Shown here piece after piece: positions 1 to 64,000 of a stretch of 64,000 nt of DNA; the first letter of the stretch is position 1; each line of letters starts with the position of its first letter. The stretch comes from Podarcis liolepis (lineage: Eukaryota). Both the position numbers and the translations under genes were made by a program. A model generated the notes under the pieces. That model searched no databases. It was not told the origin of the DNA and saw nothing but the letters and a program-made list of their open reading frames with translations. The stretch lies in the NCBI GenBank assembly GCA_965112155.1, contig OZ218100.1. One strand, given 5' to 3'.

Positions 1-3000
1 TATATACAACTCTAAAATCAAGTTCAAATCTGAGATTCATCATTGTCTTTGGTAGTTTCTCTTTTTAAGTGTCCTGACCCTAGAAAAAGTGGGCCAATTA
101 CCTTCCAAACAGATACTTAAGTAGATACTTTTGGAAAGTTTTCACAATAAACCAAAGAACACTCTGTCTCGGTGTACTTCTGGATAGCTCTAACATTCCC
201 ACTGAAATTATTCTACGGTGTAACTCCTTAGCTACCTTCAGCTCACAAAGTGGTGCCACTTAGATTCCAGGTGTGAGTTATTCATTTTCAGGCATTTGAA
301 AAAGCCAACCTGACCTTCTCAGGTCAAAATAGACCTTTTAAGCACTGATGAAAAGCACACCCACCCCCTCTGTACAGTTAATGATCTTGCCATGTATCAG
401 GACTTGCCACATACCAGAACATTCTTCTAAGTACCAAAACTCTGTAGTTTAGAGGTTCCGATTCTCCTTTGTGTGTGTCAGTTAAGTGACTGGCAGAAGA
501 AGAAGGAAAAACTTTAGCATGTTCTCTTTTCAGGTGTTAACAGGGCTATATTTGAGTCAGCTTTTTTCACTGGATATTTTGAGTCAACTCTATATGGATT
601 TCAGAGGATCTTATGCATTGTTGAAGGGGCTTCCTTCAAAAATCTCATATTTTGTTAACAGAAACATATGCATCACTCCTCAACTTGTCCTAAAACAATC
701 AAGTAATTATGTGAAAAATAGAGCATGCAGTGTGATTTAAGCTAGTAGGATACGAGAGCCGGGGGGGGGGGAATCACATCTGACAACCAATTCGCCCCTT
801 TGATTTCAGATAGTATAAGGGTAGATGAGTCTAATAAGTCCTGGACACAATTTTTCGTGGCCCTCTAGAGGTTTTGGTGGCTCATGTACCAGAAGTAATG
901 TTATTTAGCATTCTGTATACTCGATTCTGACCAAACTAAGCCTCCTAGAGCAAAATATACACCAGTGAGGGATGTGGCCTGGGGAGGGTGAGTGGCCTGA
1001 GCAGAGTCCTGAAGGTGAGATATAGAGACCAGGGGAGCAGCATATGGCTCCAGGGCCTGAGGTTTCTCAGTCTTGATTTAAGGAAAACCAGCCGAGATAG
1101 AAGATACATAATTTGGAGCCACATCATATTTACATTCCTGGTTCCTAATCCATCAAGTGCTATATGTGCAGAAGCCCATTAATGTGAAAGGTCTGCTTTG
1201 CTAGGCTGAGACCTAAGCATTGTGTGACTGTAGAGAGAAGAGTGTAGCTCTGGGGCCTCAGGACTATTATCTTCGGCATTAAGTTCCTCCACACAGATTA
1301 TCCCTAGGAAATGCTGGGCTTCAATAGGAAAAAAGTTCCCCACCCCTGATTTAAGGAATGAATGATTTTGATGAATTCCTGCCACCATATCTCTTCCCAA
1401 AGGTCTCCCAACCCACAGAAGCAGACTTTAAGGGACACAGAGGGAGGTCCAGGAATATAGAAATCCTGTTCCATGAACGTGAACTTTGTTTCATTAAGAA
1501 AAGTAAGGTTAGGACAATCCTTGCCTTTGCCTTTACTCATATACAACTCAACACATACCAAATTAACTGCTAGATTAATTGACTGAAATGTAAGCCTATG
1601 GATGTGTACTCAGGATAAGACCCACTAAGTCCATTGGGCTTGACTCCCGGATAAGTATGTACAGAACTGCAGCCTAGAATTCATACAGTTGACTTATTTA
1701 ATCAGGTTACAGTTGCACTTAAAGTTATTCTGTCTCTCCTTTAATATTGGTACATGCATGTGTATGTGGATCCTCTAATGGTGATTCCCTCTCCCACCCT
1801 GCCAACATACCAATGCAGGGGTGCATTTAAGAGCTGTGGAGTGCTGTATGTAAGTACCTGGATCAGCTATATATCAACTCTTTAAAGCAGACAAATTGCT
1901 ATAATTGCTTCGGCAAGTTAATTACAGCCACCAAAAACACCTGCCAGCTTGTGGGTATGTTAGCAGAAGCTAAGGCCAGCGATCTCATAAAAGGCGTATA
2001 TATCTGTCTATATGTTGCACATATTGCAGAGTGATTCAGAACGTGGAAGACAGCGAGAAGAATCCATAGAAGTAATATAATTTTAACAATGTTTGGCTTT
2101 CTCTGTGGGTCATGTAACAAGTAACAGATGGTGGAAGAAAAACCTAACATTTGTTTTTCTAATTTCAAGTTTAAAGGATGTCATGCATGAGTAAAGCATA
2201 AAAACTAATGGGTTGAAACAGTTTCAGTACAGGTCTAGAAAAACCTCAGCTCTTAAGTTGTTTTCCAAGAGGACATCAAAGTACGTAGCTTTAACAATGC
2301 ATTTAAAAGTGGGTCTAAAATTCTATTATCAATGTAAAAGATTAATAACTCCATAAAGGCCAATGGAATAAAACCTGGATTTTGTACTTGCAATGGAAAA
2401 CCAAATATTGTTTCTGTTCTTTTCCATTAAAGTAATAGATGTTACTGGTGTAGGCTTACTAGGACTGAGAATGCACAACACAACGAGTGCCAGCTACTTG
2501 ATATGACTATCGCCATTTTATAGGGGCTGAAGTCAAATTTGGGAGCTGGCAAATCATTCAGTTCTACAGAACAGGCATGCAAGTTGTATTTCCTCTGCTT
2601 GTTATACCTTTTCCTTGACTAGGCCCTTTCTCAGTAGCACGCTGTTTAGAAGAAAACTTTTCCTGCAAAAAAAGAAGAGGGGGAGGGTATCAGTTCTTAA
2701 TGTTAGCAAGTTTGGTTATGCAGCTGTAGTGCTTGATGTCTCCTCTTGCCCAGACGTAATTAGCCCAGGAGACTTGGAGATCTGATCTGCTGACCAAAGT
2801 ATAATTTTTTAAAAAGATTCCCACTCATGTACTTACATATGTTCAGGTCATTGAATAAAGGTTGGGGATAAAGCTTGCGGCAACTAAAAAACTGGAAGCA
2901 GGATGGTACCTGTAGTTCATATCTCCTCCATTTGTGGAATTCTATAACTCCTGCATAGAGCTAGTTAGACATGTAAATCAGCTGGCCTACATCCACAGTA

Positions 3001-3097
3001 GACCTAGCAGATGGCAGAAGACAAAAGTGAAGCTGTCGGACAAACCTCCTATGGAAGAGAGTTCTGGAAATGGGGTGCAGCCACTGAAAGGCCCTCT

Positions 3098-3868
3098 CAG
3101 TCAATAAGTCAGTCAGTTTTATTGCACATAGCCAAAGGCTGCTGCAATGTACACAGAACCATTCAACAATTAAAAGAAAATATGCCAGACTAATACAAAA
3201 AACTTAAAACATTTATATTATCAAGACATTACCTATTAAAACAGAGCTATAAAATACCTTAATATACAGGTTAAGACATTAAACAATAAAATTTATAGGC
3301 TAAAATGGCCACTAATATATTAAAAAATAATGTTAATTAATACAATGTGCAATTATATTTGGAGTTTGGTGATAAAGACAGAATATAGCTTGATGTAGAT
3401 AGGGTCAAATAAAATCATCTCCTTTCAGATGGTGGCTATCTTTGCTATATACCGTATTTTTCGCTCTATAACACGCACCCGACCATAACACGCACGTAGT
3501 TTTTAGAGGAGGAAAATCCGTAGGCATGCCACCCGTAGGCATTTCCTCCATAACACGCACAGACATTTCCCCTTACTTTCTAGGAGGAAAAAAGTGAGTG
3601 TTATGGTGCAAAAAATACGGTAATTTGCTCTAATTTTCCTAGCGGCAGTTGCAAAGAGTGCTACACACCAGGTCACATACTTATCTATGTCTGTGAGAAG
3701 ATATAAAATCATGTCAGAGGGGTTCTGGCCAGAGGACCTTGTCCTTATAGGTGCTAAAAATCATTCTCTTGCTTCATTATATAAGGGGCAGTGCAAGATA
3801 TAATGCATAAGGTCCTCTACTTCAGGACATCCCCTAATGCAAACACGTTCGTTTGTGAAAGGCCCTCT
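3098..3868 (-). mobile_element. 3' fragment of a non-LTR retrotransposon (RTE-X-like), interrupted by a MITE
   Basis: Minus strand translates RPFTNERVCIRGCPEVEDLMHYILHCPLYNEARE*FLAP...LYLLTDIDKYVTWCVALFATAARKIRAN, a degenerate C-terminal CCHC knuckle region. It is followed by an AT-rich 3' UTR, AATAAA and a (TGAC)n-like tail near 3098-3122. Confidence 0.6.
3452..3620. mobile_element. Tc1/mariner-superfamily (Tc2-like) MITE
   Basis: TIRs CCGTATTTTT...AAAAATACGG, TA on both sides (3450-51, 3621-22), repeated internal ATAACACGCAC motif. Confidence 0.85.
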
Positions 3869-5426
3869 CAAACTATCTGTTTGAAATAGTTATATTTTCC
3901 CTCCAAGCTGATCATAAAAGGCAACAGGTACGTGGGAGGGGAGCCTGGGAGGTAGAGGAGAACTGTAGTGTTGTGAGCGACAGCTTTAGCTTCTAACCAG
4001 CGAATGACTTTACCAAGGCTTTCCTTTTAGATTCTCATCACAGTGTAGAAGGAAGAACTTATTAGTGGAGCAAAAATTAAAACAAACTCTAAAACTGTCT
4101 TTGATTCATCATGACTTTCTAACCCCTACACCTACCCTTAAAATATGTTGCAAGGTATTTGCCTAGCAGCATCTGTGATATGTGTTATTTTTGTACAAAA
4201 ACCACAGGTGATACAAATCTCTTATTCTAAACTTTAAAGATTTGCCTTGCAAAAGCCCCTGCTGATCCTATCCTCCTGAAATTCGGCAAAAGGGGTAAGT
4301 ATTCCTGTGAATCTTATCTGACGCTGGAAGATAAAACAAACTTATAAGTGTTCCCTAGCACAGAAGTCCCTGCACCTATTTGTCTGAATCGTGGCAGGCG
4401 TCATATATCCAGAATGAGTTACCATATCTGAAAATTTCTTCCAATTCTGACCATTCTTTCCCAATTCAGATGGAACAGCTGGATGTCATCTGTTTTCAGT
4501 CATTCCATTAAGCCACATCTGGGGCAGTGACTGCTGCAGGCACAATAGGATCTATTAGTGTAGCTGCAACAAGGCAACATCTTATTTTTGTTGCTGTAGC
4601 AATACCATAACTTTTTGCATAGGAAATTGTTTCAATTGTTTTTAGATATGCAACTCTTTATAAAAGTTTATAAATTGTATTCCAGTTGTATTGTAATATC
4701 TCTTTGAGATACTTCATAGGGAGTGATTCATGAATGAAAGATATAGTAACAATAACAAATTAGGGGACTTTAAAACTGCCCTGTGCATTTCCCTCCAGTG
4801 CATAAGCCAATGGAGATGGATCATAGATAGATCTAGCTGCAACATCGTTTTGGGAAAGCAGCAGCTTAAAAATCATACAGTCCACTAGTGAACTGGAAGA
4901 TGTTTATAGTTATCCTAAGACCAAGCTGCAGGAGCAAATATAGGTGAACTATGAATTAACTAATATTTATTATGCAGAGCAGTGTGTGTGTGTGTTTGTC
5001 AAGTTCTTACCACTTACAAAATAACATCCTTTTCTAATATAAACTTCCAGGCTTATATTATGTGGTCAATTTGCATCTAAAATGCAAAATAGGCACCAAA
5101 AAAATGACCCCTGGAACATCAACACAGCTCAGCAACTAAGCACACCTGCTTACCTTGCAAGTTGCCTCTGAATCTGAGGTTATTAGCATCCAGGGATAGT
5201 GTGTTTGTGAGGGAAAGAAGGGGGAGACATAATTCATCATGACCAATGTGTAGCCATTAGTGAGGACACATTTTTGCACTGCACTCTGCTATTCAGCAGA
5301 GGCAAGCCTACAACCCACTTTATGAGCTGGAAGAAAACTCTCAAAACAATCTCCTCTCCCCAAATATCTATAAATATAAAAGTGATTTCAGATCATGCTT
5401 ATGTGAATTTGCCAGTCACTAGTTTT

Positions 5427-5530
5427 GACCAAACTGCAGGAGGCAGTAGAAGACAGAAGTGCCTGGCGTGCTGTGGTCCATGGGGTCACGGAGAGTCGGA
5501 CACGACTAAACAGCTAAACAACAACAACAA
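5427..5530 (+). mobile_element. BovB (RTE) LINE, extreme 3' end
   Basis: GCCTGGCGTGCTGTGGTCCATGGGGTCACGGAGAGTCGGACACGACTAAAC followed by a (CAA)n tail; AGTTTT on both flanks. Confidence 0.85.
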
Positions 5531-8359
5531 AGTTTTAGCCTTCTCTGTATAATGCTAATCGGTAATGGTAATGTAGCTTATATTTACATAGTTGTGCAAG
5601 GGAGTTCCTCTCCTAGTGGTTTTAATTTCTAGGTAAACTGGGTGAGGGCAATTCAGGTAGACAATTAACAATTTGAACAAGGAATGTTTTAAAAAAGCGT
5701 TCTGCAATTTAAAAATATCTCCAAAATACAAAATAGGGACAAAGATTGACCAGGGACAGGAGGCAGAAAATAAAGGTTGTGCCTGGAAAATCCTAGTGAT
5801 AATCAAAAGTCCTATCCAGGCATTCACCTGAAATGGTGGTGAGGGTGGAACAGGGCTACACATGTCAATCCTGCACCCAAGACCCTAGTCTTCACTGACT
5901 GGAGCCTCAGACATCTGCTTATTGGGTAGAAGAACTAAAGAATGGTTGTTGGGGTTTTTTTGCACATTTGGCTGCATGTGATCAGCATGCTCCCCATAGC
6001 ACATTGATAGAACTGGGAAGTCATGGGTAGAATCATAAGTGCACTAAGCCAAAGGATCTTCTCCCTCAGTGAGGGGGAACTTGGGTGGTAGTGAGGGTAT
6101 GTATGTGCATGAGGGGATGCTGGAAAAAAGGCTGGCATGCACCCACACACTCGCCACATGCTTTAACCCTCCTATGTCTAATATCTGAACAGGGCTAGAT
6201 TATGTAGACCTTTGGCCTGCTTGCTCAAAATGGCAGTGGACCCAGATGTGCTAGGATGTTTGATCGGTAGCTTGGGCTGAGATGACCACAAGACACTTTA
6301 CTCCTGGGGAAAGAGTTGGTATATCCACTGGCCTTGCTGATTTACCTGCCCTGTGACTAGGACGTTTTATCACTTTTTTATTATTAATAAGAATATTCTG
6401 TTGGGAGCCGCTCAGAGTGGCTGGGGTATAAATAATAAATTATTATTATTACTCACAAAACACAGTGACTTGCTGGGAATATAAAGGGTCAGATGGTCTC
6501 TCAAGTAACCTGGTTCTGAACTGTATAGGACTTTTCATGTTTGTACCAAAATTTTGAACCTGACCCAGTAGCAGTCTGGCAGCCAGTGCAAATCCTGCAA
6601 AAAGGTGTTTTATGCTGGTGGTGGTTTGCCCCCACAAGCAGCACAGTTGCCCTGCATTAGCTGAAGCCTCTAGAACAATCTCAAGGTTAGCACCACGCAG
6701 AGCACATTGCAGTAATCCAACCTTGAGGTTCCCAATGCATGGGCTACTGTTGTCAAGCTGGTAAATGACCACATACACCACATACACTTGGATTTTCCAT
6801 GAACCTGGGTGTATGGGAGGGTGGGGAAGAGCATCACACGGCAGCATAGTGTGTCTGTGTTCTCCTGCACAACACACAACCTTCAGTGCAGAAGTTTCCG
6901 CCACCACTATCCAATTATGTAATGTCCTCAGCGGAGGTGTGTGCTATGGCTCACAGCCTCTTCCTCCTTTAGTTCTGGCAAATGGCCAAAGGACAAAATT
7001 ATGACAAAATAAAATAAAATTCAAGTGGGGTGGCAATCCCATTAAATATATACACCCTCCTTCCCTCTCTCTCTCCTATGGCATCTAAGAAGAAAAATTG
7101 GTGCCTCGTTTGAAAAATCACAATTAGAATGCTTTGGCCAGAAAGAGGAAAATGAACTGACCAAGGTCATTCTGGAGGTCAGCAAGTAATGAGAAAGTAA
7201 TTATGAGAAAGAGGCTGTATTTCATTTCTGTGAGTTCTCTGGCTCCAATAGCCTTTCCCGAAGACTAAAATCTTTACATTTTTCTTATATCTTGGCCTTT
7301 TACCCTTCCGTGTAATGTTTAGTTTGTTGTAGTCAAAGCTTAAAATGAATTTTCGTGCCTTGCCATCCTCCGCCCAATCCTGGCATGGCTTTTAAGACAT
7401 CTCAGCTCCTGCCCATTTGCTTGCTGGTGCTCTGGAAACAAAAGGGCCAGTCAGACGTTGAATAGCAGGTATACTGTTGCACAGGTAGTTAATGAAAGAG
7501 ATATTTGATTACAAAGGGATAAGTAACCTCCCTGTAGCCTGCAATTAACATTTAACTTGATATGGCCAATAAGCCAACTGAAAGGAGCATCAACTGTATG
7601 AAAAGGACTTTTTCTCTCATCATTATTAGACTCATCGCCCACAGACACTAGCAGACATTATTCTATTGTGCTTGGTGATTTGGTTTGCACATTGCAACAA
7701 AGCTCGGCTTTGGGTATAATAAGTATGACAGCTATTGAAGTGGTTCTTACCCATTACCAGAAACAATGTTATGAATTGCTCATGTTTCCAAAGCCATGGG
7801 AATGTTTTGTAACTGTTTAAGGAGGTTCTAGGCCACTGTCCTGCTCACCAAGCAATTTACTGCCAGGTTTTTGAAGCAAAGGTTGACCCCCCCCCCATCC
7901 CACTTACAATGGCTGCACTTTGTTGTAGGAAGCCCATCTCGATGCCCAATTCTCTTTGCGTGTGTGGAACTGATCTTTTCATAGGCTAACTCTTGTAAGC
8001 AGAAGACTTTCATGCATTTATCGGAATCTACATTATGCTATGGATTACATGATCATGATAACAACAATAATAATGTAACTGATTTAGTAATTGCTTTCTA
8101 AACAACCACCTTGAGGCTATGCACACTAAAGATAATTAAAAGCCATTAAGAACACAAAAACAGCAAATATATTTTAAACAAAATGAAAAGTAGACATTTG
8201 TTGTAGAGACCTATTCATCCATCTGGGAAAGTATGTTGGAATATGTCTTCAATACCGTAGTTTCCAAATAATAGGAATTAGAAACTGAAAAGATGTGCTT
8301 ATGTTGTCCATTCTTGTGTTGTCCATTCTGCTTCCATTGATCTCATTGTTTCACTATGT

Positions 8360-8495
8360 CAGTGATGTCCAAACTTGGCCCTCCAGCTGCTTGGGGACAA
8401 CAGTTCCCATCATCCCTAGCTAACAGGACCAGTGGTCAGGGATGATGGGAATTGTAGTCCCCAAACAGCTGGAGGGCCAAGTTTGGCCATCACTG
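8360..8495. mobile_element. hAT-type palindromic MITE (136 bp)
   Basis: Near-complete fold-back CAGTGATGTCCAAACTTGG...CCAAGTTTGGCCATCACTG; perfect 8-bp TSD CACTATGT (8352-59, 8496-8503). Confidence 0.9.
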
Positions 8496-9030
8496 CACTA
8501 TGTGGGATCAGCAAAGCTTCTGTATGACTTTCTGGAATTGGATGTGATGATTCAGCATCTTAAAACACGTTATTCAAGATAAAGTAAAACTATCTAATTT
8601 TATGGAGAAGACAACGATTCCATGTTGGGATCTGGAAGCCTGATTTTGACAGGATCCTTGCACAAGAGCTATTAGCGTATGGCTGCAAACCCAAAAGAAA
8701 ATAAGGAGGCAAAAGTTATTGGATATTCTGCACTCCAGCTTGGTCCACTAGAGCAAATTGGCTGTCCATTCATAAACAAGAAAGCATCCAAATAATGTTG
8801 AGTCAGTGCTCAGGGGCTCAGATGACATCAGTAACAGAGTTGGCTTCTCTTTTAATTTTGATAAGTGTTGGATGCACAGATACTGTCAATGTCCACAACA
8901 GGTATGGCAATATGGTCACCTCTCTCTTTAGCAGATTCAAAGTGGTGGCATGGTTTAACAACAACAAAAAAATAATTTTGCTTCCAAGACAAAGGAAAAT
9001 GGTATCTTGGTTTAGGTGTGGAGGGAAATA

Positions 9031-9871
9031 CAGTGGTACCCCGCAAGACGAATGCCTCGCAAGACGGAAAACCCGCAAGACGAAAGGGTTTTCTGTTTTG
9101 GAGGCGCTTCGCAAGACGAATTTCCCTATGGGCTTGCTTCGCAAGACGAAAGCCCATAGGGAAATCTTCGGGGACCTGTTTTAAATTGCTGGCGGTTGGG
9201 AGCAAAGACTTTCGCCCACAGCCGGCCTTCAGAAGAGGTCCTGGAACTCTTCTGAAGGCCGGCGGGGGGCAAAAGTCTTTGCTCCCCCCCGCCTGCCTTC
9301 CCAGGACAGCGGAGACTTCACCGCTGCCCCGGGCGATCTTAAAATGCTGGCGGGCGGGAGCGAAGCGTTCGCTGCCGACCCCCAGCATTTTAAAATCTCC
9401 CCCGGACAGCAGAGAAGTCTCTGCTGTCCTGGGGAGATTTTAGAATGCTGGGGGTCGGGAGCGAAGCGTTCGCTGCCGACCCCCAGCATTTTAAAATCTC
9501 CCCGGGACAGTCTCTGCTGTCCCGGGGAGATTTTAAAATGCTGGCGGGCGGGAGCGAAGTGGTGCCTCGCAAGACGAAATTAATTCGTTCCGCGAGTTTT
9601 TTCGTCTAGCGAATTTTTCGTCTTGCAAAGCACGGTGTCGGAAAAGTTTTGGAAAAGCTTCAAAAATCACCAAAAACCTCAAAAAAGGCTACCACACTGT
9701 GTTCTATGAGTTGCTCCTCGAAGTCAAGTCGCAACTGTATTAACGGTGTTAAGAAAAAGGAAACAAACTTGCAAGACGTTTTCGTCTTGCGAAGCAGCTC
9801 AAAAACCGCAAAACCCTTTCGTCTAGTGAGTTTTTCATCTTGCGAGGCATTCGTCTTGCGGGGCACCACTG
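9031..9871. mobile_element. Young non-autonomous Tigger/pogo-like DNA transposon
   Basis: Long TIRs CAGTGGTACCCCGCAAGACGAATGCCTCGCAAGA... / ...TCTTGCGAGGCATTCGTCTTGCGGGGCACCACTG, TA TSD, many subterminal CGCAAGACG repeats, CpG retained, no transposase ORF. Confidence 0.9.
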
Positions 9872-10795
9872 TATACTCTCTGTGGTCACCTGCTGGTGCT
9901 AAAGTCCAGGATACTGATGTGGTCTGTTAGCTACAGGGCATTTTGCTCAACTCAAATGCTGGTTTCAGTTGTCCTCTTATGCCCAAGTACATGTGCATAG
10001 GATTGTAATAGTAATGGGGTTCAGGTAATTAATAACCCTCCATTAAAATAATACATTCAGGGAGTTGCATGTGGCCACATTGCCAAAGATTAAGATTAAT
10101 AAATATGAAGGGAGGGAGGTTAGAATGATACCTGACCTCCACCTGCATGAGTGGAAAATTATATTAGACAGGCCTCCCATTCTGGTGATAGCTGGTGTAG
10201 GGCCTCAAAACAGGACGTATTGGGGCAAGGTGGGTCTCAGCTGACAAAGGATCTTACAGATCCTATATTGGCCCATTACCAGTTGGCCTGACTAGTAGGA
10301 GCTGGCAAGGTTTCAAATGTGGTGGCAGCTCTACTACTCCAATCATCCCCCACTCAGAGTTAGGATTTCCCTGCATGCAGGCAGTTCTATACACAATTAC
10401 ATGGGAGTAAGTCCACTAAGTAGATGTGCACTTTAAGATATATCACAATCACTTTCTCTCTTTTATTATACTTGCAATGCAATACTATGCAAGTGAGTTC
10501 TGGGAGGCTTACTCCCAAGTAAGTGGGTGTAGGATTGCAGTATTACGGAGCCTAGTTGAAAATGGAACTCTATTAGTATTACTAATTGGTTGGAGGTACT
10601 TACAAGGTTTTTCAAATATATAAAATAAGCCCTATTACTGAACAGTAGAGAAGAAAAGAATGACTGACACCAAGGAGTATTGCATTGCTTTTTGTTGCCT
10701 TGAGGTTTCTTTGAAACCAGAAAGTGCCTGTGGATTCTGAATGAGCGTTAATGATTCATCGTTATTGTGTGTGGGTACCAGGCTGTTTCCCTTAC

Positions 10796-11290
10796 CACTG
10801 TGCATACTGTCACTACTGGTTTGTCACAGCTTGGTCAAATGCGAATTGTGAGATGCCGGGGGCGGAGGGAAATGCCTTACTCCCACACTCTCTGCCCTTC
10901 TTTCTCAACACTTTTTTTAAAATTCTCAATATTAAAACAATTATAAACCAAATACCAGCGCTGTTCCCCACTGAACTTTTTTTTTAACATTAAAAAGTTT
11001 CCTGAAAGACCATTTAAAGCACCTCTTTCTCATGCTGATTTGGAACAGTTCACAGGTCCAGTTAGGTGCAGCTTCAGTGCCATTTTGGATTGGAAATTAG
11101 CTCTCCACTTCTTCTTCCTAGTAGCAATGGTGCCATGCAGAATCAAATTCAGCTAGGTGTCTATATCATTGAATAGCAGACAAAGCTGCTCAGAGTGAGG
11201 GTGGTGCTTCCTGAAAAGGCATTGCTTTCATTCTGCACTAGCTTCATTTATACTCCTCGATCTCACCATGCAGCTGCATCTGATTGGCTG
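10796..11290 (-). promoter_or_regulatory. Candidate Pol II promoter and first exon
   Basis: Minus strand: AGCCAATC (11289-11282), E-boxes CAGATG/CAGCTG, TATAAAT (11252-11246), then ATG CAC AGT G|gtaagg at 10805-10790. The block is TE-free. Confidence 0.4.
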
Positions 11291-12332
11291 GGACAACACG
11301 GTTATCCAAACAGAAAACAATGCCAAAACTGTAACCAACCAGGCTGTGTAAAAGTTAAGAGAGGAATGTTTTTGTCGCACTTGCATTGCAGGGTATGGGG
11401 AAACCAAAGATCACCTGAATGGCATGTGATCCATTCATGGGGCTTTTTCAGATCAGGAGATAAAGGCGGTTGGAGAGGCTGCAGAGTGCAGAAAAGAAGA
11501 ATGCACACACACGCTACGCATGGCCACTTTGCAACAATAAGGTAAACTCAACCAGCTCACACTGAAATTATTCAGAAATTGTGAAGTGCCCTGAGAAAGA
11601 GGCGGAAACACCTCTTTTGCATAGGAATATTTTTTTAAAATAAATTAGAGAATAGCTTTCGGCACAGCACTAATGTCATATTCTGCACACCACCAAATTC
11701 AATTTGATAATGAAATAAAGGACTAGGAAAGGGCTTTGGCAGTGATCCAGTCCTCTGCTCAACACAGAATCTTCAGTGTACCAGAGAACTAAAACTGCAG
11801 TTCTGTGGCTTCAGGCAGGAACATTCCCAACAACTGAAACAAATTCCATTAAGAATTTGTAATCTTTAAAATGAAACAGTCCCAAAGTCCTTCTGCTTTT
11901 CTAGAATTATGCTAAGCAGTGTCTGCTTCATCCATTCAATGGATTGGATAGAGAAGATATACTTTAAAGAGCACTGTTGATTAGCATGGACCTAAGGACC
12001 TTGGAGTCAGATCTAGCAACCCTATTGACCTGTAGCAACTGGAGGTTTAGGCAAATTATTCACCACAAAGGAAAGACACCACATAACTTTATTGATGCAA
12101 ATGTTCAGAAACATAGAACCTCTGCATCTTGTTTGCTCTGGTTCATTTTGTAGTATCTGTATTCCCATACAGGCTTGTTGCAGTCTGGCAATGATTCCCC
12201 CAGGCAGCAATTCATTGTGGCAGAAGGCTCATCAACTGATGGCTGGTTTTCAAGAGTGGAAGGAGATGCTGGCATGCAATACCAGTTGTACAAGCTCCAG
12301 TAAATGTCATCCGTGGCCTTGTCATGACATGG

Positions 12333-12537
12333 CAGAATTGCCATATCAAATCCCCCCCCCCAAATAAGGGATGCTGCAGAGCTGAGATGTTTCCTCGACA
12401 GAATTTTGAGCTATATATAGCCTTCTGAAATGAGAGACATCCATCATATTGTACCAGGCAATGCTGTTCTGGATTAAGAGACAATCCCCATTAAAATGAG
12501 AGATGTCCTTAAATCGAAGGGACATCTGGCATCTCTA
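12333..12537. mobile_element. Degraded hAT (Blackjack-like) MITE
   Basis: Ends resemble TAGGGTTGCCA/TGGCAACCCTA (here AGAATTGCCATA...GGGACATCTGGCATCTCTA); similar to the better-preserved copy at 20794. Confidence 0.45.
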
Positions 12538-12676
12538 TGATATGCAACTACACAGCAGGGGGAATGAATTGAAATCATCAGACTGGGGAGCAACAAAACT
12601 TGCTTTATATCAGGCCCCCTTGAAGCACTACCAAAAAGGATATCCACAGAAACTATGCACTCCGTTAGCAATTGGG

Positions 12677-12726
12677 CATCATTCTTTTTAGTATGCCCCT
12701 CCATCATTCTTTTTAGTATGCCCCTC
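12677..12726. repeat. Perfect 25-bp tandem duplication
   Basis: CATCATTCTTTTTAGTATGCCCCTC occurs twice in tandem. Confidence 0.9.
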
Positions 12727-13579
12727 CAATAAAGTCACCTCAACTGCAGTATTTACTTAGGACTTTAATAATCGTTCATTCTGTAGAGTTCCAAATTCAG
12801 TTTTGTGACTTAGGACTTCAGCTGTGTGCCCCCAATTACACTTAGTAAAATGAATATCCCCTTTCCTGTGATGAATGAGTCATTCTCACTCAGGTACAGC
12901 TTTCTGCTTACTGGCACTTAGTGTTCAAATGTCACCTTCATGTCCTGCCATGTTTGACTGACTCTTCAAATGGGAAGCCAGTGCTTCCTTTTTAATCATC
13001 CCTACTGGGAAAGAAAAGTATTGGTATTTATAGCTAGGATACTTTGCACCACAAATAGAAAGGTTCTCTTATCCACCTTGCAGCAATGGCTTGGATCCCA
13101 AGATTCTGTGAACAGAATTCGACTCTCAGAAAGGACACTACATCTCTGTTTGATATGCAGAAATGATTTGTGCCTCTTCTTGCAGCCTCTTCCACTGACT
13201 GAAGCTCTGCCTTGCAGAATTGGGAGAGCCTCTACCGGGGGAAGGAGAGTCAGCAAAAAACAACAACAATCTCCCTTTTTTCTATTGATCCATTGCTGGA
13301 CAGAAAACCTTTCCATTCATTCACACCATTCCATTCTGTTCTAAACTGCAGGAGAAGCTGCATTTCCCCCCTTTTCAGTTAAACATCTTTGCATGTTTAA
13401 ACTACCTTTAATCAACCACATTGCTGTATTCAACGGTTAGGGTGAGATATTTTATTGCCGATTCATTGTTCCATTTTCTCTCATTACATTCGCATCGACT
13501 TTTTGATAAGGCATTAGGAAGTCATATAGCACACAATTACTTGTTTATATAAATACTTATATACAAGGGGAAGTCAGAG

Positions 13580-14025
13580 AATGAAAGAATTGTAGAGCTG
13601 AAAGGGACCCGAAGGGTCATGTAGCACAACCTCTGCTTAAAAACCTGCAAGGAAGGAGAGTCCACAACCTCCTAAGCATGGGTATAATTAAACATAAATG
13701 TATTATGTCTTATATATAGGATCATGTATATATTGTTATTTTATGGGGTAAGTCAGTTAATGTACTATATACATAATAGTATTAAGATTAAGGATTATTG
13801 TTAGGGGAGCAGGCTTTAGTTGTGGGGCAATCTCATATTTGTATTGATTTGTATTTATGGGGGGGGCAGCTGCCCCCTGCCCCCCCCTGGCTATGCCCAC
13901 GCTCTTGAGGGAGTCCATTGCACTGTCAAACAACTCTTACCATCAGAAAGTTCTTCCTGACATTTAGTCAGAATCTCCTTTCTTGCAGCTTGAAACCATT
14001 GGTTCGGGTTTTACCCTCCAGAGCA
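13580..14025 (-). mobile_element. CR1 LINE 3' fragment split by a hAT insertion
   Basis: AGAATTGTAGAGCTGAAAGGGACC...GAAGGAGAGTCCACAACC and ...AACTCTTACCATCAGAAAGTTCTTCCT match the reverse CR1 3' end also seen at 40713-41100. Confidence 0.8.
13677..13901. mobile_element. hAT-like non-autonomous element nested in CR1
   Basis: Termini CATGGGTATA / CTATGCCCACG; degenerate 8-bp TSD CTCCTAAG / CTCTTGAG. Confidence 0.6.
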
Positions 14026-14980
14026 AAAAGTGGGTGTGACCAGAGGCAAAAGTAGATGGAGCAACATACGTGACGGATGTTAGCTATGCAAGAGTCAGAT
14101 TCTTCTATCCACCTGCCCCCCACTTCAAACTAGACAAGCAAGATCTATTATCACAATTAAGAACACACTGCAGCCAAGCAAAAGCATTCAGAGAGGGCAT
14201 GGAGCAGGGCCAGTGAGACATGTACTATGAAAGAGGGATTCTCAGAGCTGATCCTGTCATTGGACAGAATGAGGCTGCCATGTCAAGAGGTAGATACTGG
14301 ATACATGTAAGGCCCAGAAGTTTAACTCAGTCAATATATATATGTTTAACTCCTGCAATATAAAAGCCCTAGTCTTTATTGAAAGATCAAGTTCTAGGTT
14401 CATAAGTTAAAGAAGCTGGAAGGCGGTGAGCGTTCAGTGAGAAAGACTAATGCTTTATTGATCCGTTATATATTGTATCTTGCTGACTGGAGTTTTTCTA
14501 TTGCCATCTAACTCTGTTTTCTTAACCTATACCTTGGGTTATATGTTTTTATGTTTTGTTTTGGGTTTATTTTTAAAATTTAGTCCATTGCTGTACTCCC
14601 ACTCCCACCCGTCTACATTTGCTACATTTCTTGGCATGTTCCTTTAAGGAAACTCAATAAATACAGTTTTCTTTTCAAAAAGAAGTTCAGCAATCAAAAC
14701 ACCAGATTATTTTGTATTTACTATGTGCTGGCTACAACAGAGTTGGCTAAACCATTATAATCAGGAAACCCGCCTGATCACAAAATACTTTGCTATAAAA
14801 CAGTGCAATGAGGTCTTTAGGTAAAGGGTCTTGCATTAAGGTGTAGCTTCCATTTTATATTTGCATGTTTAAGCTTTACATTTTCATGTTTACATTTATC
14901 AGGCGAATGAACTGTTTCATAGGTAATGCATTACAAACTGACCTAGAATTCTCTGACCGCATTCACAACTCACTTTAAAC

Positions 14981-15198
14981 TGGGGTCAGCAAACTTTTTC
15001 AGCAGGGGGCCAGTCCACTGTCCCTCAGACCTTGTGTAGGGCTGGACTATATTTTGAAAAGAAAAAAAGAGAGAAAGAATTCCTATGCCCCACAAATAAC
15101 CCAGAGATGCATTTTAAATAAAAGGACACATTCTACTCATGTAAAAACATGCTGATTCCCGGACCGTCCGTGGGCTGGATTTAGTTTGCCAACCCATG
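14981..15198. mobile_element. hAT (Charlie-like) MITE
   Basis: TIR TGGGGTCAGCAAACT / AGTTTGCCAACCCATG; TSD CTTTAAAC / CTTTAAGC. Confidence 0.75.
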
Positions 15199-16863
15199 CT
15201 TTAAGCTATAGTTTAGTTTAAAGGTTTTAAGGCAAACATATAGCATCCTGGTGCATGGAGCAAAAATTATGGCTGTTTCACTCCTCCTAACTTCTGAAGC
15301 TGTTGCACTGCTGGAGTGGTAAACTAATAACAAACCTCCTGAATTATTTGTGGAGAGACAAAACTATGACCTTGGATTTGGACAAAATGCTAAGCCAAAC
15401 TATGGTTTAGCTCCTGGTACTATGGCAGCAGTTGTAGCAGCAGAGAATTGAAGTAGCTCTTAATTTTGCTCTATGGGCCAGTGTGCTGTATATATGCTTT
15501 TAAACCATAGTTAAGCTTAACTATGGTTTAAAGTAACATGTGAAGCAGGCCTCTCCCTCTGTAAGCTGGTACCATAGTGCCAATGCTGGTTTGCAGTCTG
15601 CTCTGTTCTACTTCATCTGATGCAAATGTGAGAAGGATTTGATGGTAATGTAATGTAACGTAATGTAACAGCAATGGAATTTCAGTAGCTGCCCTGTTAA
15701 ACTTACTGGTACACTTTATTTATTAAGCAAGATTTTGTCACATGACCCTGCATGCGGGTAATACAAGACTCAGTGCTGTTTATAATGTTACACACCATCC
15801 CAGTCTCTGAGTGGTGTGAAATTCCAGGGGTACCAGGTGTGTTTACCAGGGGCTGTGTTTCCTTTTGGAACAAAGAGGCACAGCGGAGTCTGTGGTGTCT
15901 TTATGATATATGGTTTAGTCACACATATTACAACTGCATGTGATAGCAACACAAGATACCAATCCCCACTGCTCTCTTCAAGTGCTGCTTCTAATTGTAG
16001 TTTGGTAGCACATAAAATGAATGGAGAAATTAGTAGCATTTATAGAACACCTTTCAATAAGATCAAGATGCCTATGAGGCACATTCATATTAAGAAACTA
16101 GCCATTTCTAGGCATTGCATTGATCAGGGGTGTGACTTTAAATTTTTGTATGAATTGGAGCAAATCTATGGGAAACTATCTGAAATATGGAGCATAATGA
16201 GTGAACGAAACTGAAGGGAAATATGTGCCTATTCCATTTTGCCTCTTGGCCATATTTTAACTGGGGTTTTCTTTATTGCTATCTATTCATGCCTTATTTT
16301 GTTGCTTTTAGGCTTTTCTCTCTTTTGGGGTCATTGCTATTGTTTCACATTATTTGTTTTTAGCTTGTTTCAAATTACAGAAAATGCAGGATATACAAGT
16401 TCTAAATAAATGAAGAACTGAATGAATAAATGCACAAACCTCTGCTGAGTTCTATACAGTTCCAACATTTTGCTTTGAGCATAAACATAGATCTTAATTT
16501 GTCATCTTACATTTCACTACAGAGACTCATGAAACAGATGACGTTAATTGGCTCTTAAAGCTCATTAGCAGCACAAACGTGCCATGGTTTTGTGTGATCT
16601 CACTAATATTTTGCTGCATAAAAACATAGAGAATCAGGGTGATACTGTATATATTATGAAGGCATCAAGTTCTGTCCTTCTATTAACAGAAGGCTGTTTG
16701 ATCCCATAGAGGCTTTCATGAATGGGAGGAAGAGGAAAGTGGCATTTGCAAATTTGCCCTACTCCTGAAGCCCTACACCCAAGCCACTCTGATGTTCTCT
16801 CATGGGGGGTCATTGGGGACTGCTGAACTTGCAAGTAAGCAAGCTCCTCCACTTACATTCCTA

Positions 16864-17058
16864 CAGGGCCGGCCCACCCATGAGGCAAGGTGAGGTGACT
16901 GCCTCAAGCAGCAGAGTCTACAGGGGCAGTAGATCCTGATGTGGATCTTGTTCCTGACATAGCTTCTCACTCACACCTTCTTCCTTGGTGGGGAGTTGGC
17001 AGAGGGTACACCATTTTGTTTTTCACTTCAGGCCTCAAAATTTATTGGGCCGCCCCTG
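16864..17058. mobile_element. hAT (Tip100-like) MITE
   Basis: CAGGGCCGGCCC...GGGCCGCCCCTG termini with TGAGGC/GCCTCA subterminal motifs; related to copies at 32124 and 52763. Confidence 0.6.
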
Positions 17059-18084
17059 CATTTGTGGAAACCTCTGCTGGATATAAGAGCTCTCCATGAA
17101 CAGCACAAAACCACCGGGTATGACTCAATGCTTCTAAAGCGCATTAATACTTGATGGTGGTAGTGAGATGTCCATAAAGGGGTGGGAATGTGGCTATTAT
17201 CTGAGTCAGTGGGTCAACACTATCTCTCCAGCCTGCTGCTTTTTTTAAAATCTAACAGAGATTGTTTGAAGCTTCAATTGAAATATCTGCTTTTGGAAAA
17301 AAAAATAGTTCAGGTTATTCAGTGTTTGGGTTCTGATCCTGTAAATGACACTTAGCAGGAAAAACTTTACCCTGCTTGATTTCTGCATTGATGCCCCAAC
17401 CTTGATCAAATGCAGCTCCATGAAGGTGAAAATATCTGAGAACTCAGACAAAAACCTGTGCATATCTTATTCACCTCCTACGTCTCCCAACATTGTTGTA
17501 CTGTTTACTGGAAATGAGCAGATAAAACGTGGCCTTTCACCCTGTAAAATGAGATGCGTCTGATGGGACAGTTGTTTGTATCTCCATGGTCTGCTTTTAA
17601 TATCCAGTTCCAAAATTGACCCTTTCTGTTATCATTGCACAGACAAAGTAAATAAGGCACAAATCAAAGAAACCCCAGATAAAGGATGATGAATTAACAT
17701 TCAAAGGCATGAAAGGACTTACCATTTGATATTATTTAATATTTCTCCTCCTTGATACAAAGCTATTTCCTCCACAGGATATATTAATAAGGAGACCCAT
17801 GATAAGAACCAGCACAGCGCCAGAGAAACCTTTCAGTGCAGTTTATAAATCATATTGCAGTGTTTGGGGAGCCCCTAAGTGTACCAGATTGAAAGCCTAT
17901 AATGCATTAGAAGCCTTTCAGTTTTATTCATTTAATGGCCGTACTCGATCTGCTGTGAGGGAAAAGACGCAAAGCACAAACTTTCCCCACTTCGTGGCAT
18001 GCATTTGTAAGAGCTGTTACTGTGCAGTTTTACTGGGCTATTTGGGCCTAGAGGACATGCAATGCATCACACACAATTCAATAC

Positions 18085-18107
18085 TAGTAGTAGCAGTAGT
18101 AGTAGTA

Positions 18108-18156
<49 letters not shown>
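18085..18156. repeat. Compound (TAG)n(TAA)n microsatellite
   Basis: Seen directly in sequence. Confidence 0.95.
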
Positions 18157-18158
<2 letters not shown>

Positions 18159-18388
18159 TTTAAAAAGCTAGAAAATATGTGACCCATCTATACTGTGGGA
18201 AAACTTTCAGCAGATATATACTCCTAGTTATTTGGAATGGGATTTTTGTGTGCAGATGATATAACACTCCTGTACTTTTGAGTTTTCTACATACCAAAGT
18301 TTGCCGGAAAAATGCAGGAATGAATAGTCTGAAACACAAGAAGTGAGTGATAAGATGAAAACACACAACCTGGATACATCACCCCCCC

Positions 18389-18390
<2 letters not shown>

Positions 18391-18432
<42 letters not shown>
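18391..18432. repeat. (AC)n microsatellite
   Basis: Seen directly in sequence. Confidence 0.95.
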
Positions 18433-18433
<1 letters not shown>

Positions 18434-19590
18434 ATTTTGCTTTATGCTGCATTTCTACCATCTTAGGGCTTTCCTTCCCCCAAACTATACTATTGGCCTC
18501 TTCAAAGGAATGAAATACTTTATCTTCCTGACAGAACTAATTGACTGGAAAATTACATAAACCCCTCAGCAGATGTTCTTTCCCACATTGTTTGGGAATT
18601 TATCCCCATTATAGAGTGCTTCTAAGCTCCGAATCAAGGTGAACTGGGAATATCAGAACACATGAAGGTATATACATATTCTGGCATGCATGAGGGAACA
18701 ATAATTCTCATATCACATTGCCCAGACCTGCCTCCCATGCTCAGTTAACACTGCCACACTATCGTCTGCTGCTGGGATTAAATTCTGGCACCACACAACT
18801 ATGTGGACCACTTTCCATTGACCTTAATAGCTCTAGAATTCCATCTCTGATCCCCTTCCCCCCTTTTATTAAAGACATTTCAGTCAAAGTGATCAGCCTA
18901 TCTAAAATGCAAATCAGCTCCAGGCAAACCTTCCCACTTTTAACAGGGGGGAAAAGTCCCAGCCCAATCCCAGACCTCTATAAATTCACTTTGTCATAAT
19001 GAATGGGTCTCAGAGTTAAAGCTGTCAGGCAACAAACAAGAGGAAAAATAAACCAATTCGAGCTTCCTATTCCCTGCACTGTATTTCTAGCTGTATAGCA
19101 TACTAATCTGTGCAAATCAGCTGGCATCTTCAAAATTATAATGCACATCAGTGAGTTAAGCATCTGTATAACAATAAGATTTGTCATCCATCATTCAGGG
19201 AACAGCATAAGGCAGCTTACTGTCACTTAGTGCCAACTGACATCTATCTAGATTGTCTGCCTGCCCATTTGACATTAGAAGCTTGTTGTAATCTCTGATC
19301 CATTTCTTTATTTTTCCCCCTTGATTTTTTTTAAGGCTCAGGCGAAACATTCATGATGTTTGTGGGTGAAAATAAGATAAAGTAACCCAGGCAGCACATA
19401 ATGAAGAACCATTGGCTAGAGTGTAATTATCTCTAAATGAGATACTTAGGCTACTGTGCCATGAGTGTTCATAATTTTAAATATGCATTAATTACTAATA
19501 ATTCTAAATAATTGTTTTAATATAACAAGAGAGCCATTTCCTCATTCTCTGTGCAAAGGCATCAAATATATACATCGGTTGCGAGAGAGG

Positions 19591-19652
<62 letters not shown>
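19591..19652. repeat. (AAAG)n microsatellite
   Basis: Seen directly in sequence. Confidence 0.95.
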
Positions 19653-20276
19653 TCAAGGTAACCAACAAACCAATAAATCAACGCAAAATCCACCCCAAGC
19701 TCCAATTATTTGACTAGAATGTCTTTTATAATTGAAGTGGTTGGTAGTCTCCTTGCTGCTAATTAAAGCTCCTCTTCTCTAGGAGAAAAAAAGCAACTCA
19801 AGGTTGGACATTCAGAGCTGTAGCCACCTAAGTTCTACTCAGAGTAAATCCATTGAAAGCAATGCCCATAAATTTCACTGGGTCTACTCTGAGTTTATAT
19901 GACTAACATTGGATACAACTGTTGGCTTGTTACTTTAAACATTTTACAGGAAATGACTAGAAATAAGGACACGTTTGTATATATAGATAGTATGCCCTAT
20001 ACAGTAGGGCAAAGCAGCATTCATAAAATGTGGTCTATTTCCATAAAATGTAGGACTAATGCTTCTCTCAAACTTTACCATTTATGAATCTGCCCACCCA
20101 GGAGAGGTCCAAGCTTGATTGTGGTTACCATAAAAGCCCATTACTGGGATAGTTAATGATAAATAGGGTGACTGCTTTGTCAGAACAATACTTAAAAACA
20201 GAAAATACATCACCTAAAAAGGAGGGCAAAAGAGGACACACATTTGAGTAAAATTTATCTATGCTAATTTGCATGT

Positions 20277-20544
20277 CCCCTTCATGGATCACTGTCTTGC
20301 CATGGCGAAGGGGCTTGAATAACTCAGAGAAGCTATGAGCTATGCTGTGCAGGGCCACCCAAGATGGACAGGTCATAGTGGAGAGTTTTGACCAAATGTG
20401 ATCCACCTGGAGCAGGAACCGGCAAGCCACTGCAGTATTCCTGCCAAGAAAACTCCATGGACAAAGACAGCCTGGCGTGCTCTGGTCCATGGGGTCATGA
20501 AGAGTCGGACATGACGAAACGACTAAACAACAACAACAACAACA
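20277..20544 (+). mobile_element. BovB-derived short element (5' region fused to 3' end; Bov-A-like)
   Basis: BovB 5'-region sequence (ATGGATCACTGTCTTGCCATGGCGAAGGGGCTTG...GGCAAGCCACTGCAGTATTCCTGCCAAGAAAACTCCATGGAC) is joined directly to the BovB 3' terminus and (CAA)n; 11-bp TSD AATTTGCATGT (20266-76, 20545-55). Confidence 0.85.
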
Positions 20545-20793
20545 AATTTGCATGTATAGATGCACATTTAGAAATTGTTGCTATAATTTAAATAGAAATA
20601 CAATATACCTCATCATATTGCTGAGGAATTGAGCACGTAATCTGTATGCCTGGTCTGTCTGCTGTTGAGGTTCTGACTGTTGATGAGTAACTTCAAGGCC
20701 ACTTCTCTTCCCTTTTTATGATTCTTTAAACTTTACTTAGACCAGACAGCCTTTGTAACAGAAAACTCTGTAAATCTTGACACATTGCTCAGA

Positions 20794-20916
20794 TAGGGTT
20801 ACCAGATTTTTTTCAATGAATCCGGAGACACTTTTCAACTTCAATGGATTTTGTATGGGGACTGATTTGTAAATCTGGGGACTGTCCCCGGGAAACGGGG
20901 ACATCTGGTAACCTTA
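20794..20916. mobile_element. hAT (Blackjack-like) MITE
   Basis: TIR TAGGGTTACCAGAT / ATCTGGTAACCTTA; degenerate TSD TGCTCAGA / AGCTAAGA. Confidence 0.8.
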
Positions 20917-22264
20917 AGCTAAGAGTAACATGTAGTAACATAGCAAAATAAAAAAGCAAAATTTTGAAAGGTTCAGTGATGAACCACATCTTTTCTGTAA
21001 ATATGCTGCTGTTAGATAAACTAAGAAGCAAACTGAACTGCTGAAAGGTGTGACCTCCTCAGAGGGCCTAACTACATGTTCCATGGTAGACCTTTGATTG
21101 GATAATTGTCTTTTAAAAGCAGCCACGAGAGACCTCAATTTGGCTCAAGGACATGCCAGAGGGTAAGGAGGTACAACCGTTTTCCCCATGCCTCAGGGGC
21201 AGGCACGCCAACTAGTCAGGCTAAGGGGTCTTGAGCCCCTCCCAAAAATTTCAAGGAGGTGGCTACTCCCCAAGTCCTGTGGAAATGTCATGTGGGGAGA
21301 AGGAGGCTGAACGCAAAGCCCAGTGGTCACACTCCGCTTCTCTGTGCCCGCCGCCTGCATAACACATCAGCACACTATGCGGCATGTGTGATGTTGGCAC
21401 ACTGCATGGCGTGCATACATGATGTCAGCATTCCATGTGGTGTGGTCCCCCTCAATCGCAGGGGCAAGTTGGCTCGTCTGCTCAGGGGTCTCTGCTGAAG
21501 ATTCCCTGCCCCTCAAATAGTTATAATTAGCCATGAAGATAAATACATGGAGGCACAACAGCAAGTGCTTTGTTAACACCCCATCTTCCTTGTGCTTTAG
21601 CCCTGATGCAAATCAGGACCCCCTGCAGCTGTTTTTAGAAGAACTCAAGTATCATCCATCTAGTTTGTACCTCAATCCCTTTTTTACCTTCAGCGGATCC
21701 ATGCTGTTTTCACTGTCTGCTAGCTGTACTCAAAATAACTAAATTAGTATATGACTCTTTTTTTGTGGGGGGCTTTAAGCTACATCAGAAGTAGTCTAGA
21801 GAAAAAGCATACGTAGTTTATGCTTAATATTATGCCAAATTATTATGCTTCATAAAAAGTTCTCTTTTATTATTTTAATAGTGAATGCCCTGGTGGCTAG
21901 AAGATAATATGCTAATCATATTAATAATGTAATTTACCTCCATTTTTCTTCCAACACAAGCCATCAATAAATCAGTTTTGAGTAACTTCTAATGCCGAGA
22001 GATGGGTCAAAATTTGTGGTATCTGTAGCTGCATACTGGTTATTTATTATAGAACACATTCTGCATGCTGCATAGGAAATGAATTGCATTAGCTATTTTA
22101 AAAACACACATTATAGTCAAGCATATATTCAGACTTCAGTAGGCTTTTATTTTAAGATATTAAAAATAAAATTTCATAACACTGTGGTATCACTTCCAAC
22201 ATATTGCATACTAGGTGAATTTCCAAACTGGCCATTTATCTTTTACTTTTTTTGTAGCCTGTAT

Positions 22265-22388
22265 CAGGGGTAGCCAACATGGGGCCCACTATATGTTGTT
22301 GGACTCTTCGGCCAGCATGGGCAATGGTCAGGGATGAAGGAACTTTAATCCAACCATTTTTGGAGGGTGCCATGTTGGGCATCCTTGG
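22265..22388. mobile_element. Old hAT-type palindromic MITE
   Basis: CAGGGGTAGCCAACATGG...CCATGTTGGGCATCCTTG fold-back; a similar degraded copy lies near 45020-45145. Confidence 0.55.
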
Positions 22389-23079
22389 TGTATATCATTG
22401 ATCTTCAACTGATGGACAGGGCCCACAAATGTCTTGTGTCGTGAACTGAATATAGCTTATATCTGTTGCACTGCCAGGTTTATATTTAAAGTTTATATTT
22501 TAAGGCTATAAAGAGAAAGACCATAGTCCAGCACTGTCTCTTCAGACTGGCAGCAGTTCTCTAGTGCAGGAGAGAAAACAGAAAATGGGATTCACACAGC
22601 CTTTGAAAAGTATGTTTTATACATTATACATCAAGCAGGGCTCATAATGCAGGTTGAGGCTAAAGTTGATTTCTAGATCATATGAACAAGTTGAAAACTA
22701 CTAGTCTAGGTAATCTCTAAAGACGATGTTAACTGTAGCCAGTACATCAGCAGTGTACAGGCAATCCAGTTTTCTGCTTTCAATTTCCCCCCTATCTGCT
22801 CCTGTGCAGCAGTGCACTTAAAATGCCCCTGGTGGCTTAATAGCTTGGCTTGACTGTAGGTTTCAGCACAACAAATTGCAGTGGCATCCTGTGGGACATC
22901 TGGTGTATCAGCAACCTTTTTAGCTAACATGCTGAGAATGAAATCCACGATTTACTCACGGGGGCAGCAGTCGCAACAACCATGTTTTATTCATGAAATG
23001 GAATAATATCCCTCCTTGCAGACAAACACAAACACTCATACCCCGAGGGCTGATTTGTACTCATAGCCCACTGGTACAA

Positions 23080-23365
23080 CACATATTCTTGGGGGATTGT
23101 GGGGTCCTGTGCACTGGAGGCAGGCAAATGTTGTCCCCATCTTCAAAAGGAGGGAGAGGGGAGAAGATCGAGGTAACTACTGACCAATCAGCTTGACATT
23201 GATACTAGAAAAGGTCCTAGAACAGATAATTAAACGATCGCTCTTGCTGTGATTACTCTAAGAACCACCACGGATTTCTCAAAAACAATTCATGCCAGAC
23301 ACATCTTATTTGTTATAGAGTTACAAGCTTGGTGGATCAGGGGAATGCCTTGGACATAGTGTATC
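23080..23365 (+). mobile_element. CR1 ORF2 (RT) internal fragment, degenerate
   Basis: With stops and indels it translates WRQANVVPIFK...GNY*PISLT...KVLEQIIK...HGFLKN.SCQTHLI...LVDQGNALDIVY. Confidence 0.85.
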
Positions 23366-26300
23366 GAGTTGTCGTGAAGTAGGAAATGGGCACGAGAGGA
23401 GAGAAATATTAGTTGTGCACTTCACATCTGAAGTGATATGTATGATCATCTGAAGCCATACCCACCTGGGATCTGCAAATTATCTTAGCTGCACCACTGA
23501 TCGAGACTGAAACAGAAACGTGTTCTAAATCAGTAATTTCTTTTTCTTGTATGGTACAAGTTTAGCATTGTGTAAAGTTGTTCCAGTTCATCTCTGTTTC
23601 AGCAGCTGCTTGAAACCAGCTCTGTCTGGTTTGTGTCAGCAAACAGAAGATTATGACAATAGTGATGAGCCGAATACAACAGAAAAACAGAAGAGAATGG
23701 AACAGGAGAGAGTGGCAGAACAATGTAAACAATGATTCTAAAGCATGTTGTCAATTAAATAATCCATAAACTCTCAACAGCAAATATGCAGGCCTTATTA
23801 TTTATTTGTATTGAGGAAGCTGGAAAACACGAATAATCAGATTGGAGCATCCCCATTTACCCAGTAAACACCGAGCAGGACAACATGAATGTGCTTGCAT
23901 GTTAATCCCACAGTTTTCCTAGTTCCTAAACCCTTTTAATATAAAAAATGAGGATTTCTGTCAGAAGTGCTTGACAGCAGTGAACCAAAGCACACCTTGA
24001 TAATAAATAACAGGATTTGTTCAAAAAACCCCCAAAACAAAACCATTTTCAGACTCTGTAACATTGCTCAGATTTTCATAAAGTGCATACGGTGTCTGAA
24101 AAAGATCAGCTCTCTATAGGTAACCTAACCTATCAATTACTTAGTCAGCCTTGGCGAGATGTGTGCTCTGTGCATTACATATGAAAAGTATCTGAGAAGG
24201 TGAGATCAGTGTGTAATTATCTAGTGCTGCTACTGTATATTCTGGCAGATATCTAGTAGTTAGGCAAATGCCCATGGGTAGGTTGCCACCCCGTGTTTCC
24301 CAAAGTAACATGAGGCAGCCTCAAATATTTCCAGCTGTTTTCACTTTTGCTGCTCTCTGTTTTCCCCTCTCTCCCCCCTCCTCCTTTTTTTTATCTCTTA
24401 GCTACAACCAATAAAACCTCTCTGAAAAGACAAAGACATCCGGCACCTTGGAGAGTGGAAAGATTTATTCTGCAGGTTCCAAACATAGGGATTTGAAATG
24501 ATTCATATTCATTTTGGTTTGACTACATTTGAATGATTCAAAATTGATTATTAGGCCTCTAGACAAATGGCTGAGAAAATCTGGCAAATATAGTTTTAGT
24601 GAATAGTCCATTGTTTGCATTTTCTAACAAGGAATGAAGAGTTGCCTTTTTTTGGATTTGACTAGCGGTCCATGTGATAGCTATTTTAATTAAGAAAGTG
24701 ATTAGTACCCCTGAACTTCAAAGAGACAGAAACAAACTCAGTATTAAAAATGAAAAGTGGGGGCCAGAGTAGAAAGCAACAGTGCATGTCCAGCCCCACT
24801 TGGAAACGCTTCTCTTCAGGTCTCCCCAGCCAGGGTTTGGGAGCATCGGAAGAAGTGGCAATGATGCCACTACTGGGAGGTCAGCTCTGGTCTTTTGACT
24901 TCCTACTCTCTTCTTGCCCTTTTCACTTCCTGTTTGCTTTCCATTTTGCTTGAAGTTACAGCAGCATCTGGATCCAAAGCAGCAACCATTCTGCAGGTAA
25001 TTTTGGATGCTTGGCACATTCTGAATGTTCTGTCTAAAAGCAGATTTGCAGCTTCCGAAAGTCTTTTTTTTTTTTTTTGCATCTCTCTCCCCCCCCCTTC
25101 TCTAATGCTAATCACAAGTCAATCTCTTATGATAGAGGTTGCTAGCTGCTCACAGTTGCAGCTCTGACTGTTCAACTTCAGCTCTGTAAAAAAATCTTCA
25201 AATCACTTGCCTTTCCTCTTAATATTCTCGTGAAATGTCTCTTCAAGTTCACTTTTCTTTGGTATATAATAGCCCCAGACCCCCAAATTCATGACCTTAT
25301 TTGCCAATGACAAATAGGGGGCAGGGGATGGGACACTTTGATGATCTTAGGTGGGGCAGTAAAATGGTTGAAATGATTTCCAGGAGTGTTTGCTTACCAC
25401 TGAAGTTTTGGCCATTTCCTTTCTTTTCCTTAAGTTAAAACAGGGTTGGGTCATCGTAGGCAACATCCGGTGTGAGACAGGTAAAGGTGTGGCAGCCAGC
25501 ACTTCGAAGCCAGTTTGCAAGTAGCTTGCATTGAGACCATTTGCACATGGACTTAGAATGATGTTTTTCAGAGCTTATCAGCTGATTGGCATTGAAAGGC
25601 ATCAGCTTTGAAGTGTGTTTGGAAGCAGCTTCAAAACAAACCACTTGCAATCAGACTTCTAAGGCAATATCTCTCAATGCCTATCAGCAGATGAGCACCA
25701 AGAGGCATCACTACTGAAGCAGTTTGTGTTGAAACTGCTTGAAGATGGACTTTGAAGGTGAGCCCCTTTCATGTTGTCACTTGATGGCATACAAAGGTCG
25801 GGTGATTGATAGGTGGCTAGCCCCACCCTCCTGTTAAAATCGGCCTGCGGTGGGCAGGAAGGTAGGATCTGGCCCGGCAACCACATCCAGTTCCCTGATT
25901 CAAAATATATTACTTGCTGCAGTGACAGCTCTTTCCTCCCTCCTTTCGTATAAGTCCTATTCAGGCTTTCAGCAGAATATGTCTGGGCTTAAAGTGGGCA
26001 GGGGTCGTGGATATGCATGCTGCGCTCTGACCCCCAAATCCCTGTTTGTTCTGTCCCCATCTCATCCTTTTCTGCACCGAGGACAAAGGTTTGGAAGGAG
26101 ATTCAAACTGCATTCTGCTGAACATGGTTAGAACCCTCTCTTAGTTTGGGAATGCTGATTCTCAACCAACTCAATGAAAAATCCCCCTTCAGACATGTGA
26201 AAGTTAAGAAAGGAGGAACAGGAACAGCATGTATGAGGATGCTTGAGGGCAGTGGCAGCAAGTGTACCTGCACCCACTGCCTAGTTTGACCTCTAATGCA

Positions 26301-26793
26301 TTATTCTGAATGCCTGAAGAAGGCTTTACTTTTTCAAAATATATTCTGTAATGACAGTGGTAGCAGCAGCAGCTACAACTACTATGCTCATCCCAGGGTC
26401 AGCCTAAGTCATTTTCCCTGGTGAAGGACAGGGCAGCTTTCATATTCCAAGCTCTAGGCTGGCAGCTAGATCTTACTTCAACACTGATGTTGTCACAGAA
26501 TTCTCCGCTGACAGCCCAGGGCAATCTGCACAGCACTCACAGTTTTGCCCTACAGCACCACTCATTACCACCCAGCATCTGCTGCCTGAGGCAGCCCCTC
26601 CATTCTGCAAAATGGTAGGGCCGCCTTTGGTTCTTCCTTCCTAGAATGCCCCTGGAATAATGTTAATTATATGGCACTAGCATCCGAGCGTGTAAGTGAA
26701 TTTGGAACATGGTGGTTGGAACTATGTTCCAGCTTTGCTGGCCACAGGTAGTGTTTAAGGAAGGAAGGAAAGACAGGCAGACACTCACTAAGG

Positions 26794-26929
26794 CAGGTAT
26801 AGGCAAACTCAGCCCTCCAGATGTTTTGAGACTACAATTCCCATCATCCTTGACCACTGGTCCTGTTAGCTAGGGATGATGGAAGTTGTAGTTCCAAAAC
26901 ATCTGGAGAGCCAAGTTTGCCTATGCCTG
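26794..26929. mobile_element. hAT-type palindromic MITE (136 bp)
   Basis: CAGGTATAGGCAAACT...AGTTTGCCTATGCCTG; perfect 8-bp TSD CACTAAGG. Confidence 0.9.
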
Positions 26930-29781
26930 CACTAAGGAGATAGCATATTCAACCACAGTAGAAATCAGCTGCCAAAAGAAGTCATTGCTGCTGCCATATG
27001 AATAGTTTCATCTTCCTTCCTGAAATTATGCTGCTAATTTGGGAACAACCCCAAAACCCCTAGATGAACCATTGATAAGATGAACCATATCATAAGTGAG
27101 TGTCTAATTTTCATGTTATTATGAATGCCATTATTTCTGGCCCTGCAATACCCAAGAATACAGTTCTGTTCATTTCTACTTGTTTTCACCATAACCAGCT
27201 GCCTCCCAATATATATATCTCACAGTCTTTCACAGGATGCAGCAGCATTATCTGACAGCACTAGCTCTTTCAGGCCCTTCACATTTTCCATCTGTGCAGT
27301 TCCCTCTGTTCCTCACAGCGAGAGGCCTGCCTTTGAATCAACTTCTCTTTGGAACCCCACTCCTGGTGCCATGTGAGGCTCTGCTTCACTTAAACAGATT
27401 AAACTTTAACTTAAACTGGCTTTAGGATAACAAACCGTCTCTGATCACCATTTTCTAGCTGGAACCAGTTCTGTGTGGTAATATAAGTTGTTCTTCTTAA
27501 AACGACAGTATACTATCCCAACAGCTACCACCAAGGATGCAAATCAGGTCTTTGCTGTTTATAGTTTTGTGTGAAAGGTGCTGCTTGGGTCTCGCTTGAT
27601 TTGGGATGATTTTGACCATGCAATTAAACTCCTCAGGTGGAGAATAGTTGACTGGCTTTGACCTGCCGCTGTCTTAAACCAACATGTAATGATTACTTTG
27701 ATTGTGGTTTATGTTTTATTTTTTTAAACTTGTGTAAGGCACTTTGCGTGTCTATCAACAGAAAAGTTGAGGGAAAATAATAAGTCAAAGGCACTTTGAT
27801 CCAGTTGATTCTGCAAATTTTGCACCAACATAATAGAAGGTTCTATTTCTGTGCCTGAATATGAGGCAATACTTGAAAAGGCAAATATGGATAGCTTTGA
27901 CCTTGAGCTCTTAAGCAAATCAGCTGCGTGAAAGATGAACTCTGACACCTCTTCTAGGCAATATAAAGTTTCATAGAACTCGGTAACAAGGAAGCCATTT
28001 TTAAGCATGCATGTTAAGATTTAGGCACATAACAGAAATCCACATAACCTCTGTGGTTCCACCATCGGGGCTCTGTTTCAGGCGGGCCTCTAATAGCAAG
28101 CACAGAATTTGGATGGCGCAGCATATTCAAAGTTTCCAAAGAGCTTTGGATCAGAATGAATATTTGGAAGAGAAACTCCTTTCAGAGAGAGAGAGACACA
28201 CAGAAAGAGAGAGCGCCGTGTGGATCACTAGAGCTATCCCATGTCCTTGTGTCATGTGGGAAATACCTCAGCTTTCCTGCATGACTGGGTCTTTCCCACA
28301 TTATTGGCACCCCAAGTTTCATGGGATTAGCCCTGCCCACCCGATTGCATTATGCACACCATATTATTTGCATTGTCACCTTACTCACTGTTGCTCACAT
28401 GATATTCTCCCACACAAAATAGTTCCCGTGCAGCTGAGTGTATTCATGAAGGCCGGTTGCATCAAGATCAGTGGTAATTAATTCCCCATAAATGTCACAA
28501 CAGTCCTTCTCTAATGGTCACTGTTGAGTACAGTGACTTTGTGGTGAATGGCTTTTGCCTATAAAATGCTATCTCATTCATTGGGGTGGGGGTGGGGTGG
28601 AGTCATTCTTTGTTAATGTAGAGCTGATCCCTTTGTTGAAATTAATGGAGAAGCCATATGTGCAAAGTCTTACGGAATAGAGGGAAAGTGTTTAGGGCTG
28701 AAATATAAAAATACTGAGGCTTAGCCATTTGTTTCTTAGCTCCCGTTATCTTGCACAGAAGCCACACGTAACCAAAAATGTCATGAGCAAAGGAGAATTA
28801 AGCATATTAATCTGGTCTCCACTCCTGCCATTAATACGCTATAGATTCTATCTTTACTTTCAAATTCATTATTTCTTTAATGAAAAAAGAAAGATATTTT
28901 AATGGTAAAAATATCAAAATGATTAATGGTATGTCTGCTAATGACATTTTAAAAGTATTTTGGGCTGGAAATGTGACACTATAATCATTAAAAATCAGAT
29001 TCAATTTCCAAAGGTACTAATCTTAAAACTTTATACCACTAGCAGAAACATTAAAAATTATATCCAGTGAGTTCAGAGGCTTCTAATTGGATGGGGAGGG
29101 AAGAAGGGGGGTGGGGAGATTCAAGAACTCTGCAAGCTCTGCCACAAAATAAATGCGCTTTCAGAATTTTTGGAATGTATTTTCGGCAACAAGATAACAG
29201 CTGAGAATATATGAGGACAATATGAATGCAACACATTCAGTACAGAGAAAACTCCCAAACCACTGAGATATCCTACTCCCACCCCCGCATGGATTGATCC
29301 AAGAGGTATATTGTGGCACCAAATGGGGGGGGGGGATCACATAATGAAAGCCCCCTCTCATGCATAATGTAAGCACCTTGTCTATTGGAGCTTACATCAC
29401 AATTTGGTGTTAAATTATTCCCACTTTATACCACATAGCAGTGCGAATGGAATGAATATGCTCACTGCAATCATCCAGTGCACCTATTTCCTTTTGTTAA
29501 TTAGAAAAAAGCAGAACATTTTTTTCTTAAGAAAGGCAAACCTGATACCTACTTTTCCAATGTGTGTGTGTGTGGGGGGAATTGTGTGCATGGACACACA
29601 CACACACAAAAACAACAACTACAACAACGCACCATGTCCAGGCAACTGAAATAGCTAAATTGTTAAACTCTACAAAAAATAAATAAATGTCCCTGCATTT
29701 TCTTCTTATATATGATCGATACTGTAATGTTTGACTCCACCATACTAATGACCACTCCCCGCTTAAAACGGGGGGCGCCCT

Positions 29782-30611
29782 TTGCGTGGACGCGCGCAGC
29801 CCTTGGATCTGGAGCGGCTCCAACAGCATAGGCTTGGCTTTGCCTTCCCTCAGGTGGGATACCTGGAGGTCTCCACCTACCTCAGTCAGTTGTCCAATCC
29901 CACCTGGGGGAAGCGTTGCCAAGGAGACCAGGCCAGGTAGGGGAGGGATTACCTGCCCACACAATAGAGGGAGGATCTTACCTAGGAATCCTCACTTGGC
30001 TCCAGAGCTTCTCCCACCCTACCCACCCTCAGTTAAGGTCTTATTTTGCAGGTTAACTTTTCTTCACAGGTTTTGCAGGTTAACTTTTCTTCACAGGTAT
30101 GCGGGCGCTGCTACGTTAAGGTCGCTGTTAAAGGGCCGGAAAGGAATTTCCCTGCATTGGCAGGTTTCGCCTTTCCCGTAGCAAAACGTCACAACTTTGG
30201 CGGTATCAGGCCTTGGGCGGAATCCTTTTGTCCATCTTCCTCTTGCGGCGGCGATACCAGGGTTCCCCGTTAAAGGGGTTTTCTGAAGGGAGGCTTTGGC
30301 CGTACACCGAAAGGTCGTCATTACTCCCTCCTGCGGCGGCGGCGTTACGGGGGCGGCCATCTCTGCTTGAACATATGTTCTCCAGAGCCGGCCCATTCCC
30401 CCCCCACACACACACTGGATAACCCTGATGCTCCCTAGGTCCCTGGCTGGGGACTGGGGAGGGAGAACGCCCAGTGCCTGAGCCAAGGTCTACCCACATT
30501 TGAAATTTAATAAAGTTGTGGCCAATTTAATCCCATAGCACGTTGTCTTGAGTCGTTATTCACATGACGGGGGGACCGTGTAGGATCTGGGGACTCCGCC
30601 TGTCCACGCAA
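29782..30611 (+). mobile_element. Young CpG-rich retroelement terminal repeat (DIRS/Ngaro-like or solo LTR)
   Basis: 10-bp terminal inverted repeat TTGCGTGGAC/GTCCACGCAA, AATAAAGTTGTGGCC at 30509, sharp GC/CpG contrast with flanks, no TSD found. Confidence 0.6.
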
Positions 30612-30860
30612 TAGCTTCACTATCAACAGTATATTTGTTTGCCTTTTCTCCCCTTTTTCCCCTGCAGATACCAAATACTAACATAATCCTTCAAAAGTTT
30701 TATTTCAACCTTCAGGCCTAAAAGGAGGCTATTTTTGAGATCCCAACCTGCCATATCAACGAAAGGGTGCAGAGAAATAGAGGTAAGGGTACCAGCTATG
30801 GCAGCACATTAGTTGGATAGCTGGATTTGGAAGAGCCCAGTTTCCATCAAATACACTTTT

Positions 30861-31046
30861 AGAAACATAAGGAAATGCCTAATATTTAGACTCAGGCTGT
30901 TGGTATATCTAGTTCAGGATTGGCTGCACTGGCTGTCGATGGCTCCAGGCAGAGGACATTCATGGCCCTACCTGGAGATGTCAGGGATTGAACATGGAAC
31001 CTTCTGCAGGCAAGGCAGCTGTTCCACCCCCGAGCAGTGGCGCTTT
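30861..31046 (-). mobile_element. Squam3-like tRNA-derived SINE
   Basis: Reverse of ...GCAGAAGGTTCCATGTTCAATCCCTGACATCTCCAGGTAGGG..., with a B-box-like GTTCAATCC and the typical TTCCTTATGTT 3' end. Confidence 0.7.
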
Positions 31047-31108
31047 TGATGCCTGAATCTAGGCTCCATTGGCCGTGGCTCATACTAGGACTGGACGGTA
31101 GAACAGAC

Positions 31109-31260
31109 TTCCACTAGAGGTGGTGGACTCTCCTTCCTTGGGACTTTTTAAGCAGAGTTTGCATGCTATGTATGATCTAGTTGAGATTCCTCTATTGCAG
31201 GGGGTTGGACTAGATGACACTCAAGGTCCCTTCCACCTCTACATTTCTTTGATTCTATTT
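31109..31260 (+). mobile_element. CR1 3' end
   Basis: GTGGTGGACTCTCCTTCCTTGG...TTGCAGGGGGTTGGACTAGATGAC...GGTCCCTTCCA...GATTCTAT. Confidence 0.85.
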
Positions 31261-31323
31261 CTACTCCATCAGTTTTAGCCACGTTATGCTCCTCCTGCAG
31301 CTTTCTTAAAGGCCCAGCTAAGG

Positions 31324-31754
31324 TAGGGTTGCCATGTTTCAAAAAGTAAAAACCAGGACACTCCAAAATTGTTGAGCTTTTCTTAGACAAACCCCAAAGT
31401 TGATGAGCTCCCCCCCCCAAAAAAAATGCAAAAACCCCATAAAAAAACAACAACCCACAGTTTTTCGGTTAACTTGCCTAATATCCAGGACAAAGCACCG
31501 CCTTTTGGAAATTCTCCCCGGAGCATAATCACCTGACACAATCCCACTTGCTGCTCTCCTCCCTCCTTTTTCTTCTTCTTCCTCCTAATTGTTTAAACCA
31601 ATTCATAAACCAAGAATTTATGCATTGACCACTAATATTGAAACATATGTTGCAGATCTTTTTACACATTTATTATGCTATTTTTGTGATATGCAAATGA
31701 CATGAGAAAAGTTGGTATACTTGTTTGTATAACATTATTCTTGTTTATAAAACC

Positions 31755-31805
<51 letters not shown>

Positions 31806-31893
31806 CCCCAGAAATTCTCCCCAGATGTCAATTCTGCCTTTGAAATCCCCGTAATGTCTGGGAAATCCCAGTAATGTTCGTATGGCAGCCCTA
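31324..31893. mobile_element. hAT (Blackjack-like) non-autonomous element containing an (ATT)n microsatellite
   Basis: TIR TAGGGTTGCCAT / ATGGCAGCCCTA; perfect 8-bp TSD AGCTAAGG (31316-23, 31894-901). Confidence 0.85.
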
Positions 31894-32123
31894 AGCTAAG
31901 GTAGTAAAATTAAGGTACCAGTAAATAAACTACTAGGACTCAGCTATACAGCTGAAAATATAATGTTTTAAGTGCATTATATAAATGTGACAATAGATGG
32001 CAATGGTGAACTTATGGCAAATTCAATATATTTTTCGCAGCGTTTTTTATAGGTTTAGATTCCAGCCTAGTGGTTGCACTTGCAGGTCTTTTGAAAAAGC
32101 ACCAGTTGTTGTGTGGCACCTTG

Positions 32124-32371
32124 CAGAGCTGGCCCAAAACATTTTGCTGCCTGAGGCAAAGGACAAGATGGTGTCTTCACCAATCCATGTACAGAAGCTG
32201 GCAATTCTGACTGCACATGAGAAGATCAGGCTGGCTATATTGCTGCAGGACAGTCCACGTGGCACACACATCTGTGTCCTCCAACAGAAGGGTACAGCCA
32301 AGGTGGCTCAGGAGGAACAGCCAGGCAGCTGGCATTGCTGCAGCTACTGAGTGGCATAGTTTCTGGCCCTG
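32124..32371. mobile_element. hAT (Tip100-like) MITE
   Basis: CAGAGCTGGCCCAAAACATTTTGCTGCCTGAGGC...CTGGCCCTG; same left end as the copy at 52763. Confidence 0.55.
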
Positions 32372-33469
32372 GCAGAAACTATTGTGGTTTCCACCTTGTG
32401 GTTTCCTAATACATATCTAGGGCTTTCTGGAGCTGTGGAGGCTAAAGTGTAGGAGCCTCCTAAACAACACAGCTGGTTTGCAGACTGGGTTTCCTGTTTC
32501 TGAATTCAACACCCTGCATGATCAATATTGTCATGTTAATAATTTTATCAGGCAGTTATCCCATGCTATCATAATGACACCAGATTCCACATTTCCAATG
32601 CGTACTAAAGTAACACAGAAAATATACAAAATGCCCCATTAACGTATTTACCACTGTTGTCATTTCCCCCCTGTTCATAGAACTACTGTTTTGATTAATG
32701 CATAACGGTTGGCAGTTTTCATTGATATGTAAGTTTGATCCAACAAGAAAGAGGTGGTTATATCACTTAGCAAAACACATAATCAAAGCAGTCTGTAATG
32801 TATGCAGCCCTTCCTGTGTTTCAGACTACAGGTGGGAGATTGCATGTTTAAATGCTACCCCGCAGAGTGGAGGGAAACAGTCTGCATTTTTCAGCAGGTC
32901 CCACAGAACAGCAAATTTACTGCAGGGACTGGAGCATTGTTGAACTGCAGCAACACCCCCTTCTACAGATTCCAGGTAGAATTGACAAGATAAATGAAAC
33001 AAGCTGAGTTCAGGGAAGCTTCCTGAATTGCTAAAAGTCTTGGCCTGCTGGTACTTCAGCCTAGCCCCTGCCCCAATGCTGTTTTTTGTGATGAGGGGGA
33101 AAGTTTTGTGAGTCGACCTGGATCAACCATCTAAACATTTGTACTAAAAATCTGTACACCACAAGCAACATCAGCCTTTGCTTCCATTGTGACACAATTC
33201 TGCTGTTGCGCAGGATTCAAAGTCAGCATGCTTCATCCTCCTAAGCAATTATTTGCCGGTACAGCCAGCCTTAGAAAGTAATAAAACAGCCAGCAGTCTC
33301 CACCACCTGCTTTGGATGCAGCAGCCGATTCCCCCACCAGCTACTCATCAGGAGAGATGAGCCGGACTGAGAGACCCCAACTCTTTTTCCTCCCCTCCCC
33401 TCCCCCTTTCCCTTTTCTTTTCCAGCCCATGGGGGAAATGCAAAGAGTGCAAACTTCTCATCCGATTAC

Positions 33470-33499
33470 CTTCCATGTACCGAACCTGTAAAAGTTCAT
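33470..33499 (-). CDS. Candidate coding part of an alternative first exon (MNFYRFGTWK), host gene not identified
   Basis: ATG AAC TTT TAC AGG TTC GGT ACA TGG AAG|gtaatc (phase 0), preceded by a pyrimidine-rich 5'UTR-like tract in a TE-free block. Confidence 0.35.
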
Positions 33500-35477
33500 C
33501 TCATGTTTCCAACGCTTGAAAGGAAGAGAAAATGTTAAAGGAATGTCTTGGGTTAAATGGAGCAGGAGCTCATCAGCATTCAGCACCACGGCCATGGGAT
33601 GAAGGGTAAAGGGGTGGGGTGGGGAAATAACAGAAACATGAGAAGAGGAGTAGATAAAAGGAAGGCACTGAAAAGAAAAGGGGAGGGATGTTGTTTCTTA
33701 ATTGAGCTGGGGGAAAAGAGAAGGAGGAGGAGGGGAAGATATTGCTTGGAACTCTCTGGTGATGAGAAACCTTCCCGTGCTCCTGATGCAGGTTAAAAAT
33801 GCAGCACTGCCCCTTTGCAGAGCATCAGTCTTGCAGTTAGAATATGATAAAACAGCAGTGGAATAATAGAGAAGAGGGAGAAAAACAGTATACCCTCTAT
33901 CATGTCACAGCTTATAGACCAGCTGCAACTGAAAACATACCCAGGAACATCCATAAAGTGACAGTACACGGACCCTATACGCAATGGGACCGTACCTCTC
34001 GCACCCATGGCAGATGTCCCCTTCTTTTTTTAAAAAATGTCCTAGAGCATCTTGGGGCAGCTAAATAGTGTGGAATCTGGACCTAAATGGGATGAGATGC
34101 ACACGTTTTGATGCACACTTGAAATGAGAATGGGACAAAGATAAATTGATCCACCTCTATCAGAGATGTGGCCTCATTGCCTCTTGACACAGAAAACTGA
34201 TACCGACACACATACTGTAGCTTCTTTCTCTCATTACTACTTGTCCATGAAGAATAACTGTGGACAAGCTGTTAGTGCAGCAAAGCAAGGTGCTGTTATT
34301 TGGGGATTTATCCATGCAGATTTTACTGGTACCCTATCATCCTGCCCATTTTTTAAGTTCCTTGGAGTTTTCTAATTTGCTTATAGGTACAATTCAATAT
34401 GCCCCCCCCCCCATTTTCCTCAGGGAACTACCTATTCCCATGAACCCCCATCTCTAAGTGCTAGGTTCCTTCAGTAGGTGACAAACAAAAATAGGGCCTC
34501 TTCAGTGGTGACACCCTAGTAACATAATGTTTTCTACAATGAGCACTTGATTGGTGCAGATGACCTTGCTGCTTGTTTCTGATGCCAGATGAAGACTATT
34601 TAATTCTCCCATGTTTTCCTAGATAACTATTTCTGGTGTTTCTTGAATTACTCCTGCTTTTACTCTTGTCCCTTTTCATTGGAGTCACTCACCACAGAGA
34701 GGTGCACAGGAAATCAAATAGTACCTTCTGATGTCTTCTGAAATCCAGACTGAGCTACTGTGCTCTGGATCATTTATACCAGTTTTAAGTACAACCATCT
34801 CCCCATCTCTGCACATGCTGCTACACCAATCTGATGGTATGAAGACTGTAGCTATGATAAAGCCTAATTATCATACTGCAGCAGCTTTTTCTTGTGTTTG
34901 TTTCTGAGCCTGATTTAAATGGAGGGGAAATGCCATATGGAATCATCTACAGCTGGCTTGGTATTGACAAATGTACAGCTGTGTATGACTCGTGTGCAGG
35001 TGTTCCTGAGTGAATATTAGTTTGCGAGCAGGCAGGTTTTTATTTTTTATTTTAAAGGAACTGGCTGCATGGCAAAGATGGATGACTGTCAGGCTTGCTA
35101 ACAACAATTACAAGTGTGTGAAAAATGTAGCACAGAAACCCAATGTACTGGAACTGGAATATATTTATCCCACGCACAAACTCGGAGACACAGGATAATT
35201 TCCCAGGAAAAGAAAAGAAATATCCAAAATAGGGATACATGGACCACTCACTTGTAAGTCCATTCCATCCTGTTTCCTAATGGGACTAAAGGGAACCCTG
35301 TTCTACTTCTGCACTGATCTTCCAGAGGCAGACAGCCATGTTTTTATCTGTCTAAATCTCCCTGAGAATGATGGAACGTCATGAACTTCTGCTGCTCACA
35401 GGGGGCATTGCTACATATGTGCCAGTAAGAGGCCTTTTTGCTAGCTAGCCACTTGTCCAGGTGGCTGTAGTTTTTAA

Positions 35478-35608
35478 ATTTATTTATTTATGCATTTCAA
35501 TCCTAATTTTCCTCAAAGGAGCCCAAGGTGGCACACATGGTTCTCTCCCTCCACTGTCTATTTCATCCCCATAACAACCGTCAGAGGCAGGTTAGCAAGC
35601 AATATAGC
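35478..35608 (-). mobile_element. MIR/L2-tail SINE fragment (target of the LTR insertion)
   Basis: TTTATTTATTTA...GAGCCCAAGGTGGC...ATAACAACC.TCAGAGGCAGGTTAG; similar to the sequence at about 55065-55200. Confidence 0.5.
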
Positions 35609-36203
35609 TGTGATGGCCTGGGACTCGGAACCTGAGGAATCCCAGCCTGCACAGGATTCCCCACCTCCAGAACCAGCTGAGCCGGGGCTGGGGCATGAGC
35701 CTGAAGGGTCCTCACCTGTGCTGGATCCTTGGGTACAGGTTGAGTCTTCTCTGGCTCCTGAGGTGATGGAGGACCCATTGCCTGCAGGTGCTCCACTCTC
35801 AGCCCCATCAGAGGAAGCTGAGGTTGCCTCTGGGTCCAGTAACCCTCCAGCCTCTCCTGAGCTGCAGAGGCTCAGGGCAGAGAGGCGGAGGGAACTAAGT
35901 TCCCGCAGGAGGAGTGCTCGCCTCCAGTCCAGGAGAGCCGAGTCACCAGAGGATCAGGGCCGCCCTATGCCTTGGGGCAGATAAAAGCCGGCCAGCCCCA
36001 GTCCCAAGTTGTGGGAGCAACATTGTTGGTTGCTAGTTCCTGCCTGGACAATGTCCTGCTTACCTGCCTGAGCTCCTGACTCGCCCTGGCTCCCCGTTTG
36101 CATGCCTGTCCCTGACTTCATCTAACTCCCTGCCCTGCATCAAACTTCAGCTACTATGAACTGCCTCCATGTTGTACCTTTGACCATGGACCGGACTTGG
36201 ACT
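35609..36203 (+). mobile_element. Gypsy-like LTR, 3'-truncated
   Basis: Starts TGTGATGG; GC-rich U3; TATA-like ATAAAAG at 35981; pyrimidine-rich R-like region; ends abruptly against L1 without AATAAA or a CA end. Confidence 0.65.
35613..35984 (+). CDS. LTR U3-encoded 123-aa ORF: acidic Pro/Glu/Ser-rich N-terminus, basic C-terminus with RRRSARL
   Basis: ATG 4 nt inside the LTR start, uninterrupted to a TAA overlapping the TATA-like box; MAWDSEPEESQPAQ...ELQRLRAERRRELSSRRRSARLQSRRAE... Confidence 0.45.
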   Translation: MAWDSEPEESQPAQDSPPPEPAEPGLGHEPEGSSPVLDPWVQVESSLAPEVMEDPLPAGAPLSAPSEEAEVASGSSNPPASPELQRLRAERRRELSSRRRSARLQSRRAESPEDQGRPMPWGR

Positions 36204-38150
36204 GTATCTCACCCAAACCTTTCTGATTATATTACTTAGAAATTCTTTATGCACCACCACTTTGCTGTAAATTAGATAGGCATGCCAGCCATATCTGTTG
36301 TTCCATCCCTCTAAGTCTAAGATATCATTATTATCTAGTGTAATCCTGTCTCTGATCCAACTAAAACATGCAGCATCATAATATATTCTCAGGTCTGGGA
36401 GTCCAAAGCCATCCCGCTCTTTTATGTCTGTTAATAATATATGTTTTATCTGTGGCTTTTTACCTTGCCAAATAAATTTTGTTAGGTCCGATTTCCATTT
36501 TTTAAAACATTCTTCTTTACCTATTATGGGGATCATTTAAAAAAGGAACAGGAGTTTGGGTAAGATATTCATTTTAATAGCTGAAATTCTACCCCAAAGT
36601 GTTAAATTCAGCCTTGTCCAAATTTCTATTTCTCTTTTTATTTCTTCCCAATTTTTTTTCATAATTATCTTCGAACAAATTTATATGTTTCATTGTTATT
36701 TGAATTCCTAAATATTTAACTTTTTTTTTTTACAATTTGTAGTCCAAATTTTTCTACCAGTTCCTTTTCCTCCTGATCTCCCATGTTTTTAACCATTAGT
36801 TTCATTTTCTCCTTATTCAAAGCAAAACTTGAAACCTTTCCAAAGTTTTCCATTTTTTCTAGAGCCTTTGCGATGCTTTCTTTTGGGTTTTCAACCATTA
36901 GCACTAAATCATCTGCAAATGCCCTTATTTTATATGATTTCTCCTCTAGGGATATTCCTTTTATTTCTTCATCTAGTCTAATTTCTTGATTTAATATTTC
37001 CAGGACCAGGATGAATAATAATGGTGAAAGTGGGCACCCTTGTCTAGTGCCCTTCTGTATTTTTTAAAAATCAATCATATCATTATTTATTATTATGGTT
37101 ACTTCCTGTTGTTCATAGATTACTTTTAGGCCTCTTGTAATTTGATCTCCCATTTCCATCTGGTCTAATATTGTTTTTAGGAATTTCCATGAAACTTTAT
37201 CAAACGCCTTTTCTGCGTCCACAAATATAAAAGCTACCTTCTTATTCGGTTTCATGTCTAAGTACTCAATCATATCAATCACTATTCTTACATTATCACT
37301 CATTTTCCTCCCTGGCAAGAACCCTGCCTGCTCTTTGTTTATACAATCCTGCAAAACTGTCTGTAATCTTGTTGCCAATATTTATGCATAGATTTTGTAA
37401 TTATTATTAAGTAGTGATATTGGTCTATAATTATTTATAAACTCTTTATTCTGTCCTTGTTTTGGCATTACTACTATATGAGCCTGCTTCCAAGTATTGG
37501 GAGGCTTCCCATCTTCTAGTATTCTATTTATGAGTGTTTTCATTGGTGACAATAGTGATTCTTCTAATTTTTGGTAATGTGTTGCAGTAAGACCTTCTGG
37601 GCCTGGGGATTTTCCCAGTTTCATCTTAATTATCACTTGTTGTAGCTCCATCATGGTTATTGGGGAGTTTAGATCTTGAATCTTTTCTTTCCTGATTTTA
37701 GGGATTTTCCTTTCCACATAGATACTTTGTTATTTCTTCGTCTCTCTCAGTTCCAGCTTTGTATAACTTTTTATAGTATTTTATAAAGCACTTTTTAACT
37801 TCCCCAGGATTGTCTAAAGTTCTCCCTTTTTTCACTATTTTATCAGTTGATTTTTCCTTCTGTCTCTTTTTCAATTGCCAGGCCAACATCTTTCCTGGTT
37901 TATTTGTGAATTCGAATGACCTTTGTTTCATCCATTTTATATTATCTTCGATTTCACTTTTTAATATTGCTGATGCCTGAGTTTGTAATATTTTTAATTT
38001 TGGGCTTATTAATTCATTTTTTTGTTTTGCTAATATTTTTTTATTTATTCCTATAGCTTTCCTTATTTGTTCTAGTTTTTGCTCTCTTTTCTTTATTGCA
38101 CTTTATTGTATATGAAAGCTTTACTTGCATCCCATATTGTCTTTGTATCT
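36204..38150 (-). mobile_element. L1-clade LINE ORF2 fragment (RT domain), frameshifted
   Basis: Motifs IWDASKAF, KSPGPEG, NYRPISLLN, QAGFLPGR, FVDAEKAFDKVSW, KGTRQGCPLSP, AFADDLV, FIWQGKKP and GFGLPDLRIYY are spread across several frames. Confidence 0.95.
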
Positions 38151-38159
38151 GATATCTAG

Positions 38160-38845
38160 ACACAGAATCTGAAATTATGGGAAGGAATGTGTTACAATCT
38201 ATTAAGCAAATTTGATTAAAGTAAGTGGAATTAATTGGATAGTTAAGCCTATGAAATATTTGGGAATCTTGTTGTCTTCAAACATAGAAGTGCTGTTCAA
38301 ATTATGAACTAGTTATGGTTGCAGTGGCAAAATATTTTTTTAAAGGTTCCAGGCTGGACTCTCATGTATAGGAAAAGATGTGGCATTAAAATACATTTAA
38401 TATCTAGATACTTTTTCTATTTGAAAATGTAAGGATAAAGATTGACGAAAGGGTATCACTGAGCTGGCACAAACTACTTACAAACTTTGTGTGGAATAAT
38501 AAAAAAGCTTGCGTTCCCATGGCAACCTTGGGAAAAAGCCACAATGAAGGAGGAATAAAATTTCCCAATATAGTAGATTATTATAAAGCTTCACTTCTAA
38601 AAGTAATACCTCAATGGCTGAATGTCTCAAAGGTAGCTCCATGGTATACGTTAGAGCAGAACTGTGTTAAAATCCTGGCAGCAGTTATTTCATGGTGCAG
38701 GAAAAAGAGAAAAAGGCAACATTCTTTTTTTGTCAAATATAATTTTTCTATGGATTCGGTCTACTCAAGAGGATCCAGGAAGTGCCAACAGAACCTGATT
38801 TCTAGCAAAGCAGTTCTGCACTGCATTTTCCATCTCTCCCCATAA
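38160..38845 (+). mobile_element. Second, older L1-clade ORF2 fragment in opposite orientation
   Basis: MKYLGILL, FVWNNKK, EGGIKFPNIVDYYKA and W..LE motifs. Confidence 0.75.
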
Positions 38846-38854
38846 GTTTGTGCT

Positions 38855-39090
38855 CAAGCATAATGGTTCAGAACATGAGCTATGAGCCAGAAGTCCCTTG
38901 TTCAAATCTGAACTGAACTGTGAATTTACTGGTTGTCATTTGGTGAGCTGCTGTCTTTCAGTCTTGGAAGCCCTCTCTCTTTTCTCTAATTTTTGGAATA
39001 ACAATCCTTCCCTGCCTTACGGGGAGGTTATAAAGCTTTCAAGATGATGTAAAGCGCTTTGAACATTTGGGGAAAGTGCTCTATAATATC
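38855..39090 (+). mobile_element. MIR/CORE-like SINE with L2-type tail
   Basis: tRNA-like head (GTTCAAATC), core-like GGAATAACAAT...CCTTACGGGG and tail TGTAAAGCGCTTTGAACA...AAAGTGCTCTATAA. Confidence 0.55.
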
Positions 39091-39347
39091 TCCTAACACA
39101 GTGCATGGTGGGGAGAGGTAAGGTATTTCTGCAGGGCAGGCAAAAATATTGTTGCTGATGGAATAATTTCCTTGGCACTACACTGTATTCCACCCAGTGC
39201 TTTTGCTGTTGCTGTTGTTGTTAAACAAATCAGAAATCTTTGTTGGTTAACAGCAAACCACCCAGAAATCAATCAGCAGGATGTAGATCCAGGCCTCCCT
39301 TCTGCCTACCCTGATGTATACAAAACACTTTGAACATCAAAGTGATA

Positions 39348-39393
39348 TACTACTACTACTACTACTACTAATAATAATAATAATAATAATAAT
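39348..39393. repeat. (TAC)n(TAA)n microsatellite
   Basis: Seen directly in sequence. Confidence 0.9.
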
Positions 39394-40712
39394 TTTTAAT
39401 GGCACTTTCTGACAAATGTTTAATACCATAAACAATATATTTCACAGCTGCAAAGCTGTGTTCATTGGGGAGTATGTTCACTTGCAAAATATTTCCCACA
39501 ATAGCTTCCATCATTAAGAGCTATCTACATAGATGTTATTTATTTTATCCTAATAATCTTTGGCTTCATTAATCTTTCTTCCCCCAGACCTTCTTTCTTT
39601 TTTCCATTTAAAAGTAGAACTAACAGAAGTAGATTACTCTGGGAACTGTGAAATAAAATCTGTTGTAGTGCTTTAGGACTGAACTGGTGAAGAGCTGAAA
39701 AACCCAAATCTGGCTGCTTAAATGTCACTAAACTGGGGATTTCAGTCATTTGCCTTGTATATAAAATTAAATCCCATGGTCACGTGTGTTTTACTTTCTG
39801 TTAAAAAATAAATAAACCTAATATATGACTAATAGACTGGGACAAACCAACTTATGAGTGTCCCTTAGTAACCTGCCACAATTTAAAATCAAGCAGGGTG
39901 CAATAACTTCACCTTACAAATATTCAGCTATAGCAAAAATGCCCATATTACTTCTCTGATTGAGCATATCAACCAGATTGACACATTCTGAGTTTTCATG
40001 GCTGAGTTCAGCCCTGGGGGAAAAATAAGGAACAAAGGCATATAAAGAGCCAATTTCCTCTTACTATAAATAACTACACTCAGCTGCTGGCAAAGCCTCC
40101 CTAGGTGACTCCACAACCCTCTTCTAGTTTAACAACATCATCTGCAAGGAAATCTATGGAGAGTTGTTCTGTGCCTTATTCTCTCATCCATTTGGTCAAC
40201 TGAAGCATCACACAAAAGACTTTCAGTACACCTTTCATGCAGTGGCTACTGCAGATAGTTGTACATCAAGTGGACATGACCATATCATTCATATCCATTG
40301 AATACAGTTCAAAGACATGCTTCTAGAGCTCTGTAAATGGCAAATATTGCCAATCAAGCCCCATGTAGCACAGTCCACTCCATTCACTCCAGGTAAAATG
40401 TTGGATCAAACGTCTTTGGGGTGTGCAACAACCATAATATTTCCCCTCTGTCTGTATCAGCAGTACAGGGAGGCAGCTCATACATGTTTGGAATCACCTC
40501 TGTGTTGTTCTGAATCAATTTATTGTTCAGCTCTGATCTGTTAAATGTAAAGCTCTGTTTCACCCTTATTGATTACAATGGAGAATCTAAAAAGTCTAGA
40601 AATCCCCCGCCCATTTCACATAAGTGGATGAAATCTGCAGGTGAGGCCCTTGAGATCTGATTGGGCAGCCTGCATCTTGCAGGGAACCTTAGGGAAGTGT
40701 GCTCAAAGTATA

Positions 40713-41100
40713 ATAGAATTGTAGAGTAGGAAAGGACCCAAAGGTCATCTAGTCCAACATCCTGCAGTGCAGAAATCACAGCTAAAGAATCCCTGGCAGA
40801 CTGCCATCCAACCTCTGTTTAAAAATCTCCAATGAAGGAGAGTCCACCACCTTGCAAGGTTTTCTGTTCCACTATCAAATAGCTCTTACTGTCAGCAAGT
40901 GCTTCCTAATGTTTAGCTGGAATCTCCTTTCTTGTAAGATGAATTCATTTGTTGGAGTCCTACCCTCTGGAGTAGTAACAGAAAACAAGCTTGCTCCATC
41001 ATCCACGCCGCAGCCCTTCAGATATCTGAAGATGGATATCATATCACCTCTCAGTCATCTCTTCTCCAGGCTAAACATACCCAACTCCCTCAACCATTCC
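40713..41100 (-). mobile_element. CR1 LINE 3' fragment
   Basis: Reverse CR1 end: ATAGAATTGTAGAGTAGGAAAGGACC...TCCAATGAAGGAGAGTCCACCACC...CTTCTCCAGGCTAAACATACCCAACTCCCTCAACC. Confidence 0.9.
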
Positions 41101-41669
41101 AGTCACTTTATCATCTTTATCTTCTGTGTATTCTATACTCCTTCCTTTTATTGTGGTGGGGGTTGGGACTTCTAAATGTGCCCCACTTTGGACATTACAG
41201 TGGGAGCCAGAAAGAGCCAAGAACATCTATAGCCCTTTCTCTTCATAAGTGTAGGCCCATGCTAAGTTTTGTTTCTTGGTCATACCACAGTGTGACAAAG
41301 AGATACAGTAGCTACGAGGAATTGGCTTTTATAGCTATCATCCTAGTCCCATATCTCAGAATGCAATGATTATTGCTCACCTAAGGCACCATGATGATGA
41401 TGATGCCTCTGCACTTGATTTTCATTGGAGGCAAAATATATTTAGCTCTTCTTGCCCAAGCAGTATAGCTGCATCTGTTTTTTATAACTCCACAAGGCAC
41501 AAATAGAAGCAGAAAATTGGGAACCAGCATATCTCTACTTGAATATTGATTATACAGTATCTGTTCTGCCCTTTTGGGAATTATCTGGTGGTTTGTTGTC
41601 CATTAACAAGCAGTTTATCTGAGCAGAATATAATGTTCTGAATGCTATAAAAAGAACTCCAGTACACCA

Positions 41670-41801
41670 TCTGAAGAAGTGTGCATGCACACGAAGGCTT
41701 GTACCCAGAACAAACTTAGTTGGTCTCTAAGGTGCTATTGGACTATTTTTTAATTTTTTATTTTGACTGTGTCAGACCAAGACGGCTACCTACCTGAATC
41801 T
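41670..41801 (+). mobile_element. Penelope-like element terminal repeat remnant with minimal hammerhead-ribozyme motif
   Basis: CTGAAGA-A-GTGTG(CATG)CACAC-GAAGGCT followed by TTAGTTGGTCTCTAAGGTGCTA...CAGACCAAGACGGCTAC; 9-bp TSD AGTACACCA. Confidence 0.75.
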
Positions 41802-42347
41802 AGTACACCAAGCAGTTTTAAATCAGCTCACTCCCAATGAAAACAACACCCCCAGCTCCTTCCGTATGGAACTATTTAAACTTTTCCAAGAGTAAGCAGA
41901 CAAAAGGAATATATTTTTTCTCAGCTTCAGCTGTCAGTGGATACTTTCACACACCGTGTCATCAGCAACAGGGGCATTTTTATATCTATACAACAAAAAT
42001 CCAGCAAAAGTCCCTCTAGAAATTATCCTGATTCCCCCAATCCCAGGTCAACATAGTCCATACTGTATTTACATGACCGTCTGCTCAGCTTATCCACACA
42101 AACTTTGCAAAACTAAATAATAACATATTTTAAATACAAGTTTTATTGGGTCAGTAGATTATGGGTTAAGAGGTAGGTGTCTCCAAAATATTTATGGCTT
42201 TAAAGCAGTTTTGTACCAAGCCCATGAATTACCTGGTAATTAGTGTTGTTACTTAAGTACTGGATTACTGACTTATTTCTATACCACCATATCATACAAT
42301 ATCAGGTTAAAATCAAAACAATGATCTTCCATTGTCTATGGAGACAG

Positions 42348-42481
42348 NNNNNNNNNNNNNNNNNNNNNNNNNNNNNNNNNNNNNNNNNNNNNNNNNNNNN
42401 NNNNNNNNNNNNNNNNNNNNNNNNNNNNNNNNNNNNNNNNNNNNNNNNNNNNNNNNNNNNNNNNNNNNNNNNNNNNNNNNN
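42348..42481. other. Assembly gap (134 N)
   Basis: Run of N. Confidence 1.
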
Positions 42482-42729
42482 GACCAGCAGCAGATTCTGA
42501 ATTAACACATCACAAAGCACATCAGTGATCAAGCTGAAAAATTACCAAGGCATCTATGACATAGTCGTTATGTCTTTGTCCTCTAGGTTGGTATGGCTGG
42601 TATTCCAACCTAAACGAATATAAAGCACTCTTAGACATAGCTGCAATCTAGATATCCAAGTTGGGTTCCAGAGCACATTCTAAAGTAAGCTTTATCCTTA
42701 AGGGAGAATGTAACAGCACCTGGAATAGA

Positions 42730-42960
42730 TGAACTAAAAGTTCATTATCACCATCTGATCTGGAGTGAAGTTGAGTTTGCACGGCAACATAGTCCCTCCA
42801 TCCTCAAACCCACACATGGTAGCCTGGAAGTATATCCTATCAAAAACCACCAAGAGGTCATGGAGAATTATAGTGAGCATATGCTCTCCCTGTGTTTCCC
42901 AGCATGGATCATCTATCAGGATGACCAAAGCCATTTAAGGGCCATAACCAGGACTGGAAT
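42730..42960 (-). mobile_element. Highly degraded L2 RT fragment
   Basis: ALVILIDD...LTIILHDLLVVFDRI resembles the L2 motif ETALV...LLILLDLSAAFDTI. Confidence 0.5.
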
Positions 42961-43944
42961 TTATTCATAATCAGCCTTGTAAAATATGCTTGGAGCTGAA
43001 TGACCACCAGTTATTAGATCACCATGCTCAAGGATGGAAGATCATGAGATGTGTAGAGTATTGCATGTGTTTTATATAAAATAAGTATTAAAATGTTGTG
43101 GAAGTTTGTGATACAGCATTTTCCCTGCACTTTTCTGGGAAAATGGAATGTTCTTAAATTGGTCTCAGTCATCATCAAAACGTTTTTCTAAAATCAAACA
43201 TTTTGCAGCTGTTCAAGTAGTAAAAAACTTTGGTTGCAGAGAGGTGTTTGATGACTCAAGCCAACAGAAATTCTGTATTTACTAGTATTGTTCATATTAT
43301 TGTTCATATTCTGAAAACCTCACTATATCCAAGTCTGAGGGATTTTTTCACTGACTGAATGTATTCTCTGGCATTCGTTTAAAGCGCAGATGTTTGGACC
43401 CTAAATCTCCAATGTTGATTATGTTGGTTTGCTTAATATCTGATACGGCTCTTCTCCTTGTTAACATTTCCAGAAATCTACAGGGAATAAGTGGAATTGC
43501 CAGCAAAAACAAAATACTGAAAAAGGTCAGAGGCAGTAAAATATTTTCTCCTTTGAAGTACAAATTACTTTAACCTCATTGTTAAAGTGTCACATGCTAG
43601 ATGATAATCACTGGCCTGATGCTCTTTTCATTTACACTGATACCCATCAGGAATAATTCAGACAGGCTAATACAATCTTGAGATGGATTATTCTTCTTCC
43701 CATATTGTAAGAAAAAAATCAAGTTTCTCACATAAATGAATAACCTCATACCTCTCCTAATAAGCAAAACATTGCTTAATTTACACACTCTTGTCTTTGT
43801 GCTATGCCTCCCACATTATTATTTTGAAAATGAAATGCATTGTCAAATGAAGTCACTATTGTTTCTGCTGGAAGTCTGCATTTTTAAACTGTAAAGCCTT
43901 ATTTCAATTTAATTTGTGCTGATTTTTAGAGCGACATTTAAGCG

Positions 43945-44319
43945 AAAGGGAAAGATAAAGGACCCCTGTACAGTTAAGTCCAGTCAAAGTTGACTATGGG
44001 GTATGGCGCTCATCTCGCTTTTTAGGCTGAGGGAGCTGGCGTTTGTGCACAGACAGCTTTCCGGGTCATGTGACCAGCATGACTAAATCACTACTGGTGC
44101 ACAGAGGACCGTGATGAGTGCCGAAGCACATGGAAATGTTGTTTACTTTTCTGCCGCAGCAGTACCTATTTATCTACTTGCATTGGTATGCTTTCTAACA
44201 GCTAGGTTGGCAGAAGCTGGGACAGAGCAACGAGAGCTCACCCCATTACGCGGATTCGAACCGCTAACCTTCCAATTGGCAAGTGCAAGAGTCTCAGTGG
44301 TTTAGACCACAGCACCACC
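43945..44319 (-). mobile_element. Sauria SINE (Squam1), near full length
   Basis: Reverse of GGTGGTGCTGTGGTCTAAACCACTGAG...GGTTCGAATCC...AAGTAGATAAATAGGTAC...CACATGACCCGGAAAGCTG...AGGGGTCCTTTATCTTT. Confidence 0.92.
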
Positions 44320-45171
44320 TGGGAAGCATGCAGCACAATGCTATACATGTCTGCTCAGAGAGGCTGAGCAGTTATTGCAGCTTGGTTGGAGGATGTCTTC
44401 TGGTTCCTGTATGGCTTCTGGAGGACGTGACTTCCTCTTTCGCTGGCCATGCAGGTTGCCGGGGTCTGCCCATGCCTGGAAGTGCGACTTGCAGTGTGGA
44501 CCAGAGTGAAGACTTTGACCCCTGGCTTTACTCTGGTGCACCCCTCAGGAATTTAAACAGGCCTCAGCAGCTCATTCGGCGCTGTAAGTTTTGATGATGT
44601 TTCCAGCTATAGATTATTATTAATTTTTATTTATTAAATTGGTTTATTGCCCTTCACCAGTATGTACAATACAAAATGAGAATAGAAAATCCATAATAAA
44701 ACAAAGACAAACCAATAATACCCCTCCCATAAACATATTTAAAAATCCATAGAATGTTAATCAGCCAAATATTATGTAATGTACATTAAAATGTCAAATC
44801 TTGATGGTTGCTAAGGATGAAACTGCATGCAATATTGACAAATACGTGTTTCCCTAGTGTTACTGTAGCTCTATTCAACAGGGATATCCCTGAATGTGGA
44901 AATGTGGTGAACTAAAGGAAAGTGATAAACTGACAGAAACTGATCCTGATATGTCACTGAGAGAAACCCTTCTTGTGGTATTCTGAGTTAAGTGGCGGGA
45001 AGCAACATCCACATGAAGGGAATGGCCAATGTGGTACCCTCTAGATGTTGCTGAATTCCAGCTCCCATATTTTCACCTGCTCATTGGCCAGACTGGCTGG
45101 GTTGGAGTCCAATGACACCTGGAGGATGCCATGTTGGTTGCCCCTTTGGTACCAAGTCTTGTGAGACCCAT

Positions 45172-45434
45172 GGTGACCTCCTGTTGCTCGGTCCCTGCTC
45201 CTGCCAACCTAGCAGTTCGAAAGCACACAGTGCAAGTAGATAAATAGGTACCGCTCCAGCGGGAGTGTAAACAGCGTTTCCATGTGCTGCTCTGGTTTGC
45301 CAGAAGAGGCTTAGTCATGCTGGCCACATGACCTGGAAGCTGTATGCCGGCTCCCTTGGCCAGTAAAGCCAGATGAGAGCCACAACCCCAGAGTCGTCCG
45401 CGACTGGACCTAACAGTCAGGGGTCCCTTTACCT
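45172..45434 (+). mobile_element. Sauria SINE (lacertid-type), 5'-truncated
   Basis: TGCTCGGTCCCTGCTCCTGCCAACCTAGCAGTTCGAAAGCAC...GTAGATAAATAGGTACCGCT...GTCAGGGGTCCCTTTACC. Confidence 0.92.
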
Positions 45435-47070
45435 ATGTGTGTTATGTACATAGTTATTCACCCTTGAATCCGAAAAAAGTAAAAAAAAAAGCAGCCATGG
45501 GCACCACTAGATGAATTTGAAACTTTTGTTTGTATAAAAATTTGACTCGACAAACTGTTTAAATCATAAATAATTCTTCTCTCTTTTTGTTTTAATGTGG
45601 GCATGGAAGAAGTGTGGGCTGAATATCTGACACCCCATCCTTCAGCCAAGCATTTTTTCCCACCTCCCAAAGAGAACGCTTTCAAATGTCAGCTGGTCAA
45701 AAGGACAAACAGGGAAATGAATCTGAAGTGGACAACAATAGGAAAGCGGAAATGAGTGGCATAATGTGTTTGAAGAGGAGGAAGGTGCCTTAAAAAAAAA
45801 AAAAGCACTAAAACAGCTTTGTGTTTCCTTTAGTCACAAAAGAAAGTAGCATTGGGCAAAGCTTAATTTTCCCACAGCAAGTTTGTTCTTTGATGAGTTT
45901 CATGTTCACATGACATGAAAAAGTGGGGTGAATGTTTGTATTGTGAAGTATGTGTTTATAAAAAGAGCAAGTGATATCTGATATGAATCTGCTGAGGTGG
46001 GTGAAGAGCAACAATGGATTCTAAAGTCCCAGAGATTGATGGAAACATCTGCAGCACTGTTTGGTAGTTGTAAGGCACAAGCTATCACAAAGTACGGTTC
46101 CTGTGTGATTTCCAAGGACACCAAGTTGCTGAGATTTTAATGTGCTTCCAAGGCTTTGCCAGTACTTTCTAAGTTTCTTTTTCCTTTTTCTTTTTAATGT
46201 AGAAGGACAGTTTTATGTGAGAAAACCTTGGTAATCTTTATGAAATGCTCCTTAGATTTTGATGTTCAGAATGATCTGATCTTGTTTGCAGACTGACAAT
46301 GAAATATTAAGGAGTTTGTTTGGTTTCCAAACTTTGTTCGGATTGCTGCGCATACAGTTTGATTCAATATGCATCTTTGCTACTCCTCCCTTTCCCAAAC
46401 TCACATTATAAGTTACTGATGAGAATGAGAGCATATGCGTATTTAGTGCTCATTCCTGTCTTATTTGCCTCCAGATCCATTTGCTAAACTCCACTATAGT
46501 TTCAGAAGTAGTTCTTACACCATGTGTAAGCTCAAATACAATGTGGAAAGTAACATTTAAGGGAGCATTATCACACAAATAGAATAAACTTCCATGTGAA
46601 TACAGCCAGAAAAAAATATATATGTGTCTACTCGGAAGTAAGCATCACAGAGTTGAATGGGACTAACTCCAGGGCCTTTTCACTGGTAGCATCAGTGCTC
46701 TGAAATGCACACCATGCTGAAATACTAGAGGTCCCATGAGTATTGGCATTCCATCAGCTTTCGATTTCGACTCTCCGGTTTACTCAGCCAGTCCTTTGAC
46801 TTTTTGACCTGGTTCTCCTGTTTTAATTTCTGGTTTGTTTAAATGCAATTGTTTTATTGCAAATATTAATGATGGATGTTTATATTTTAACATTCTAAAG
46901 GAATTGTTGAACTGTGTGTTTTGGTAAGGGATTTTTTATATCTAAATCCTTGTGTGATTGGTTCTTATACTTACAAACTGCTCGGAGACCTATTTTGGTA
47001 TTAGGAAATACATAATAAAAGTAGTAGGATTGCAATCTCAGTCAGGGTTTGAACCTTGGTTTCTCTAGCT

Positions 47071-47206
47071 CAGGGTTTCCCAAAGTTGGGTCTCCAGCTG
47101 TTTTTGGACTACAGTTCCCATCATCCCTGACCACTGGTCCTTTTAGCTAGGGATGATGGGAATTGTAGTCCAAAAGCTGCTAGAAACCCAACTTTGGGAC
47201 ACCCTG
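47071..47206. mobile_element. hAT-type palindromic MITE
   Basis: CAGGGTTTCCCAAAGTTGGG...CCCAACTTTGGGACACCCTG; same core as the copies at 8360 and 26794. Confidence 0.85.
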
Positions 47207-47249
47207 CAGTCTAGCCTTAGCCTGGTACTACAACCATTGCATCATGGAA

Positions 47250-47412
47250 TGGAAGGTGGGGGACTCTTCTTTATTGGAGATTTTTAAACGAAGGTTGGAT
47301 GGTCATCTGTCGGGGATTATTTAGTTGTGATACCTGCATTGCAGGGGAGTTGGACTAGATAACCCTTGGAACCCTTGGCAGCCCTTCCAAATCTACAATT
47401 CAGTGATTCTAT
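47250..47412 (+). mobile_element. CR1 3' end
   Basis: AGGTTGGATGGTCATCTGTC...CTGCATTGCAGGGGAGTTGGACTAGAT...GATTCTATG. Confidence 0.8.
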
Positions 47413-47798
47413 GCTTTCCTTGCAGCTACCACAAACTTGACATATCTGGACTGTGCCCATTGATAAATTATTTTTAGAAATTCTCTGCATTACCCTGGAA
47501 ATCAGGTGGAGCATGATTGGGGCAAACCTGCCATGGAACAATAAGGCAGGCTGGGAAGACAGCCACTCAGCCTGACATGTGCCCATGAATGAAATTGAAA
47601 CTCTCTTCAAATGATTGCTGCAAGCCACCACAGGGGGAAAAATATATTTTGTGTGCACATCAGGTACTTTCCTTGTCTCAAAGCAGTCATTTGGATTTAC
47701 TTCATTAGACCCACTTGAAAATGCCTGAGCTCAGAAAGAGCAGAACAGAATGAAATAATAACCCTTAAATGATGCAGCCTCTGTCACAACCCAACTTC

Positions 47799-47812
47799 GG
47801 GGGGGGGGGGGG

Positions 47813-47852
<40 letters not shown>
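47799..47852. repeat. Poly-G followed by (GA)n
   Basis: Seen directly in sequence. Confidence 0.9.
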
Positions 47853-47859
<7 letters not shown>

Positions 47860-48758
47860 AAACCCAACAATTCTTCTTCAACTACTCAAGCATGGGTTCA
47901 TCTAAAATAGCTTAGTAACAGTTAGTACCAAGGAGAAATCCAGATGGAAAAAATTAGATGAGAGTGAAGATGGTCCCCCCCCCTTTTTTTTCTTCTTTTG
48001 GATGAACAAGAAAGTGTAGTGAATAGCTGTTATGTCAGAGCTACTCACTGCTTCTGGATGAAAGATCCAGGTACCTAATGACTCATAAGCATATGAGGAT
48101 AGCCTGCAGCTTTGACCTTGACTCCCCCTCCCCCTGATATCCCACAGAAAAAACACACACACTTTACTAGATCCAATAGACCAATGATTCAACTTAACTC
48201 TCCATCTTTTCCCTGACAAGTGGCCTGTACTGCAGGCTACAAAGGGATTGCATAAACCACGAGCAAAGTTTTGAAGGTATATGCAATTGTCAGTCCCCCA
48301 TGGTTGGCTACCTGCTTCAAACAAGCAAATGCTTCGAGACACCAGAGGGAAGATTTTTTTTCTCCATTCCCAAGCCATATTGGCTGAAAGCAATTGATGA
48401 TCCTAACATCTAGAAGTACTCACAGGGGGCCTATTTTCATTTTGATTTATTTTTAGGAATGTAGGGGGAAGTATAAAGATACTGAAATGGAAACTTTTGC
48501 TTTGCTTTGTTTTCCGTTTCTTCTTATCACTGCCTATAAGATAGTTGTTACCGGTAACTCTGCAAATATTTGCTAGTCTGAAAGCCCCTCTGTCTGTCGG
48601 CCAATCAGTCTCCCCATGGATGCAAGCAACATCCTGTAAGACAAACTAGTAATAATGCTACCTTTCCCCTTTTGTCATAGCCGTAGTAAGTTCACTAATG
48701 GAATAATGTCAAAATAAAATGGAAAGCAACTATTTTTTATTGTTATGCTCCTCACATA

Positions 48759-48902
48759 ACAGATAGCTCAGTCAGCAGAGCATGAAACTCTTTAGCTCAG
48801 GGCCGTGGATTTGCGCCCCACTTTGGGCAAAAGATTTCTGCATTGCAGGGGGTTGGACTAGATAACCCCCTTGGTTCCTTCCCACTCCTCAATTCTATGA
48901 TT
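48759..48902 (+). mobile_element. tRNA-Lys-headed SINE with CR1 3' tail
   Basis: GATAGCTCAGTCAGCAGAGCATGAAACTCTTTAGCTCAGGGCCGTGGATTTGCGCCCCACTTTGGGC (degenerate tRNA-Lys-CTT) fused to CTGCATTGCAGGGGGTTGGACTAGAT...ATTCTATGA. Confidence 0.75.
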
Positions 48903-49209
48903 GCATGGTTTGTTCACCATGAATTATTCCTCAGACCAACAGCAGCCCAGCAGGTGGCACTAGCAATTTTCTTTTCCACAGAGAAAAAACTGAGCAAGCA
49001 GGCCCCATCCACACAACACATTGATTTCAGAGGATTTCCATTCTCAAGAATGCCAGCATGGGAGTCACTTTACTCTTTTTCTTAGGAATATCATCGCATC
49101 CATCAACTTGTGACTTACATTAAAACAAAACACAACAACAGATATGTTAAATGCATTTACACACTTCACATTTTGTCTAGTTTGATCATAGGGTTTGAGA
49201 TAGTGGGGG

Positions 49210-49356
49210 CAGTGGCGTAGCGTGGGGGGTGCAGGGGGGGGCGGCCGCACCGGGCGCAACATCTGGGGGTTAGGGTTAGGGGGTGCAAATCCATGGGTTA
49301 GGGGGCGCAAATTACTTGCCTTGCCCCGGGTGCTGACAACCCACGCTACGCCACTG
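49210..49356. mobile_element. Young hAT MITE with internal TTAGGG repeats
   Basis: TIR CAGTGGCGTAGCGTGGG / CCCACGCTACGCCACTG; perfect TSD AGTGGGGG; CpG intact. Confidence 0.92.
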
Positions 49357-52300
49357 AGTGGGGGAAACTTAACTACAGGGTTATAATCCACTTGCTTCTG
49401 TCCACCAATATTGGCCCTTGGTTTGCCAGTTTAAGGCAGTACTACTGGGACATTAATGTCACATGGGAATGTTTTTTGAAAGATCACAATGCCTCCTCAT
49501 TATCTTTGAATGCCTGACGATCACACATTCACCTGTATTTACATAGGACTGTGATGAATCATCATGATGCAGCTCAGGCCAAGGTGGAGTTTTACTTTAG
49601 CAGGGCATTCAACACTGGGTGACTACCGACAACCATCTACCAAATGGGAAACACATCATTGGCTGCCCATTTGATAGCCACTTGGTCCACTAGTCATCAG
49701 TTTTGTCCCATGACATAGGAAGAAGAAATCTGCCACTCTCTTGCTTTCCCAGATTTCTGATCAGGTGCAGAAATACCTTTTTTTTATCATCTCCCTGAAG
49801 ATCTACCTGTTATATTGGATATCACTCTGCATTTTATTTGACACTTTCCAGAGTTGTATAGTCTGTCTCAAATTAAAATCAAACCATGTGGGCCAATTGT
49901 TTCAAGGACTTGTTCAATCTCTCGTTTAAGCCCTCAGCAGCCGAGGCTGGTCTCAGGAGCTTCTAAACTTAATAAGCATGTGTAACACACAGTGTGACAT
50001 GTCTTCTTGCTTAATTGACTATCCATGGTTATTGGCTTTATCACAGAAACATAATGTTGATTTATCTGATACAGTGTATATCACCATGAGACGTGCATGA
50101 GGCCATAAAAGTCTCTCCTCCCTTTGATGTATTCTAAGGGCACAGGCGATATATTTCAGCATGCAGTGCAACAGACCAGCTCAATTCCTATACATGAACT
50201 TCTTGCTCTCTTTTGAAATTGATATTATTCATTTTTTTAAAAAAACTTTATTACTCTGTTATAAAATGTGATTACAGTTCTGGAACAAAGTCATGTATTG
50301 TAAATATTGCAAGTTTTTGTGGGGTTTTTTTGCAGGGAGACAGGGTTAAGAATTATGGACTCTCATATAATATGAAGATAAGTCAGTGTGTTACTAATTT
50401 ATTAGAGCTGACAAGGTTGTTAATTGTTCTCTTTGGTTCATAAACTTCAAGGTCTGCCTGTGATAGCTGTCGGGTATTGTCTGGTCATGTTTTCCAAATA
50501 TGTACTATTTGTGTCAACTAGGAAGGGAAAAGAAAAGTGTGCCTGGGAATGTAACCATTTTTTCTTGAATCACAGACAAACTAGGCTTGTTGGATTATTC
50601 CAGAGATAGGCAACAAGGCCCCACACATGTTCTGGACTCTAACACACATCAATCTCAGCAAATATGGCCAATGATGATGGGCTTTCGTGTGGCTGAAATG
50701 TAGCTTAATATACAAAGGTAAGAGTCACATCCATTGTTCTACTGATTTTCCCTCTGGTCCTGCCCACCACTGGAATGTGGCCCTTGGAAGATGGTCCACA
50801 TGGCCCTCATGCTTCCTTTCATTGAGATACAGCATCCAGCTTCAGAGGCTGGGGTCACTTTCTGGGAGCCATAGATAGCCATTGCTATGAAGCACTCTGA
50901 AAGCCACACATTCTGTGATGTTTAGTGCTGAAAGGCTCGTGACAGAATGTACCACAATCACAGAACAAAGGAAGCAAAAGCCCCATACAGGTGTATGGAA
51001 TTAGAACCATGTAAGAGAAGAGCAAGGACATGCTTGCTGGTTCTTCCCCCTCCATCACATTGCTGTCACCCTCTACTATGTACTGCAGGATAAGTTGTCT
51101 TCTGTATTCATGTGGCTTAGAACCCTGCATGGTCAGTGTGCCCTTCCTCTCCCTTATCACATCAAAGTCTGTGTAGAGCAGTTATCATTCGATTACTCAT
51201 GTCAATGTGCTGTAAAATTACTTTGCAATCTCAAGCATAATGGTGTGGCCCTCCAGGTGTGGCCCTCCAGAATCCCAGTAATTTATGACATGGCTTTTGT
51301 TCTCATTTCCTAAGGATGCCATCTATTGTCTTTCACCGTGGTTAATCTGCACTGTCTTCACCTTGAAGATGGATGATTGTGGAATGGTTGTCTGTGGGTG
51401 GGTAGTTGCTAATCCATGGCAGCAGAGATTTTCAATCCATCCCATTACGTATGTGACTGATTAGGAAGGAAAGGGTAGTATGTGATAGAGGGTGTGGTAG
51501 GAAAAGATAAAAAGTTAGAATTTTCCTTGCATCTCCTACCCATAAAATGGTTTACATACAGCTCCTACAGAGGTTCTATGGAGCCTACGGTTTGAAATAT
51601 TTCCTTTACAGATCCAGAAGGAGTTTACATACAGATAATGCAACATCTGCTATTTCCTCAAGAAAACTTAATTAAAATCAGGACAAGGTTGGTTTTGTCA
51701 TTCCGCCCCCCCCCCCAAGAGCAACCTGAAAGAAAAGGAAACTGAGAAAGAAGACTTGGATTTTTTCCCATAGTTTAGGATCAATATATAGGATTTACTC
51801 CCTTTCTGTTTATTGGTTTCAATTAATTAGCTATTGTCTGTGGGATGTTAAGCAGATCAATGGATCTACTTCTCTTCCAATGGGTGGAACTTCCATTGAT
51901 CTTAGTTAAGAGGACTATTGAATGCTGTGTATTTTTACCACAGAGGGCTATGCAAAGAACCCTGGTTGCTACCTCTTTCCTTGCTGTTGAATAAAAGTTG
52001 GGAAACATTACATAATTGTGTAATGGGATTAATAGAGAAGAACTGCGAAGAAGGCATGAACATTGCTTTATTGAACTGAAAAACACTGTTAAGCCAGTTA
52101 ATGTATGCTGGGACAGGAACTCTTAAATGATGGTCTGAAGAAAGCCAAGCTCTCTGGTGCACTATGACAGCATAGAATTCCCTCACTTCTTCCAAATTTT
52201 TACATGTTGCTAAATAACAAATGTATATTTCAATTTATGCCAAACTGAAAAGTTTATTTACAGTGCAATCCCATGGATGTCTACTAACTGAATTCAATGG

Positions 52301-52762
52301 GACCTGCTCCCAGATAAGTGTGTAAAGGATTGCAGCCTTTGCAGTGTTACGCAGATGTACTGGATTTCCTGAGAAAAACCCAGGATGTATGCAAGTTTTC
52401 TTCCATGTGCGCACATATAGCTTTCTTGGATTACAGCCATAGAGACAACTATAGCTGAGCTTTAATTTAGAGGCCTTTCAAGCATCCATCATTTAAAAGA
52501 CATGAAGTGATGCAACAGTAGTTTAACATACAGCCATTTAAATCAGTGTTTCACAAGTGTAATGGGTTCTTTAAAAGTCGTTAAAAAGTGAGCAGCTTTG
52601 CAGGACCAATTATCTGGGCTTTTACACAAAATGAACTGGATAATGCATAACTCACTCTGGAATAACAGCTCTCTCTTGGTTCTGGCTCAACACAACTAGA
52701 ACGTCCACTTTGGAAAGGTGGCCAAATGTACCTTTTTCTTTACGTTAAACCACCCTGGTTAG

Positions 52763-53105
52763 CAGGACTGGCCCAATACATTTTGCTGCCTGAGGCGAAG
52801 GGCAAGATGGTAGCTCTCCCTATTCCATGACAAAACCCAACCAAACTAGCAGTTGAATCATAGAACTGTAGAGTTGTAAGAGGCCCCAAAGATCATCTAG
52901 TGCAACCCACTACAATGCAATGAATTCTTTTTTTAGAAATGGTGATGGGACAGCACCCTCCATTGTACCAGAGTTGAGAAAAGCCGGCAAATTTGGAGGG
53001 TTTAAGGCAGGTCATGTGACACTCACAGCTCTCTCCATGTTGCACCCCTCAGCATCTGACACTCGATGCAAACATCTCACTTTGCCTAATGGGAGGGCTG
53101 GCCTG
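52763..53105. mobile_element. hAT (Tip100-like) element with a nested reverse CR1 tail (about 52857-52920)
   Basis: CAGGACTGGCCC...GGGCTGGCCTG termini; inserted AATCATAGAACTGTAGAGTTG...ATCTAGTGCAACCC. Confidence 0.55.
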
Positions 53106-55276
53106 GCCGATTACTTTGTACTACTTAAAAGGGCATGAAAAGGATATCCTATCTATATTAAGTAATCTTGGGTTATTGTACTTGAGCAATAACCAATACA
53201 ACTGTAACAGTTACTGATCTCTCCTGAGAAAGACCCTAAAGCTCATTTTGGGTAAGGCATACTTCTGGGAGGGAAGCCTTAGAAGGAAAGATCATCTGCT
53301 GCAGCAGCTGGAAGTTAGGGGTGAGAACGTAGCACCAGCATCTTTCCACACACAGCAATTGACAGCCCCAGTTTTCCAGGCTTCTGAGAAAAGATGCTTT
53401 TATCATTATCTCCCAAAATATATAATAACATAGTGAGTCACTCCAAGAAAAAAAGGAGAAGATATCAGACAATGGCAATTAACTGCAGCAACAGGAAAAC
53501 TGCATCCGAGGAAGTGAGAATTGTTTGAAGGCAACTATTGTCTGATGGCAGCAGATGTTACCTAAAAATGCAACAAACTTCGGATCGCAATTTTGCTATT
53601 TCTCTAAATGTGAGCAATGAACTGGGTCTGTATCAGAACTTCTGCTGCTGTGACATAGAAATTCTAAATGTGTCAGTTAACTAAACTGATTTGTGTCCTT
53701 GATCTACTTTTGCTGGGTGGATTAAACTTTGTTTTTCTTGCAAAAGCTGCAGCTTATATTACCCCTGTTAGGAGTGTAGATGTGCTCTTTCCCCCACAAG
53801 GTTTGATCTATCCTCCACGTCCAATACTGTCCCCAAATATATCAACCTTGTTCCATTGGCTCTCAGGCACCACCTGCTGGCCGTTTGTGCTGCAGCCTGA
53901 TTGTCAAGTCTTTGGGACATATCCAGATGTTGTCTTCATCTATAAAGGGGACAGAGAGAGAGAGAGAAAGAGTGAGAGAGAGAGAGAGTTAAGTTGCTCG
54001 ACCACTCTCTGTAGTTTCTTTGGCAAATACCTGATAACAAAAACCATGAAAACTTTATAAAAATGGATAGCAATCCTTTTTCTATAAGATTTCTAGAGTT
54101 CAGCAAATTAAGACAGATTTGTAGTTTGTCCTGCATATAGGATGCAGATCTGGTAAAAATAATTATTAGTATTATTAGTGTTAGTTTTCTTTGTTGAGAA
54201 GACACCCACAGTTTGGGGATCTTTCCATTAAGGGTTTTCTTATTAGAGGATGAGGCATTTGACTTTTGATCTTTTACCTCATTCAAATATTTACTTAGCA
54301 GCAGCAGCAGCAGCACTCCACCATTTCCATGGGGCTTTTGACAGAATCCCTATAGCTTTTCCAACCCTACTATAGCCCGGTCTGTAACTAAACGTAAGCA
54401 TGTGTCACTGAACAACTGCAAATTGCTCCCCTTCCAACAGCCTCAACATACCCAATTTGAGATGGTAATTTCCTTGGGGCAGGGTACAGCGATCTTAAAC
54501 TATGCAAGGTATTATGCACACTGCACAATGTACATAATAGGTAAGAAATTTTTCACTGTTGCTATAGTTGCGCTTCTAATTAGCATTTTGTTTCTTTTTC
54601 CAGGGGAGGGGGGAAGCCAAAAGCAGTATACTCCGCTGTAAGAGTGCACACAAATTATTTCTAAGCTCTAGGGGTTTCCATTAGAATCGTCTCAGTTGCA
54701 TGTCTTGTCCTCAGCACTGACAGTTTCAGAGGGTGAGCAGGGTCTGGCCAAAGAAGAAGAAGAAAGAAATCCATGCCAGCTTCTGAGGCGTTTACAATCT
54801 TGGCAGGACTCTCGTCTGTTTGTCTAAAGCATATTTGAAGTCAATGGAGCAGCACAAAATGGATTTAGGCAAGGCCCATTACTCATAACATCTCATAACC
54901 AATGCTGAATATTACCATTATACTCTGACTGTAATGTGAATGGGTGTCATAGCATTTTCCATTAAGGCTAATATAAACAGGCTACTTTGCAAGCAAAGTG
55001 AAACTATCCTTCCTGGCAGCCAAGGGGAAAACCAGCAAAAACAAAGCAACTTTATATTTGTTTTAGTACATTTATATCCTGCCCTTCCTCCAGATTGTTC
55101 ATGGTTCTCTTCACACCACTTTCCATTCTGTCACAACATTTCTTGAGAGGTAGGGTAGACTGAGAGATGGTGTCTGGCCCAGTCGAGTAGGGATGTGGCT
55201 GCATATGAGCCTGGTATTTACCAATACTCTACTTCAACCCAGACTATATTCTTTAGTTCTCATTACTCCATGAGCA

Positions 55277-55322
<46 letters not shown>

Positions 55323-55458
55323 TATTATTTATACCCCGTCCATCTGGCTGGGTTTCCCTAGCCACTCTGGGCAGCTTCCAACAAAACACTAAAATACAAT
55401 AACCTATTAAACATTAAAAGCTTCTCTAAACAGGGCTTCCTTCAGATGTCTTCTAAAT
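55277..55458 (-). mobile_element. L2 LINE 3' end with simple-repeat tail
   Basis: (AAT)n then TTTATACCCCGTCCATCTGGCTGGGTTTCCCTAGCCACTCTGGGCAGCTT...CTTCAGATGTCTTCTAAA; a short forward copy of the same end lies at about 6404-6450. Confidence 0.8.
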
Positions 55459-55693
55459 TACTGACCCACAGTCACAGACCCCAGAGTAGAAACCGAGGAA
55501 GATGAGGAAAGAAGTTGTTTCAGTGGCATGACTCCCAAATGATTTGAAATTATTTTAGTCAAGCAAACAAACAAGACCCATTATGTTGACTTCAAAGGAT
55601 GGCTTATTTCAAACTTAATTTGGGGGAGGAGGAGAGAGTACCAGGAAAGTTTGCTGTGGGTGTACATGAACCACACTGGTGACTTTTGCAGTA

Positions 55694-55943
55694 TAGTCGT
55701 ACCTCAGAAGTCGAACGGAATCCGTTCCAGAAGTCCATTCGACTTCCAGAACATCCAGAAACCAAAGCTCGGCTTCTGATTGGCTGCAGGAAGCTCCTGC
55801 AGTCAATCAGAAGCCACAGAAGTCATGTCGGATGTTCGGTTTCCAAAGAACATTAGAAAACTGGAACTCTCACTTCCGGTTTTCAATCGTTCGGGAGCCA
55901 AAACGTTTGGCAACTAAGCCGTTTGAATTCCAAGGTGCGACTG
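55694..55943. mobile_element. Tigger-like MITE
   Basis: TA|TAGTCGTACCT...AGGTGCGACTG|TA; internal palindrome GGCTTCTGATTGGCTGCAGGAAGCTCCTGCAGTCAATCAGAAGCC. Confidence 0.8.
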
Positions 55944-57781
55944 TATAAACTAAGGGCCCTTTCACTTCCTACCTGTAAACAGTGCCAAGTGATTTGTCCA
56001 GTGACAATGTTGAACCAAGAAGTAACACACACACACATACAGTAAAAATTGAACCCACTACTGCAGAAGAGAGTGTGACTTCATCTAGAGCAGGCGCTCA
56101 GCCACCCAATTGTGGTCTTCAAACAATGATCCAGGATCTCCACAGCCTCATCTCATTCAGATGGTATGGAGGGACAGAACTCGGTGTCACAACTACTCCC
56201 CCACTTGTTCCTGTTTCAGAGACAAGTGAACTGAGGTCAAAAGATGTTTTGCCTGAAGCTACTTTGTATATTTATGGCTGAGCAAGTCAGGTGTGAGGAA
56301 GAAAAACCTCTCTAGTCACTTGGTTAAAATGTAGATATATCAGCAGGATGGCCGTAACTAAGACATATTTATAGGTTACAGCACTTTAATCTCAGCAAGA
56401 CTTAGCTGAAGGTTGGTAGAATGATGAAATAATTGTGGATCTAAAACTATCATCTTTCATGTATTATTTCTCTTTAAGTGAACTAGGTAGTTTTATATGT
56501 TTCTAATTAAACACTGAAGACTTGGTTTCAGATTCAAAGTTCTGGGCTATGAAAGGATTACTCAGCCCTGGATCTGTGCCGGGTAAAAGCAGCACATTTT
56601 TGATCTTGAAAAATATGGGAAATGTTAGATATTGGACTTTCTAGCAAGTTTTAGGTGTCACGGTGGACTGGCGAATGAAGATGTCTCCTGGGAACATAAT
56701 GACAGTCAAAAAGTAATAAATGCAGGCGAGAGGGAACAATATGGATAATAATATACTGCTATAATATAAATCAATGATAACCGTATGTCCTTGAATGCCA
56801 TTTTCAGAGTTGGCCCATCTCATTTTTAAAACGAGACTGCAAAATATAGACACAGCTCAGAGAAAGAAATGGAGCAAAAATGATTGAAGACATGTGGCTA
56901 CAGGTATTACAAGGAAAGATTAAAATTCTGGTAAAGACCAGAGATTAAAAAGATAATTTAGCTGAAAAGGTATAATGGATACAGTATGATGAGCTAATTC
57001 ATCCATTTCTGTGCTATATGAAATATAGGTTACTCTTACATTTAAAAAGGAAGCATTTAGAAGCAGATCATTCTTTCCCTAAAAATAATAATTGATTGTT
57101 ATTATGAATATTTTTTTTGCAAAGCCTAATTAATTCCATTCATTTTCATTTAATGCATATAATTCAGAAGACAGGGCATTTTAAAAGAAAACAGGTGTGG
57201 TTTTGCTTCATAGAATTCAGAAAACCTTAAACACACTGATATTACAAAGAGAAGGAAGCAATAATTCTTATATTTCAGAATATCATCTGATTATTCAACT
57301 GGAGTAATGAAAATAGTTTTCTCCAAAGACAGGTGTGGAGCGGCAGAGTTGAAATGGCCTACTGTAAAATATATGAGTGTCTTTGTAGACTGGTCTCTCA
57401 ATTACTGTAAAAACTAATCTGCACAGCACACATGCTAGTGAGCATTTTTCTTCAACCACTACTTCTAAGAATTCAGGATTCATCTCCCTAGGCACCAGTA
57501 GTTAAAAAATGTTTTTGCAAGAAGAGCAGTTTTATGAACCTCCCAAGCCCATAGATTTGCTACCCATTTATGAAGACCTAAACCAATTGGGACCGGGGTA
57601 TCCGAGACGGTGTCTTCTTGCATATTAACTTGGCCATTCTTCAGGGGAGCACCTCTTGGTGGTGCCACAGCCTTCAATGGTCCATCTGGTGGCATCCAGG
57701 AATAAGGCATTCTCTGCAGTGGTGGCACTTGCCTTGAGGAACAGTTTCTTCCACCCTGCCTACGAGCAAGATATGACCAGT

Positions 57782-58232
57782 TGTTGTTGTTGTTGTTGTT
57801 TAGTCGTGTCCGACTCTTCGTGACCCCATGGACCAGAGCATGCCAGGCACTCCTGTCTTCCACTGCCTCCCGCAGTTTGGTCAAACTCATGTTTGTAGCT
57901 TCGAGAACACTGTCCAACTATCTCGTCCTCTGTCATCCCCTTCTCCTTGTGCCCTCAATCTTTCCCAACATCAGGGTCTTTTCCAGGGAGTCTTCTCTTC
58001 TCATGTGGTGGCCAAAGTATTGGAGCCTCAGCTTCACGGTCTGTCCTTCCAGTGAGCACTCAGGGCTGATTTCCTTAAGAATGGATAGATTTGATCTTCT
58101 TGCAGTCCATGGGACTCTCAAGAGTCTCCTCCAACACCATAATTCAAAAGCATCAATTCTTCAGCGATCAGCCTTCTTTATGGTCCAGCTCTCACTTCCA
58201 TACATCACTACTGGGAAAACCATAGCTTTAAC
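57782..58232 (-). mobile_element. BovB LINE, 5'-truncated, inserted in an older L2-like fragment
   Basis: Protein VKAMVFPVVMYGSESWTIKKADR...RVPWTARRSNLSILKEISPECSLEG...YFGH.MRREDSLEKTLMLGKIEG...LREAVEDRSAW; (CAA)n tail; 10-bp TSD TATGACCAGT. Confidence 0.97.
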
Positions 58233-58378
58233 TATGACCAGTACCTCCACCAATTCAAGACATAACCCCTTACGAAAGCATTTATTTGACACTAATCCCC
58301 TCTTGTTAGTTTGGTGTATTTTATTATGGTGTACTGCTTTGGTACTTATGTGAAATGAGGTATATAAATATTTTAAAT

Positions 58379-58648
58379 CAGGGATGTCCAACCAGTAGAT
58401 TGTGAACTACTGGTAGTTCCCCAGCTGACACTGGTGGATTGCGGGATCCTTATCGTGTACAAAGTTTATGTGGGGAAAGCTAAAAAACTCTGTGCAATCT
58501 TCCTCCCAAAAAGCTCAACAACTCTGGGCAATCCACCCACCCCACCCACGCTCCTCCTCCCTCCAGTGACAATGGGTAGATCACTGCCAGTTGTTGTTTT
58601 TTTAATACTGGGAGTAGATCACAGTCTCTTGGGAGTTGGACATGCCTG
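58379..58648. mobile_element. hAT (Charlie-like) MITE
   Basis: CAGGGATGTCCAAC / GTTGGACATGCCTG; TSD TTTTAAAT / TTTTGAAT. Confidence 0.8.
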
Positions 58649-58652
58649 TTTT

Positions 58653-58696
58653 GAATGAATGAATGAATGAATGAATGAATGAATGAATGAATGAAT
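58653..58696. repeat. (GAAT)n microsatellite
   Basis: Seen directly in sequence; begins within the right TSD of the adjacent MITE. Confidence 0.95.
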
Positions 58697-61362
58697 AAAA
58701 AGATCTACACACAGCTTTAACAGAGCATCATCGGGTTCACGGTGGTGTGGCTACAATAGCATTGCTCGTAAGGAAAGATGGGCAAATTCCTGCAAGCGGC
58801 TGGTCAGTTTCGTATTCATTTGTACAGTTTCATCATTATTAGACTCTAATACAGCACTACAAGGCATACGAAATAAGGTTGAAGAATCAAAGCAGGTACT
58901 GTACTCTGGTGCTGAAACTTTGTGGGGGGTTTTAAGGGTTGTTTCTGTGGGTGAGTCATCTCCAATTTTGCCTCTTTCTTTAAACCTGTTGTGTTCCTTG
59001 TCAACTCACTTTCTACGGAGTTGTATCTGGCAGTTTTGGCTGTTACTACCATCTTAGCACTAACATAGATTGCATCACTGATTTAACACACTGTATCTGG
59101 TGCGAACTGGTGCCAAAACCCCTAGTTGTTATATGAGACTGGCACAGTATTCCCGTGTTTATCTAATGTGATTTTTCACAGCCAGCCTGTCGGGTAGGAA
59201 AATTAATATTTTAACAGGCAAATTAGTCTCAGAGAATTTCTAATGATACCCAGTGTATCCTCAGCAGCAACTAAATTTGCCTACCAAATGATGGAAATGT
59301 ATATATGATGTAGTTGTACTGCATCCTGTACATTTCTGAATACTGACATGCATTCCTGACCCTCTGCTTCCAGGTCTGTTTAGCATATCTGTCTTTGCTT
59401 CTGTCCTGGGCATGCTGCCCTCCCAATTAATAAAAATAAATGCAAATCAATACAAATCTGAGGTTCTGCACTGTCCCCCCCACAAAAGCCTGCCCCCTAA
59501 CAAAAATACTGGCTATGTCCATGGTCCTGGTTATGAGAAGTGTTGGTTGCTAGACATACAATTAGATATGAAATGTCAATACACTGCTGGTGACAGAAAA
59601 CCTTTTCTATCCTCATATGGCAGAAGAAACCTGTGTAATTTATAAGATAAAGAAGATAATTGGTTGTCTCTTCAAAATAAGAAGTTGAGGGTTCCAGTCT
59701 GTTTCTACTCAGCTGTCTAGTTTATTATTCTAAGCTAGAGATAGTGATGATATGTCTAGTTTCTGAGTTAGATATTCAAATACAAGACTAGAATTGTGGC
59801 CCCAAAATTCCTATCTGACATAGATTTCAGGACTTGGGAAATCGTATGTCAACCATTACTGGTGAAGATATGAAGAGACCCTCCGCTCTTCCTCCTGCTA
59901 CCATTTGTTACAGCAGGGGGGAAAGTAAGGAGTGGGGTGATGGGGAGGGAAGCAGGTGGGGGTGGAGAGGAAAGAGGGATTTTTAGACTGATGATGGAGG
60001 TGGGGGTGGGGATTGAAGACACAGAGAGACTGAAGACACAGTTGTCTTCCCAGTGTTTTTTTTTTTTTGGGGGGGGCGTTTAACAAAATCAGAATTTGGC
60101 TTGGAATTGTAGTCCCAATAAACCAAGCTATTTATCTGAGCTTTTTGAGAAAGGGTTGCATTTCCATGAGCCTTGTTTTGACCCTGTGTTCAGTTTGGCA
60201 AAGGAATCCATGCTGGAGGGACACTGTTAATGATTATCCTGCTTGCACAGACATTCTTTACTGCCAGCCCCAGTGACTGTAATCTGAAGTTGTTTGACCT
60301 AGGATGAGCAGTGACTCCTGACCCCCTATGGTGTTCAGCTGATGGCCAATTTTCCCTTGCACGTTATTTTATTCTGCAAAGTCAACACGGTTTAGACGTA
60401 CAGAGAACAGCAGGAACTGACCACGAATGAAGACTAAACACAAAAATGAAATGAACCTCAGCAGTGTTAAGCGTTACACAGAAATGTATGATGACAGATC
60501 AATAATGAGCAAGACATCTACGAAATATTTTGCATGAGTCGGGAGGGGGATTGATTTCAAGAAGTTTATTCCAACACTTTCTGCAATTGTGCTTGCATCC
60601 TAAGACTGAGACATGGTAAAAGTCAGCATATTGACAAAACAGAATAGTAGCACCCTGCTGGTGCAGCTAAACAGATAATAAATGGCACCATAAAACATAT
60701 ACAGATGGCTAAATATGACTCAGCAACAAGGTGGGGATCCGCTGTCAATTCAAGCAAGCAGTGATTATCTCATACTAATGCAGGCTGTAAATACCATCTT
60801 TAGACAAAGAGTATCATTGCCAAAATAGCATGCCAGACTCTCAATTGGAAACCCATCACAGTTAAAGCAAAAGCAAAAACAAACATGAGAGGTTTGATAG
60901 ATGTGAAACACACATTGCCAAATAATTGGATCTACTGTTCTTATGCCTGGGAGTCAGATATATCGATGCCAATCCAGCAGTGGATAAAAGTTGCTAAAGC
61001 CATCAGAGAAGGTATTTAAAAGGCCATGCCAAGGGTGAGTTCTTATGATCCCCATCAGTTCCTACATTATCTCTCCCTGCTTAGAAGGACCACAGCTCAT
61101 TCAGGTGGGACTATATGTTTCCACATGGCTTGGAGCCACCAGGGAAGGACTTTTACATGTTGGAAAAAATTGTATGCCAGTGCACCACTCCCAATTTCAT
61201 TGTGTGAAATTACAGCACAAAACTCCTTTGATTTCCTGAGCTAATTGGGGTTGCAAACAGATTTCTTCCTGGAAGCAATTAACATGGACATGAGGGTACA
61301 CCTTCCACTAGATTCCACTATATTTCCAAAAGTAGTTTTTTACCCTGTATGGAAGATCACAT

Positions 61363-61448
61363 AATATATTTTTTGTCCCTGATGTGGTGGTGTCCCCGGA
61401 GAATGCTGCAGTTGGGGATACCACCACATCAGGGACAAAAAATATATT
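61363..61448. repeat. Inverted repeat: 35-bp arms, 16-nt spacer
   Basis: 61363-61397 pairs with 61414-61448 with a single G-T mismatch. Confidence 0.95.
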
Positions 61449-63590
61449 GTCTTTGTATTTCAGTTACTCAAGTTTTGATGTATCATGAACAACTTTTTTT
61501 ATTGATTTATATCACTTAGTATGTTTTGAAAATAGTCTTGAGAGCAGCATTCTTCACTAAAACTCATTAATAATTCCTGGAATGTTTTCCCAACTTTAAG
61601 CTCCTAACTCACATCACATTTCACTTTGGGGGAAATTTGGAAGCAGTTCTAATACCTTCCTGCTTCGGAGAGCCATTTAGAGCTTCATGACAACTCTGCA
61701 ATGTCCATTAGGTTAAGAGAATGTGACTTGCTCAAGTGTGTCTGTGTCTGGATTCGAACTCAGGTTTCCCACATCCAGACCAGCTCTTCTGAGCACACTG
61801 GGCTCAATAAAAGAGGCAGCATCATTATTGCTGACATATCAGTGATGAACTCAGCACAATAAAGATCTGATTATCATCTCTGCTGTGATAGTTTACGGTT
61901 AGGAAAATCTTTTTCTCTTCCCTCCTCCCTTTTAAGGGAGTTTAATTAAATTGCTTGCTAGATATGGTTGATTTTTAACCATGGGAGTATTTCTGTGCTG
62001 CTTCTAGAAAATAAAATTTTGGTTTCTGATGCCAAGGAGCTAAACAAATAACAATGCAAGTGCTGGACAAATGGGGTAGGATCCTGGATGCTTTCTAGAC
62101 AACTAACACCACTATAGCTGAAAGAAAACGCCATTTGGGAATCTCTTGGTTCTCTAGAGCAATGATACAACAAAAAAATGCGGCTTTTATTCTAATGGCA
62201 AATTGGAAACTGGAGGGAGATTTTTTTGACTGCAGCTCCTTCTGAAGGTGATATTACTGGGTGTGGCACAAAATGTTTTAGCATATGAATTCTACATTTA
62301 TCATCTATTTAAAGAACCATTTAATCTGTTTTTCTCTGGTGATTTTAACAGTTCAGCTGATTAATGCCAGCAGCAGTACAGAAAATTGAAAGCAGGATAG
62401 CTCCAGGTGTAAAATGTGGATGCTTCATTGCCCTGTTTAGTTAAGTAATAAATTGAAAGCTCATTGGTTAGAAATAATCCTCATTTTATCACACATCTAT
62501 AGATTTCTTCTTTCCCCATTTTCGGTGCCAAACTGTTGTTTAATATTTGCAAACAGCAGATTTAATTTTACGTGCTGCTAGACCTTTTGGTATTTATTTA
62601 TTTTTTAGATGATAAAAATGGCAGCATACCTCAAATTTTTTAATAGCACATTAGATTTATTTATGTGCAGTTTCCAGCGGGGCTTATGTGTAACTCTACA
62701 CAATGACAGCATTAATGAACTGTGCAAGGAGAAAAGATAATATTGACATGCTCTTGTTATCAAATAACTGCAAAATTCTAAAACTGGAACCATTTGTTGA
62801 AACGAATATGCAATTAGTGGTGGGGACTATGTGATAATCAACAGTATTTCCCCCTGCTCCTTCTCTGTGCTGAACAGAACTGCAGATCATCCCTAGATCT
62901 GTGCACCAACGAAAGGATAAAACAAATAATGGTTGATATGCACAGTGCTACACTATGATAATCCAATTATTTCCCATAGTGTGGAAATAACATGCAATTT
63001 CCACACCTGTGACTTCAGAAAAGTTGTTATTTGCACAGTCTGGATCTGAATACATAGTAAAAAGAGAGAGAGAATTGCTATGGTGTTGTGGCGCAGATTT
63101 ACATTTTTTTGCTCCCTAAACTCCACAATCACATATTCTCTCTCTCTTCCTACATGTTGCAATATGTGCTGCCGTCTTGCCCAGTAGGAGATCCAAGCTG
63201 ATGATCAACCTCCAGCATTTGTCACAAACATGACACCTGAGATGACGAGTTGCATCTCCACAGTGGTAAGGAAGACAAGGGAGAAGGGACCTGTACTTTT
63301 ATAGCTGTTCCACCTGCCAGTTAGAGAGAGGAAGATCAGATGTTAGGTGAATAAGCCATTAATACTAAAGCGTACTAAAATGTGATACAGTGCTCTTTGC
63401 TGTCACTGGTCCATAAACATTTGCTTCACTTAACCAGTTTTTGTGTGTGTGATGTTTCTTCTTAGGTAAAGCCTCTGATTAAGCCTGATCTTTCAAGAAT
63501 TCAAAGCCCAACTGCTCTATCAGTCCCCAGGTCAGAATTTGAGTTGGACAACTCCCAAGCTGAGGCAAAGTGCCTTGCGGGATTTGGGTG

Positions 63591-63873
63591 CAGGGCCATC
63601 TTATCCATAGGTGCTAGGGTGTGCAGCACCTGGACGCCAGGCTCTCAGGGGCACAAGGCTGAGAGTCCGGGGCCCAAGAGTTGTCTGGGGAAGTCCGTCG
63701 GCCGGAGCGCAGCGGGCAGCTCTGTACCACAAGTTTGGGGGCGACCAAGCCAGTGAGACACTGAAGTGGCTGGCCAGCTCTGCCCTCCTGCGCGCCTGGG
63801 ACTGGGCAACTGGGGAGGGGGGCGCCGGGCGGATCTTTGCACCCTGGCGCCGCATATGCTTAAGACAGCCCTG
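63591..63873. mobile_element. Young GC-rich hAT MITE
   Basis: TIR CAGGGCCATCTTA / TAAGACAGCCCTG; perfect TSD TTTGGGTG. Confidence 0.9.
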
Positions 63874-64000
63874 TTTGGGTGTTTGTTCAAAGAGAAGTAG
63901 GATCTTTACAGAGCTACAGCAAGAGCCAAAGCAAGGACCACTGAGCACTTCACAGCACCTTAGTAAATACAGACATTTAAAAAAGGTGATAGAATCTACT

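Follow-up and report, generated by a model that had tools for sequence, protein, structure and literature searches.

We analysed a 64,000-nucleotide stretch of DNA from Podarcis liolepis, referred to here as the window. It contains a long terminal repeat (LTR) of a chromovirus, and the U3 region of this LTR carries an open reading frame (ORF) for 123 amino acids (Table 1). The initial annotation had described an ORF that opens 4 nt into the LTR, takes up U3 and has its stop codon in the TATA-like box, and a Glu/Pro/Ser-rich N-terminal part free of Lys and Arg that is followed by basic segments; coordinates and residue counts agree with both descriptions. Residues 1-84 include 18 Asp or Glu, 18 Pro and 13 Ser, and the first Lys or Arg is residue 86. 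In the window sequence the ATG at the LTR start has a good Kozak context, with G at -3 and +4. Since the LTR is not preceded by a polypurine tract (PPT) and its end is lost at the minus-strand L1-like LINE fragment, the window copy is a solo LTR or the remnant of a 5′ LTR.

Table 1. Features of the LTR copy and its flank, in positions of the window.
Feature	Position	Strand	Comment
Solo (or 5′) LTR, Tf1/sushi-type chromovirus subfamily 'A'	35609..36202	+	starts with TGTGA at 35609; last ~33 nt absent; no polypurine tract upstream
U3 ORF, 123 aa	35613..35984	+	ATG at 35613, TAA at 35982-35984; homologue of the final 108-142 Pol/integrase codons, which full elements carry in the 3′ LTR
Acidic Pro/Ser-rich part, aa 1-85, no Lys or Arg	35613..35867	+	predicted disordered
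Basic segment ELQRLRAERRRE	35859..35894	+	only predicted helix of the tail (low confidence; model of a sister protein)
Segment SSRRRSARLQSRR	35898-35936	+	same coordinates as in the initial annotation
RRSARLQS, HMGN-like motif	35907..35930	+	RRSARL at 35907-35924; within the most conserved block; RRSARLKA in young sister elements
TATA-like box GATAAAA with the ORF stop codon inside	35980..35986	+	
Predicted transcription start / self-primer site	36011..36020	+	by homology to the LTR site of sister elements; 10-nt complement
Decayed L1-like LINE ORF2 fragment	36203..38102 (approximate)	-	adjoins the truncated LTR end; not the element's own

The sequence RRSAR[LI] occurs once among the 127,996 six-frame residues of the window, and a Pfam search with the window ORF (P0001) matched no family at E 0.01. 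The length of the ORF by itself is only modestly above chance. When its DNA was shuffled with dinucleotides preserved, the given frame was open in 47 of 2000 sequences and any of the six frames in 332, which bears out the caution of the initial annotation that GC-rich DNA can stay open by chance; an open frame is weak evidence on its own. Across the window, 94 of the 144 ORFs of at least 75 aa were searched against Pfam and LINE reverse transcriptase alone was found, so that no host gene was identified there. Two other features were observed. At 9028-9874, inverted repeats with arms of 72-89 nt are nested and contain short direct repeats, as in a MITE- or foldback-like element. At 30091-30526, GC-rich ORFs without a Pfam match overlap on both strands; lying ~5 kb from the LTR, they may be the first exon of a host gene.

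The genome of the lizard contains 2506 candidate copies found by DNA and 5515 found by protein, of which 40 and 150, respectively, were scored. The 5′ start of the window LTR is shared by 29 other fetched loci. These repeats are mostly ~645 bp long, run from TGTGA to GCACA with 5-bp target duplications, and are mostly solo LTRs. The assignment to a lizard Gypsy-like LTR family made in the initial annotation was right. The ORF is also typical of the family: at least 123 aa are open in 24 of the 30 top copies, and 19 of these encode 129 aa. Compared with copy L003, the window LTR has two in-frame deletions of 12 and 6 nt. The closest database proteins come from Podarcis muralis.

Several candidates for full elements or 3′ LTRs were rejected. 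The 6.8-kb LTR pair on C16 (L061, C16:29178400-29187900) is a segmental duplication instead, in which each unit of a 6.8-kb tandem duplication carries an A-type solo LTR; it also contains a CR1-like reverse transcriptase and an immunoglobulin-light-chain-V-like exon, the latter recognised by eye. The GGATGG-flanked A-type LTRs L129 and L130 are solo LTRs with chance flanks, and the G-rich flank of L256 is not pol. As to the distribution of the copies, many of the chromovirus matches listed, from several families, lie on C20 (40 Mb), which also has the few 3′ LTRs of older subfamilies and appears to resemble a non-recombining, W-like chromosome. On C1-C9, 74 of 94 old A-type LTR matches lie in the distal 20% of the chromosome ends, compared with 42 of 92 young PPT-flanked elements (Fisher p 1e-4 for C1-C6). 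This bias of the old LTRs may stem from the way solo LTRs form or are retained, or from the similarity ranking of the matches.

A search of the same genome for a G-rich tract before the LTR start gave 316 matches, and 30 loci, three tandem copies among them, were fetched. Of these 30 PPT-flanked 3′ LTRs, 26 have a single frame running from the chromodomain to the LTR ORF, and 23 are open over all 504 upstream codons fetched. In full-length sister elements the frame continues past the PPT for 108-116 codons of the 3′ LTR. Six elements were fetched whole and have paired LTRs ~5 kb apart. In L127, a single ORF of 1564 aa encodes gag, PR, RT, RH, IN, SH3_Tf2-1 and Chromo and ends 114 codons inside the 3′ LTR; many frames of 1558 and 1564 aa were present among 150 chromodomain matches, and the UniRef Podarcis Pol P0124 (1240 aa) has this tail as its end. 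The lengths of the tail (108, 114, 116, 119, 129 and 142 aa) differ between subfamilies by whole codons. The gag-pol layout varies between sister subfamilies as well: some, such as that of L127, have one ORF of 1558-1564 aa, and in others, such as those of L123 and L124, gag is in another frame than pol, which is 1270 aa long. At C2:104.47-104.49 Mb (L090-L092, L204-L206), three tandem element copies are spaced by 5005 bp and probably share LTRs.

The read-through was seen in young sister subfamilies, the U3 of which is ~70% identical to that of the window. An internal region shared with these sisters, at 78-88% identity, also links the window's subfamily to them. Both recovered 3′ LTRs of this older subfamily (L148 and L149) are out of frame with the chromodomain. 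We infer that the subfamily worked in the same way as its young sisters. The ORF is very probably the tail of Pol and not a separate gene. The initial annotation had proposed a separate accessory protein of the MMTV sag or HIV nef type. These genes are separate ORFs that overlap U3 and are expressed from their own RNAs. The lizard ORF shares the U3-overlapping coding sequence with them; an accessory ORF has a frame separate from pol and env, whereas the lizard frame is continuous with Pol behind the chromodomain in full elements, and the proposal was not supported.

Copies differ in the length of a G-run that immediately precedes the 3′ LTR, and the frame between chromodomain and LTR is kept in 39 of 52 PPT-flanked loci. 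Young copies keep it in 38 of 46 cases, all eight exceptions are nearest to an in-frame copy, and near-identical duplicates of young copies differ solely at the G-run. The frame is kept in just 11 of the 28 scorable older loci, where the off-frame copies L102, L104 and L121 have nearest neighbours that are off-frame too. The G-run variation would most likely come from slippage at the homopolymer or from errors in the assembly.

For the analysis of selection, natural copies with an intact ORF were codon-aligned and compared pairwise according to Nei-Gojobori, taking between-group minus within-group values with at most 20 copies per group. The first set comprised 104 of 130 LTR starts; for the second, 20 of 30 loci of the 142-aa subfamily E were added and five B114 copies removed. 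The net dN/dS of the tail was 0.39-0.51 between subfamilies A and B in the first set and 0.25-0.42 between subfamilies in the second (bootstrap upper limits 0.41-0.71). The 31-codon basic block that includes RRSARL reached 0.09-0.21 against subfamily E, the most distant one, at a dS of 0.8-1.0; between A and young B, its dN/dS was not significantly below 1, with an interval that includes 1. The acidic part had a net dN/dS of 0.27-0.52, and its length varies between subfamilies through in-frame indels. Amino-acid identity between groups is 0.74 in the basic block and 0.38 in the acidic part. Shifted sense frames gave ratios of 0.9-2.3 overall and of 1.0-2.0 in the second set, and all five other frames contain stops; a similarly low ratio is seen in the antisense frame whose third positions coincide with those of the ORF, but that frame has 1-4 stops per copy on average. 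These data show that the tail is under purifying selection, which is strongest on the basic block. The protein-level selection with frame-preserving indels on which the initial annotation had made its proposal depend is thus present between subfamilies (net dN/dS 0.25-0.51).

The tail is far less constrained than the core of Pol (dN/dS 0.40-0.47 versus 0.01-0.07). Within the window's subfamily dN/dS is 0.92, and six of nine indels in the ORF break the frame. Selection acted on replicating elements, and solo LTR copies decay neutrally. The earlier suggestion that solo LTRs scatter the ORF through the genome was therefore right as to the scattering, and the scattered copies are the decaying ones. 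The exact sequence RRSARL is present in 55 of 58 B, 27 of 41 A and 11 of 20 E copies, counts that are inflated for A and B because these sets were filtered for a loosely motif-like end; decay forms are RRSAHL and RRSACL.

The family of the window LTR belongs to the Tf1/sushi group (V-clade) of chromoviruses within Ty3/Gypsy. It shares with this group the domain order gag-PR-RT-RH-IN (Pfam, sister elements L127 and L123), SH3_Tf2-1 and a type I chromodomain at the integrase C-terminus (PF00385, E 8e-15), TG...CA LTRs and 5-bp target duplications. It also shares the self-priming signature in place of a tRNA primer site, an arrangement that is a trait of the Tf1/sushi group (PMC6317226). It differs in that the lizard Pol extends 108-142 codons into U3. 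In six of eight elements tested, the sequence after the 5′ LTR has a 10-11-nt complement to an LTR site located 25-40 nt downstream of the AT-rich box; the complement is missing in two decayed A-type elements. The pair co-varies between families, and a complement of at least 10 nt was found for only 1 of 200 shuffled 20-mers in the control. Tf1 transcripts provide the primer with their 5′ end; applied to this signature, transcription is predicted to start near 36011, which is ~27 nt beyond the ORF stop. With the predicted start downstream of the stop, the ORF lies wholly in U3 and is carried by the genomic RNA in its 3′ part. Transcripts initiated at the LTR promoter are predicted to lack the ORF, so that the lone window copy would not be expressed by its own promoter. 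The initial annotation had suggested expression from the 3′ LTR, where the ORF likewise lies upstream of the predicted start.

The closest working analogy, likened by description, is the CR motif of plant CRM group A, where the polyprotein reaches into the 3′ LTR and a targeting motif is encoded there (PMC3059260, PMC3605345). The CR motif replaces the chromodomain, whereas the lizard element has a canonical chromodomain upstream of the PPT and the tail behind it. The CR motif goes along with a location at centromeres, whereas young lizard copies are spread along the chromosomes. The lizard element is not a CRM member. A Pol frame that extends into the 3′ LTR has thus been described before, in plant chromoviruses, and this type of architecture is not a novelty.

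The motif itself resembles sequences that bind the H2A-H2B acidic patch of the nucleosome, namely RRSARLSA of HMGN, RRSARIAT of Dot5 and RRSSRLTS of Dsup (PMC13347269, PMC12480509). RRSARLQS of the window is identical to the HMGN core RRSARLSA at six of eight positions and RRSARLKA of the young sisters at seven of eight. Like HMGN, tardigrade Dsup and yeast Dot5, the lizard tail combines an arginine motif of the RRSARLxA type with acidic stretches and (predicted) disorder. The acidic region of HMGN lies C-terminal to the motif; that of the lizard segment lies N-terminal to it, and the segment belongs to a polyprotein. The lizard ORF is not an HMGN protein, as it has no HMG14/17 domain match and is in frame with Pol. 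In the AlphaFold model of a sister protein (mean pLDDT 56) the chromodomain alone is confident, and the tail is predicted with low confidence to be disordered with one short helix before the motif. The cage positions of the chromodomain are Tyr, Trp and Tyr, as read by eye from P0002 against PMC3350952, which reports H3K9me binding for the chromodomain of the chromovirus MAGGY.

Long tails were also found in other squamates, in database proteins whose LTR boundaries are predicted from the shared junction pattern. Behind its chromodomain, the Anolis element P0006 has an acidic stretch, SP, a basic segment and RRSARIAA. Proteins from Rhineura, from P. lilfordi and from unnamed sources have acidic and basic tails without RRSARL. 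In the distant family C of the same genome, 7 of 19 loci examined have a Pol that enters the 3′ LTR for 100-110 codons, and this tail has a basic end, no ATG at the LTR start and no RRSARL. The conservation of RRSARL that the initial annotation had called for thus extends to sister subfamilies and to one Anolis element, and not to the other squamate lineages or to family C. A distant family (L180-L188, L191 and L192) has an extra acidic stretch of ~70 aa before the PPT; its LTR tail of 100-110 codons closes with a basic segment together with LLCW..F, a conserved motif. In another chromovirus family of the lizard genome Pol stops before or shortly after the LTR junction, and in fish relatives from the database it runs just ~15-20 codons beyond the junction.

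In a tree of 21 SH3-chromodomain rows, the long-tail squamate elements grouped together (support 87/90), and RRSAR[LI] is present in two of the nine rows of this group. The support is modest, and the tree is compatible with ancestry as well as with convergence of RRSAR[LI]. A search of a 50%-identity library found RRSxR[LIVM] after the chromodomain in 1 of 137 new matches; most of these matches are gene models from fish and amphibians with wrong joins downstream of the chromodomain, and the number is therefore no measure of motif frequency. Searches of the open literature found neither a description of the tail nor a retrotransposon with an HMGN-like motif, and the passages of PMC3601003 on Sushi LTRs do not mention a coding overlap.

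With a probability of roughly 0.6, we favour the reading that the ORF is the stranded C-terminal tail of a chromovirus Pol and that RRSARL likely anchors integrase on the nucleosome acidic patch. Pol would be read from the integrase chromodomain through the PPT into the 3′ LTR, and after proteolysis the tail would remain on integrase as a long acidic flexible linker, a basic helix and an arginine anchor. Together with the type I chromodomain, the anchor would provide a second chromatin contact during target capture, and it possibly doubles as a nuclear localisation signal (NLS). As LTRs are copied during reverse transcription, each 5′ LTR and each solo LTR would receive these codons too; there they would lie ahead of the predicted start as silent passengers. 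Judged by its likeness to known binders, the motif would likely contact the acidic patch, and chances are about even that such tethering is the tail's main job. A wider proposal, which we put forward tentatively, is that one lineage of squamate chromoviruses may have evolved a dual-reader integrase, with a methyl-lysine chromodomain and an LTR-encoded HMGN-type anchor on an acidic tether of ~90 residues, which would make it an integrase with a genuine mimic of HMGN; at its boldest, it would include a free nucleosome-binding tail protein that is released through G-run slippage and the strong ATG and encoded by thousands of solo LTRs.

The basic block of the Pol tail might instead be mainly an NLS or a generic DNA- or RNA-binding patch, its likeness to HMGN being incidental. 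Such a role would fit the related squamate tails that hold an acidic part, SP and a basic part without RRSARL, and the short RRSxR strings in the integrase tails of several fungal-like elements; a C-terminal NLS is established for Ty1 integrase. Basic clusters suffice for an NLS, yet S-A-R-L is exact across subfamilies at a dS near 1, and RRSARI recurs in Anolis, like the proven acidic-patch binding motifs. We consider this explanation rather unlikely.

It is still less probable that the tail is also, or instead, a free protein translated from the ATG at LTR position 5 on a subgenomic or host read-through RNA, acting on chromatin in trans, with slippage at the G-run switching between the fused and the free form. 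The Kozak context of this ATG, the presence of Met at the LTR-start position in Anolis and Rhineura, and the low share of in-frame junctions among older loci (11 of 28) are consistent with such a protein. The ATG, however, is part of the terminal integrase attachment repeat and is absent from family C, the ORF lies upstream of the predicted start site, and the in-frame nearest neighbours of all eight off-frame young copies are as expected of independent slips. The neutral decay of the solo copies (dN/dS 0.92, frame broken by six of nine ORF indels) also argues against it. RNA data came from four 2026 runs of two studies, chosen by species label, with reads mostly 85-99% alike. Depth across the element is low and sense-biased in these runs, and at this depth neither a GT-AG joint nor a start pile-up was found, which weighs little either way. 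LTR reads come from both strands with heterogeneous upstream flanks, which would suit read-through RNAs and is as expected of solo LTRs within host transcripts. The public Podarcis gene models P0037, P0123, P0125 and P0126 fuse the 5′ LTR ORF to gag; because the RNA reads show no such joint, these fusions are probably prediction artefacts.

The weakest explanation, a chance open frame in GC-rich U3 with conservation due to promoter elements, might draw on the shuffles with some open frame and on the lower dS of the basic block for some pairs, but it is highly improbable and already largely refuted by the dN/dS comparisons, as divergence is concentrated on the synonymous sites of one frame only (dS up to 1.3), indels between subfamilies are in frame and the frame is continuous with Pol.

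Within the searches made, the long vertebrate version of the Pol tail, its measurable selection and its HMGN-like motif are new. Thousands of solo LTRs in the lizard look like small intact genes and enter gene models, which is a practical trap for annotation, and the LTR-borne Pol tail explains this gene-like look. If the motif binds the acidic patch, it would add a nucleosome-anchoring mode to target selection by retrotransposons.
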